Shown here one piece after another: positions 1 to 64,000 of a DNA stretch of 64,000 bases; within the stretch, counting starts at the first letter, position 1, and every line of letters begins with the position of its first letter. Position numbers and translations under genes: made by a program. The stretch is taken from contig NW_025767293.1 of NCBI RefSeq assembly GCF_003918875.1, positions 434,001-498,000 of the forward strand, in the 5' to 3' direction. This DNA is from Haliotis rubra. Lineage: Eukaryota. A model generated the notes under the pieces. It made no database searches. It worked only from the letters and a program-made list of their open reading frames with translations, and was not told the DNA's origin.

Positions 1-25
1 GGAACCATATAACAAAGACCCCTAC

Positions 26-3000
26 CTGACTCAGGCCTACATGAGTTATTTCAAACTTGTTCTTGTAGATAGTTCTCTTGAGACAGCAGTCAAACAACTC
101 AACTCCTCCACACAAGGTTCCCTATTAATCAGAAATCTCAAAATTACCACATGTGAACTCCAGAAACATTAGGCTGATTGACTTTGGTTCGAACCCGGGA
201 TCTTCGGCGTGACGATCAGAAACATTAGGAAACATTAACAGGACAGGCAATATCTGTCTACAGACCTTTCACATTTTGTTTGTATATTGTTTGCACTCAG
301 CAACTTTCCAGCTATGTCAAAGTGGTCTGTACCAGACAATCCAGTGATTGACATCATGTGGATCAATCTACGCAATTGTGATATCGTCAATCAAGTCAGC
401 AAGTCTGACCAACCAATCCCGCTCGTTGGCTCTTATGATATTCAGGGATAGCTGAAGACCAATTCTAACAAAGATCTTCATGGGTCTGAACATTCACACT
501 TGTCAACACAAGCACATGATATCCGTTACTTTCATTCTAATGGATACTTGGCATTTATTAATTTACCCAATATGTCTTAATAAAAACACTGCATTAGTTT
601 CACATCATACAATAAATGAAATCATATCAAGGACTCCACTTGACATATAGATGTTTGAAACTACAGTGGAAGCTGTCTAAACTGGCACTCGTCGGGACTG
701 AAGAAATAATCCAGTTTAGACAGCATGCCGGTTTGTAGAGCTGACATGATTACCTACGACTAGAACTGAACCACTTTTGTCACTCTCATATACATTGTTG
801 TATGCCGAAGCGAAGTGCTTTATTTCTGTGCACATTTTGAGGAAGTCTCTCATTGTCATGAGGAGAGAGTGGCTGAGCCTAGACAGGGGAATGTCGTCAT
901 CTTCGCCATCGCTTTCCTCTCTGATAGGACTGGCATCTTTGTCAGCAACCATGTAGCTTCAACACAGGATTAATTGGTGGCAATACACACCCCACCAAGA
1001 CAGTGCTGATTACTCTATAAACACATATTCGGACGGCTCATTTCATGCCGAGATCCGGAATTGACAGCTGCCGAATTGCAGAGCTTTTAAAAGATGATAA
1101 ATGTACTAGCTTCGGATGGGACAGAGATTTTATGCTGGTGTTGACAACTTGCGGGATTGGACAGCTGCCGGTTTTGACAGCTTCCACTGTAGTATGAATT
1201 TATCATAGAATCAGGACAGTTATGGCTCTCATGGCTCTTGTGACAATATTTAATCAGTCGGCACATACCGCAGTGACTTTGGATCCGTCTTTCTTCCAAC
1301 AGAGGGATGTGATGGTGTACAGGTTGGGGATCTCCTTCAGCTTGGGTTCATCCCACATCTGCTTCCTGGGGCTCCAGTTGAACACCCGCAGTCTGTGGAG
1401 GAGGAGGAGAACGTACATACACCAGCACTGCCATGGCATATACAAACTGACATTATATTCTTCAAGAGTGGAGGGTTTGACAAACAAATTCGCCACAAAC
1501 AGCTGCTGGATTGCTGAAATGGTGTTAAACTCTCTCACTCGACATGCATGTTGGTCTACTCAATAAATGTCAGCAAAAAGTAATCAAGACCAGTGTATAT
1601 AAAATCTTGGTGATATGTAGCTGAAGAGATTTATGACATGTCCCAACAACTGGCAAATTCAACAAAATAATGTCACCTACCTGTCAAAACTGCCAACAAC
1701 AACAGACTGTCCACTCGGGGAGCAGATGGCCGTGGTAAATCCATGCTCATCATCATCCCGGGTGTAGTCAAAGTGTTGGAAACTGCGACCATCTCGACCA
1801 TAGGCCACGATACGCTTGTCACAGCCAGCGGCTACCACTGCATTCTGGGAGTAGGCCAGAGCATACGGAGGACAAGAGTGGGTGCAGATCTTGCCCTACG
1901 TAGTAAGTGAACGTGCATGAAAAACACATATAGAAGAAACAAGTACAAGAGTTATCCCCCCTTTACCACGAGCCTTTGTCAAGCTCAGAAATTGCTTACT
2001 AAAGTACTGTTGGAAATAGAAACAAACTTTTTTCACACTTATATCTGCAATTTATGTAGTTAATATATGAAAGTGTGAAATATCTGTTAAACTAGGTTAG
2101 GCCTAAGTACAGTCTCAGTGGTAGGGAGATAGGAAACGTGAAAAATGTAATTTTCTGACTAAAATTGATATTTTATACTTATCCTGACTCATGCTAATTA
2201 TGCTTGTCTCCTTCCTTTTGCGAATGACAGTGGAACACTTGAAATCTCTTGAAGTTCCCTTTAAAAAGCAGACGTAAAATCACTCACCCAAGAGTAGCAT
2301 CCCTTTCCTCCCTTTGGCGCCCAAATGGTCACATGATCGGCCATATTTGTCACTCTCTCCAGTATGTAAGCCCGACACCCGGATTTACAGGGAAATCCAG
2401 AGTGCCATAAGAGGGAGGTTGGGAGGGCTAACCTCATGAGTCAGGATAAGTATAAAATATCAACTTTAGTCAGAAAATTACATATTTTTCCTTATCCTGA
2501 CTCATGTTAATTATGCTTGCAGAATCCGTCGGAAACGGTGGTGGGTCAAGCCACGTTCTGGATTCACTAGTTGTAGATTTACGTCCTGTATTACCCCCCT
2601 TGGGAACTTATGACGGCACTGTTGAAGATTCTTTCAACTTCTCTCTGATGAGTCTGGGGGGACCACAACTTGTCAGATTTCTTCAGAAACTTCTCCTGAC
2701 ATTTTCGTGTGGATTTTAGATATACTAATATTCCATTAGTTATCTATTGCAACTCCATCTCTTGATGCGCGCATCAAGTGGAGATGCGACCCTTCTTCAT
2801 GTACGAGTATGTCCTATACAAGTACAGGGTCTATCACTCATGCTAGTCTGTCCTAGACGTGTGCATGGAGTTATAGCCATTGCTCTCCAAAGCGTTGGTT
2901 TTCACAAGTCATGTGATAAAAGGGGTGAGATTTACGAAGCGCCTTTGTGGAACCATTAGTTGTTGTGCTACAAGTGGCCCAAACTGGTGAACGCCTGAGA

Positions 3001-6000
3001 CGTCTTCAGTTGCAATGTCTCTGAGGTAGTGGTTGGCAAACACTGTGTTCGATCTCCAAAAGCAGCCCTCCATTATAGTTGTAATCGAGCAGTTTCCATG
3101 CAGAGCAAGTGTTGACGCCAGGGCTCTGACTTCATGTGGATTGGAGGCTCGTGGAGGCTCAAGTCCTGCTGCTTTATATGCCCTTAGTATAACGTCTCTC
3201 ATCCAGATCGATATCGTTGTCCTAGAGACTTCCGTGGGCGTCTCAGTGGATAAGGGGATGAATAGGCGCTTGAATTTTCGTCTCCTTGTTTTAGTTCTTT
3301 GTAAGTAGACTTTAAGTGCTCTGACTGGGCAAAAGGATAGATCATGCGTATCCTGTGGCCCAAGGACTGTACATTGTGCTAGGATGTGGAACTGTCTGTC
3401 AGGCTGACCAGGCAGTTGGTTCTTGGCGATAAAACCCCTCTCAATCCCAGATGTACGATGTCACGATGTCTTGATTCAAATCGTGTTCGTTCAAAGTCCA
3501 GAGCATGTATTTCTGACATCCTTGCTGCTGTTGCTAGGGCAATCAGGAACAGCGTTTTCTGAGTTAGTAGTTCAAAGGATGTCTGTTCTAGAGGCTCATA
3601 GGCATCACTGGTGAGATGTTGTAAAACTATGTTGAGATCCCAGGCAGGAGCCTTAAATTTCTTTTGTTGGTCTTCCAACTTGAACAAGCGTAGTAGTGAA
3701 AGAATCTCTGGTACTTTGGTCAGCTTGATACTCGTTGTCATGGGGATAACTGTACTGAGGGCAGCTAAGTATGTTGAGAGTGTTGAACCATTTAAGTGTC
3801 TCGTCTGTCGTAGATGACATAAGTATTCCGATGGGTTGCTTTCACCGCTGTAAAGCCTTTCCTCTTTGCATATTGTTCAATTCTCTGCCACTTGTCGTCG
3901 TACAAGTTGCGAGTTGATCTGCGTAGAGCTAGTGTTACTGCTTTCGCTGCTCTGGCGGAGTACCCTCTAGTCTTCAGGCAAGCTTTAATACGCTCCACGT
4001 GTGTAGCTGGAACAGTGTCGGTCCCGTGAGCTTGCTTGGTGTGTGGATGGACGAGTAGGTTCGACCACTCTGGTAGTTTCAGGGTTGGACTTCCGAGTTC
4101 TTGTATGAGGAAGGGAAACATACCCTCGCTGCCCAGTAGGGCACGACCCAAATCAGTTGCAACGTTGTCGTCTGCTTGAGTTTCTGTAGTACTTGTGGTA
4201 GTAGAGCAGGAGGCGGAAACGCGTAAGCATTTAGTCCTTCCCATGAGATGCATAGAGCATCTGTTGCCCATGCCTGAGGATCTGGAATCGGTGAGACGAA
4301 CGTTGGTAGCTGTTTGTTGAACTTTGTTGCAAACAGATTGATGTGTGACTTCTGATCCTGACTCGACCACTTCCCTGCTGCCACTTCGTTGTTGAAGTGC
4401 GCACCCCATCCTTGTAGGGAGGCATCCACGTAAAGATGAGTGTTGCAAACTGGCTCTGACAAAAAGGTCCCTCCGCAAACGTTCGACTTCCGAGTCTAGG
4501 TGGGCGTTCACAAATACTTGTAGTGGGCGCAACTGTAGTCTCCCTCTGCGAGTCATGTCTTGAGGTGAGGTGAGTAGACCGAGCATGCTTTGCCAAGCAC
4601 GTAGTGTCAACGGAGAGAACAATGCTTGAGATATCATCTGTTGTATTTTGACCCAACGATCCTCTGGAACGACTATACGATTCACTGGTGTGATGAGTCG
4701 AATTCCTAGGAATTGCAGATCTTGTTTCGGCTCCAGTTCCGACTTGAGGAGATTCACTAGCCAGCCTGATGGTGAAGTTTAGTTGCAGTCTGAGTTGACT
4801 GGGATCTTGATGAGCTTGAATCCGTTGTCCAGGTAGAAAGCACTGCGTAGACCTCGAGGATGTAGATATGTGACGATGGGCTTGGTCACTCGAGTAAACA
4901 ACCAGGGAGCCGACGATATTCCAAATGGTAGAACCTTCCACTGGAAGTGCTGTCCGTTGAAAAGGAAACGTAGGTATTTCCTTGAGTCTGGATGTATCGG
5001 GATGTGGAGGTACGCATCTTGCAGATCTATGCTGGCGAGGTAGTCTGCTGGACGAACGAGATATCGGAGCTGAGGAAGATGTATCATCTTGAATTTTGCT
5101 GGTCTGCGTAGATACTCCCGGTTGAACTTCCTCATGTTGTAGACGAGCCGAAATTTCTCCTTGGAATTCTTCTTCGGTACCAGGAAAATCTTCTACTGCC
5201 TCTTTGTCGAGTAGGGTCTTGATAGCATCGTCCAGTTTCTCTATCTGGTCAGCTGCGTAGTTGAAGGCCATCGGGTTGCTTGTGAGCGGGGAGTGGCTTC
5301 CAACTGTATCTTGTACCCTCTCGCGCAGTATCTGGGATACCTAGTCGTCCTGTAGTATCCCCCAATTCTCCCAGTACCGTTGAAGACTTCCACCCACTGT
5401 CGAAGGTTGCACAGGAACGGCTGGGGTGGAAGTCAATGCTTGCTTCCTCTTGCACCCCTGGGTGCTCGGCCTCTTCTGGGGTTACCTCTAGGAGCTCCGG
5501 TTGGGCGTCGAAAGGAGCCTCTTCCTCCTTTCATACTAGAATACTTCTTTTCTCTGGCTCTGGGGACTCCTGCAAACTTAGATATGTTTGTTGACTTCTT
5601 CAATTCCTCCTCCGAAGATGTAAGATGATGACTATGGGGCTCTGTATAAAGACTTGGTGAAGCGTTCACTCCAAGTGCATGCTGACAATAACCCTTGTCT
5701 TCTCAGGAGAGTCAAGTCCGCTGAGGTGGATGCTAGGTGCTCCGACATAAATTGATGGTCTCTCTTCTGCATAAGTGGAGCGGAGTATATCATCCGGTCT
5801 TCTTCGGCCGAGGAATTCTTGAACTTCAAGATGAGTGTTTCGTTGATAGCCCTCGATCTGGCTAATCCGAAGAAAGTACGCCTGGTGGTTGTATCCAGTT
5901 GCGCTAACTTCTTATCCTCAATCTTGTAAGTTCTTTGACGGGACTCGGTGATAATCTTATAGTCATCATCAACCTCTGGAGCCTTCAGGAAGGGTTCCAT

Positions 6001-9000
6001 GCTATGTTGAGGGAATTTCCTGGCGTTGAATGTCGGGATGTGCTGACTCTGCGACTTGGTGGCTTTATCAAAAGATGCATTGAGGTTGTCTGGTACTTGA
6101 GAGATCGGGTTGGTCGGTGAAAAGGTAGTGTGTCGAAATCATCTTTGGACATCTTGTAGGTAAACGCCTCATCTGTGTCCTTAGAAGGTGATGATAAGTC
6201 CAAGCCATTGGCAATCCAGGAGTTAATTTCCGTATCGGAGAAGACGCCTTCACCTTCATCCTCTGATTTAGACATTTCTCGCTCTAAGGATGCACGACGA
6301 CTTGAGTCTCTATAGGATGATCTAAAAGATGAGCTTCACGCAGGCGATCGATCCCGATGTGATCTTGAATCTTTCCTGGAGATTTGAGACATTTCTCTAG
6401 ATCTTCGCAAAGGTGGCTTCCCCTCTGTACGAGTGTCTTCACGCAGGCTCTTGATGGGTGTCAGAGTCTGATGGAGATGACGACTCATATCTGCGACATC
6501 TGTAGGATTTGGGAGAACGCCTTGATTCCTTCCTGCGTGGATACTTCTTAGCAACACTCTCTGGGGCATCTACTTCAGATTGGGAAGATCGTCGTGTCCG
6601 AGAGCCTTCGCACAGGCTTCCCTCTTCATCTAGATGTGGTGGGGAGACTGTAGAGCCTTCACGCAGGCTAGTAGATGTTGTAGCGGTCTTCATAGCAGCC
6701 TTCTCTTGAGCGAAGCTACGTTCCATCATCGACATCATCTGGTCTGTAAACTGTTGCATGAACAGTCCGGGTTGAAGTTCTGCATTGTCTGAAGAGAAGG
6801 GATGATGCATCTGATACTGAAGAGACGTCATCTAAGGCTCGCTGCACTCGTGAAGAGTTGACGCTGCTGCTATCTCTGGTACCCGATGTCTGCGTTGATA
6901 GTAGGTCTTCTGTCCATGTCTGCGCTGATACCAATGCCGATGTAGGTGTAGAAGCAGGCTTCGTCTGCTTACTGACGATGGTGACTTCAGGTATGAGGAT
7001 GGGTGGATCATCATAAACATCTGCTTCTTCCGGAGGAACAATCTCGGCTGTAGAGCTGAGTAGAGCTGATCTTAGACTTCATAGAAGTAGCCTTCTTCTT
7101 CTGCGAAGATGAAGATTTGGCCTTCTTTATCTGCGATGAGGTCAGCTCAGTAGACGATGATCTCTTATGGCCTCCGGTGTTCAAAACTCACCGAGAGCGA
7201 AAAAACATGTAAATTCAACCGAATTTAAATTTACACAAAACTCACAGCGAGAGCCTAAAAAACATGAAACAGTGCAATTAGGACATAATAAATGCGGGTC
7301 AGCCGCAGACACTTTGTACCTGAAACAAATCAATTGTAAACATGAAGAAAACACATGTCAAACAACGGAAAATGTAGATCAAATTCCAAACCGTAATGTA
7401 GAATATAATCCTAAAAACCGTATACAGCAATAATTTTGATGTAAGGTCCGAAAATATAAAAGGATATGTGCCGTATAGGGACCCAGGTGCTCTCATAACC
7501 ATCCTCAAGGGAGAAGAAAGAGAGAATGACAAATATGGCCGATCATGTGACCATTTGGACGCCAAAGGGAGGAAAGGGATGCTACTCTTGGGTGAGTGAT
7601 TTTACGTCCGCTTTTTAAAGGGAACTTCAAGGGATTTCAAGTGTTCCACTGTCATTCGCAAGAGGAAGGAGACAAGCATAATTAGCATGAGACAGGATAA
7701 GGAAAAATAAGGACTTTACTGGGGAGAGATTAGTGCAAAAATGAGCAATGCATTTTTTTCTAAGTCTAAAGCGACTTATTTGGAACAGACCATGGCTTTA
7801 TGCAAATTAGTGTCGATGATATTGTGTTACAAAGGACACTTTTTAAATGTCCATTGTGAAATTAAACTTAGCTTCATCATAAACGATAGCTGACCTACAA
7901 AATAATAACTTTAATACTGAAACTATTAAGGATGTAGCTACCACGGAGTCTCACTATCAATAGAAAAACAAACAGGTAGGAGGGGGCATCTCAAAAGCAA
8001 ACCAGGATGGGTGTCGCAGAGGGAGGTTGAGGTCGGGCTGGGGGACAGAGATATCAGCTAAGATAATATAATGCTTTAGGGGAATTAAACTGGGTAAGTA
8101 AACTGCATGTCATAACAATTCACAAATAATATCCAGTCCTGTCGATCTTCGGGTGGTCATACCATATATATGTTTTGAGACATTTAATATGATGGCTGAT
8201 TTTAGCTTTTCTATGGGTATCACACTCTTTTACATATTTCAACATGAACCTTATGAAAGAAACACACGAAAGATGTTAATCAATAGATGAGACACATTCA
8301 ACACACATGAAAAATCATAAAATATCTTTGAGATGACCCTTTGTGTCTGTAGGAAGCAGATGCATTTCATACCAGGTGAGCTAACGTTCCATCATCATAC
8401 CTGGCTGAGCGACCTTGTTGCCCTCTATAGTCTGATCTATTGTTTTCAGCAGCTATTCGTATTTTTCCTAAGTTTTGCCCAATTTTACGAGTAAACATGC
8501 TTTTCTGGATATCCTCTTACGCATCCCACTGAATACCCAGTTAGGCCGACTTGGGTTATATCAACAGATGCTATTTGCAGTTGTGTAAATGTTAGGGATA
8601 CAGAGTAACAGCCTAAATACAGTTTTCTTCTATTTCCGAAAGTACTGTATTTGAATGGGCATTTCTGTACTATGCTATATTTGCCCTTGCTATATATTTG
8701 CTGTAAATACGACTATTTTACATCCGAATTTAAGCCCCATTATATCATGGGTCAAAAAACAATTACTCCCACATACATCTATGTATAGCTAAGTAGAGGA
8801 TTGAAAGCACATTCCATTATCTCTCTCAAAAAAATAATGTAACCCATTGTTTTGAATAATACTGTAATAGCACTACCTGAGTATCACCAGAGCCTTCATC
8901 ATCAAAGAAGAACCTGACAATGGAGCCATCAGCGTGTCCTGAGAGGAATCCCTTGCCAGTTGGGCTGCACAGGGGAATAGGATTAAGGGTTAGGGTTAGT

Positions 9001-12000
9001 CTGACATTTTAAAAAAAACTTCAGCATACAATTATTAAGATATGGTCAGAATTTTTACACACAATCAAGTCAGAAACTCTCCACTGACAGTTTTCTGTTA
9101 AGATTCAGTGGTTTTATGGAAGAATATTTTTACCAGTTAAAATTTCAATTTTTCATATGAATTTTTCAATCAAGCCTCAAACACCCACAAAAAAAAACTT
9201 CATCAAAGTTCTGAATAGAAAAGTACTTGTGTGTATATTGCTGTACAGGCATATGTTGACAGGTTGCTGTTAAAGTCATCACTGCCACCCTCGCTAAACA
9301 ATAGTCTGACAACAACCACATCATGGTGAAGTGATTTCTTATTAGCAGAGCAGCAATGAGAGAAAGTTTGAGACAACTGTCCTTACTTTGGGGCTAGTGA
9401 CACAACATAAGACTCTGTGGAGTACACTGTTGAAGATTTGTTTGTTCTTATGTTGGCTGCTCGAACCTGAAAGAGAAATTGTCAACTTCAACAAACAAAA
9501 ACAAAAATACCATTTTACTCAGACGCTTTGGTTAAATTCAATATCGCTTTGGTTAAATTCAATATTCTACAAAAATTCTATTTCAGCTCCTTTATTAACC
9601 TGTAAATATGAAACATATACTCTCCTGAGCATCATGAAAATGTGATAGTTACATCCCAGTTAATGGTGACTTAAGAAAGACCACTTTTCTTCTTGTCTTA
9701 CCTTTTCCATGCATTAAGATTTATCGTAATTTATCTCATATTTCAAAATATTCATGTTGACATGCTATGGTTACACATTTTTTGCATTTAGTTCAGAGAT
9801 AAAGTTCATTTCACTGACGCATGAGAATACCGTAAAATTTGGATATACAACTGCCCCAGAGGACTGGTTTACCTTCCCGTCCGCTAGGCCAAAGATGATT
9901 GGCTGCTCAGCTGGCCACGTCATACATGTGACTGCGCTCTGCTGAACAAACTTGTTACAAATGACCTTCTTGTCTCCCCTGAAAGAAGTCATGCAACCTG
10001 TGTACATTCTGTTTGTTTTCTTACACTAAAGTGTTTACTTACAGGAGTAACAGGCATAACTTGCACATCACTGCAGATATATTTTACTGTGCCATGTTCA
10101 CAAATCAATCAAAAATCATACAATATCATTTTAATTTTCATCAAGAAAGGATAACATTATGTTTAACACTTCTGAAATAACCAAAATTTGGTATTTAGCA
10201 GTTCCTATGTGCCATACCACACATCAATCTGAGATTAGGGTGGAGAGTTGCATCAAAATATTAGGCACAATTGAAAAGTGAGTGAACTGGTTAACAACAT
10301 TCCAGTTTTATCATGGTGTATCAGGTAAAAGCCAGAAAGTGAAGTATGGTGCTGATTCATCAAGAATTATACTTTAATATGGCTAATCTGGTGTACATAC
10401 ATGTATCAAATCAAATGCTCTTGACACACCCTAAGGGGCGCAACTCTGCACTTTGAATTGATGCCTGGACCCCAGTATACGAGTGAATTTGGTTTATTGC
10501 CATTTTGAATGCTATTCCAATTGAATTATGCTTCATTATGTTAATGTGGGAGGAGTGAATGAGTGAGTGAGTTTAGTTTTACGCTGCTTTTAGCAATATT
10601 CCAGCAATATCATGGCGGGGGACACCAGAAATGGGCTTCACACATTGTGCCCATGTGGGGAATCAAACCCAGGTCGACATGACGAGCAAACGCTTTAACC
10701 GCTAGGCTACCCCCCACCGCCCCTCATGTGGGATTAAACAAATATAATAGTATTAGTTCCAGCACTAAATATTAGTTAATACTTCTTTGATTCAAGTGAT
10801 ATCATTGTTCAGTGTATTACTGCCACTTATATAACCATGGTACAGGCATAACAATGGGAGTAATAGCTGTGAAACATCTGTGTATTAAGTTAGACAGCAA
10901 CACTTTGGATTTTGTCAATGAATGTGTTTACAAAGATAAACAAGCATGGTAAATGCATTTCATAATGACAAAACAAAGACAAGTGATAGTTTTTACAGAT
11001 GTTTACTTTGTCATATCAATCAAATGAACACTATGATGAAGTAGGACATGTCAACTATATGCAACTAATGAACTGATACAACATCACACAACTCACCAAG
11101 TGTCACCAATCTTGTAGACATAGATGATGTTATCAGTTTGTCCAACTGCAAGCTTTGTTGAATCAGGGGAAAATGCTAGGCCTTTCACAGTGTAGCTTTT
11201 CTTCCCATACTAAAATAAACAGACGAAGTACCTTATGTTCATATGTACCAAGACTTTTTAAGACCAGAGTTTTAAGTGACACCAACTACTGCTTGCTATA
11301 CTTATTATCATTAAGACTAGATACATGAAGATTTTACTACAAGTCTCAATGACGGAATGGAGTGTGGATGATAAAATAATTGAATTAATAATACACAACA
11401 TTAATCTGATAATTTTGATCTACTGATCTACATGAAAAGTTGGCCTACCCCTAGAATTCAGCTCCGCAAACATTACAAACATTTATTGGAAAAGACATTA
11501 GCGAAACAACACTCAGTGATGTCAGACTCCCTCAGTAATCTGTCATCTATACATCAGTACATGCATTGTCATTGCCTAAGCCCAGCAACATAGGGAATTT
11601 TAAAAATATGTTTGGTAAATATAGTCTGCCATGACTAACAAATCAAAGGTTGTGGGTTTGCGTCTGACGAATACCCACACAAATGGTAGCTTGTCTTAGT
11701 GATATGTGAGCTATGACAGAGATCGTCTTCACAAGAAATTGTGGCGCTGAATTCGAAAGGTGCTCTGAAAAATTAACTTTCTCTGATGATCAGTCAAAAA
11801 CATACGTCTATTCATGATAACACAAATTATGTCTTAATAACTTAAACATCAAGTCTACCTTGGCATCTGCAGGTTTCAGGGAGAATTTGTCTCTCTTCTC
11901 CCCCTGTTCATCATACAGCAAGATGACCCGATCGGATGTGCACACTGCCATCTTGTTATTGTTCAGTGACCATGCAATTGCACAGATCTTTGCTGCCCCA

Positions 12001-12553
12001 TCCTTTTAAAAATGTAATATCATAGCTGAGTAAGAGGCCTATAATGTGTTTAAACATGTTAAAGTGCCATGTTTACTTATAATTGAGTTATACAATAGTA
12101 TGTCTTAACATTTCTGAATAAATTTCCAATAAATACCCAAATGCAATCACTATCAAACACTGTCATTCATTTTCTAAAGAGGAAACGTGAGAATGTAATT
12201 AATATCTAGTAGATGAAATGTAACGTAAACTTTCTAAATCAGATCACACATTGTGCTTACAAGACAAATCAGACACAGGCTACAATTTGCTCAATAAATA
12301 AATCATAATTACACGTTGTGCTCTTTTCAGTTAAAGTGCCTTCTTATCAAAGCTGTGAATTGTGAACAAATCAACAAATGACTTCCATTTTAAACCACAT
12401 CATGACATGTTATTTTTTCAATCTTGTTGACAGTATCATCAAACAGTTGATACATATGAATTATATCTATATCCCCCCAAAGTAACAACTAGTTATAAAA
12501 TGTCAAAGTATTACCTGGGGAGCCAGTAATGTTTTCATATGTTTCAGTTGCAT
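26..12553 (-). CDS. IFT172: Intraflagellar transport protein 172, 5' part (coding exons 12515-12553, 11859-12002, 11097-11209, 9873-9978, 9387-9466, 8877-8964, 1681-1895, 1269-1392, 26-121); gene continues beyond window start
   Basis: Hand-spliced GT-AG exons stay in frame: [124 protein letters not shown].../[36 protein letters not shown].../[15 protein letters not shown].../[32 protein letters not shown], recognisable as the IFT172 N-terminal WD40 region. Confidence 0.96.
280..487 (-). mobile_element. SINE-like family B copy (diverged)
   Basis: Reverse-complement match to the family B consensus (ccagacaatccagtga...gatcttcatggg). Confidence 0.75.
664..1189. mobile_element. Tc1/mariner (pogo-like) MITE in IFT172 intron 8
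   Basis: TIRs CAGTGGAAGCTGTC... / ...GACAGCTTCCACTG, flanked by TA on both sides (662-663, 1190-1191); internal acidic ORF remnant [11 protein letters not shown]. Confidence 0.8.
2435..2519. repeat. DIRS internal complementary region (ICR)
   Basis: First half is the reverse complement of the left terminus (2145-2193), second half of the right terminus (7673-7708). Confidence 0.9.
2909..4100 (-). pseudogene. DIRS tyrosine recombinase (frameshifted)
   Basis: Fragments [12 protein letters not shown] (core-binding), [30 protein letters not shown] (catalytic R), [11 protein letters not shown] (HxxR), [15 protein letters not shown] (W...Y). Confidence 0.9.
4079..5300 (-). pseudogene. DIRS reverse transcriptase / RNase H / DAM-like methyltransferase ORF (frameshifted, internal deletion)
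   Basis: [43 protein letters not shown] (YLDD position), [51 protein letters not shown]. Confidence 0.92.
5433..7170 (-). pseudogene. DIRS ORF1 (gag-like) remnants
   Basis: Fragmented S/R-rich low-complexity ORFs upstream of [10 protein letters not shown] motif and basic RG-rich C-terminus, positioned as DIRS ORF1. Confidence 0.65.
10554..10724 (-). mobile_element. tRNA-derived SINE family A
   Basis: A-box/B-box head, common body, (CTCA)n-type tail, ATGTGGGA direct repeats. Confidence 0.85.
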
Positions 12554-13050
12554 CTTCAAGTCGATGTCTTTCTACAAGTTCAGAAAGATCAGTGACAAGC
12601 AATGAACATTTCGAATTGTTTATGGAATGCTAGCAACAACCTGCCCTGTTTTCTCAAAAGCACCTACGGAATACGAATACGGAATTTAATTCGTTTCTTT
12701 TTATTGCAATAGACGATAAACCATTTTGTGGTTCGCTTTATATTCAAGAATTTTATTAAACATTTATTAAACTCTAGACACTGCATTTCTATCCTGATAA
12801 GAACTGAAACTTAAGTTTATTTTATACTGAATATTTCGCTTTTTTACGAATACCTATTTTGTTTAAGAATCGTTTTATAATGTTATTTGCGTATTCAATA
12901 TATTTACATGTTTCATTCCGTTGGTAGCGAATTATACATTTATCATCATTCTCAAAATATCAATTATAAATAATTTTTATAAAGATAATGTTGATCATCA
13001 ACATGTTTATGAATATACGAAACATTCACCCGCCTTGATATCTCAGAATA
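12554..13050. promoter_or_regulatory. Bidirectional promoter region between IFT172 and the MARVEL gene, with RFX X-box half-site (TAGCAAC, 12631-12637)
   Basis: Divergent ATGs about 500 bp apart; half X-box near a ciliary gene start. Confidence 0.55.
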
Positions 13051-15404
13051 ATGGCAGGTTTCCGAATTCGTAATTTTGTGCTGCCACCAAATTTACTTCG
13101 TCTCATCGAAGTTGTAAGTAAACGTTACGCTGTATCATGTTTGCAAACATTTGCATACTCTGAACACATCTGTTGTGTGCATAAAAGACGCCGAAACATG
13201 TCTGATTAACCATGTGTCAACGTCACTCCAGCGTAACATTGACACTATACCATATCATGCATGTAACTCGAAAGAGAAACTCGAGGTTTATGATAAAGGA
13301 TCTGAGAGAAAACGTGATAAATGGAACGAAAAAGTAAATTATTTCTTTTACAAGGTTTTTAAAATTTTCTTGATTTCTGAGACACTTTAAATTGTTAAAG
13401 GAAAACAATTGAATAAGGGGTCGATAACGGTACAGGTCTATTTATGAGCCTAATCAATGGTTAAATTACATATCACCTTTACTATATGTAAACTGTGTAG
13501 ATGACAGCATATGTTTTATATAATATATTGTTTGGACACTCTGCCTTCCAGCTTTTGAGTGTAGTAGCCGTGTGTTTGGTGACTGGATGGCGGAGCGAGG
13601 GATTCTCCTACAATGATCTCAACCGAAGTGACTTCAATGTTCTCCACAACCTACAGTACTTTGTTGGCATGTCAACACTGACATTTCTCGCAGTTGCTGT
13701 CCTCTGCCTCATCGTTCTCATCAAACCAGTTTACTTGTCATCCCTTGTTGTGAGTAACATATTAATAACACATATTTAAAAAGATCAATCATATTATGCA
13801 TATTAGATGGCAGTGAACATGCTGATTTTACATTACATCTCAAATTTCCCATGAGAGTTTGTATTATCATGTATGTTATGTATCCTGTATCAATTATCAT
13901 ATATCGTGTAGATGGTGTTGATTGTGAAACATAAAGTTTGCTGTTTCCAGGATATGATTCTGAATGCTGTGCTGAGCGTCCTCCTCTTCATCGCAGCAAT
14001 AGTCCTGTGTGTGTCCATCACCCGATTAGGGGAGTCAGCTGCTGTCAAGGAGGCTGACCTCACCTTCTCCAGCCTTGAGGGAGCTGTGGTCAGTGGGTCA
14101 TCCAATACTCTTAGTACTTAATTGTAGCCAGTAGCTCTTGTGTAGTGAATTTTATCCTGGGCCAGGTGAATTGATCAGGGTCTGGTTGTCTGAGGCAACT
14201 TTGGGGTGTTGATCATGTCCCTGAAAGTGTAAACCTTGATATGTTCTTTCCATACTTTTAATCGTTACGGTGGATTCACACAAGTAACATAAGTTTTCAA
14301 GCACAGATTGGCAAATTCCAAAACATTTGAGTACTTTTGTTTTCACACAAGAAATGGGCATTGATATTAGTTAGTTCCGACACCATTTTGGAGAAGAATT
14401 TTGGTAAGAATCATGATATCTACACTACATCCAATTTGTTATTATAATTTTAACAGCCAAAGTATTTTTGACAATAAAACAGTATGCCTAAATATTGGTA
14501 AGCATATCTCATCTATTTCTTTCCAACAGTTTGTCAGATTTCCCAAACTAGTTCATGTAGGTTGCACACAGTTTCTGCAGTGATCACAGACTAATATTTG
14601 TGGACTCAAATTATCAAGTGATGTGATGTCATGTGACACCACTTTTATACAGACTATTTGATCAGGACTTTGGAGATTCAACAGAACAAGAAGTACTTGA
14701 ACTCTGATTATCCTATGATCTATGAGTCTGACGAACCTGGTAGCTGTAGTCAGCAGTTAGGTCATGTGTGCAGGAGTTTGAAACGGAGAAATAATAAATG
14801 GGCTTCACACATTGTACCCATGTAGGGGTCCACCAGGCTATCCCACGCCCCTTTTCTCACTAAGAGAAAAAGTAAGCCACCTGTCAGCATCATTTTACTG
14901 CCATTGATATCCATGAAGATCTGGGTTAGAATTGGTCTTCAGTAACCTATGCATATTGTAATAGATGATCAATGCTCATTCATTATGTCAATCACTGGAT
15001 TGTCTCTTCCAGACTCTATTATTTACAGACCTCTGTCATATAACTGGAATATTGCTGAGTGCAGCATTAAACAACAGAAAAAACAAAACTTGGCCCCTTT
15101 TCTTAAAATAACACAGTTTCTGTTAATTCTGTACAAGCTCCCTGCACAGTGATGTAAAATGATGTTTGTATGATATCTGATTTTTTTTGTTTTGATTTCT
15201 CTTTCTAAGTCAATGAATATTCTTTTGATAATTTGCACATGAATGCAAATATTTCCCTTCTGTTTTCAGGCTCTTGGCTTTATTTGTGCGCTAGCTCTTG
15301 GTGGCAGTGGTTGGTTTGCACTCCAGACTCATCGCAGACGGAGTGACCTCCCCTTGAACCAGTCCCACACCAATGCAGATTTACCTGGTGACATTCCTAC
15401 ATGA
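13051..15404 (+). CDS. MARVEL-domain (CMTM/plasmolipin-like) four-TM protein, 177 aa; exons 13051-13113, 13552-13749, 13951-14088, 15270-15404
   Basis: GT-AG exons in frame: MAGFRIRNFVLPPNLLRLIEV/LLSVVAVCLV...YFVGMSTLTFLAVAVLCLIVLI.../DMILNAVLSVLLFIAAIVLCV...GAV/ALGFICALALGGSGWF...DIPT*; four hydrophobic helices with MARVEL-type spacing. Confidence 0.82.
14911..15080 (+). mobile_element. SINE-like family B copy (internally deleted)
   Basis: ccatgaagatctgggttagaattggtcttcag head and ggaatattgctgagtgc tail. Confidence 0.75.
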
Positions 15405-16350
15405 AAACATGAAGTACCAAATGGCGTGGTTGTGAAGAGATTCTATTTTGTTGACTTGTGTAATTTATACCAATGGTCTGTGTGATGGCAACTCCGTGTG
15501 ACTGACATTTTTTCTGTGATTCTTGTTTTGGTTCCTCTGCCTTCTACACAGGGGATGGACTTTGTCATATAATCATGCTGTCATTTTCTGACTTACAAAG
15601 CCAAAGGAACAAAGTAAATATACTCTGTACGTACTTAGTTGTCATGAGTGGAGACTTATGACAAACTTTACTACCAATATCAAGGATTTATCTAAACCTG
15701 TTAATGAGCTAAACATCAGCCCTAGGTTTGCAACAAATGTCAGTAAAAGATTCCGAAATTGGATTGTTAAAGTTAGTGTTATGGCTTTTTAGAGCTGACT
15801 TGTACTTCACAATAAACAGGACCAGTAAAGAAGAGGCATTAATGCTTAATTTGTGCTTAGAAAATACAAAATAAGGGTTGGAATCCTAGATATATCACTG
15901 AATATGTTTACTGATAATATTGGTTGATCTGATTGGGTAAACTGGAGGTAATCTCTTTATAAAAATATATGTGTGCACTCTGTTTCCATAATCCATGAAA
16001 TTTGGGCTTCATTCTTCATCTAGTTTAACAGGGAATGATGGTGGTGTGCTTATGTGGCCAATTATGGGATGTGCTATTTGCATTTTTCAGTCATTCCAAA
16101 CCAGAACAGAAGTATTACTCTGTTATCCTCCATACACTGGTGGACTTAGGGACCAAGCATGAGATATTCATGGGGGGGGGGGGGTCTTTTTCTTCTTCTT
16201 TTTTCATGGACAGTGGGGGTGCTGAATACAGTAATTATGGTATTATGAAATTAGTTTATGGCATTTGACAAGATATGGATCATGTTCTAGTCTGGAATAC
16301 TGGATGTCCTGAAATTGTTTTTGTGTTATCATCATTCACCATGATTTGTG

Positions 16351-16679
16351 TTAGGCCTATAAAAAGATGTTGTGGTTCCCATTACCCGACCGACCCTTGA
16401 ATTCTGGTGCCAACCCTATTTTATATAAGCAATATGAATAAAGTAAGGGTTCAGATACCATTGTCTTTTCCCGTCACCGGCAGACATCTATCATTCTGAT
16501 AGAGAAAATCGACATTATGGCCAAAAGCTTGATTGAAAAAACAATTACACATTGATAAATGTGTTATTAGTTTGTACTCTGCTTCTAAAACAAAATGTGA
16601 AAAAGAAATCCTACCTACCTAACCCTATACTTTTAAGAGGTGTAATCGAAACCACAACAATTTTTTTATTTGGCCTTAA
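16351..16679. mobile_element. Non-autonomous DNA element with ~35-bp imperfect TIRs
   Basis: ttaggcctataaaaagatgttgtggttccc vs reverse complement of the right end taaggccaaataaaaaaattgttgtggtttc. Confidence 0.6.
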
Positions 16680-16959
16680 TTGTACATATGAACATAAAAT
16701 AATAATTAACAGTAAAGACCAGTGTTGCCACAGGGTAGTCTCAGTGTTTTAGAATCACTTCGACACCTTGTTGGTGATGGCCAGAGTTTATTGACCTGTA
16801 AGTGCTATATGTGTGTTGTATGATTACATGATATACGGGCAATAGAGATATAATCAAAAGCAAAGCAAGTGCTTGTTTTTCATCAGCATAGGCCATGTGT
16901 TCACCTACCCCTTCATGTTTAGTTACCAGAGAAGTCCGATCTGGCTATCAATAGATGAT

Positions 16960-17278
16960 CAGGGCTCCAGATAAGGGCCGTATCGGCGTATGTACGGATA
17001 ACAAATATGCACGATGCAGTAGGAAATAATTTAGAAAACGTACCAGATACGCACCACAGCAATGGTGTACAATCTTAGAATCATTTACAGACGTATTTAT
17101 CTGAAAAAGTATTGTCTTATTGTTTGTTGACCTGTTTACACAAGAGTAGCAATGTTGTGGTGCAGATATGAAATGAAACTCAAGATTACTGATACTCCAT
17201 TAATTTCCATTCAGTACTCTAAATGTACACTTAAGGTTTTCCAGTACTCCTGATGTTGACAAATTATCTGGAGCCCTG
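16960..17278. mobile_element. MITE, 15-bp TIR CAGGGCTCCAGATAA (copy 1)
   Basis: Perfect TIRs; ATGAT on both flanks; near-identical to 17634-17970. Confidence 0.85.
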
Positions 17279-17633
17279 ATGATGCTGTAGGTGTCAATAT
17301 GAGCTACTCAATGACCTTGGAATGCTCTGCTTTGACAGATTAACTAGAGTTACATGAAATTTAATCTTTTATGTATTTGGAAGTGTATACTTTGTGTGTT
17401 TTTTAACATGAAATGTTCTGGCTGCCTGTTGGTTGTTACTCTAGGCTTGTTCCAGTTCAGCATTGTGTTTCATTTAAGGTGTTTAAGTAACACTAGCTGA
17501 GTAGTCAGGGAATGCTATTACAAAACTTTGTAAATATTACTGTTTGAAATTGATACATGGTTAGGTATATTGGTACCATCTGATGAAAAGCGGTGATGCT
17601 TCAATGTATTTGTTACACATGAATTCCCTCTTA

Positions 17634-17970
17634 CAGGGCTCCAGATAAGGGCCGTATCGGCGTATGTACGGATAAAAATATGCACGATACGGTAGGAAAT
17701 AATTTAGAAACAGTAGCAGATACGCACCACAGCAGTGGTGTATGGTCTTAGAATCATTTACAGACGTATTTATCTGAAAAAAGTATTGTTTTATTGTTTT
17801 TTACCTGTTTACACAAGAGTAGCAATGTTGTGGTGCATATATGAAATGAAACACAAGATCACATACTCCATTAAATTCAATTCAGTACTCTAAAAGGTTT
17901 TCCAGTACTCCTATATTTAAAAAAATAAGGAGTACGTACTCCTGATGTTGAAAAATTATCTGGAGCCCTG
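17634..17970. mobile_element. MITE, 15-bp TIR CAGGGCTCCAGATAA (copy 2)
   Basis: Perfect TIRs, direct repeat of 16960-17278 with different flanks. Confidence 0.85.
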
Positions 17971-19847
17971 CTCATAGTCATAGTAACTAAGAACTATTAC
18001 TTCGAGGTATTCATACTCAAAGCAAATTTTGTCATTCAGCATTTTGTTAGAAGAAACTGTATGATTAGGTTTGGATTAAATTCATTTGTAGTCTTTGCAG
18101 GCAATCTCTTTATAACTCCTGTCTGTTTAGAAGAAAACTACCTGTTGTTACCTTGGAGAAGTTTCTTAGATCTCATAATGATTTCGAGTTGACCGTATAT
18201 ACTTTTTGTTATCTTTTTAATTTCTTTAAAAATTGTTATTCTTCTAGGGCTGCCTACACTGATGTATGTCTTGAGCTTGGCATGTATATTTGTTCATGTG
18301 TATGAGATATTGAGTGTCCTGCTGAAGTGGATGTGCCAGACATAAGAAAACCTTTTGTCTATATTTCAAATAATGGACACTCTGCTCTGATGAACAAGCA
18401 ATTAATGTTCCAGTGGGAAAATGTCAGTTTCAAGGTACCAGGTCCTGGTTTCAACCTTTTGAGTAGTAGGTAGGGAGATCTATTTTCACTAGCACATCCA
18501 TATACACTGTGAAACGTGCCCCCTTGGTAGTCAGAACCTGGAAGAACTACCTTTTATGAAAAAGAAAACTAATTGTTGTTTTTTTTGTTAGTTTACTGAG
18601 CTGTTAACCAGTTTCACTCATTGTGCCTACCCCTAGTAAACCTTTGCTTCCGGTTCATTTATAAATGTTATGTTTGGGATTACACATTCTCAGTAAAGTA
18701 CAAATTCTAACCTTTTTGGTTTGATTCCTGTCCAGGAATAGATTTACTGAGAGAAAGTGTAATCCCAAGTATAACAATTTGTTACATTTGACCACTTTCT
18801 AACAAGCATTGTGTATTCATAAAGTGATAAACGTTGGCTTGAATGGAATTAACTTTGATAACAAACTATAAGCACAAGGTACTGTATCCGTATGTATATG
18901 GAGATTATCCAAGTAGTAATTATTCAAAGGGCTGGTTTCGAGAATCTTAGAGTGTGTACAACATAGTAACTATGGTAACATGGCTGTACTGTATATTGAA
19001 ATTGGAATCAGGGGTACAAGGTCATGGAGGTACTATGAAAAATATTCCTGGAAGACATGGGATGATGGTGACAATTCAATGTATTTGTGGCTTATGCCAT
19101 ATGGGATCGCTTAACCAGTAGGCAGATCGAGATGTCCGTGCACCCGTGTTCACCATCAGCTGGACTCATATTTCATCCATAGATAAATTACACATGTACA
19201 TTTTGGCAGAGGATCAACTTTATCATGCTTAATATGATATTCGCTCAGTCTGACAGAATTATCGGAGGTAGGGGTAGTAGGGTGGCCAAATGCTTACGGC
19301 ATTCACTCATTCTTCAACCAAAGGCTCAGGTTTGATTCATCTCATGGGTCCAATATGTGAAGACCATTTTTTATGTCACCAGCTGAGATATTGCTGGATT
19401 ATTGCTAAAATGTCTTAAGAAAATACTCACTCAGAGATAAATGTAACAAAAATAAGATCAAAACAGAAGGTTCTATGCGTGACTTTGTCCAGTCTTGGAT
19501 CAACTTCTGTCATTATCTTGCTTCCCTTAGGCATGCCAGGATCCTGTGGTTGTCATGTTATTGTTTTCTGCCTGGTATGCTGGTATGAGGTTGTTGTAGG
19601 TGAATGTTGCTACAGTAATATCTTGTTGCACAGGGTAATGGTAATTTGGATATTTTCAAAGTTTATTTGACAGAAACCTGTGTTAAATTGAAAGCTACCA
19701 GTGCCCATTTTGTGTGAGTAATCTGTTCTGAAGATACTATGGTCACTGAGAACACAGTATGATCAGTTGAGGAGACTCATATATAGCATGGAAGTGAGGC
19801 ATCTAACTGATGATAGTGTACCATTCGATCACTTTTCCTTCTCCGCA

Positions 19848-20170
19848 AGGGGCGTTGGGGTAGCTCAATGGTTAAAGTGTTCACTCGTCAAGCCGAAGAT
19901 CTGGGTTCGATTCATCACATGGGTACCATATGTGGATCAGAGGGGGTGCATGGGTGCGCACCCCCCCTTTTGTCCTGAAAGTTTATTAAATGACCATTGA
20001 AACTCGGGTGAAAATGAAGTGTGCACCCTCCCTTTTCTCAATAGTGTGCATCCCCCCTTTCTCAAAAAGCTGTATCCGCCCCTGGGTACAATGTGTGAAG
20101 CCTATTTCTGGTGTCCCCCACTGTGATATTGCTGGAATACTGCTAAAAGCGTCATAAAACTACTCACTCT
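19848..20170 (+). mobile_element. SINE family A interrupted by a MITE
   Basis: tRNA-like head 19848-19926, body and tail resume at 20085. Confidence 0.8.
19927..20084. mobile_element. C/G-tract MITE (CA..GCGGATC / TATCCGCCCCTG ends) with 5-bp TSD GGTAC
   Basis: Splits the SINE A sequence cacatgGGTACaatg with duplication of GGTAC; homologous to 29808-29991. Confidence 0.8.
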
Positions 20171-20423
20171 TTCACTCCTTCTCTGCAATCATGTAGGATG
20201 GGTGAATGGTCTCTGAGTTTAACCAGTTCCTTCTGGGTTTTGGTCTTTACAGCATTGGCAAGACACAGAAGGAACCTGGTTCAGTTTCTTTCAAGGGTAC
20301 AGTGTGTGTAGCCCACTTGTTGTGTCTTCCTGCTGTAATATTTCTTGAAAATTGCCAAGACCAGCTTAATCTCTCCCCATAGGAAAAAGCCCCTCATCTG
20401 CCCACTCTGCTTGGATTCTAATG

Positions 20424-20604
20424 AACCCTGTTAGGTGTAAGATAGTGGTCATGTTGTCACCAAAGCTGAGGCTTTATTATTATGAGCCGTGGTAGTTGTA
20501 ACATAGGGACCACGTTGCCACCAAAACTAAGGTGTTATTGTTTTGAGCCCTGGTAGGTGTAAGATAGTGGTCATGTTGTCTCCAGAACTGAGGTTTTATT
20601 ATTC
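20424..20604. repeat. Tandem repeat, ~61-bp unit x3
   Basis: ag/accctggtaggtgtaagatagtggtcatgttgtc...ttattatt repeated three times. Confidence 0.75.
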
Positions 20605-20880
20605 CTCCATACATTAAGTATGAGACCTCCTGTTTTTAGGTTGTGTTTCCTCATCTATTCAGACCCGGTTTATCAGCATGTGTTCATTTCAGTCATTTTG
20701 TTACAGTTTCTATGTATGTATGTATTTATGTAGGTATACATGAATAAATTTTTAGTAAAATGCCAAAGCCTTTGGTTGTGATATGGGTTTATATATTGTC
20801 TCAGATAACGGGATGGTTTGTTACCCGTTTTGATGTCTTTTGTCAATTCCTCTTACCAAATAATGCCTAATCTGTCTTGA

Positions 20881-21003
20881 CTGACTGACGCCGCTTTTAG
20901 CAATATTCCAGCAATATCAGGGCGGGGGACACCAGAAATGGGCTTCACTCATTGTACCCATGTGGGGATTCGAACCCGGGTCTTCGACTACCCTACCGCC
21001 CCC
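20881..21003 (-). mobile_element. SINE family A (internally deleted)
   Basis: Family A body and B-box; TGTCTTGA direct repeats. Confidence 0.8.
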
Positions 21004-24000
21004 TGTGTCTTGAACTTAGGTTAGAAAATGTTCTCCAGAAACCTTGCATGTCTAACCAAGAGACTCAATCGGTGGGGCAGTTTGTTTGTTGTTGAAGCCG
21101 CATATTTCCATCTATATGATGGCGGTCGGTAAATAACCAAGTCTGGACCAAACAATCCAGTCATTGACATGAGCATCGATCTACGCAACTGGGGCGATGA
21201 CATGCAACGCCTAAGTCAGCGAGATCCCACGCGATCCCATTAGTCGCCACTCTAGACGGTGAAGGAGTTTGATACATGTCCCTCATGCTTGGTAGAGCCA
21301 ACTAAAACGGGGTATTCCTGGCAGTGGGCTATCTGTATATATGACATGGTAGTTTCAGAATGTGTGTATGATCGTGACTCGACAAAATTCGGCGTCATTG
21401 ATCAGGCTAACTACCTCCGGTTAATATGGCCAAGATAATATTCAGGCCGCCCTGATATAGCTTGAATATGTCTGCGTAACAAGCTGCTGATATAAGACGA
21501 AGAGATGTATTTTGCATAAAACAAATGTAACAATTTGCATGCTTCTTGCGTAAAATGAAACAAATTAACATACATTCGTCTTGATAAGACAGGTAATAAT
21601 TGTGTAAGACAAACCAAACTGGCATGCTTTCAGCTTGCATAACTCATATGATGGACATGTCTTCCTTCGCACAAGAAATAAATTAACGTGCATGCATTTT
21701 GAATAAGACCAAGAATAATTAAGTTAATGCATACATACAGAAACTCTGTTCCTCAGATGATGTACCAGAATTCAAAACAAAGCGTCCTCATGTCGTTCCT
21801 TTTGATTTTATATTTATACATATAAATGGAAACTTGTTTGATGATTATAGCAAATATGTGACTGCAACGAGCACCGGTATTATCTGACAGGCCACAGACT
21901 AAAAAAAGTCCATGTATTGATGGTCACGATTCGGAACCGGTGATTATTGATAAACAACACTAATCTTTTTCCTCACCAGAGCGTGAGACGAATCGAAACA
22001 ACATTGACACAAACATGTTAACAAAGGACATCTGCACCTAGAATTACGTTAAGCACTATAATAACACATATATAACACATTTCCACGGGGGGGGGGAGGG
22101 GTGTGTGTGGGGGTATACTGCTCAACTTTACATAAGGAGATCGAGATCAGATTTTCTGTGCCAATTAATTGACATGCAAGCATTGTTGACACGAAATGCC
22201 AAGTTCAGGAAAATGTCGATTACTACTTTGTGTGTGACAAAGAGTCTTATCATTCAGTCCATCCATGAACTCAATTCCTATCTAATGATGTGCAGTATAT
22301 CCAAACATGCCGCATTGATCTCTTTTAATACATGTCTAGATGCCACTGACACTGGTAGACAAAATGATACAAGAACATACAACTCAAAGGAAGTTAAGAA
22401 CACCCATCATAATGGCCATGTAGATCAGTTACACTCATAATAAAGAAATATGGTATTCCTTTTCTTTAACTTCTATTGGTTAGTACAGTAAACTAATAAA
22501 CGATCGGTGAAGGTTCAACTGAGGTTATGTACACTTTCCATGTATTCCATTTTAATTCCTCAGATTTAATATTAAATTGATAACTTTCAAAATGAATAGC
22601 AATAATGTTTAAAATATTTAAATATTTAAAACGCTCCAAATCCACAATGAATCAGTGTGCACTCGGTTTTCATTCTCAGCTCCCTGAGGAGTATAAAACC
22701 CAGCTGCTATGTTCCAACATTCCTTTCGATTGTTTAGTGCAGATCATGAAGCAGTTTGTTATCGCTGTCTCTGTATCATCGAAGGTCATGTGACTGGTGA
22801 CCTGAACACACATGCGTCCGTCTATCAGGCTCTAGCATGTGCGGATGTCACAGCAATGAGTCATCACACATTGCATAAAATATAGGCAGAGTAGGCGGGA
22901 CATCAGGATATACTCCAATACCAGCACATTAATTTGCCAGAAACGGTAATTATGCAACGTCTAGACGAAGTAGCAAAGATTGTTTAAATAGTTGTGCATA
23001 GAAGATAATTATTTTTATCACATGAATATATATCACAGACCATCGTAATGCCTCCACACATAGAACACGAGATGTCTACCAGAATACGCGGAGTGAGAGA
23101 ACGTATAGTGGTGAGATCCGTGTGTTACTGTTGGCACCGTTCTCCAACCCGCTTTGTCACATACTTTGAGAAGCTGGGTGTAAATCCCTTCATTATATAC
23201 ACGAGTTTCCTTTCAAGTTTCAATAACACAACACGTGAAACCCTATACAATGTACAATGGGTACAGCAGATGATGTGTTTACAACTGATCATGATCACGT
23301 CTCCGATTATGTGTGGTCGTTGCCGTCTTGGCAAAGACGAAATTGTCAAATAGCAGTCACATGCTGTCGAAAACTGCATGAACACGTGCAGTCGTCTTTT
23401 GTCTTTTGTAGTTGTCAGTTCAATCATTACTAATAGATCTAACGATGTACACGCATATGTAAATGATAATCCAGGTATGTGGACGTTTCTCAACTATTTG
23501 TCCGGGAAACGGAGTTTTCGGATTAACAGGTTCCCGTCTAGCGGGGTTCCAGTGTGTCCGTGTACAATGCTAACATAACACAAGCAGTTAAGTACCCAGC
23601 TTTCACACATTTCATCTATGGTCACCACAGCAACAGCACTTGACACCCGGAATAAACAAAATCAGGAAGGCAAGGGGTTATTTCTTTGTAGGCTCGTGGT
23701 ATGCTACATATTATCACAGAAGACGAAGTCTACGCTCCCACGGCAAGTGCAGACCTGATGTCATTAGTATCCCGAACAGCGGGGTAATGGTAAAACTTTC
23801 AACACATCAGCAAGTGGCCAACCCGACAGTGTCACTTGAAATAAAACAGGTCACTAAGGCACGCATTATCCATCTGTAGACCAAATATTATTGTCTTAAG
23901 TTTACCTATGAAGGTGATGTCTTGAACAATACCTCGCTGACGAATGTACCGCACTGGGATAGATCCTAATGCCTTTCAAGAACTCCCGAGAGCAACTTCT

Positions 24001-24346
24001 TTCATTAATATTAATACAACGCCTTCCAAAATGTTGCTTAACCATCAACATTCAAAATCCCCAGATAACAAGATGTAGCTGACGTACTCAAACGTTTCAG
24101 TCAAGAATGTTGACGTTGGGCACCGGTCTTGTGACACATTATCCGATGAAATGAAACACACATTCATGATTCGTGACACATCTTACCCATGCAGGTAACA
24201 TTGTGATCAGGTATATATATTTGGATCCGACTTTCTGCACCATATATGTCTGGCATTCAGTGTGTAAAGCGTATCACACAACTTTCCCAACAACACATTT
24301 TCATAGCCAGCAACACAGCCTTATTCTAAACTTCTTTCTACTGAGA

Positions 24347-26936
24347 TCATTTCTTTGTCACCACAGAACCCCTCTTAGCTGATTTTGCCCCAAATCTTTG
24401 GTTAGTCTTTCCTTCTGGAATGGCCGCAGATTGCCATCTCGTGGTCTCCTTTACACCGTAACGTATAGGCGGAAGTTCAGCTTGACTAGCACTGCTGCTG
24501 GTTACCGACCTGGAGGACCTGCCCACTCCACTCTGTGAGGCCCGGATGGGGGATGTTCTGGAGGACACAGCGGCTCTACTGTTGGACCGGATTAACGGAC
24601 TAGGGCCTCCCTGTGGTCTGGAAATGTTTTGATTAAGATGATCCAGAGTTCTTCTTGGAGGATTGGGACTCTTAGATTTAGGAGCTAAGATATAGGTACT
24701 CATGTTGATGTTGCTGGTTGGCTTAGATGGAGCAGCTTCCTCCTCCACGTCCTCCCTCGGCGTCTTCCCCTTCATGATGAGGTCCTTGATATCCTTCACG
24801 TCACTATGCATTTCTCTGTTCTGCTCCCGTAAGTTCCTCATCTCCTCATAGTTTTGATTCATGACCTCCCTCATCCTCTCTACCTCCTGTCTCATGGCCC
24901 TTGACGCCTTGTCCAGCTCCTCCTTGAAGTTCCTCGCCATCTCGTTCCTTTCCATTTCAAACTGTGCGAGTTTCATATTCTGCTGAGTGATGATGGTTTT
25001 GGCCCGTTCTAGTTCTTTCTCCATTATGGCACACTTGTTCTTCAGCTCTTTCAGCTCCTCGCGTAACGTCTGTATCTCGTTATTTTGTTCTTTATACAAA
25101 GTGTCTGATTCTAGGTGTCGTTTGTCGTCACGCAGCCTACTGACCTGTTTGAACAGCTTCCCAGCATACTCCTCAGTTTGTTTCACAAGTTTCTTGAGGT
25201 CATTCAATTCAAGTGATTTTTCCTTTATTATCCTATCTTTCTCACCAGTGCATTTGACCAACACGTTTATCCTGTCATCTCTGTTGACCAATGAGTCTTT
25301 TAATTCACCTATTTCCTCCTCCTTCTGTTCAACTTCTCGAGTCTTTTCTTTAACTATTCTTTCGTTTTCGGAGGCATGGTGCTTGGCCTCAACATCCAAC
25401 CTTAGCCTTAAGGCATCGATTTGTCCTTCAAGTGCCTTGTTCATGGTAATAACACTCTGCAACACGCTGAACGCCTCACCTGGCGCCATTTCCAGGGAAG
25501 CAGACGAAGGCCTTGACGAGGAAGCGGAAGTGACGTCAACACTACTTGCACTTCCATTATCACCTGCTCTTGATTCTGGTCGAGGGGTGATCCCGGTACC
25601 ATGAACCTTTAGGTGCTCCTGAAAGCGAAAAAGAAAACAGAATTCATCTGTTGATATATCTAAGTCAAACACCGGTACTCATTTTATCAATTTTGTTTGT
25701 TGTTTAATGCAAGACACAGCAATATTCAAGCTATAGGAAGGCAGCCAATAAGAATGGACCGGGTAATCCAGTGATTGACAATATGAATAACATTCTACTT
25801 GGCTCAACCAAGTCGCCTAGCCTGACCAACCAATGTATAATAAAATTGTTCTCTCCGACAGGCATTGGGAGCATTGGTCCATTTCTAACCCAGAATCGTG
25901 AACACGTGATCAGGTATTCCTCCGCTGGTGAAGACAGTAACATTAGGATCACCAAACACTTCTTTCAAATTTGACAAAACATCCTGTTTTTAAAAAAAAA
26001 TATTTGTGAAAAGCTGGAACTACGATCATGGATTTCATTTGAGGAAATGGTTTACTCCACAGTATCTGAGTAGTGAGCGAGTGTGTTTGTTAGTCGCTTT
26101 AGCAATATTCCAGCAATATCACGATTACCCGTGTGGGGAATCGAACCCGGGTCTTCAGCGTGACGAGCGAACGCGTTAACCACCAGGTTACCCCAACCGT
26201 CCCCACAGTATCTAGACAAGAAACGGGCTATTTTTATTTCAGCTGAAGTAAATTAATGCAAAAGGCTGACAACGACACGACCATGAGATATCCTGCTGAG
26301 TCAGCCACTCTTTCAATGCCCGATTTCCCAATCTGACTCCAGCCTCTTAAACACAAGGCAAGGTATAATCTCCTTTACGTCGTGACATGTATGTGTGGTC
26401 CCTGAGGAGGACCATTCCTCAATCACCGCCATTAAGTTTTCAGGACACGAACGCAGGATGTTACGGTTCCTATGTTTGTCCCAGTTATGATCCTTGGGTC
26501 TGTACCCGTGAAGATCCGGGTTAGAATAATTGATCTTCAGTAACCCATGCTTGTCGTAAGAGGCGACTAACGGAATTTGGTGGTCAGGCTCGCTGACTTG
26601 GTTGACACATGTCATTGTATCCCAAATGCGAATAGATCGATGCTCATGCTGTTGATCACTGGATTGTCTGGTCCAGACTCAATTATTTACAGACCGCCGC
26701 CATATAGCTGGAAAATTGCTGAGTGCGTCGTAAAACTAAACTCACTCACTCACATTTCGGCCTGTTTGCACTAACGTGTATGTGTGTGATATTTTGAGAG
26801 GCGTGGGTGTCCTCCCAGAATGGACTGGAGCGCCATGATACAACTTAAATAGTGTTGCATGGAGGATAAATGACTCAGTTACCTGGACAGAAAGCGTGTT
26901 ATCCATTCTCTGTGTTATCAAACCGCCAGACGCCAT
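24347..26936 (-). CDS. Uncharacterised coiled-coil protein, paralog 1 (~441 aa); exons 26883-26936 and 24347-25618
   Basis: 1272-nt open exon after a pyrimidine-rich CAG acceptor; upstream exon AAGATGGCG...MASGGLITQRMDNTLSVQ|GTAACT in matching phase 0; long heptad region with S/P/R-rich ends. Confidence 0.85.
26503..26752 (+). mobile_element. SINE-like family B, full length
   Basis: cccgtgaagatccgggttagaa...gtcgtaagaggcgactaa...gcgtcgtaaaactaaactcactcac. Confidence 0.9.
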
Positions 26937-27142
26937 CTTGAAATCTGAAACGAAATAATGTTATGTGGCAGTGTTATTCATTGTACAATAGTGTGCTAGT
27001 TACTATATTTAGACAGGGAGTCAAGGGTGATCTGTAAGCTTCTAGAACAGCTGAATTAATCCAGCATTGAACGGAACCTTAAATAAATATTCAGACTATA
27101 TAAGGGAGCAAGCAAATGCATATCATCTCTCACATTACATTA

Positions 27143-27304
27143 GGGGGCAGTGTGGTAGCTCAGTGGTTAAAGCGTTTGCTCGTCACGCCGAAGGCCGGGT
27201 TCGATTCCCCACATGGGTACGATATGTGAAGCCCATTTCTGGTGTTCCCATGCCGTGATGTTGCTGGAATATTGCTAAAAGCTGCGTAAAACCCAGCTCA
27301 CTCA
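27143..27304 (+). mobile_element. SINE family A
   Basis: TAGCTCAGTGG A-box, GGTTCGATTCC B-box, common tail. Confidence 0.85.
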
Positions 27305-29519
27305 CATCACATTAAGACAATGACTCTACAAAGATCGTGATTTTAACCCTGCATTACCAGCCAGGGCCTGTTTTGACGCATGGCCACTGCTGCTAAGTAA
27401 ATATTACCATAATGATCTTTGTGGCTATAATCACTGCTTATATATCATATTTCCATTTATTTATACTGCCATTGTAATGTCTTTGCAAAAATTAAAATTG
27501 ATTTATAAACCTAGTTAATTTTGGTATAACATGGATGTATTGACTGTTGGTCTCACGATAAATTCGTTAATGGACAGATTTCTTGTTTCAACAATACATC
27601 ATAGTTTCAACATGGAAATAGACAATTATTACAATCTAAACATAGGTCAACATATACAGAACAATCACATTCAGAGTGCTATAACGGTACAATAACCAAA
27701 CAGATTATTATGACAGATAAATGGTCAGTATTTAGACGCTGTGACATCATTGACGTAATTAGTAATGTGGAAGTCTTTAAGATCGGGGACCCCTAAAGTG
27801 AGTTTACATATTTCTCATCTATGTAAATGGGTTCATGCGTCCTTTACAGCTCCTGTAGAAAGTTCCAGAACAGTTAACTCCTGGAAGATTACTATTGTTT
27901 TCTGTTAGTTGGTTATGCCACCCGCAGCAATATTCCAGCGAAAAAGCGGAGTTGGTATGTAATCGGTTCCTTGCGCATCTAGGGGACGTAACTCTTGGTT
28001 GTAGGTTGTAATGCATTAGAAGCTATCCTGCTCCACAAGCCACTACCGCGGCTAGTCTTTACTTTTCACAGTAAACGCCAAATGTATTGAGGTCAAATCT
28101 AAACTCACTAACTACATATTGGGCAATGTACCCCCCACGTGGGGTGTCAGACTTCCTAGTGTTGTTGGACATCTGCCAGTGTAAGTTAATCCTTTACTGG
28201 CGTCACAGGAAATGATATAAACACAGTTATTATGATCGTTAGTAATATCCCCTGGAAGATTAACGGCTATTTCGGCTTCTCGTCTATAACGTGCAATGAG
28301 CATGTGTCCTGAGTTCATTACCTGAGAAACACACACACATGCTTCCTGCACCTTTACATCCATATTGAGACACGTGTCAGGATTAGCGTGTATCAGAGAC
28401 CATGCAGTAAATGTATTATATGGTTTCTGCTTGCGTGACACAATCGTATATTCAATCAAATTATAAAATTCATTTACTTGACATAATAAAGAAGATCTAA
28501 ATCACCGTTCTTAACCACGTGTGTCATGACGTATGTCTGAGTAGGTTACCGCATCTTTGGACAATGCACACGACGGTCTACAATAGAAGTGTCTCAGTAC
28601 CAATCCTGTACTTAAGTATCCACGGGTGAGTTAACCCCCCGCAGTGAGCTTATGACTTCCTGAGCTTCCTGGGTACTTCCGGTGTTTTGTATGAACCCTG
28701 TCACCTGTCTTGAATGACATGGACCCGCCTCCTTAATAATTCCTCATATATTTTCTGATCGAATAAGTTATGCTTCAATATGGCTTTTAGTCATTTTCAA
28801 AGGGGTTTGTTGTGTGTCCGCCAATGCATGTCAATCTGGGTTTTAGGGGAAGACACTCAAAATTTGCTCTATCCAGAATTCCATAATGCAGCTGATCAAA
28901 TAAAAAAAAAGTATTTACAAATTCTCCAGGCGTTTGTAAAACAAGAAATAGCAACCACAAACTACATGTTCCAAATCAGTGTACCAGGACACGCTGATCC
29001 CACTTTAGCCACAGATGCGTCCATTTATATACCTTGGTTTGCCAGTACATGTCAGTGTTCTTGGGTTTTACCAAGACTAGTATTGATGACTTTGCAGTAC
29101 GTTGCTGAAATTCTGCAATTCGGAGCAGCCAAACCCAAAACTGAGCCCAAACCCAACTCACCTGCTTAATTGCTTTTGCTAGCCTTATTTAACAACATTC
29201 AAGAGTATAATCCACTTTAAAACAACGTTTGCACATTCGTTGAATACGTGCTACGTGTCTCCCTGACTTGGTCAAGGCTTGTATATGTATATAAACGTGT
29301 CGCCCCCCCTGTAGTATACAGTGATGTGGAAAGTGATAGGATTTCACGCTATACTCGGCTCCTGTTGATAAGCACTGGTTGTTTAGTCACAGCGTAATCA
29401 CTAACATGTCGAAGGCAGCCTGGCAATCGCTGATACACTTGTTCACATTCGACAGGGCTCTGTGACACGACTACAACTGAGAATGTCAGTCTATTGGGAT
29501 TATGTTGGGATTCAAGCAG

Positions 29520-30150
29520 CCAGTTCCCTTCCACTGATTCATCAACCTCTTGCATATTATTTAGATTTATACTTAAAGATTCAACTTCAAGAAAACCTCT
29601 CTACAAGACTGTATGACAAGTGGAAGACCTCAACTATTCAATTGTTTAAGTTTCCTTAATGCTGAGCAATAACTCCTTCAGCCTTTGGAGGCTTTGGTGT
29701 CTACATTTAATAACTTTTGAGATACAATCGACCAAACCATAGGCGAATCTGAGGGGGTGCAGCTTTGGTGACTACATTTAATAACTTAGAGATACAATCG
29801 ACCAAACCATAATCGGATCTAGAGGGGTGTGTGTGTGTGTGTGTGTGTGCAGGGGTGCCCCCCCCCCCCCGCATTGTCCTGGAAGTTTATTAAATGACCA
29901 TTGAAATGAAAGTGCAACCCCCACCCCCACCCTCTCTCTCAATAGTGCGTACACAGTGCTTTTCTCAAAAAGCTGTATATATCCGCCCCTGCAAACCCCT
30001 TATATGAAGATTTCGAGAAGCGTCTTACTACTCTCTCTCAAAAGTGTAACTTGCCTGGCAACCAGGTTCAAGACCTCAGTAAATAGTAAACTCAGTTTTA
30101 TGGCAGACATGTAGACAACAAGTCCAAGTCGAAGCGTCAGAGACAAATAT
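29520..30150 (+). mobile_element. Degenerate Penelope-like element RT C-terminal fragment
   Basis: Broken frames read YLDLYL...LSTRLYDK...KFP..SN..GVYI...RYNR..YEDF...FYGRHVD, the pattern typical of PLE RT thumb regions. Confidence 0.65.
29808..29991. mobile_element. C/G-tract MITE with 5-bp TSD CAAAC
   Basis: Shares gaaagtttattaaatgaccattgaaa and ctcaaaaagctgta..tccgcccctg with 19927-20084; CAAAC on both flanks. Confidence 0.8.
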
Positions 30151-30293
30151 TATGTCCAATGCAACTCTCTATTGTGACTTGTACCACACGTGTCTTCTTT
30201 CAGGTGAACAGTTGACTATACTCAGTGCATGTGTTTGTGACGAGAGGCACCGAGAGGGAGGGGCAGGATACGTTCACATTTTTCATAAATTGA

Positions 30294-30463
30294 CTGACTG
30301 ACTGACTGAGTTTAGTTTTACACCGCTTTTAGCAATATTCCAGCAATATCACGGCGGGGGACACCAGAAATGGGCTTAACACATTGTGGCCATGTGGGGA
30401 ATCGAACCCGGGTCTTCGGCGTGACGAGCCAACGCTTTAACCACTAGGCTACCCCACCGCCCC
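30294..30463 (-). mobile_element. SINE family A, full length
   Basis: Near-consensus copy, TTCATAAATTGA target-site duplication. Confidence 0.9.
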
Positions 30464-33400
30464 TTCATAAATTGAGATTGATAAAAACATGCTAATGCTT
30501 TATGTAGTAAATCGTACAGTCGACTCTGCTTATAGTTTCTTGTTAAACGCCGCTCGCAACAATTTATCAGCCATATTACAAACATCCAGTGATTGAAATC
30601 AAGAGCATAGATCTAAGCAGCTGGGATACAATGGCATGCATCAACCAAAAAGAACTCTGGGGCTTAAGAATTTAGTGAATAATTATTATGTTGTGTGGGG
30701 TATTTCAATGACTATAATTAAATCAAAATGATGATGATGATGATGATGATGATGATGTTGATAACAAAAAACGTGGGAAAGTTAATATCGTTACATCAAA
30801 CTAGCAACGCTTGTTACCCATAGAACCGCCTAAGTAATAAACGCCCTTCAAGAAACAGTTTGTTAAGCGATGTAATCACCTCTCAGCGTATATTGTGATT
30901 CAGTCTTCCTACTGGGTAACAACACAACCAGACGGGTGCCTAGTGAGCGACTAAATACCCGCAACAGGTAACTAACACACCCGACCTTATCATCTCACGG
31001 GGCGGCGTGGCCCGTCAGGCTGACAGTAGACCCTACCTGCTGGTGATTACATGGGGTACCCCGGTGACACAGAACATAAGTACTTCCACACAAGCTAAAC
31101 AATGGAGGTGATCAGATACAACTCAGTAGTTCATGGATTTGTCATACACCCTGACGTGCAGAAATTAACATTACAGTGGATTTCAACTGAAGATCAGATG
31201 AAAAGAAATCTATTAACAAATGTTATAACTTGGATTGACTCTGAATATCCGAGTTCAGATTGATATATATTCACATTTTGTGAAGAAATATTGACAGCTA
31301 TATGCAAGAAGACCATTACTGCAACGTAATCACTAAAAGTGTTCTTGACACGGGTCTATGAAGTCACAACATGGTCCCCTAGCATATTGTATATGATGAC
31401 TAGTTATGCCTGGACTCCCCTTAGACAAACAGTTGACTAATATTCTGCATACAAGGACGTGTTGTTTCGACATACCTGTGTACATTCCCAGCAGAGCGTG
31501 GCGTGCTGCCCACGACCCAGGTAAACCCGTGACCTAACGAGCAGGTATGCCTAGAAGACGCATGAAGGCAGATTATACCTGGGCCACTACTGTACACAAA
31601 TATGTTTACTTACCGTAGTTGCCCAACAAAACGAACAGTTCCAAATACACGAGTAAATCATCTTATCAGTATATGCTTTATTTGGGAGAATTTTATTCAG
31701 CGACGTCTCCTTAACAGAAAGCATCGGACCAATCGAAAATACACAATTAATACTTTCGTAATTCCAGACAAGCAACACAAATACGACGTGTACCACTTCT
31801 GCTGTAGCCATAAAAGAACTTTGTTTTAAACAATATATGGGGTTAAACAGTTTTGAGTAAGCGGAACTTGCAAATATTCACAGGATACATTCATACACTG
31901 AATATTAAAAGAATCCTAAATTGTATTTTTACCAAGAATGTTCACTTTATGTATTATCGGCAACTTTCGAGGAAATATATTTCCAATAAGAACAGTGAGC
32001 TAGAACTGACATAACAGTCATTCGATCCTCCTATCAGTGAATGAATTTGGGTATAATACGTTGGTGTTTGTTAGAATTGGGTGGTATCACGGCGGGGAAC
32101 ACCAGAAATGGGCTTCACACATTGAAAATGCTTTGGGAATTGGGCCTCATGGTTTTGGGCGTGACGAGCGATCATTCTAACCTCTGATTACCCCACCACC
32201 CCAGTTTGTAAGGAAATGCATATATGTACACACGTCGCACATGTTCGTTGAAATTGTGGCAATTTTGTCATTATGGAACCTGACACAGACAAACCGTGAC
32301 AGTCACAGTAATAATGTTGATATTATCTTGCATAAATTATTGTAGTACATGCCAATTTCACGGGTACAGGTGAACCAACTGATTTAAAGATTACCAAAAC
32401 AATTAGCATATATTTTAAACTTATCAGCTATCCACTCTCCACAGTTCAGCATAACTTTTATTATCGATCCGTCTTATCGATAGATCCATACACTATACCT
32501 TATTGAACGAGTTTAAAAACAGATCGATCAAATTACTTTGAGTGACAAAGCCTGATAAGAGAGCACACGCTATAACACGTCACGTATATTGTGAGTACCT
32601 GTTCCTTATATTAAACTACTGCAAGAATAAGGCAATGCGTTGTGAGGAAGTCAGTCATATAAGACTTCCAGTACTGCCTTGTGTTATGTGGTAAATGAAT
32701 CTATTCGTCTAGTCACAAAGGTGCTATCATAAAATTAATGGATATGAAGATAATTTAACAAAATGTAGAGTTATTAGATGTTGACAAATGATTCCATAAC
32801 ACAAACACTGACTTTGCTGAAATGAATCTAGTTATTTAAAGTGACTATTACCTTATTTATAAATTACTTAGATATTGTAATATTGGTTGCATCTTATTCA
32901 AATAAGGTCTTACTTAGATCTTATCGTTATCAAACAGACGAACGAAAAATAATTATAAGATATTGTTTCCAAAACAGTGTTTCTGAAATTGACATGGTTT
33001 TAGATATATATAAGACTTATTGATATCAAACGTATCAAATTATATAGAGGTAGGCATATTTGACACCGACTAGAAACGTTTCGGGAGTAACAGCAGCTCG
33101 CTGGTATTATTACATTAAATAGAAGGTAAAAACTACAAATTTGATTGGCTCTGTTAGCAGAATAACCAGTCTGGTCGAGATCTCGCTCACAATGACCCCT
33201 ATCCCCTATCCAAGCGTGTAAACAAAAACAATTTCAAACAGGTCTCACATACCTTATTATTAGAGAAAGCCCATGGTATTACATTATCCGTCTGTACATT
33301 TTCCTGGAGTGTACCATCTGTATAACGGCATGTAGACCTACATTGACTACACTTACTTCAGTCAGGGTGCTTGACCTACAAGTCTCGTCAGGGGTATCCA

Positions 33401-34926
33401 TGGACGCGTTAGCCACCATTACCGCCTACCCAGCACACTGGTGAAATCTCGCCGTGTGCAGCGTGTTGGGATCGAGGATCGAACCACGATAAGATTGTTG
33501 AGAAAATATATAAGTACGACTTCTTTTGTTAATCGTTGGAGTAATAATATCATATAAATTATGAAGACTAATGAATAATAATGCATTGAGGATAAATATA
33601 AAATTACCGATTTTTACTTATTACAACCCATACTGGCACAAGTTGTCCAACACTTTAGTTAAATGGTGTGTCTCTCAAGAAGGCGATTCCTTTACAACAT
33701 TCTGATTGTTAGGTCACACACAAATGAAAGTGATTATTGGGCTCCAGTTAAAGTTCAAAATATCAGGTCGCAGTACGCTTCTTGCTCCAACTACGCAACA
33801 CTAATTTACACTACACTACATTACAATGCATTACAATACAGTATATGCTGAAACGTTTTCCGTCGTGACAATAAAGAATAATCATATGAAACATGCTATC
33901 ATGATCACGTTTCCCAGAAGAAAGAAGTATTGGGTACTGTAGTTCTAAATACAATTGTAAATGTAAGTTTTTAATTAAAACAAAATGGAATGTTAAGCAA
34001 ACCATCATACAGTCATTATGTGGGTATATTTTGGGGCAATCCCCAATTCTTGCAAGGTCATTCCCACTGTTTCAAAGGTAAACGCTATTAAATCTTATGT
34101 TCCATATTTTTTTCTAAATGAAATAAAACGAATTTATCGTGACTTTGACAGTTGAGTATTAATACATTACTGCTACATTCCCTGAACAAGGTAACTGTTT
34201 CAAATGTACTCTACTGAGGGTTGGAATGGAAATTATATTCATGTTATTACAAACGTTTAGCATGATATTGGGGTCTGTGCAGAAATATCCACTGTAGCCA
34301 ATGAGCCCGTGTCTTCAATGTCGGGGAAACAAAGAAGAAACATTAAACCAGTATCAATTTAGTGGTACTGTGCTGCAGTAGATATGCAAACAAATGCAAT
34401 TTTAAAGTAATAATTGTTCCAGATGTAATAAAACGTGATGGTCAGCGTGCTGACAGTATTACCTATTACAATCTTTAACATTAATGATACCCATATTTTG
34501 TTAAATACAACTATCGTTTATGCTTTCAAAATTTTGCATTTTCGTAATTTCGATTAGTAGTTTTCTGAAAAATTAATCACAGCTACGAAAAAAGCTAATA
34601 ATTTAAAAGAAACTCGAAATTAAATTTTTCAAATATTTGAAATGCCAAGAAAATAATTTGGGTAGACTGCACTTTAATGGTCCCCGGAAGTTTACTCTAG
34701 CGAGGGTTAGGGTTATAGTTATGGGTTGGTAAGGGTTCGGGTTCGGGTAAAGTGCAGATGTCCCAATCATTTAAATTTCGTGATTATAGCTATAGCCGAA
34801 TGAACAAGAGAAAACACGAAATTTTCAGTAATAAAATATATAAATTATCTAAATATCTCATATTTACTCAATATGATTTTATGTGTTTTGGCAATACATG
34901 AAAGTTTTCATTTGAGTGATGTTGGT

Positions 34927-34942
34927 GGCCCTTAAAAGGGCC
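34927..34942 (-). terminator. Histone 3'-UTR stem-loop
   Basis: Minus strand reads aacGGCCCTTTTAAGGGCCaccaa, 35 nt after the stop codon, matching the metazoan consensus including flanks. Confidence 0.93.
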
Positions 34943-34977
34943 GTTGAAAAAGCCAGACAAGGGCACAGTAAATTACT

Positions 34978-35412
34978 TTACTTGACTTTCTTAGCAGATT
35001 TCGCTCTTCCTTTGGCAGCTTTCTTCATGGGTTTCTTTGCAGATTTCTTTGCTGCCTTTTTGGGAGACTTCTTCGCTGGCTTCTTTACAGCTTTCTTTGC
35101 TGACTTTTTGGCTGGCTTCTTTGCTGCTTTTTTAACAGCTTTCTTTGCTGGTTTCTTCGCCTTCTTGGCGGGTTTCTTGGCGGCGGACTTTGCCCTTTTT
35201 GCTGGTTTCGGCTTGCTTGAGGATCGGCCGCGAGAGGAACTCTTCTTTGGTGAAGCAGAGCGCTTTCTTTTCTGAGCTTTGCCGGGGCGCTTACTGATGG
35301 ATCGGGGCCTTTTAGGCGCAGGTAAACCGAGTTTGGCAGGAGACTTCGATCGGGATCGGGATCGGGATCGAGATCGGGATCGAGAACGCGACATTCTGGT
35401 CGGGCTGTTCAT
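34978..35412 (-). CDS. Protamine-like / histone H1-tail-like basic protein (144 aa), no winged-helix domain; probable sperm nuclear basic protein
   Basis: MNSPTRM(SR)8SKSPAK...SPKK...(KKPAKK/KKAAKK)n; first true ATG is 35412 (the ORF-track start is GTG); intronless, histone-type promoter and stem-loop. Confidence 0.88.
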   Translation of the reverse strand: MNSPTRMSRSRSRSRSRSRSRSKSPAKLGLPAPKRPRSISKRPGKAQKRKRSASPKKSSSRGRSSSKPKPAKRAKSAAKKPAKKAKKPAKKAVKKAAKKPAKKSAKKAVKKPAKKSPKKAAKKSAKKPMKKAAKGRAKSAKKVK

Positions 35413-35470
35413 TTCGAAGATGTACACACTTTGCAGTCTGCAGAACGTGACAGGAGTGACGTGATGGCAG

Positions 35471-35571
35471 TTACGTCATATTTATAGGCATCGCGCGGAC
35501 CTGATAGAAGACAAGCAACACATGTGACGCGAAGACAAGAATGGCGTTACAAGTATGGCCTTACTGTGTTT
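35471..35571 (-). promoter_or_regulatory. Histone H1-type promoter: H1 box AAACACA (35565-35571), H4-box-like TCAGGTCCGC (35495-35504), TATAAATA (35479-35486), CRE-like TGACGTAA (35471-35478)
   Basis: Motifs read directly on the minus strand in the order and spacing known for H1 genes. Confidence 0.75.
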
Positions 35572-36759
35572 GTTGACATATTTGAATCAATGTAATCGTA
35601 TTTGTAAAGCATGTAAAGTACATATAAATAGTAACACGTCACAGAGAGATCTATTAGAATCAGGAAATTTCATATATTCAATCAATAGCAGCCAAATTCT
35701 GAAGTTTGTGTCTCATAATGTATGCGTAAACACTCGCTGGAGATCTTCGCAGTAACAAAATACCTACATTTTACGACATTATTCACCACAAATCTGATCT
35801 ACTTATATATTATGAACACATTATAACTGGGCACCAATAAACACGATGACCCGTTTGTTCATAAATAAACACTGATCAATATATGTGTCTGCAATTGTGC
35901 ACTGGCGCACAGCGGAAACAATCAGCCATTTTGAAAGTCGGTAGTACTGAAGCGGTCGTTGTTGGCACGGGTACTACAGTTGATGTTAATGTATGGCACT
36001 TACGACTATCTTAGCTCTAAAAGAGTTTCGAAAATCTAGGCCCAGCTAGCCAAAATCTAAATACAGAAACGTACCCTAGGACGGGTCCATTCTGCATTGT
36101 GACGTTTTACTTGATCGGAACTCAAACTGTTGTATTCTAGATGTTGATTGCGTTATAAGAAACGAGCAAACAAATACTTCGCGATGCACTGGCAATCAGT
36201 TGAACAGGAATAACTGGACATACGGTTTCGGTTTTGGGTTGCATCATATGGAGTCGTCCGCCATTTAGGTTGATTTTGTTTAGGGTACAGCCATTTCTGT
36301 TTACAGATAGTTTACACCATGTCCTGAAAGGTGTGTACCCACTGTGGGGGATTCAGAGATTTCAGTAACACATGCTTGTTGTAAGGGACGACGAGATATA
36401 TGGATCATCAGGGTGTCATAGCATTTCATCTCTTCCTAACTGTTTGAGACATTCATAATATCAGTTTCTGGATTGTCTGATCCAGATTCGTTCACAGGCT
36501 GGAACTGAGGTTAATTGTTTTTTTGGTTTGTTGTTGAATAAATAATTTAAAAATAAATAAATAAACCTTATTTCCTTAATGTCGTAATTAAATTAGATCT
36601 CATAAATTACGACTTGAGTTTTCCACGTTTTTGGCCTAAACTTTGAGGTTAATATTGTTCTGTTTAGTGATCTAAACGCGATTTTTTGATGTACCATGTA
36701 TAAAGTTCTTTCAATTAAAATATATAACTGGTTCGTGTTTTGTAACATTATTGTTTTAT

Positions 36760-36960
36760 TGTTTGTTTGTGGATAATCGAGTCTGGATCAGACAATCCAG
36801 TGATCAACAGCATGAGCATCGATCTACGTAACTGGGAATGTCTAGGATACGATAAAATGTGTCAATAGGTCTGCGTGACTGACCACCGGATCCTGTTAGT
36901 CACCTCTTACGACAAACATGGGTTGCTGACGATCAATTCTAACCCGGATCTTCACGGGTA
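36760..36960 (-). mobile_element. SINE-like family B
   Basis: Ends in cccggatcttcacgggta, the reverse complement of the family B head. Confidence 0.8.
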
Positions 36961-37804
36961 GAGTGTTGTTTTAAGATGGAATCCTAAAATAATACTTTCA
37001 TCTTTTTCCTGAGCTTATTGATTGTCAATAAAATAAAATAAATAAATGTAAGAGAAAACACTCCTCATATCGTGCTGTGTATGTGTTCTGGCTTGAAGGA
37101 ACCATCGCCATTACTCTGTCCTATCATTCCTATTTGTTTGAACGTTTTACAGAAGCGTCTAGTTACCAAAGACGAAGTCGTATTTGTAATCTCTTTTCGG
37201 GAACTGTTTTATATACTGGACAAAATATGCTAGGGATATTGGTATTTTTATGATTGATATTTTATCAGAGTGTCAATGAATAAATAGATCATTATTTATA
37301 ATTTCAAAATTTACATATATCCCTAACTATTATTGTCCAGTATATGTGCAATACACACACGCCTCTAAATGATGCCGACTCTCTATCCCACAAACAGAAG
37401 CCAGGCATGCATGAATGGTCCTAAAGACAGCAGTTTTCCTATTCTAAATATGCTCTAGTCTGAGATATGCTGGTGGTTAATAGTGATCGTTTCATATATA
37501 TACCAGTTACGTCAGAAGTTGGGAATCGAGGATGTGAGTTGTTATAGCATTAAAAAGACTGACTACTGACTGCGTATGGGTTACGCCGTCTTTAGCAGGA
37601 TTACAGCAATATCTGGGGACACCGGAAATGACATTAAAAAGACGCCGGATCAAGTTGATAGAGAACTGGCGTCTAATAGAGAAAACTCGGTATTTAAACC
37701 ATGTTGGCTGTTTCCCTTGCTTGTAAGTGTCACTTGAGCATAAGTCACACAGTTTGTGATCTGACTGATTGCAGGGATCTTGTGTGCCTTCATCGTTTCA
37801 AGAC

Positions 37805-37968
37805 GAGTGAGTGGGTATGGTTTTACGCCGCTTTTAGCAATATTCCAGCAATATCACAGCTGGGGACACCAGAAATGGGCTTCACACATTGTACCCATGT
37901 GGGAAATCGAACCTAGGTTTTCGGCGTGAGGAGCCAACGCTTTGACCACAAGGCTACCCCACCGCCTC
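37805..37968 (-). mobile_element. SINE family A
   Basis: Near-consensus reverse-complement copy. Confidence 0.85.
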
Positions 37969-38059
37969 CAAGGCGACGAGGGCAGTGTGTGTAGGTTTCA
38001 TTGCTTAATTTTAAGTCTATAGACTGTGACCGTCTCTATGGGGATCCCATGTATAGCAG

Positions 38060-38760
38060 GATCCTCAGCAACCCGGTCGTTGCTGTAAACTGTAAATCTG
38101 TAAATTATGCGAGGTCCTTTCTTCCAGATACTGTTAACTTATGGAATTCATTACCAGTCGAACATAGAGAATTACCGTGCCTATCGAGATTCAAAAATGT
38201 ACTTTTAAATTATTCTAATATCTACAGTCATTTTGACTTAAATTTCGGTAGCAGATTTTGTCAAATCATACATTCTCCGACTTGAATGTAGTGACCTTAA
38301 TGCGCACAAATATGAAAGATTTATATCTCCAACATCATCTTGCTCTTGTGGCAACAACTATGAAGACTCTGCTCATTATTTCTTTTCATGTACTCTTTAC
38401 AACGATATACGTCACATTATGTATTTTTATACTAAAGGATTTGACCTAAAATCAATTTTGTTTGGAAACCAAAGCTGTTCCCCGATAGTAAACAGAGAAC
38501 TTTTCATTTCAGTGCACTCGTTTATAAATTTAACAGGCAGATTTGATCCAAAATAATTTCTTCATATGACAGATACTGTTTAAAAAGGATTGGCGTTATT
38601 TCTCGTTTTTGCAACATTTATACTGTATATCATTCACATTGTACATTCATCATGACATGTTTACTCTTCCTTCCATTGTATCCCAGAGAGGTATTCATAT
38701 AAGCTTATGCTTGTTGACCAATCCGGTTCCTTTCTTTGGAAATAAATATGTGTAAATCAA
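38060..38760 (+). mobile_element. 5'-truncated CR1/L2-group LINE 3' end
   Basis: SFLPDTVNLWNSLP...FK, then after a frameshift RLECSDLNAH...CSCG..YEDSAHYFFSC..Y...ILFG...FINLTGRF, followed by an AT-rich 3' UTR with AATAAA. Confidence 0.85.
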
Positions 38761-39537
38761 CCCGGTTGTAAGAGGCAGCTTATAATGGAAGACGTGTTAG
38801 ATTGGTAGGTCTGTCATAAACAAAACCAGCAGAGCAAAGCCCACCAAAAACAAACTCGCTGTACCTTTCGGCACGGGGTAGGTACTCCAGGGGCACCAAG
38901 TAAGTGTGTCCAACTCCTCATCTTTATGCTAATGAAATGGAGCCTCTGCTCGGAATGGCAACATTATAAGAGAAAGTTTGGTCAAGAGACCAAGAAGTGA
39001 CTTAAGCTTTGGTATTTGCTGGAAATCAAACACAAGCATCATATTTATGCTTGTGTGAGATATGCATCTTGTCATAAGGTTCATCTAAGAGCATGACAAA
39101 TACAGTGTTTGTGAAAAAACAGAATACCATGTTTCAACCAAGTCAAGTGGCCATTGGAACATACATTTTACACATTCTTCATTCCCTGTGCAAACGGTAA
39201 CTGGTTTACACTACCGAGTCACCAGTCTCCAGATTCTGCACACGATGCATTCCACACTTAAACTATATATACTTACTAGCAAAAAAGCAATCACAAACAA
39301 CAAAACGTTATGTAAAGAACACACGAGGCATTGCACACAAAGAAGAAAATACAAATGATTGTCAAGTATGAAACAAATTTAGTGTCTTCGTTTCCACTGT
39401 GTGTATATATATATATATATATAGTATTGCAGTGTGTTAATCAAATCACGCGGATTCATCACGTCTGCCTCCAGCAGTAAAGTAGATACTGATTCGTGAA
39501 GCAGTGGAAGTCTTCACTGTTATCCAAATAGAATTTC

Positions 39538-41921
39538 TTAAACCATGTTTTTCTTCTTGTGAATATTGGTACGTTTTGAATCCTTGCTCAAAACCGGAAG
39601 TGTTGGTTTGAAAGCCATGTGCCCATGTTCTTTAGGAGTCGTTTGCTCATGTTGACTCGGGGGTTCTTTCTGAGAGATCTTCTGTGGTTCATTGACTGTT
39701 TCTGACGCTTTCGTAGTACTTTGTTCCACCAACATGTCTCTGATCTGTTTTATGTCACTTCGCATAGACTCGTTCTGTTCTCGCAAATCCTTCATCTCTC
39801 GCCACTGGCTTCTCATCAAGTCTCGCATTTTACCGATTTCAAGTCTCATGTTCTGCGAGATTTTATTCAGTTCCTCTCTGAACTGAACCTGAGCGTTTTT
39901 ACTTTCTTTCTCCAACAACCTGACCTTTCCGCCATGTTGAGATATCACTTCCTTAGCCTTTACCAATTCCTTTTCGAATCGGGAAAGATTCTTCCGCAGA
40001 TACCCGATCTCCCTGTGTAGTCCCTTAATTTCGTCCTCCTTCTCTTGATAAGCAGAACCAGTCTGGAGCTTCCCTTTGTCTCTCTGAAGTTTCGATACCT
40101 CGGACTCAAGTTCATCTGTATATACTCTAGTATCCTCTACATCCCTACGTAGATCTTCAATCTGACGCTGTATCTCCTCAATCTCTTTATTCTGTCTGTC
40201 GTTATTGTCTGTCAAATGAGACAATACTGCAGTTTTCTTCTGTATCTTAGATTTCAGATTCGAGAGCTCAGCGTTTTTTGTTCCAGCTGCGCATCTGTTT
40301 CCTTGACGATAGCAATCCTCTGTTCGTTGTTGTGTTTGTAGTCCACCTCCAGACGGAGACGAAGAGCGTCTATCTGTTGCACGAGAGCCTTGTTAATAGC
40401 GACAACCTGACTCATGGCGTCATTTCCGCTAGCCTCGTTCTTGGTTTCAGAACTTCCATCAGATGAAGTGTCTAGTGACGAGGAGGTATGAGAAATTGTC
40501 GCAGCTGATGTAGGTCTTCCGTTCCCGGGGTTGTCGCTACCTTCGACGTACATGGACTTGCTTCTCGTCTGCATGGATGGGCCTTTAACGTTGAAAGGCG
40601 ACTTGTCACCCTGAAGATGGACATGGTGTTAGTTAAAACGATAGCATATATAGTACATAGATAATATATTATTGGTCAATATCTTTACTTCGTTCGTTTG
40701 GGTTTTTTTTCTTTAACAGATCTGCAATCAGCAATATTATCGTGTCTGGACCAGATAATCCAGTGATTTGATATTGTGAGCAACGATCACCATGCGGGGT
40801 AGGATGACATTCTATCAATCAAGTGATCATCTGACCACCGAATCCCCTTGTGTGACCTGTGGGGGACAGTTCTAACCCGGAATCTCCAAAGAGAACGGGT
40901 TTTTTTGTTCAGATCGATGAAATGGAACGGAAATGAGGACGGGCAAGTCAAAACATTGATTACACAACAGTCTCTTTTCCTGTTGACTGGGTTCCGTCCT
41001 ATTGCGCAACTTAGTACAATAACCAGTCCAGAATTTTGAGACCAATTCATTTAGCTGGATACATATATATATATATAAGTCAGTATTTTTTTTATACATC
41101 TAAGCAAATGTACACCCCAACACTATGCTCCTTATACTCCTTCCAAACAGAAACCTGGAAATCGTGGAAATCTGAAAACGAGGCTCTACCGCTAGAAACG
41201 TTTGGCGGTCTGGTACGAACTTGATATTATATCAATCACAATGTGCGTTACAGAACTACACTGAATAAGCGCAAGAAACACATAACAGGTGTGACCAGTG
41301 AGCCAGATGCATTGTGAATCATTTTACGACCATACCAAACTGGGGCAGTCTGTGACGTCTTAGTTAAGGTCATGCTGCCTACACCTCGCCATAAAATTTA
41401 GAAATACGATGTTATTAAAGTTTAAAATTAGAATTCATTTTTAAATACCATTTTCTTATGAAACAAGGAAGTGGAATTCAGTGTAACCATAGTTGTTTGT
41501 GATGTCTATTTTCACTTTCACACGAGAAAATTCGGATCGGCTGAAAAGTAGGTCATTGTCTGAATAGGTTAATGAGACTCATGTTTCGGTTTGAAGGGGA
41601 CGGGGGATCACGAAACAAAAATAGGGGGTATCTGGGATTCAAGTCCGTGTTCAGAGGAACCTTGCAGGACGAAGATTCGAAGGAGATGCGTACTTGTCCC
41701 TGTTGAATATTTTTCACACACCCGTACTTACAGGACAATTTGAAACAAAAACATTTCATGCAAAACATCTAAATTCCTTGACGTACGCTTGTCCAGCCAA
41801 AATTGGATGCCAGAAAATTGCCCCTGACATCAGTTAAATCAGCAGTCAAAACATGTGTTGATACAAATAGCGACGAAGACATAACGCGGCAATTTACACA
41901 TACCTCTGAATAGGACGCCAT
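39538..41921 (-). CDS. Uncharacterised coiled-coil protein, paralog 2 (~363 aa once a 1-nt frameshift at 40274-40279 is corrected); exons 41904-41921 and 39538-40610
   Basis: NKALVQQIDALRLRLEVDYKH and EKELVKAK..FREEL..MR.E...MKDLREQNESMRSDIKQIRDML align with paralog 1; AACATGGCG MASYSE|GTATGT exon in phase 0; adding one A to the A6 run joins the two ORFs. Confidence 0.8.
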
Positions 41922-43047
41922 GTTTGCTAGAATGGCGGCGTCCTTCTGGTCAGCTGTATACCCGAGATACCTGGAATAACATGAGATAACAGGATGAAAA
42001 GAGGCAATTAATATGGAGTACATGCAACCACATAGATTAAGTTTTGGAGTAATTCATCATACAGAAGATCTTGAGCTGAATTATTGTCATGTAACATACA
42101 AACAAATATTGGGAAGTTTCAACAACTTGATACTAACCATGTATTCTCAAAGCCTCTTTTTATTTACCCAAAGCATAATTTGTAACTCTGATGATTTTAG
42201 TAGAAAAAAACTCCATCGAATCGTCGCTCGTAAAAAGGACAAAAGTCGCACTGTAAATCATTGTAAATTTGCATGGGTCAACTTTGCTACCGGGCAAGAA
42301 TTGAGGACAAATATAATTATTATACATTTCTATGAAATCATTACGCAAGGAAGCATCGTATCCTTTCATTACCCTGCCTTGCTCTTGTGGAAATGACAGC
42401 TGCTTGATACTATGGAATACATGGAATTGTTAATTGGAACCAAACATTGGAGCACGTTTGTTAATGGGTAAATCATGTAGTTTCGTGCAAATAAACGGGA
42501 ACCTGATTTCTTTAATGTAACTTCTGTCTGACGATTACGGTTTCAAGACATGCATTAATAGCATTTTAGCATTTAGTTGGCATACACAACACGGTGTGTG
42601 TGTGAGTGAGTTAGTGGCTATGGTTTTACGACTGTTTCAAGCAATTGTTTTAAGAATTGACTCTGTGCCTTCAACAAACCGAAGATTTGCCCATGCACTG
42701 CCCCATGAAGTATGTCACAACACATTGACCGCCATGACCGATAATGACGTATGGAGAGTTTTATCAAGTATACGTGACATTGTTCTATCTCAAGCCCAGC
42801 GTTATATTACCTGTCGTATATAAGAGGCGACCAGATTTGGTTGTCAGGTTCATACACATAGTCGATAGAGTGCCATCTTACCTACTTCACACGGTGCTCA
42901 CAATATCAACCACTAGTCTACAGATAGCTGAAATATGCATACTAACCCTCACTCACACATCTTAACGAGGATAACGTTCCGAACACCCCAGAACGTGTAC
43001 CATATAACATCGTATCCCAGGTTCGATGATCGATGCTCATGATATCA

Positions 43048-43567
43048 TGTGGGCGCGGTGGGCGAGCTGAGGTTGAGGTGCCGGGATCGAGCCGACCTGT
43101 GACCGGGTGTAAAACCTTGGAGTCAACTTTGTGTGCAGACTCTTTCCGTGTTGTCACAACCCCTAGTGTACAGTACACAACCCTGTGCACTTAAAAGAAC
43201 CCACGAATCCATTGGTATATGACCAGATGGTGGCCACATGAATACGTGCAAACACCTAGTTGCGGGTACAGCAACGTGCAGTAAACTTGGACAAAGTACT
43301 GTGACTATGTGTCCCAGTCCACCCAGCTGTGAATGGGTACCTCGTTAGGATGAGAAAGCCACAATAACTCGGTGCGCCTTGTGGCAGCAAGAGTTGTATA
43401 CTCCCCAGGGAGTTGAGATGGATAATACGATGAGCCGTTGAGATTGACATCCAATGATCGAGGGGAAAAATAACAGCGCCTTGAGCATGCACTAGTGTGT
43501 GGATATGTGCGCCATATAAATATCCTATAATAATAAAAATAAAATATAATAATAAAATAATAATAAA
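43048..43567 (+). mobile_element. Composite SINE (degenerate tRNA-like head, Deu/Nin-like central domain, L2-like tail) inserted in a family B copy
   Basis: ATGATATCA TSD (43039-43047, 43568-43576), (TAA)/(A)-rich tail, agcgccttgagc...gcgccatataaat 3' end; domain names are from recall, not a search. Confidence 0.75.
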
Positions 43568-45628
43568 ATGATATCAATCACTGGATTATCTGGTCCAGAA
43601 TCGATTACTTACAGACCACCGTCGTATGGCTAGAATATTGCTGCTTGCGGCGTTAAACAACACTCAAACAAACAACAGGACCCTGCTGACATGACGTAAG
43701 ACAGTTCACACCTTGTAAACCCAATAAGATCAGGTTGCGATTATTCTGATCATTTGCACGAGGATGCTCATGGAAATATCTCACACAGCAACTGTCTATT
43801 CTTAAACTAATAAATACAATTTACTTCTTCTTCTTACCTTCAAACGACCATAATTACGTCGTGTTTCGTTGCCTTTGCGACACACATTTGCAACAATCGT
43901 GACAGCTAAGCAACTCACCTTGCACCCCTAATCCATTTGGTGTTTAGAAGAGTTATGAGTTTGGTCACGTGACGTGTATACTTCGCTCCCTCGTTATACC
44001 CGTCTTCTCTCGTGCTGTATGTATTGCAACTAAATACAAGAAACCATGCAGAATATGGGGCTTACACCATTTTTCACATTATCAAACAGGTGTACATATT
44101 AAAATCACTGTAATTTTGCTAACCACAACCTGTCTTAAGAACTCGTTACAAAGAGGTAATGTGTTTCTGTGAGATCATCTATGAAAATGAGCGATTCAAA
44201 AGCTATAAAGGGAACGGCCAAGATATATAAGTGCTTCAGTGTATATCTCCCAGTGTTTCAGATCAATCAAGCCGTGGTAGACAAAGATGGGCAGTGTTTT
44301 ACTCATACTTTCGATGACGAATTCAATAGCAATGTTCTCATATCGGTCTCATTATGTTCAGGAACCAGAATGAGAGCGTCCCTCAACACGTCCGATCAGG
44401 CCTGTCTATCCACGCAACCTCAAAGGATATATTCAGTATTTATCAGATCGAACGCTTCATATACTGTCGTACTGGTGTCCTGTTACACCAGACCGTCATA
44501 ACATCAGACGAACTATAAATATAGAAGACGTGTATTGTTATCATAGTCTTGGCGGTAATATAATTTCGCGTACGTAATGCACATACAGTCATCAAGTTAT
44601 ATATACTACTCACACTTTGCTAAGGATCACAAAAACTTTACTTAAACGTAGATTTATAATTTGAAATTGTATCCTTTTAAAACTGATAAATAATGCTATG
44701 GTAACACAATGTCATCTTTAGGAAAACAGACACTTTAAGCTAATACACTTGATACATGTGTAACCATAAAAATGGTTTTCATGGCACCAATCAACCATTT
44801 TGCTAATCATGGCACACAACACCTGTCAATAGCAGGTATGGGATCCACAAAATGCAGTGGCATACTGAAAACTTGATCCATGCTTACAATAGTCTTAGAT
44901 ATTAAACCAAATTTGACCCCACATCATAGTTTTCTGTTGAAACAGTGATTTGATCCTTAGCAAAGTGTGAATAGTATATATGATTTTGTATACCCGTTTG
45001 GGGCCTTTTTTTTGGTTCTGGCGTTGTTTTGTTTGGGTGGGTTTTTTTTGTTTACTTTTTGGGTAGTGGTGGTGGGAGAGGTCTGTGCTTATTCTGTTGT
45101 TGTTTTTCCCTTATTTACTTTATTTTGTTTATATTTGGAGTGGCGAGTGGTTGCGCATCAATTTAACTGGCGCGGTGGCTAAAATCAATGGTGTTACATA
45201 GAAGCTGCAAGATTCACTTGTGTACCAATGTGTTGCTGGGTTCTGCTTAAGTCGTTCTGGCATCATGTTGCAAAGTGGAAATACTGGATCATTATGTAAT
45301 GCTTACTCGCTGTGCACAGAACTTGTTTGAGAGGCATTTTAGACGATTGGAAGTACAATATGGGCAAACTTTATGGGAACTTATTTCTTTGTGAGTGCAC
45401 CGTTACTCTACAGATTCTTGCACCAACATGATATCGCTGTGTAGAGTTGCATCCCTTGGAGCAGGACACAACCTTATGGTATCTTCGAATCCCGGTTCGT
45501 AGTTTTACAGCACCCGAGTGCCTGAGCTTCACCCAAGTGGTAAACATGTAACAATTCGGGCTTTCCTCCCACAGTAAGCGGACACGCCGGTTCAAAGCAA
45601 CATGGGTCCCTCACTCATAAAAATTTGG

Positions 45629-45896
45629 ACCCGTGAAGATCCGGGGTAGAATAGGTCTTCAGCAACCCATGCTTGCCACAAAAGGCGACTATGCTTGTCG
45701 TAAAAGGCGACTAACGGGATCGGGTGGTCAGGCTCGCTGACTTGGTTGACACATGTCATCGGTTCCCAATTGCGCAGATCGATGCTCATGCTGTTGATCA
45801 CTGGATTGTCTGGTCCAGACTCGATTATTTACAGACCGCCGCCATATAGCTGCAAATATTGCTGAGTGCGGCGTAAAACTAAACTCACTCACTCAT
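45629..45896 (+). mobile_element. SINE-like family B, full length, with internal 22-bp duplication of the hairpin segment
   Basis: atgcttgccacaaaaggcgact-atgcttgtcgtaaaaggcgact. Confidence 0.9.
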
Positions 45897-46144
45897 ATCT
45901 GTAGTCGGGCCTGACGAACATCACTGCACCGAAGTGAGGAAGGAACAGCCATCACGGGCATTGTAATGACGCCATAATCACATGACGCCATAATGCATTC
46001 GTCACCGCCTCTGCTGACTTGTCCCACTCTACTCCTGCGCAGTGATGACTTGGCATAACATAGAAGGTGGACTTGTCCAAGTATGTCACCAGATGGTCAC
46101 AAATAGTAAACATTCCTCTAACGATTCACTCACATAGTTGATAT

Positions 46145-46850
46145 TCAAGTAAAGTCTGATAGAGCGTTGAACTTGTCTATCGCCTTCATGCCATGTCTGA
46201 TATGGATGTGTGAGTTTAGTTTTACTACGAATTCAGCAGTATTCCAGCTATATGGCGGCGGTCTGTAATTAATCCAGTCTGGACCAGACAATGCAGTGAT
46301 CAACAGCATAAGCATCGACCTACGCAGTTGGGGTACGGTGAGTGTCAACTAAGTCAGCGAGCCTGACCACCGGATCCCGTTAGTCGCCTCATACACCAAG
46401 CATGGGTTACTGGAGACCAATTCTAACCCGGATCTGTAAACTGGTCTAAGGATGCACTCCATGCACGAATAGTGTTGAAATTACTAGTCTATCACATTCA
46501 TGCAATGTCTGATAAACCGTTGAAATGGTCTCATGCTTTCATTCCATGGGGGTCACGCAGATGATCCGGGTTCTATTCCCCACAAGGGTACAATGTGTGA
46601 AACCGATTTCTGGTGTCCCCCGCCGTGATATTGATGGAATATTGCTAAATGTGGCGTAAAATCATACTCACTCATTCCATGGCGGACAGGGTGTAAAACT
46701 GGTCTAACGATGCACTCCATGCACGAGAGTGTTGAACTGGTGTGACACATTCATGCAATGTCAAAATGGGTGTTGAACTGGTCTATCCCCATGCCATGTC
46801 AGAATGGGTGTTGTTGAACTGGTCTAATGCCTGCACGCCATGTCCGATAA
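46145..46850. repeat. Degenerate ~38-bp minisatellite interrupted by a family B (46210-46436, -) and a truncated family A SINE (46549-46674, +)
   Basis: Recurring gtgttgaactggtct...catgccatgtc units; TCATTCCATGG duplicated around the SINE A. Confidence 0.65.
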
Positions 46851-47344
46851 TGTTCTTATCAGCATCAGTTTAGCCTGAGTATGTCAGTGCAATTATAGTG
46901 ACCCTTTTGGATATGACATGCAGGCCATAGAACAGTCCATGCTTTTGGACAATACCACCACAGGACAAAATACCCATGCACAGAAACCCTAGAAAAGTCT
47001 ACTTGGTCTTAATGGAAAAGTGGAAAGAATGCCCATTTGCTGTGATGAGTTGCTTTGAGTGATGAGATATATTATGACCAACCATCCCATAGAACATGTG
47101 CGAATAGTGTTCAGACATGTATTCAGACAATGAATGCTTGCAGAAACACCCCTGAGAACTGTAAAGTTGTGAATGGTTTGACAATAGTTTGGTGAAACCT
47201 ATGGCTGTTCAGTCAGTGTGATATCCGACACCTGTACAGTGTGATAAGATTTAGTAATTTTGTGCATGTATTCAGACAATACCTGTGAAGATAAGATAAG
47301 ATAAGATATAACTTTATTATCCTGTAGGAAATTCATTTTATATC

Positions 47345-47550
47345 AAGATCCGGGTTAGAATTGGTCTCCAACAACCCATGCTTGTCGTAAGAGCCAACTA
47401 ACAGGATCTGGTGGTCAGGCTCCGTGACTTGGTTGACACTAGAGCAATGCTCACGATGTCGATCACTGGATTGTCTGGTCCAGACTGGATTATTTACAGA
47501 CCGCCTCTTTATAGCTGGAATGTTGCTGAGTGTGTTAAACAATAAAACAA
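47345..47550 (+). mobile_element. SINE-like family B
   Basis: Family B head and tail with internal deletion. Confidence 0.8.
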
Positions 47551-47647
47551 CATCATATTCAGACAACTATGTTGCAGTTTCTTTTACCTCAAAACTCTGT
47601 GTTGGTATGATCTATATTAATGCATTGTACCTATGAGCAAGCAATTG

Positions 47648-47888
47648 AGTGAGTGAGTGAGTGAGTTTAGTTTAACGCCACACTCAGCAATATTCCAGCT
47701 ATATGGTGATGGTCTGTAAATAATCGGATCTGGACCAGACAATCTGGGGATCAACAGCATGAACATCGATCTACACAATTGGGATATGATGACATGTGTC
47801 AACCTAGTCAGCCAGCCTGACCACGCGATCCCGTTAGTTGCCTCTTACGACAAGCGTGGGTCCCTGAAGATCAATTCTAACACGGACC
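47648..47888 (-). mobile_element. SINE-like family B
   Basis: Reverse-complement near-full-length copy with (GAGT)n tail. Confidence 0.85.
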
Positions 47889-49051
47889 TAACACAATTGC
47901 TTCGAAATGGCATACATTCATAATTGATTGTGAGGAATGTCCAAAGCACTACTCGTCATAGACCATTGTGGAGGAACTTCTTCAGCATTGGAATTGTATG
48001 CTGACAGACCAAGGATGAAAATCAGAATGAATCTGGGACCAACCATGGCAACAAAGGGAAAGTTTATAATCATGAAAACCCAACTAAGACTTACCCGTAT
48101 CACCTCATGATCTGTATGACAACATTCAAGGAAAATTTTATTAGATTACCTAATCTTGTATCATATTATCTTGATATACAATCTCAAATCATGATCAGTT
48201 CCACCAAAATTAAGGGGGTCCTAATTTTCATAGGTTTTCCCCATTAGATACTTAATCTGGTGACATCAGTGTTACCATGAGGTCCCCTGGACTTTCAACT
48301 TAGGGTATCCCAGTACAGGGAGCATTAATGTTGAGGGTTAAGTCTGATGGGACCCAAGTAATATCCCACAAAAAGAATTTTTCTCAAAGCTATACATGTA
48401 TTGCCAAGTATTGCAATGCATATTGACTAGCCACAATATATGTATTCAGACGGTGGGTGCTGCTATTGAAATGTATCAATTCATCCAGGTAGGGGTAATT
48501 TATTTGACAAATCCATAGTCTCAAATATGCTGATGAAATCAGGCACATGGGATTTACACCTAGGATATTCTGATGGGCCTGTGAATGCCACTTCATTCAC
48601 ATGAAAGACAACACATTTGTTTTGAACAAAACTTATTGTTTTATTACTTTTCATGATGTTGAGTTCAATTTGATGGGTCTGTTAAGTATCTAAGCATGTC
48701 TTAACAGTTGTGGTAACCATGGTTACTGGTAATGGAAATAGCAGTATCACAATATTTTGCAATATGATGATGTTTAACAAGTTCATAATGTCAGTATTGG
48801 GATGTTCAGGACTAAATACATCCTCCTTATCTGGAAAATACGACTTGTGGCAGGGAATGAGAACAAGGCAATACATGAAGATAAATAATTACACATCATA
48901 TGCGAATGATCACTCATATTTTCTTATATCCATCTACATGACACATCCCTTGTAACCTTCTGTCAGTGTCTGTTAACATGCTGTCTCAAAATGTATTAAG
49001 ACATTTGGTTTTGTCCATGTTCAAAGCTATTATTAAGCAAGATATCCGAGA

Positions 49052-50715
49052 CTAATAGTCAAACTGTTGGTCAATGTCACCAACATATTCACAAATATCA
49101 TCATATCCAAGTTTCAAAATGATGTCTCTGTCACTTAGCAGCTGCAGTAAAGCTTCACATTTTTCTTTGCTTCTTTTCACAACTTCCCCCTATTTGCCCC
49201 TTGTACTTTCCAGACACAATCAAAGCATGTGCATGATCATGTTTGGGAATCACAGTCTCCAGACTTGATTGTGACAGTCCCTCCAGTACTCGCCCTTCCT
49301 CAGTCCGACATACACAGTTATCTACACTGACAACGTCCACCACTATAACTTTTGACTTGTAATATTTGCCACTCTTAAACTTTTTGTCAACAATCCGAAC
49401 CCTAATGTCTGGTCTTGCCCACAGGTACACATCATTTGCATTGTACCCATTTTCTTGTTTAGCCTTTTTATCCTCTGGCAAATAACTTGAACTTCTTTTG
49501 ACAGAATTAGTTTCATCGTCTGACAAATCCCCGACTGGACTTGTGTTTCCTTTTTCTGTCATGTTCAGTGTGTTTTGAGCGTTCAATAACTGGACTTGAG
49601 TATCGATCATGTTTACTATGATCAGCATGTTTTCTGTCATCATGTGGACTTCTACTGTGACCCCTGTGAGATTTCTTTCTTCTGCTTTTTTCATGGGGAC
49701 TTCTGCTTCTAGATCTATGTTTGTCTTTTTTCTTCTTTTCCTCTTCCTTCTTATACTTATCAACTTTTCCCTTATTGAGATATTTTGAAAACTTTTCATA
49801 ATCTTTCTTTGACACCAATTCAACAGAATACTGGGAAATTGTCACAATTTTTCCACTGAGCGTTAATTTCACCATAATCCTTGCATTGTCATCATCTAAA
49901 CCTTCAATAACTCCATACATATCTCTACTAGTACCTTTAGTTATTAAACAAAAGGCACCCTTCTTCAACTCTAATTCATCTTCTTTATCATGGCCCTTTT
50001 CAGATACAGCACCATTTTTCATTTGTAAGTTTGTACTTCTATCTGCACCAAGTCCAAGTCCTTTAGGTCTTAAAATTGCTTCTGGAGGTGGAACAAGTTC
50101 CTTATTTTTACCAATACCTTCACCATCCTTCCAGCCCATACCTCTGAGCATTGCAAAGCCAAACTGGTCTATTGGTATTTGTTCGTAGTCAGCATCTTCT
50201 GGGCCATCCGGCCTCAGTGACACATCCAGTTTATCATCAGTTTCGAAACCTTCGGGAACCTTATTACGAACAAGTAAAGGAACACTTAAATTTGGATCGG
50301 GCTGCCCGCGGCCAGTCCAGTTCTGATTTTCAAGTGCACTCGCTTCAATAATTTCTCTTGTCGCCTGCTCTGTTAGAGTCAAGTCTTCTTTCACTACTTT
50401 GGGTTCTGTATCGTCTTTGCTGTCGACTGAGTTTGTCTTATCACTTTCTTCCTTTAGCTGGTCTTTCTTCTCCAAGAACGGAGTCCTCCAGTTATTGCTC
50501 TTTATCAACGGAATAACAAATTGTTTCGGGGCTGTATCGGTTGGTTTTGAGCTTTTGACTTCCTTACCCTCGAACGAGTACACAAAATCCGTTTCTTCTT
50601 CCTTTTTCTTTTCTGAATCGCTGACGACAGATGTTTGTAATTTTTTGTTGTCAATTTTCTTGGCAAAACCAAAAGAAAACCCTCCCTTCTTCGCGTTTGT
50701 TTCGTCGTCCGCCAT
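49052..50715 (-). CDS. GPKOW: G-patch domain and KOW motifs-containing protein (Spp2/MOS2 homologue), intronless, ~553 aa after correcting two 1-nt insertions (49529-49532, 49186-49190)
   Basis: FSFGF N-terminus, VIPLIKSNNW, G-patch DYEQIPIDQFGFAMLRGMGWKDGEGIGK..RPKGLGLGAD, KOW1, WARPDIRVRIVDKKFKSGKYYKSK..VCRTEEGRVLEG..LETVIPK, and in a third frame EVVKRSKEKCEALLQL...LGYDDICEYVG. Confidence 0.93.
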
Positions 50716-50860
50716 TTTGAGACACTCGCTGAACCAACTTCCTGTGCAACTCGTTTACCCGCTGTTGAATCGTAATGCTTTCATACAGTGTTCGGTTGAA
50801 AGAGTTGTCATGCCGTGAAAAGTTGGGATACGGCCACGAAACGTCCTCGCTACGTCAGGC

Positions 50861-51003
50861 CAGAGACCATATCATATACTATATTATGGTCTCTGGTCCA
50901 CAGACCCTCGAGTCTTTGCGAGGATTAAAGATTTTTAAAAATATATTTAAAAAATCAACAAAAATATTAATTTTTAACCCTCGCAAAGACACGAGGGCCT
51001 GTG
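50861..51003. mobile_element. Two adjacent palindromic mini-transposons upstream of GPKOW (50861-50895, 7-bp TSD GTCAGGC; 50899-51003, 8-bp TSD CTCTGGTC)
   Basis: CAGAGACCATA/TATGGTCTCTG and ~33-bp CACAGACCCTCG.../...CGAGGGCCTGTG inverted repeats with direct repeats on the flanks. Confidence 0.75.
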
Positions 51004-51616
51004 CTCTGGTCAGGCGAATATATTCCAACGTTTATATTATTACGCAATGTGGAGCCCGCAATTTTATAAAAATGAAATGTATGATAACAGTTTACAAAAT
51101 CCATATCCGCGATCACTGCAATAGCTTGTGCTAATACTTTCTGTGGAAGTTACAGCCAGGACTTTTTAGAAGTGTGTGTGTGCGTGCGCGCGCGCACATA
51201 GCTCATAAGGTCAACAAGTATAAACTGGAAAGGGTCAGGCATCTTGGTGTATTATTTGCCAAGTTTTCGTTAAGGTGTATTATATTGCAATGCTTTGGTG
51301 TATTATATTGCACTCTTTGCATTGTGTATTGTTTAGTTGTGTTGTATTTCACTCTTTCCTGTGTTTAGGTGTAATATATTGTACTGTTTACTTGTATTAT
51401 ATTGCACTGTTAATGACATAAGTCAACAGTTCTGGTATGAATACTTACCAATCATAAAAACAGTAGAAAAATTTAGTGGTTAAATCAACGATCATCATAC
51501 ATCTGTAGGTACATATCCCAGTACCGTCATCGACATGTATGAACCGACTAAATTATATGAACTCGATTTTATTGTTATATTGCCTGATTGCATGAGATAG
51601 TAAAATAAGCAGTGCA

Positions 51617-51769
51617 NNNNNNNNNNNNNNNNNNNNNNNNNNNNNNNNNNNNNNNNNNNNNNNNNNNNNNNNNNNNNNNNNNNNNNNNNNNNNNNNNNNN
51701 NNNNNNNNNNNNNNNNNNNNNNNNNNNNNNNNNNNNNNNNNNNNNNNNNNNNNNNNNNNNNNNNNNNNN
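51617..51769. other. Assembly gap (N run)
   Basis: 153 N. Confidence 1.
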
Positions 51770-52193
51770 ATGTCTGACAAATGCATGCTGACCGTTTATA
51801 TTATACCCTTTTTGAGCCCACACTTCAACACTACAGATAATAAACTTCTATTAGTAACTGAACCAACCTTTGTTAAATTAAAGTCCAGTCAATTCATTCA
51901 TTTCATTTCACAATGTATATTAATGCATACTCAAGTTTCTCTTTTCATGTTGCCATGTGCACATGGTGTAGTTACTTTGAAGGCAAACAAATCTGCATGT
52001 TATGTATGTATAGAAAGGTGACATAATGCATATGCGATGTACACTTCTTGATCATGTAACCGTAGGGCCTTGAACAATACCAGTGGGTTTGGTTTGATTG
52101 TTGTTTAACACCGCACTCAGCAGTATATACCACATACTAGTATATGTCGGCGATCTGTAATCGAGTCTGGACCAGACAATCCAGTGACAATCC

Positions 52194-52657
52194 GGTCAAT
52201 ATGCTTCAAGATAAAAATTCAAAAAATGCATAAGAGAAAGGAATCATTCTGGACTGCATCCTTGCACCATATGTGCATTGAAAACGTCATTAATCCTACA
52301 TGGCCCAATCTTGATTATTTACTGTCAGTCATTTACATCACAGTCTGCAAATAATGAAGATTGTGTGAAATGGGGCTTACTATCGTGGTATGAGTAGAGT
52401 ATATATGTACAAGTAGTGAGTTGAGTTTTACGCCGCACTCAGCAATATTCTAGCTATATGTCGGCGAACTGTAAATAATCGAGTCTGGATCAGACAATCC
52501 AGTGATCAACAGCATGAGCATCGATCTACGTAATTGGGATACGATGACATGTGTCAACCAAGTCAGGGAGCCTGACCACCCGATCCCGTTAGTTGCCTCT
52601 TACGACAAGCATATAGCTAGGTTACTGAAGATCAATCTAACCCGGATCTTCACGGGT
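52194..52657 (-). repeat. Inverted duplicate of 58040-58530 (family B SINE plus ~230 bp of 3' flank)
   Basis: 52194-52414 is the reverse complement of 58296-58530 apart from a ~13-bp indel and a few substitutions. Confidence 0.9.
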
Positions 52658-53941
52658 ACAATACCAACGGGAAACCTTCATTTGCCCCACTGAAGACGGA
52701 CATCGTTGGAGCTGTTTTATTTACTGAAAAATCAGGGAGAACAGGGTGGACCTTTTTTGTATTGCTCAGCGTGTACAATACGTGTTATCCGCAAACAGTT
52801 TTATCCATACACACGGTTAAGTGTCACAAGGTCAACACCCATGCCGAAATATTTTAAAAGTTTTACAGACCTGAAAAAAGATCTGAAATTAAAACTCTTC
52901 ACAGCCTTAGATTAACAGAATACAATCATCTCCAAAAATATTGTCATCTAGGAGCCACCTTTGATGATGTTACTCTTTACTGCATTTATTCTAGAAACGA
53001 TATTACTGCCGCCATATACCTCGAATATTGCTGAGAGGCAACAAACCAATAACCAGGTATAAATACCGTTGAATAAAGCGTTACTATGTTAGTTTCTGAT
53101 TCTACGAATTCATATTAACCAAAGTTATTGTTCTTCGATCTGGTCAAAATACATCGACCCGGTCACTTGATAACATTTACCTAACTGCAGAGACATAACA
53201 CGTATATATGTATGCTATAATGATTAATACTTCTTTGCATAGGCGTGGGAAATATATCCCGAGGTTGTTAATATGCCGAAGCAACCTTTAATAAACTGAT
53301 CAATAGTATACCTACCGCTGAAAATATGTCCATATAATCTACAAACGGATTTACGAATGAAAAAATCCCACATGACTAATTACATGTAGTTTTCGTAAGT
53401 ATATGTCATGGGCGGATCCAGGAATTTTGAAAGGGGGTGGGGTGGGTGGGGGTTCAGGGGCTCCGCCAACGCAAAAATACCATTTTCAATGTGGTCTTAA
53501 GTCAATTTCAAAAGCCCCCATGTATGTGACCTTTATTCATGTACAGCTCTTCATAACAATGCGATACACTATATACGTCTCGCAACTTAGTGAAAATTCA
53601 AATATGTACACTACAGAATACAATAAGAGGCTCTTGTAGCAACTTCGGAGGTTAGACTACATTTCAATTATTTATAACAAGAATCTGATATTTGTAGATA
53701 CATATTCATTCAGTTTTTAGTTATGTGGCCTTGATCTATTTCCACATTAGCTCTCTTATTAGGTTATAAGTCCCCATATTAGTTCCCACAGAAAACCGCT
53801 GAGATAACTGTCGATTTTGTTGTGCTGTGGTCATCCAAGAAAGAAATAAGGGCTATTCTCTGATTAAATTTCGTGCCGTGTCAAAACATTACACCGCGCC
53901 ATCTATAAGGTCACGTGACCTATCTAAACACAACAGGCAAG

Positions 53942-56900
53942 ATGGCGGACTCGGTTGCAGGTAGGTTTGCCGGGAAAAAAGTTGAGAAATCAGATGATAA
54001 CAACAATAAAATCAAGGCATGCATGTTACAGATTAATATTGTAATAAGGAAATTCCAAGAAACTATGTATAACTGCAAAACATATCTTCGCAATCACAAA
54101 TAGAGCTTTCGATACTGAAACAAGTGCTCACTCAAAAATCTCGTGCATCCAACTTGATCAAGATTTTGGTTGTCAAAAAAGAGGACTATCTCGGTCGAAT
54201 CGTAACGGTAAATAACTGTAATTTTGCCACCAGTTAATGTCAAACTGAATACATTAGGAGGGGATAGATTGGACGGATTGTCAGTGTAGTATCTGTGCAA
54301 ATATTGATGTTGGAAGATGTTGCCTATCTGACAATGCATGGAATCTAAAATAAAGCGGTTTGGGAATGTGATCGTACCTCAGCAATCGATTCTCCAATCT
54401 CAATATTTCACTATGAAGGCACCAGTAATGTTTTCTTTTCATATGTACTTGTAATCAAGATGCCAAACAAAATACATACCCGAATACGCCTTTGGCCATG
54501 TCACTACAAATTGAACTAGTTTTTCAGGCAGATTCCTATATAAAATCTTCTATTTCCTAATCATAGACATATCAGTTGTGCACATGACTTGGTGAATTTC
54601 TTCTTTCTTTAGTTACTTCGTGATAAACAGTTTTGTTAATGTGACCTAATGGGGATGTACTTTGTGGCAGAAATATGCATTCTATATTTCCTTATATGTG
54701 AATAAAGAGTATGATTTCCATTTAAAACACAAAACTGGAAGCAGTTTCATGCATCTGCCATGTTATTTTACTCAGAACTTCACCTCCATTTTACAAATGT
54801 ATGTTATCTACAGTAATGTTGTGGTTGCAACATTATTATGTGAAATTGCTGTAGTTTATACTTGCCAACAAACGATCAGATAGGACAAAGTGGCCACAGG
54901 ACACTCTGATAACGATGTTTCATACTTGAAAAATACTTCTGAGCAACCTTTTGTTTCAGTGAATCTCATTTCACCATCAGAAGGAAATGAAATAAGTTTG
55001 TACCCTATCTTTTCACTGAGATTGTTAATGGGATTACTTTATGAATTTGGGGCGGTGGGGTAGCCTAGTGGTTATAGCGTCCGCTCGTCAGGCGGAAGAC
55101 TGAGTTTAGTTTTACGCCGCTTTTAGCAATATTCCAGCAATATCACGGCGGGGTACAATGGGCTTCACACATTGTGCCCATGTGGAGAATTGAACCCGGG
55201 TCTTCGGCGTGACGAGCCAACGCTTGAACCACTAGGCTACCCAACTGCCCCTCAGGCGGAAGAACCGGGTTCGATTCCCCATATGGGTACAATGTGTGAA
55301 GCCCATTTCTGGTGTCCCCTGCCGTGACATTGCTGGAATATTGCTAAAAGCGGTGTAAAACTAAGCTCACTCACTTTATGAATTATTTATGTGTATTCAA
55401 GAATTCACCGGTTTCCTTCAGCAACTTTGCACTATCACTGTAACATATGTTACAATTGTAATTATGCTTTCTTTGTATCATAATAATTCTTGTAGTTTTT
55501 GTATTATATTCGGATGAATACCAAACCTAATCACCAGCACAGCCACCTCTCGACCTTCCATGAAATGATAGGGGCGGTGAGGTAGCCTAATGGTTAAAGC
55601 GTTGGCTCGTCACGCCGAAGACTCGGGTTCGAATCCCCACATGGGTACAATATGTGAAGCCCATTTCTGGTGTCCCCCGCCGTGATGTTGCTGGAATATT
55701 GCTTAAAGCGGCGTAAAACCAAACTCAGTCAGTCAGTCAGTCCATGAAATGATAGCTTGACAACTGGTAGCCTGAATCATATACTCCTCCAATAAGGGTA
55801 AAATGGAATGATTCTCATGGCTGGAAGCTGTAGCAGGCATTGTGTATTCATGCATTATCACCAGCTTATGATGTTTTCTTAATTAACAGAAATGAGTGAT
55901 TTCTAAGCATGTCCATCATATTCCAAAAACGGATTGTAACAGCTTCATTGATGCTGATACCATGACTCTTGAAGCAAGCTGTGACCCCATTACACACTGT
56001 GATCTTAATGCTGCGATTGTCATTAGTTTATATTGAGTTTATAGTTGTATGTGATTACGATTGTCATGTAGATATTGGCAAAAACTTAGATTACAATTGA
56101 AACTGACTTTTGCTCCTGACTTAGCTCAATGTTGGCCTCTAAGCAGGTATAGATAAATTCCTCCCACTAGAATTTCTTATGGTCAGCTTGTATTAGTCCA
56201 TATACTGAGACTTGTCTACTGACAGTTAATGGTGGTCTAATTAATGGAAATAATCGAAGATTGACTAATTGAGCAATCAATCATGTTTTCTCATAATTGA
56301 ACGCAAACAATTTTGGAACACTTGTTTGCATTAACAATATTTTTCACAAGGTTGGTTTTGTCTGTTACATTTCATAAGCACTACAAGCTTGTTCCAAGTC
56401 ATGATTGAATTTATCTTAAAGACTAGGAAATTTATGTTCCTAACATACTAGTCATACTTTAAAGATGTGAAATTTGCAAATGCATTTTGTGCAATTTGAA
56501 AATAAAATGCGGAAGAACTACATGTTTTTACTATATTTTTTTGTGCATTAAGAAACATAACCAGCAAAATTTAATAAATGAAGCTAACCAATTATTTTCG
56601 ATGGTTGCTCTGTTGCAATGAAACAACCATCACTTATGAGGTTTTAACCAATTCCCAACACTCCTGACAGTAATGCCAAAGTACAACTCCATGGTTTGGG
56701 CACACACTGTGATGATAATGCAGTCACAGCTGCTTCATTATTTTCCAAGTGAAAACAATTATCAGGATATGGTAATGGTGTTCATTACACATACACATTA
56801 CACATAGTTGTTTACACTAGAGGCAATTCTGTTGTTTGTAGATGTGAAATACAGAAGTCTAAATTAGGAAAACAACCATTTCTTTTCTTATTTTTAAAAT

Positions 56901-59900
56901 TTGGCTAGATGTCATAAGGACTAGTTGACTGAACATGCTATTTTTCTAGTGCTGTGCTTTGGGCACAATATATCAGTAGTATTCGGGTGTGCTGTTGTAT
57001 CTCACACTGCAGAATAGGTGCTGTTGTTGGGATTGTGGGTTAGAACTGGTTCAGTGGTAACAGTTTCAAGAGATGGTCAAGCTTGTGTGGATGGATGCTC
57101 ATGTCAGCCACTGGTTTGTCTGGTTCAGATTCATTTGTTTACAGACCACTTTCATGTAGGTGGAATATTGCTTTGTCTCCAAATGAGAATGATGAATGGC
57201 GAAGTAACTCAAGATCGAGAATAGTCTAGTAAATGTTTTTATCATAGTGTGGCAGTAAACACCGAACAAACAGAAGTTTGAATATATGACAATTTCAGGG
57301 ATATGTCATGGTGTAGGTCTGTAAGTTTATCATTCAAAATTTTCCATTTTATTCTACCATTCAACATGTCTAACATTAGATCATAATGAAACTGAGGACT
57401 GCAGGTAACGTCAGTACATGACACGTTTTATGGATAACTGTAGGCAACATTGCAGCCTGTGAAATTGCGATATGCACAGACTTCGTTCAGCTAGTATAAC
57501 ACATATTTTTCACAACATTATCTAGTATCTGTTTTTTATGAATACATTCAGTCAGAATGTAGTGTTGTCTTGCATTTGTGATGAAACACAAGAAGTAGGT
57601 TTGATTCAACCATTGATATGAATGATATTTTCAGATTCAACTAAAAGTGAAGATAGTGAAAACAATACAGAGAGTACTGAGAGGGTGAGTAAAATGATTT
57701 CATTCACTAATAACCTTTGTGTATGACACATGTTAAAGATTGTCCCAGCTTGATTATTTAGAGGACCTATATTGGATGACGATTGTACCTAAAGAGTGGT
57801 TTCCAACCTTTTATGTGTCATACCAAAAGATGCTGGTCCTCCTTGTTACCCAGCCTGGCTAGTCTCAGCATTAAGTACATAAAACAAGGACTGGTTGGTT
57901 TGAAGTCAGTGTACTGTATTGAGTAGTGTTTCCCTATTTAACTCTGACATGGTATCACAGTGGGCTTGCTCTGTGAAACAGGCATATGTCCATGTATACA
58001 CACACACGTGTATGCACTGCTACTACTTGTACTACCTGTATAAAGGTCCGGGTTAGAATATTGATCTTCAGTAACCCATGCTTATCGTAAGAGGCAACTA
58101 ATGGGATCGGGTGGTCAGGCTCGCTGACTTGGTTGACACATCACATGACATGTCATCATATCCTAATTGCGTAGATCGATGCTCATGCTGTTGATCACTG
58201 GATTGTCTGGTCCAGACTCGATTATTTACAGACCACTGCCGCAATATACCTGGAATATTGCTGAATGCGGCATAAAACTCAACTCACTCACTCACTACTT
58301 GTACATATATATTCTACTCATACCACAATAGTAAGCCCCATTTCACACAATCTTCATTATTTGCAGACTGTGATGTAATTGACTGACAGTAAATGATCAA
58401 GATTGGGCCATGTAGGATTAATATGAGCCACTGATGACGTTTTCAATGCACATATGGTGCAATGATGCAGTCCAGAATGATTCCTTTCTCTTATGCATTT
58501 TTTGAATTTCTATCTTGAAGCATATTGACCATGTCTGCCATGAATGACTCCTGTTATAAAGTTGATAACTTGTTCCACGAATAGTGTGGTGATATATGGT
58601 AAAACTAGGCCATGATACAATATGTGTGACGATACATAGGTTATGATACATATTGTGTTATGCATATTTATGATAGATTGTGTAGAACTTCTTGAATATA
58701 AATATTTTAGTGCAGTCTCAAATTCAAAAGGAAAAACTGGGTTTTGTCCTCATGTTCAAAGGGTATTTTTAGTTGTGAATTTAAAATGTCAGTTGCAATT
58801 TTGCAATATTTGACAGATTAAAATGCTAGGGATCATTAAATGAATAATTTATTTTAGCAAGGGTATCGTCTTGTATTGATACAGAAACAATGTATTGTTT
58901 CTTGTGTCATTGTTTGCAAGCTCATGGTGCAGCCAACAAATTATGGCTTCATCCCTACTGCTAAGTAGGCTTAAAAGAATGATAATCGGAAATATCATTG
59001 ATAGGAAAAATATTAACGATTAACGACACGAAACTGTCTCATTGATAATATATTACCGGTACATATACTATTGTGATTTCATAAAACCTTTATGTACACA
59101 CACAATACACAAAAGTTACATCTTTAATCATGGGCTGCTTCTGAATTATGTTCATAACGATTATTACTAATGTTAGTAATTCTTTCATAAAATGTCACCA
59201 CTCACCAGTAACTTGAAAAATGTTACTGGTAAATGGTATGTCTAATAAAATACTTGGGTTGGGAATATCAGAAAGCAAGGATGTCTAAGTTCTAGTCACA
59301 ATTAATTAATGTGATCAATGTAAGTAAGACTGCCTGACTTAATCCCCCTTTTATTTTATGATTGTTTACAGGTATCAACATCAACAGAGGGCCCAGCAGG
59401 AGCAGCAGGTTAGTTACCTTACAGAAGGCTAGGGTAGCTCAGTAGTGAAAGCACAGCTTATCACGGGCTGAACATCTAGGTTTGATTTCCCAATATGTTG
59501 AACCAAATCTCTTTTCATGATGTTGCTAGGATATTGCAGCATAAAGCCATAGTGGGTATTCTACCCTCAGATAATAATTTTATGAAAGGTATAGTGGTGT
59601 TGCTTTTGTTTTCTTTATCAGTGTGGAGCATGTCCAAATACAATAATATATGCCTTGTGCCTTTTCTATTTTGAATTGGTTTCAATGAGCCCATGCTTGG
59701 AGTACATGGATTAATTGGTCAGTTTGGTAGGGAGACAGAGAAATTCATGATAACCATGTAGAATGATGGTCTTGACACCAAATATTTGAATTAAAAATAC
59801 ACTTGATGTACCAGAACCCAAGATAAGTTGTGAATGTGCATAGAATGCAGTGTAAAACATGCACAAATCACCATACCTCATTAATTATTTAGTTCCTGGT

Positions 59901-62900
59901 GTACCATATTCGCATGAAAAATGATAAGTTAATGATGTATAGTAAAGTATCACACCTGGTTTATTATGGCTTAAACATGCACTGCTGTTACCAGCATATA
60001 CAATATGTGACAGATGCAGGTTAGAGGTCCTGAAACACAGTTTTCAACATAATTCTTTAAAACAGGTTGGCTCATTAGTTTGAAAATACTCATATGGACT
60101 GGTCCCAAGCATGTAAATGGAGTAACAATGTATTTTTTAAAATGTTGTTGAACACCCCACTTCGCAATATTGCAGCTATGTGGTGGTGGTCTGTAAATAA
60201 TCAAGTCTGGACCAGGCAATCCAGTGATCAACAGTGTGTGTGTTGATCTACGCAATTGGGATGTGATGACAAGTGTCGTATCCCAATTGTGTAGATCAAT
60301 GCTCATGCTGTTGATCACTAGATTTTAAATGTAATTAAAACAAAACCATCAGTACCCAATGTAAATGATAACATGTGAGTAATACTCAGTGGCTGAAGAA
60401 CTGTTATTGTCAGGATCTCAACAGGAGGCAAGCTGGTTATTCTCGTAATTGTGTGTAAATGTATGTAATTTCAGATCCTCCTCATAGGAATGGGGCATCT
60501 GTGATTCAGCCTTCCAAGCTTGGTGGATTTAGGCCTGGATTCTCAGGTACATATATTTTAATTACCTTGTAATTATTTCATTTATATTCACTGAATGTAT
60601 GTGAGGTAGTTTATCATTTGAACACTGTTCAACAGTTTTACTTTTTGATGCAATCTGTAATGGTACTTTAACATCATAAACCTTTGTCATTACAAATATG
60701 ATTTTGCTAAACATGTTAAATTGGTCCCGATTTTGTGTGTGACTTTGAACAAATATGCCTTCCGTTATGCTAAGTAATTTTATGTTTTTCTTCTCCAGCA
60801 TTTGGGGGATCAGGGGCGAATACCGGTAAGATAAAGTAGAATAATGTTTACTGTTTAATTGTTTTTTATGAATCGTTGAAGTTTTAGTTTTACACCCATC
60901 CATGACAGTGTTGGAACTCCTAGCCATGGTAGATTGTAATGTGTTAGTATTGTGGCCATAAAATACATTGTCCACAGAACCATAGAGGGTAACCACATCA
61001 ACAGTCAATCGGGTACTGATGTCAACTGAGGGATGAATTTGTGCTCTGTTAGGCCAACAAATGTAAATAATTAACAAAATATAGTTGTATTGATATCAGG
61101 GATAGAAATGCATTTTTTTTCAAACGGTGCCATAGGGCACAAAACAGATAATTTAGGTGTGCCTTTGTGAAAAAAAGTGTGCCCATCCCTTTTGATGATC
61201 TGGACTTGAAACATCACAACAGTTGTCATATTTCAATTTATTGGTTAATAAATCAGCATACATCATGTAAACCTGTAAACTTGAGAGATGGATTCCCTGA
61301 ACACTATCATGACTCCAAGAATAGTTCAGCTTCATTAGTCCTGGACCCATGAACAAACCCACAAGCTATGTTATCATCCTAAATGGGAATTCCTGTCATG
61401 GGCACTAGAATTCAATATGGCCATGTTAAGCTGTGAGATTGACTGTACCAACAGGATTTTCCCCCGACTCATAAACATGGGGGTCCCTGGAACCCCCAGT
61501 TATTAATTTATTGCATTTTCCATTACATGAATCATGGTGAGCATTGTTTGTATTTTTGGTGTCACTCCATTGCACTGTGAAAATATTTCATTTAAATATT
61601 TACCACTATTTCAATCACTGGATATACAAGATTTTTAAATGGGAAAGTCTGTAGCTCTTTGTAGTAATAAGTCAATAGCAGAAACGTTTATAGCGAGCAG
61701 CACATAGGTGTGGTTCTTGTAATTAATGCTTGTAGCAACAGTGTGGGGGATTCGATGGTGGCAATAGCTGTGTGGTGTAATGGTGAACAGCACTAGCTGT
61801 GTGTAGTAATGGGTGATGGCACCAGCTGTGTGGAGTAATGGGTGACAGCACCAGCTGTATGGAGTAATGGGTGATAGCGCTAGCTGTGTGGAGTAATGGG
61901 TGATAGAGCTAGCTGTGTGGAGTAATGGGTGATAGCACTAGCTGTGTGGAGTAATGGGTAACAGCACCAGCTGTATGGAGTAATGGGTGATAGCACTAGC
62001 TGTGTGGAGTAATGGGTGATAGCGCTAGCTGTTTGGAGTAATGGGTGATAGCACTAGCTGTGTGGAGTAATGGGTGACAGCACAGCTGTGTGGAGTAATG
62101 GGTGATAGCACTAGCTGTGTGGAGTAATGGGTGATAGCACTAGCTGTGTGGAGTAATGGGTGATAGCACTAGCTGTGTGGAGTAATGGGTAACAGCACCA
62201 GCTGTGTGGAGTAATGGGTGATAGCACTAGCTGTGTGGAGTAATGGGTGATAGCACTAGCTGTGTGAGTAAGTAACTAGCTGTGGAGTAATGGGTGATAG
62301 CACTAGCTGTGTGGAGTAATGGGTGATAGCACCAGCACTAGCCATGTGTGGAGTAATAGCTGTGTGGAGTAATGGGTGCAGCCAGCTGTGTGGAGTAATG
62401 GGTGACAGCACTAGCTGTGTGGAGTAATGGGTGATAGCACTAGCTGTGTGGAGTAATGGGTGATAGCACTAGCTGTGTGGAGTAATGGGTGACAGCACTA
62501 GCTGTGTGGAGTAATGGGTGATAGCACTAGCTGTGTGGAGTAATGGGTGATAGCACTAGCTGTGTGGAGTAATGGGTGGATAATGGCACCAGCTAGCTGT
62601 GTGTGGTGGAGTAATGGGTGATAGCACTAGCTGTGTGTGGATGGGTGACAGCACTAGCTAGCTGTGGAGTAATGGGTGACAGCACTAGCTGTTTGGAGTA
62701 ATGGGTGATAGCACTAGCCATGTGGAGTAATGGGTGACAGCATCAGCTGTGTGGAGTAATGGGTGATAGCACTAGCTGTGTGGAGTAATGGGTGATAGCA
62801 CTAGCTGTGTGGAGTAATGGGTGATAGCACTAGCTGTGTGGAGTAATGGATGATAGCACTAGCTGTGTGGAGTAATGGGTGATAGCACTAGCTGTGTGGA

Positions 62901-63470
62901 GTAATGGGTGATAGCACTAGCTGTGTGGAGTAATGGGTGACAGCACTAGCTGTGTGGAGTAATGGATGGTAGCACTAGCTGTGTGGAGTAATGGGTGATA
63001 GCACTAGCTGTGTGGAGTAATGGGTGATAGCACTAGCTGTGTGGAGTAATGGGTGATAGCACTAGCTGTGTTGAGCAATGGGTGGAGTAATGGGTGATAG
63101 CACTAGCTGTGTGGAGTAATGGGTGATAGCACCAGCTGTGTGGAATAATGGGTGATAGCACTAGCTGTGTGGACTAATGGTTGACAGCACCAGCTGTTTG
63201 GAGTAATGGGTGATAACACAAGCTGTGTAGGGTAACCTGTGATAGCACTAGCTGTGTGGGATAATGGGTGATAGCACTAGCTGAGAGGGGCTATTGGCGA
63301 TTGCAGTTTTACTGGAGTTGCTGTTTCCAGCCTACAGATGTGTGATTCAGATATGTTACATCATATTCATGTTTGTATAGGTGCTTTCTCAACCAACCCA
63401 TTTGCTCCACGTGCCACCCTGAAATCTGATGTCGTATCTACTGGGTCAGCACACCCTCACCCACATGAAG
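53942..63470 (+). CDS. Unidentified gene, first five coding exons (53942-53960, 57635-57684, 59372-59408, 60475-60546, 63381-63470); disordered N-terminus, possibly RanBP3-like; continues past window end
   Basis: AAGATGGCG start in a CpG-containing region; phase-compatible GT-AG micro-exons give MADSVADSTKSEDSENNTESTERVSTSTEGPAGAADPPHRNGASVIQPSKLGGFRPGFSGAFSTNPFAPRATLKSDVVSTGSAHPHPHE; no folded domain in window so identity is weak. Confidence 0.6.
55049..55372 (+). mobile_element. SINE family A containing a second, inverted family A copy (55100-55251)
   Basis: Outer TSD ACTTTATGAATT; inner TSD TCAGGCGGAAGA (55088-55099, 55252-55263). Confidence 0.9.
55571..55740 (+). mobile_element. SINE family A, full length
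   Basis: A/B boxes, (CAGT)n tail, 14-bp TSD TCCATGAAATGATA. Confidence 0.92.
58040..58297 (+). mobile_element. SINE-like family B
   Basis: Near full length, ACTACTTGTAC repeated on both sides. Confidence 0.88.
61760..63285. repeat. Intronic minisatellite, 29-bp unit AGCTGTGTGGAGTAATGGGTGATAGCACT, roughly 50 copies
   Basis: Direct reading; homogeneous centre, degenerate edges, no unique spacers. Confidence 0.97.
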
Positions 63471-64000
63471 GTACAGGTTGGTTGTCTCCCTTTGTTACCC
63501 CTTCCTTGGCTGCCATTGTTACCAAGCTGCTGCTGGCTGTAGAGGTGGTTTTGCGCTGATTGTTGCTCCTGTAGAGACCTGCCTACCCCTGTACAGGGTT
63601 CAATAATTACGCTGGCTCATGAAGCAAATGCCATAATCACTGATTTAGAATATTTATTAAATATTCAGAGTAGTTTGATTGTCTAGTGGAAGTTCTTGTC
63701 ATCTCCAGAAGCTAATACTAGGCACTAACTTTACACAAAATACATCCATACTTTAAATGTTATAATTTTGATGTAACATAGTGTATTTTTGTATTTTACA
63801 CTCACTTTGACATGAAACACAAGCGCTTTGGAATAAAAAAATTAAAAAATAACCCTTGTTCTGTGAAAGGCATTTAGCTTTCATCCAGCCTACCACGAGT
63901 TATCTCGTCACAATATGGCTGAATACCTTGAGAATTCTGAGGACTACCTGTTCCTGTACCGTCATCTGTGTACACATTTATGCCAAACATGTGAAGTTAA

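What the first reader, a model, noticed from the sequence alone, without database searches (positions are those of the whole stretch)
34927..35571. H1-derived gene with no globular domain that keeps the full histone-gene regulatory cassette
Seen: intronless 144-aa ORF made only of an (SR)8 N-terminus, SPKK/SPAK motifs and K/A/P-rich H1-tail-like repeats; upstream H1 box, H4-box-like GGTCCG and TATA; downstream a perfect histone stem-loop; no other histone gene in these 64 kb. Established: mollusc protamine-like sperm proteins derive from H1 and carry SR repeats; the stem-loop/SLBP/U7 pathway is essentially restricted to histone mRNAs. Inference: a solitary sperm nuclear basic protein gene showing the H1-to-protamine transition while still using histone-type 3' processing, i.e. 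a non-canonical SLBP target.
Basis: partly seen in the sequence, partly recalled or inferred. Interest (0 to 1): 0.8.

Follow-up and report, generated by a model that had tools for sequence, protein, structure and literature searches.

The report
Abalone tail-only H1-like gene with histone 3' end
Abalone (Haliotis) genomes carry a conserved, intronless gene for a very basic, disordered protein that resembles a linker-histone tail without its folded domain. It keeps the 3' stem-loop signal of histone mRNAs, which makes it a good but untested candidate for a sperm DNA-packing protein.

Summary
On the minus strand, ATG 35412 to stop 34978 encodes a 144-aa protein. It has 32% K, 12% R, 17% S, 17% A and 10% P, with no acidic, aromatic or Cys residues. 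Pfam finds no domain. A histone 3' stem-loop (Rfam RF00032, 36.9 bits, cut-off 34) lies 35 nt after the stop.

The window is Haliotis rubra. Syntenic single-copy orthologues in H. asinina and H. rufescens keep the ORF. All indels are in frame, and dN/dS is about 0.1-0.3. They also keep about 540 nt of promoter and a stem-loop above the Rfam cut-off. The 96 nt after the stop are 90-94% identical, while outer flanks cannot be aligned. No AATAAA follows within 600 nt in any of the three species. Contigs from a separate sequencing run tile the ORF colinearly, so no winged-helix segment was lost in assembly.

Three parts of the interpretation are not shown:
- Descent from H1. Exhaustive HMMER found only compositional hits, and the H1-box match is weak on its own.
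- Expression in testis or sperm.
- Transcripts that actually end at the stem-loop. No RNA data were reachable.

Verdict: a real, selected gene that most likely uses histone-type 3' processing. It is a plausible protamine-like sperm protein. Moderately interesting.

The parts
35713..35950 (-). Far-upstream conserved block, about -540 to -300 from the first ATG. Function unknown.
   Evidence: Aligns across H. rubra, H. asinina and H. rufescens, while sequence further out does not.
35565..35571 (-). H1-box-like heptamer AAACACA, about 110 nt upstream of the predicted start site.
   Evidence: Invariant in three species. The heptamer occurs 32 times in the window, so the motif alone is weak evidence.
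35489..35501 (-). GC-rich element GGTCCGCGCGATG (H4-box-like) next to the TATA box.
   Evidence: GTCCGCGCGATG is invariant. The first G is specific to H. rubra; the other two species have C.
35479..35486 (-). TATA box TATAAATA.
   Evidence: Invariant in three species.
35471..35478 (-). CRE-like octamer TGACGTAA directly after the TATA box.
   Evidence: Invariant in three species. Its function is not tested.
35453..35459 (-). Initiator-like TCACTCC. The predicted start site is the A at 35457, giving a 5' UTR of about 45 nt.
   Evidence: It is the only match to YYANWYY 20-40 nt after the TATA, at 29 nt. The other two species read TTACTCC and TCACTCT, which also fit YYANWYY by eye. The start site itself is inferred.
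34978..35412 (-). Intronless coding sequence: 144 aa plus the stop codon.
   Evidence: Orthologous ORFs. dN/dS 0.08-0.18 over the whole ORF and 0-0.32 in the core. All indels are multiples of 3. The first six codons (MNSPTR) differ from H. rufescens only by 3 synonymous changes, so the upstream ATG is probably the real start.
35347..35391 (-). Ser-Arg repeat, residues 8-22: (SR)7 followed by S.
   Evidence: The repeat number varies in frame between species.
35191..35346 (-). Conserved non-repetitive basic core, residues 23-74, containing SPAK and SPKK.
   Evidence: Identical protein in H. asinina, with 8 synonymous and 0 non-synonymous changes.
34981..35190 (-). K/A/P-rich tetrapeptide-repeat tail, residues 75-144. 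It resembles the C-terminal tail of H1 and contains one SPKK.
   Evidence: 12-nt periodic repeat family D1. It is the only part that draws database hits, and those are compositional.
34943..34977 (-). Short 3' UTR (35 nt) between the stop codon and the stem-loop.
   Evidence: It is part of the 96 nt that are 90-94% identical between species.
34927..34942 (-). Histone-type stem-loop GGCCCU-UUUA-AGGGCC: 6-bp stem and 4-nt loop.
   Evidence: Rfam RF00032, 36.9 bits against a cut-off of 34. Orthologues score 35.7 and 37.9 bits. Only loop position 4 varies: A here, U in the other two.
34904..34926 (-). ACCA cleavage context followed by the purine-rich element CAAAUGAAAAC (candidate histone downstream element).
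   Evidence: Aligns to the Rfam consensus 3' flank. Nearly invariant in three species, and conservation collapses about 45 nt after the stem.

Best explanation
This is a functional, single-copy Haliotis gene. It makes a short mRNA, predicted at about 535 nt, from a TATA/Inr promoter. The 3' end is most likely formed by the histone pathway: SLBP binds the stem-loop, and U7-guided cleavage follows the ACCA. Polyadenylation is probably not involved.

The product is a fully disordered polycation of three parts. First comes an N-terminal Ser-Arg repeat, then a conserved basic core with S-P-X-K sites, then an H1-tail-like AKKP repeat array. It has no winged-helix domain.

The most likely role is a protamine-like chromatin-condensing protein of the male germ line. 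Its DNA binding would be held back by phosphorylation of the SR and SPKK sites until late spermiogenesis, as in sea-urchin sperm H1 and H2B.

Shown here: gene structure, selection, lack of a folded domain, and conservation of the stem-loop cassette.

Inferred: SLBP/U7 use, H1 ancestry, germ-line expression and control by phosphorylation.
For: - ORF and composition. No Pfam domain. The ESM Atlas model has pLDDT 0.41 and pTM 0.08.
- Stem-loop above the Rfam cut-off in three species, 31-35 nt after the stop on the coding strand.
- The 96 nt after the stop are 90-94% identical in every species pair. The promoter is 77-93% identical and the outer flanks about 45-53%.
- The conserved island is bounded at about -540 and about +530 from the first ATG.
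- No AATAAA within 600 nt downstream in any species.
- dN/dS 0.08-0.32, and indels only in frame.
- A separate run tiles the locus colinearly.
- K+R is 43.8% with K/R 2.7, rich in S and A. This falls in the protamine-like compositional range as I know it.
- The organism is a mollusc, Haliotis rubra. Mollusc sperm proteins of this kind are traced to H1 (PMC5550673). A related archaeogastropod has a 106-aa sperm protamine (Daban 1995, as cited in PMC12216123).
Against: - There is no expression evidence of any kind. No RNA run held the locus. The exact products are on record only in genome assemblies.
- No detectable homology to H1 or to known protamine-like proteins.
- The H1-box heptamer is common in this window, and the GGTCC core is not conserved.
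- A stem-loop usually implies S-phase-coupled expression. That fits spermatogonia, but also embryos or any dividing tissue.
- The protein evolves under purifying selection, whereas many sperm basic proteins evolve fast.
- In the separate run, contigs show single-base deletions at homopolymers (34932, 35196, 35310) at depth 2.6-6. These are probably errors, but I could not resolve them.
Confidence: 0.55

Rival explanations
1. It is a replication-coupled or embryonic/germ-line linker-like chromatin protein, not a sperm-specific one. This would be a tail-only H1 analogue made in S phase in dividing cells, cleavage embryos or primordial germ cells.
For: The stem-loop cassette is the hallmark of replication-dependent expression. 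In oyster, a protamine-like gene annotated PHI-2B/PHI-3 is broadly expressed in early embryos and peaks in primordial germ cells (PMC12551290). Strong purifying selection is more typical of housekeeping chromatin proteins.
Against: SR repeats combined with SPKK motifs are typical of sperm basic proteins. The gene is solitary rather than part of a histone repeat, with no other stem-loop in the window. No expression data exist either way.
Confidence: 0.25
2. It is a polycationic protein with a non-chromatin role. Examples are a molluscidin-like antimicrobial polypeptide rich in dibasic repeats, or an RNA-binding or nucleolar SR/K-rich protein.
For: There are 16 KK dipeptides and no signal peptide. 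This is like the molluscidins described from oyster and abalone gill, which also lack a signal peptide and pro-region (PMC5577615). The SR repeat resembles RS domains.
Against: By my recollection, published molluscidins are about 46-55 aa with their own short ORFs; PMC5577615 says only 'short'. This protein is 144 aa. Pfam finds no RRM or other domain. A histone-type promoter and 3' end point to chromatin.
Confidence: 0.1
3. It is a decayed H1 gene remnant, or an assembly artefact that lost the winged-helix segment.
For: It is tail-like only, and the gene callers used by the databases give it no name or domain.
Against: The ORF is intact in three species with only in-frame indels and dN/dS well below 1. 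Three independent assemblies give the same short gene. Contigs from a separate run tile the ORF with no insertion.
Confidence: 0.03

Closest known systems
Bivalve protamine-like sperm proteins without a globular domain (Mytilus PL-III and PL-IV)
   Same: Mollusc proteins that are lysine- and arginine-rich with abundant Ser and Ala, unstructured, and regarded as H1 descendants (PMC5550673). The genes sit in solitary positions.
   Different: No sequence similarity was detectable here. The sperm location of the Haliotis protein is untested. I could not read the primary gene paper (Eirin-Lopez et al. 2006, Mol Biol Evol 23:1304; not held). I therefore do not know whether the Mytilus genes carry a stem-loop, a poly(A) signal, or both.
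Sea-urchin sperm-specific H1 and H2B
   Same: SPKK-type motifs in basic tails. By my knowledge, the genes have histone-type 3' ends and are expressed in replicating male germ cells, and tail phosphorylation delays tight DNA binding.
   Different: Those proteins keep the histone fold or winged helix. This one has no folded domain.
Canonical replication-dependent linker histone H1 genes
   Same: Intronless, with short UTRs. There is an AAACACA motif about 110 nt upstream, a TATA box, a stem-loop plus purine-rich element, and a K/A/P-rich tail with S/TPXK sites.
   Different: The defining globular domain (PF00538) is absent. The gene is not in a histone cluster. The N-terminal SR repeat is not a feature of H1.
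Protamine of the archaeogastropod Monodonta turbinata (106 aa; Daban et al. 1995, as cited in PMC12216123)
   Same: A large sperm basic protein from the same broad gastropod group, and of similar length.
   Different: It is described as a true arginine-rich protamine, whereas this protein is lysine-dominated (K/R 2.7). I could not obtain its sequence to compare.
Mussel 'orphon' H1 genes
   Same: Solitary H1-type genes outside the main histone repeats.
   Different: They are reported to carry a polyadenylation signal (as recounted in PMC6210712), and they encode a full H1. Here there is no AATAAA within 600 nt and no globular domain.

Membership tests
Genes with a histone-type (SLBP/U7) mRNA 3' end | A 6-bp stem and 4-nt loop matching the histone stem-loop model, with its flanks | tested here: met
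   RF00032 scores 36.9 bits (cut-off 34) over model positions 1-46. Orthologues score 35.7 and 37.9 bits.
Genes with a histone-type (SLBP/U7) mRNA 3' end | The stem-loop lies shortly after the stop codon on the coding strand, and the gene has no intron | tested here: met
   35 nt after the stop. The ORF is continuous in three species.
Genes with a histone-type (SLBP/U7) mRNA 3' end | A purine-rich downstream element that pairs with U7 snRNA | tested here: inconclusive
   CAAAUGAAAAC (CAAAAGAAAAC in H. rufescens) starts 12 nt after the stem and is conserved. No Haliotis U7 sequence was available to test pairing.
Genes with a histone-type (SLBP/U7) mRNA 3' end | No competing poly(A) signal | tested here: met
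   No AATAAA within 600 nt in three species. There is a non-conserved ATTAAA at +248 in H. rubra and +317 in H. asinina, and none in H. rufescens.
Genes with a histone-type (SLBP/U7) mRNA 3' end | Transcripts end 4-5 nt after the stem and are not polyadenylated | not testable with these tools
No RNA run held the locus.
Linker histone H1 | Winged-helix globular domain (Pfam Linker_histone) | tested here: not met
   0 Pfam families at E<=10. No globular-domain motifs in six frames.
Linker histone H1 | Detectable sequence homology to H1 proteins | tested here: not met
   Exhaustive phmmer gave 7 hits at E<=1e-3. All are compositional matches to residues 71-142 in unrelated proteins.
Linker histone H1 | H1-type promoter (H1 box about 100 nt upstream, proximal box, TATA) | tested here: inconclusive
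   The motifs are present and conserved. However, the heptamer is frequent by chance, and no Haliotis H1 promoter was available for comparison.
Protamine-like (PL-type) sperm nuclear basic proteins | Composition: about 35-50% K+R with both residues present, rich in Ser and Ala | tested here: met
   K+R 43.8%, K/R 2.7, S 17%, A 17%. The threshold is from my knowledge of the classification.
Protamine-like (PL-type) sperm nuclear basic proteins | Made in testis and present in sperm nuclei | not testable with these tools
   No RNA or protein data could be reached.
True protamines (P type) | Arginine-dominated composition with arginine clusters | tested here: not met
   R is 11.8% and K is 31.9%.
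SR splicing proteins | RNA-recognition motif plus an RS domain | tested here: not met
   There is an SR repeat only, with no RRM or any other Pfam domain.

The most novel reading that the evidence does not exclude
The abalone gene would be a living intermediate of the H1-to-protamine route. It would be a sperm chromatin protein that has lost every folded histone domain, yet its mRNA is still made and controlled purely by the SLBP/U7 stem-loop pathway. This would extend that pathway's clients beyond proteins with a histone fold or winged helix. It would also give a tractable case in which the regulatory cassette outlived the protein domain.
Probability: 0.35. Interest if true: 0.7.

Novelty: new variant of a known kind. 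Interest (0 to 1): 0.55.

Why it matters
The derivation of sperm basic proteins from histone H1 is argued mostly from protein composition and a few bivalve and tunicate genes. Here the protein part is reduced to a tail-like polycation, while the histone-type promoter layout and 3' processing signal remain under the strongest constraint in the locus. If expression confirms a germ-line role, the ancestry argument would rest on regulatory DNA rather than on low-complexity protein similarity.

It would also name the main candidate for abalone sperm chromatin packaging. That is useful for abalone breeding and cryopreservation work. It would add a domain-less client to the stem-loop pathway as well.

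A practical point follows. Such a gene is nearly invisible to poly(A)-selected RNA-seq and to homology-based annotation. This may explain why the databases I could query show it only as an unnamed, domain-less 129-138 aa call.

Tried and rejected
- Word-index protein search with the 144-aa protein was swamped by low-complexity candidates, with one irrelevant hit.
- Exhaustive phmmer returned only compositional matches, such as bacterial response-regulator tails.
- PDB sequence search found nothing meaningful.
- ESM Atlas feature and structure searches gave noise-level scores below 0.8. The nearest named family is the bacterial H1-like HC2.
- Exact-sequence cluster look-ups found the 144-aa and 138-aa products and both orthologues absent.
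- Look-ups for contigs encoding the exact products returned genome assemblies only, with no transcript contigs.
- Sequencing-run search found no RNA holder. Runs from organisms B and C laid only on two short high-copy repeats, despite word shares of 0.27-0.43, which I could not explain.
- The key bivalve gene paper, a JBC minireview and a PNAS paper (tried under a PMC number recalled from memory) were not held. Full-text searches found no open paper describing a protamine-like gene with a histone stem-loop. None covered abalone sperm basic proteins either.
- The antisense 119-aa ORF (34916-35275, +) is rejected. It is the Phe/Ala/Leu-rich mirror of the lysine codons, and the TATA box, stem-loop orientation and selection all fit the minus strand.
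- A mobile-element origin was considered, because earlier notes report histone-type stem-loops on Polinton-like ends in this genome. It is rejected for this locus: there are no terminal repeats around it, and it sits at the same syntenic place in three species.

Operator notes: the N run at 51617-51769 was left untouched.

Full report
**What is there.** The feature lies on the minus strand. An intronless ORF runs from ATG 35412 to TAA 34980-34978 and encodes 144 aa. The protein has 46 K, 25 S, 25 A, 17 R and 15 P. It has no acidic, aromatic or cysteine residue, a pI near 12 and a mass of 15.6 kDa.

The protein has three parts:
- Residues 1-22 hold SPTR and a Ser-Arg repeat.
- Residues 23-74 form a non-repetitive basic core with SPAK and SPKK.
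- Residues 75-144 form a 12-nt-periodic array of AKKP/AKKA-type tetrapeptides with one more SPKK.

Pfam finds nothing at E<=10, so there is no linker-histone domain. The PDB sequence search finds nothing either. The ESM Atlas model of this protein is disordered, with pLDDT 0.41 and pTM 0.08.

**The 3' end.** Rfam's Histone3 model (RF00032) matches 34947-34902 on the minus strand at 36.9 bits against a cut-off of 34. The E-value is 3.8e-7 for the whole window, and it is the only such hit in 64 kb. The alignment covers all 46 model positions. It shows the flank CAAC, the stem GGCCCU/AGGGCC, the loop UUUA, then ACCAACAU and an A-rich stretch. The stem starts 35 nt after the stop codon. On the coding strand the only poly(A)-like hexamer within 600 nt downstream is an ATTAAA 248 nt after the stem. 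It lies inside an interspersed repeat.

**The 5' side.** Reading upstream from the ATG on the minus strand:
- an initiator-like TCACTCC with its A at 35457
- TGACGTAA at 35478-35471
- TATAAATA at 35486-35479, 29 nt from the initiator A
- GGTCCG at 35501-35496
- AAACACA at 35571-35565

These elements predict an mRNA of about 535 nt with UTRs of about 45 and 56 nt. That is the size and layout of a histone message. The start site and the cleavage site are both inferred.

**Organism.** A neighbouring 400-aa exon (49516-50715, minus) is a G-patch/KOW protein. It is 100% identical to the NCBI protein of Haliotis rubra, 92% to H. asinina and 87% to H. cracherodii. The exact 138-aa product starting at the second Met is on record only in the H. 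rubra assembly GCA_003918875.1, contig QXJH01000592.1.

**Orthologues.** The coiled-coil gene just upstream (39541-40224, minus) led to its H. asinina and H. rufescens orthologues and to 20-kb loci around them. In both loci, a single-exon gene with no Pfam hit sits 3-5 kb downstream of the coiled-coil gene. These are L002 15056-15463 (135 aa as called) and L003 16595-16984 (129 aa as called). Both translate to clear orthologues. tblastn identity over the full length is 89% and 76%.

Each orthologue is followed, 31 nt after its stop, by a Histone3 hit above the cut-off, at 35.7 and 37.9 bits. No second copy exists in the window or in any fetched locus.

**Selection on the ORF.**
- All gaps in the ORF alignment are multiples of three.
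- dN/dS over the whole ORF is 0.08-0.18.
- In the unambiguous core (residues 23-74), H. rubra and H. asinina differ by 8 synonymous and 0 non-synonymous changes. The two comparisons with H. rufescens give 0.32 and 0.125.
- The six codons before the Met used by the gene callers (MNSPTR) are kept in all three species. H. rufescens differs there by three changes, all synonymous.

**Selection on the non-coding parts.** A 1.07-kb island is conserved, from about -540 to about +530 relative to the first ATG. Outside it the three loci cannot be aligned. Within the island, the 96 nt after the stop (3' UTR, stem-loop, ACCA, purine-rich element) are 90-94% identical in every pair. The proximal 300 nt of promoter are 77-93% identical, and the outer flanks 45-53%.

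The stem is invariant. Only the fourth loop base differs: A in H. rubra and U in the others. By my knowledge, that is the unconstrained loop position. Conservation stops about 45 nt after the stem. None of the three species has AATAAA in the next 600 nt. This is the pattern expected if the stem-loop and the downstream element together form the working 3' end signal.

**Is the missing globular domain an assembly artefact?** No. Three independent assemblies give equally short genes. Contigs of a separate run (X1, about 6x depth) tile 34683-35962 colinearly with no insertion.

That run shows an in-frame 3-nt deletion at 35021. It also shows single-base deletions at homopolymers (34932, 35196, 35310) at depth 2.6-6, and two G>T changes. 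I read the single-base deletions as low-depth errors, but I could not settle it.

**What is not shown.**
- Ancestry. The exhaustive phmmer search of 1.84 billion representatives returned seven hits at E<=1e-3. All lie on residues 71-142, in unrelated proteins such as bacterial response regulators with AKKPAKK tails. Nothing matches the N-terminal half. 'H1-derived' therefore rests on tail-like composition, the promoter motifs and the 3' cassette.
- Promoter motifs. AAACACA occurs 32 times in this window against 23.8 expected. A second copy sits just downstream of the gene. The GGTCC core of the 'H4 box' has its first G only in H. rubra. The motifs are conserved and well placed, but so is the whole promoter.
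- Expression. The exact products were on record only in genome assemblies.
- Processing. No U7 sequence was available.

**Interpretation.** I take it as settled that this is a real, selected, single-copy gene for a disordered polycation. A histone-type 3' end is very likely.

The best functional reading is a protamine-like germ-line chromatin protein. Its composition falls in that class. SR and SPKK motifs are typical of sperm basic proteins. Mollusc sperm proteins are traced to H1 (PMC5550673), and a related archaeogastropod has a large sperm protamine (PMC12216123).

The stem-loop suggests synthesis in replicating germ cells, with phosphorylation delaying tight DNA binding, as in sea-urchin sperm histones (from my knowledge).

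The main rival is a replication-coupled or embryonic/germ-line linker-like protein. In oyster, a protamine-like gene is highly expressed in early embryos and primordial germ cells (PMC12551290). A molluscidin-like antimicrobial role (PMC5577615) is a distant third. A pseudogene or assembly artefact is contradicted.

**Novelty.** The open literature I could search holds no description of a protamine-like gene with a histone stem-loop. It holds none of abalone sperm basic proteins either. The primary paper on the Mytilus PL-III and PL-II/PL-IV genes was not available. It may already report the 3' signals of those genes.

I therefore rate this as a new variant of a known kind, with that reservation. 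Earlier notes of this scan report histone-type stem-loops on Polinton-like element ends elsewhere in this genome. I did not test them. This locus has no terminal repeats and is syntenic in three species.

Noticed in passing
window 34660-34699 and 35940-35979: Two short stretches flanking the conserved island are high-copy repeats. Contigs of runs from three organism labels pile up only there, with summed depth from about 70 to about 7,000. They are probably ends of interspersed (SINE-like) elements. They mark the outer limits of the conserved block.
   Followed up: partly
window 35394 versus 35412 (minus strand): The gene calls on record for the H. rubra, H. asinina and H. rufescens assemblies all start this gene at the second Met (138, 135 and 129 aa). 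The upstream ATG and the six codons after it are conserved with only synonymous changes. The products are probably six residues longer than called.
   Followed up: yes
window 35471-35478 (minus strand): A CRE-like TGACGTAA directly abuts the TATA box and is invariant in three species. CGTCA half-sites lie at 35529-35525 and 35461-35457. In mammals, CRE/CREM sites drive post-meiotic protamine genes (from my knowledge). This is speculative here.
   Followed up: no
window 34981-35190 (minus strand), reading frame +1: Shifting the lysine-rich tail by one base reads as an Arg/Gln-rich peptide (RNPPRRRRNQQRK...), though it is interrupted by stops. This recalls the frameshift route from Lys-rich to Arg-rich sperm proteins proposed for tunicates (from my knowledge).
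   Followed up: partly
window 24350-25672 and 39541-40224 (minus strand): The two coiled-coil ORFs that bracket the gene are paralogues, 36.7% identical over 158 aa with E 1e-28. The upstream one is conserved in position in H. asinina and H. rufescens and carries a CCDC39-type Pfam hit. The downstream neighbours there are called genes of 448 and 456 aa that run off the loci, so orthology of that side was not verified.
   Followed up: partly
window 35713-35950 (minus strand): A far-upstream block of about 240 nt is conserved as strongly as the proximal promoter. It includes an AAAATGGCTG motif and has no convincing ORF. It may be an enhancer or part of a divergent promoter.
   Followed up: no
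window 30387-30458 (-) and 55582-55640 (+): Two weak tRNA-model hits just above the Rfam cut-off (33.5 and 33.1 bits). These are likely tRNA-derived SINE heads rather than tRNA genes.
   Followed up: no
window 49155-50715 (minus strand) and the N run at 51617-51769: This is the G-patch/KOW gene that identifies the species. The matching NCBI H. rubra protein is flagged LOW QUALITY PROTEIN. An assembly gap lies about 0.9 kb upstream of it and was left untouched.
   Followed up: no
runs X4-X10 (organisms B and C): The run index gave word shares of 0.22-0.43 for the 1.1-kb query in the runs of organisms B and C (X4-X10). Of these, X4 and X7 were laid, and their contigs fell only on the two flanking repeats. 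The tool's filters may have dropped the gene-bearing contigs. Unexplained.
   Followed up: no
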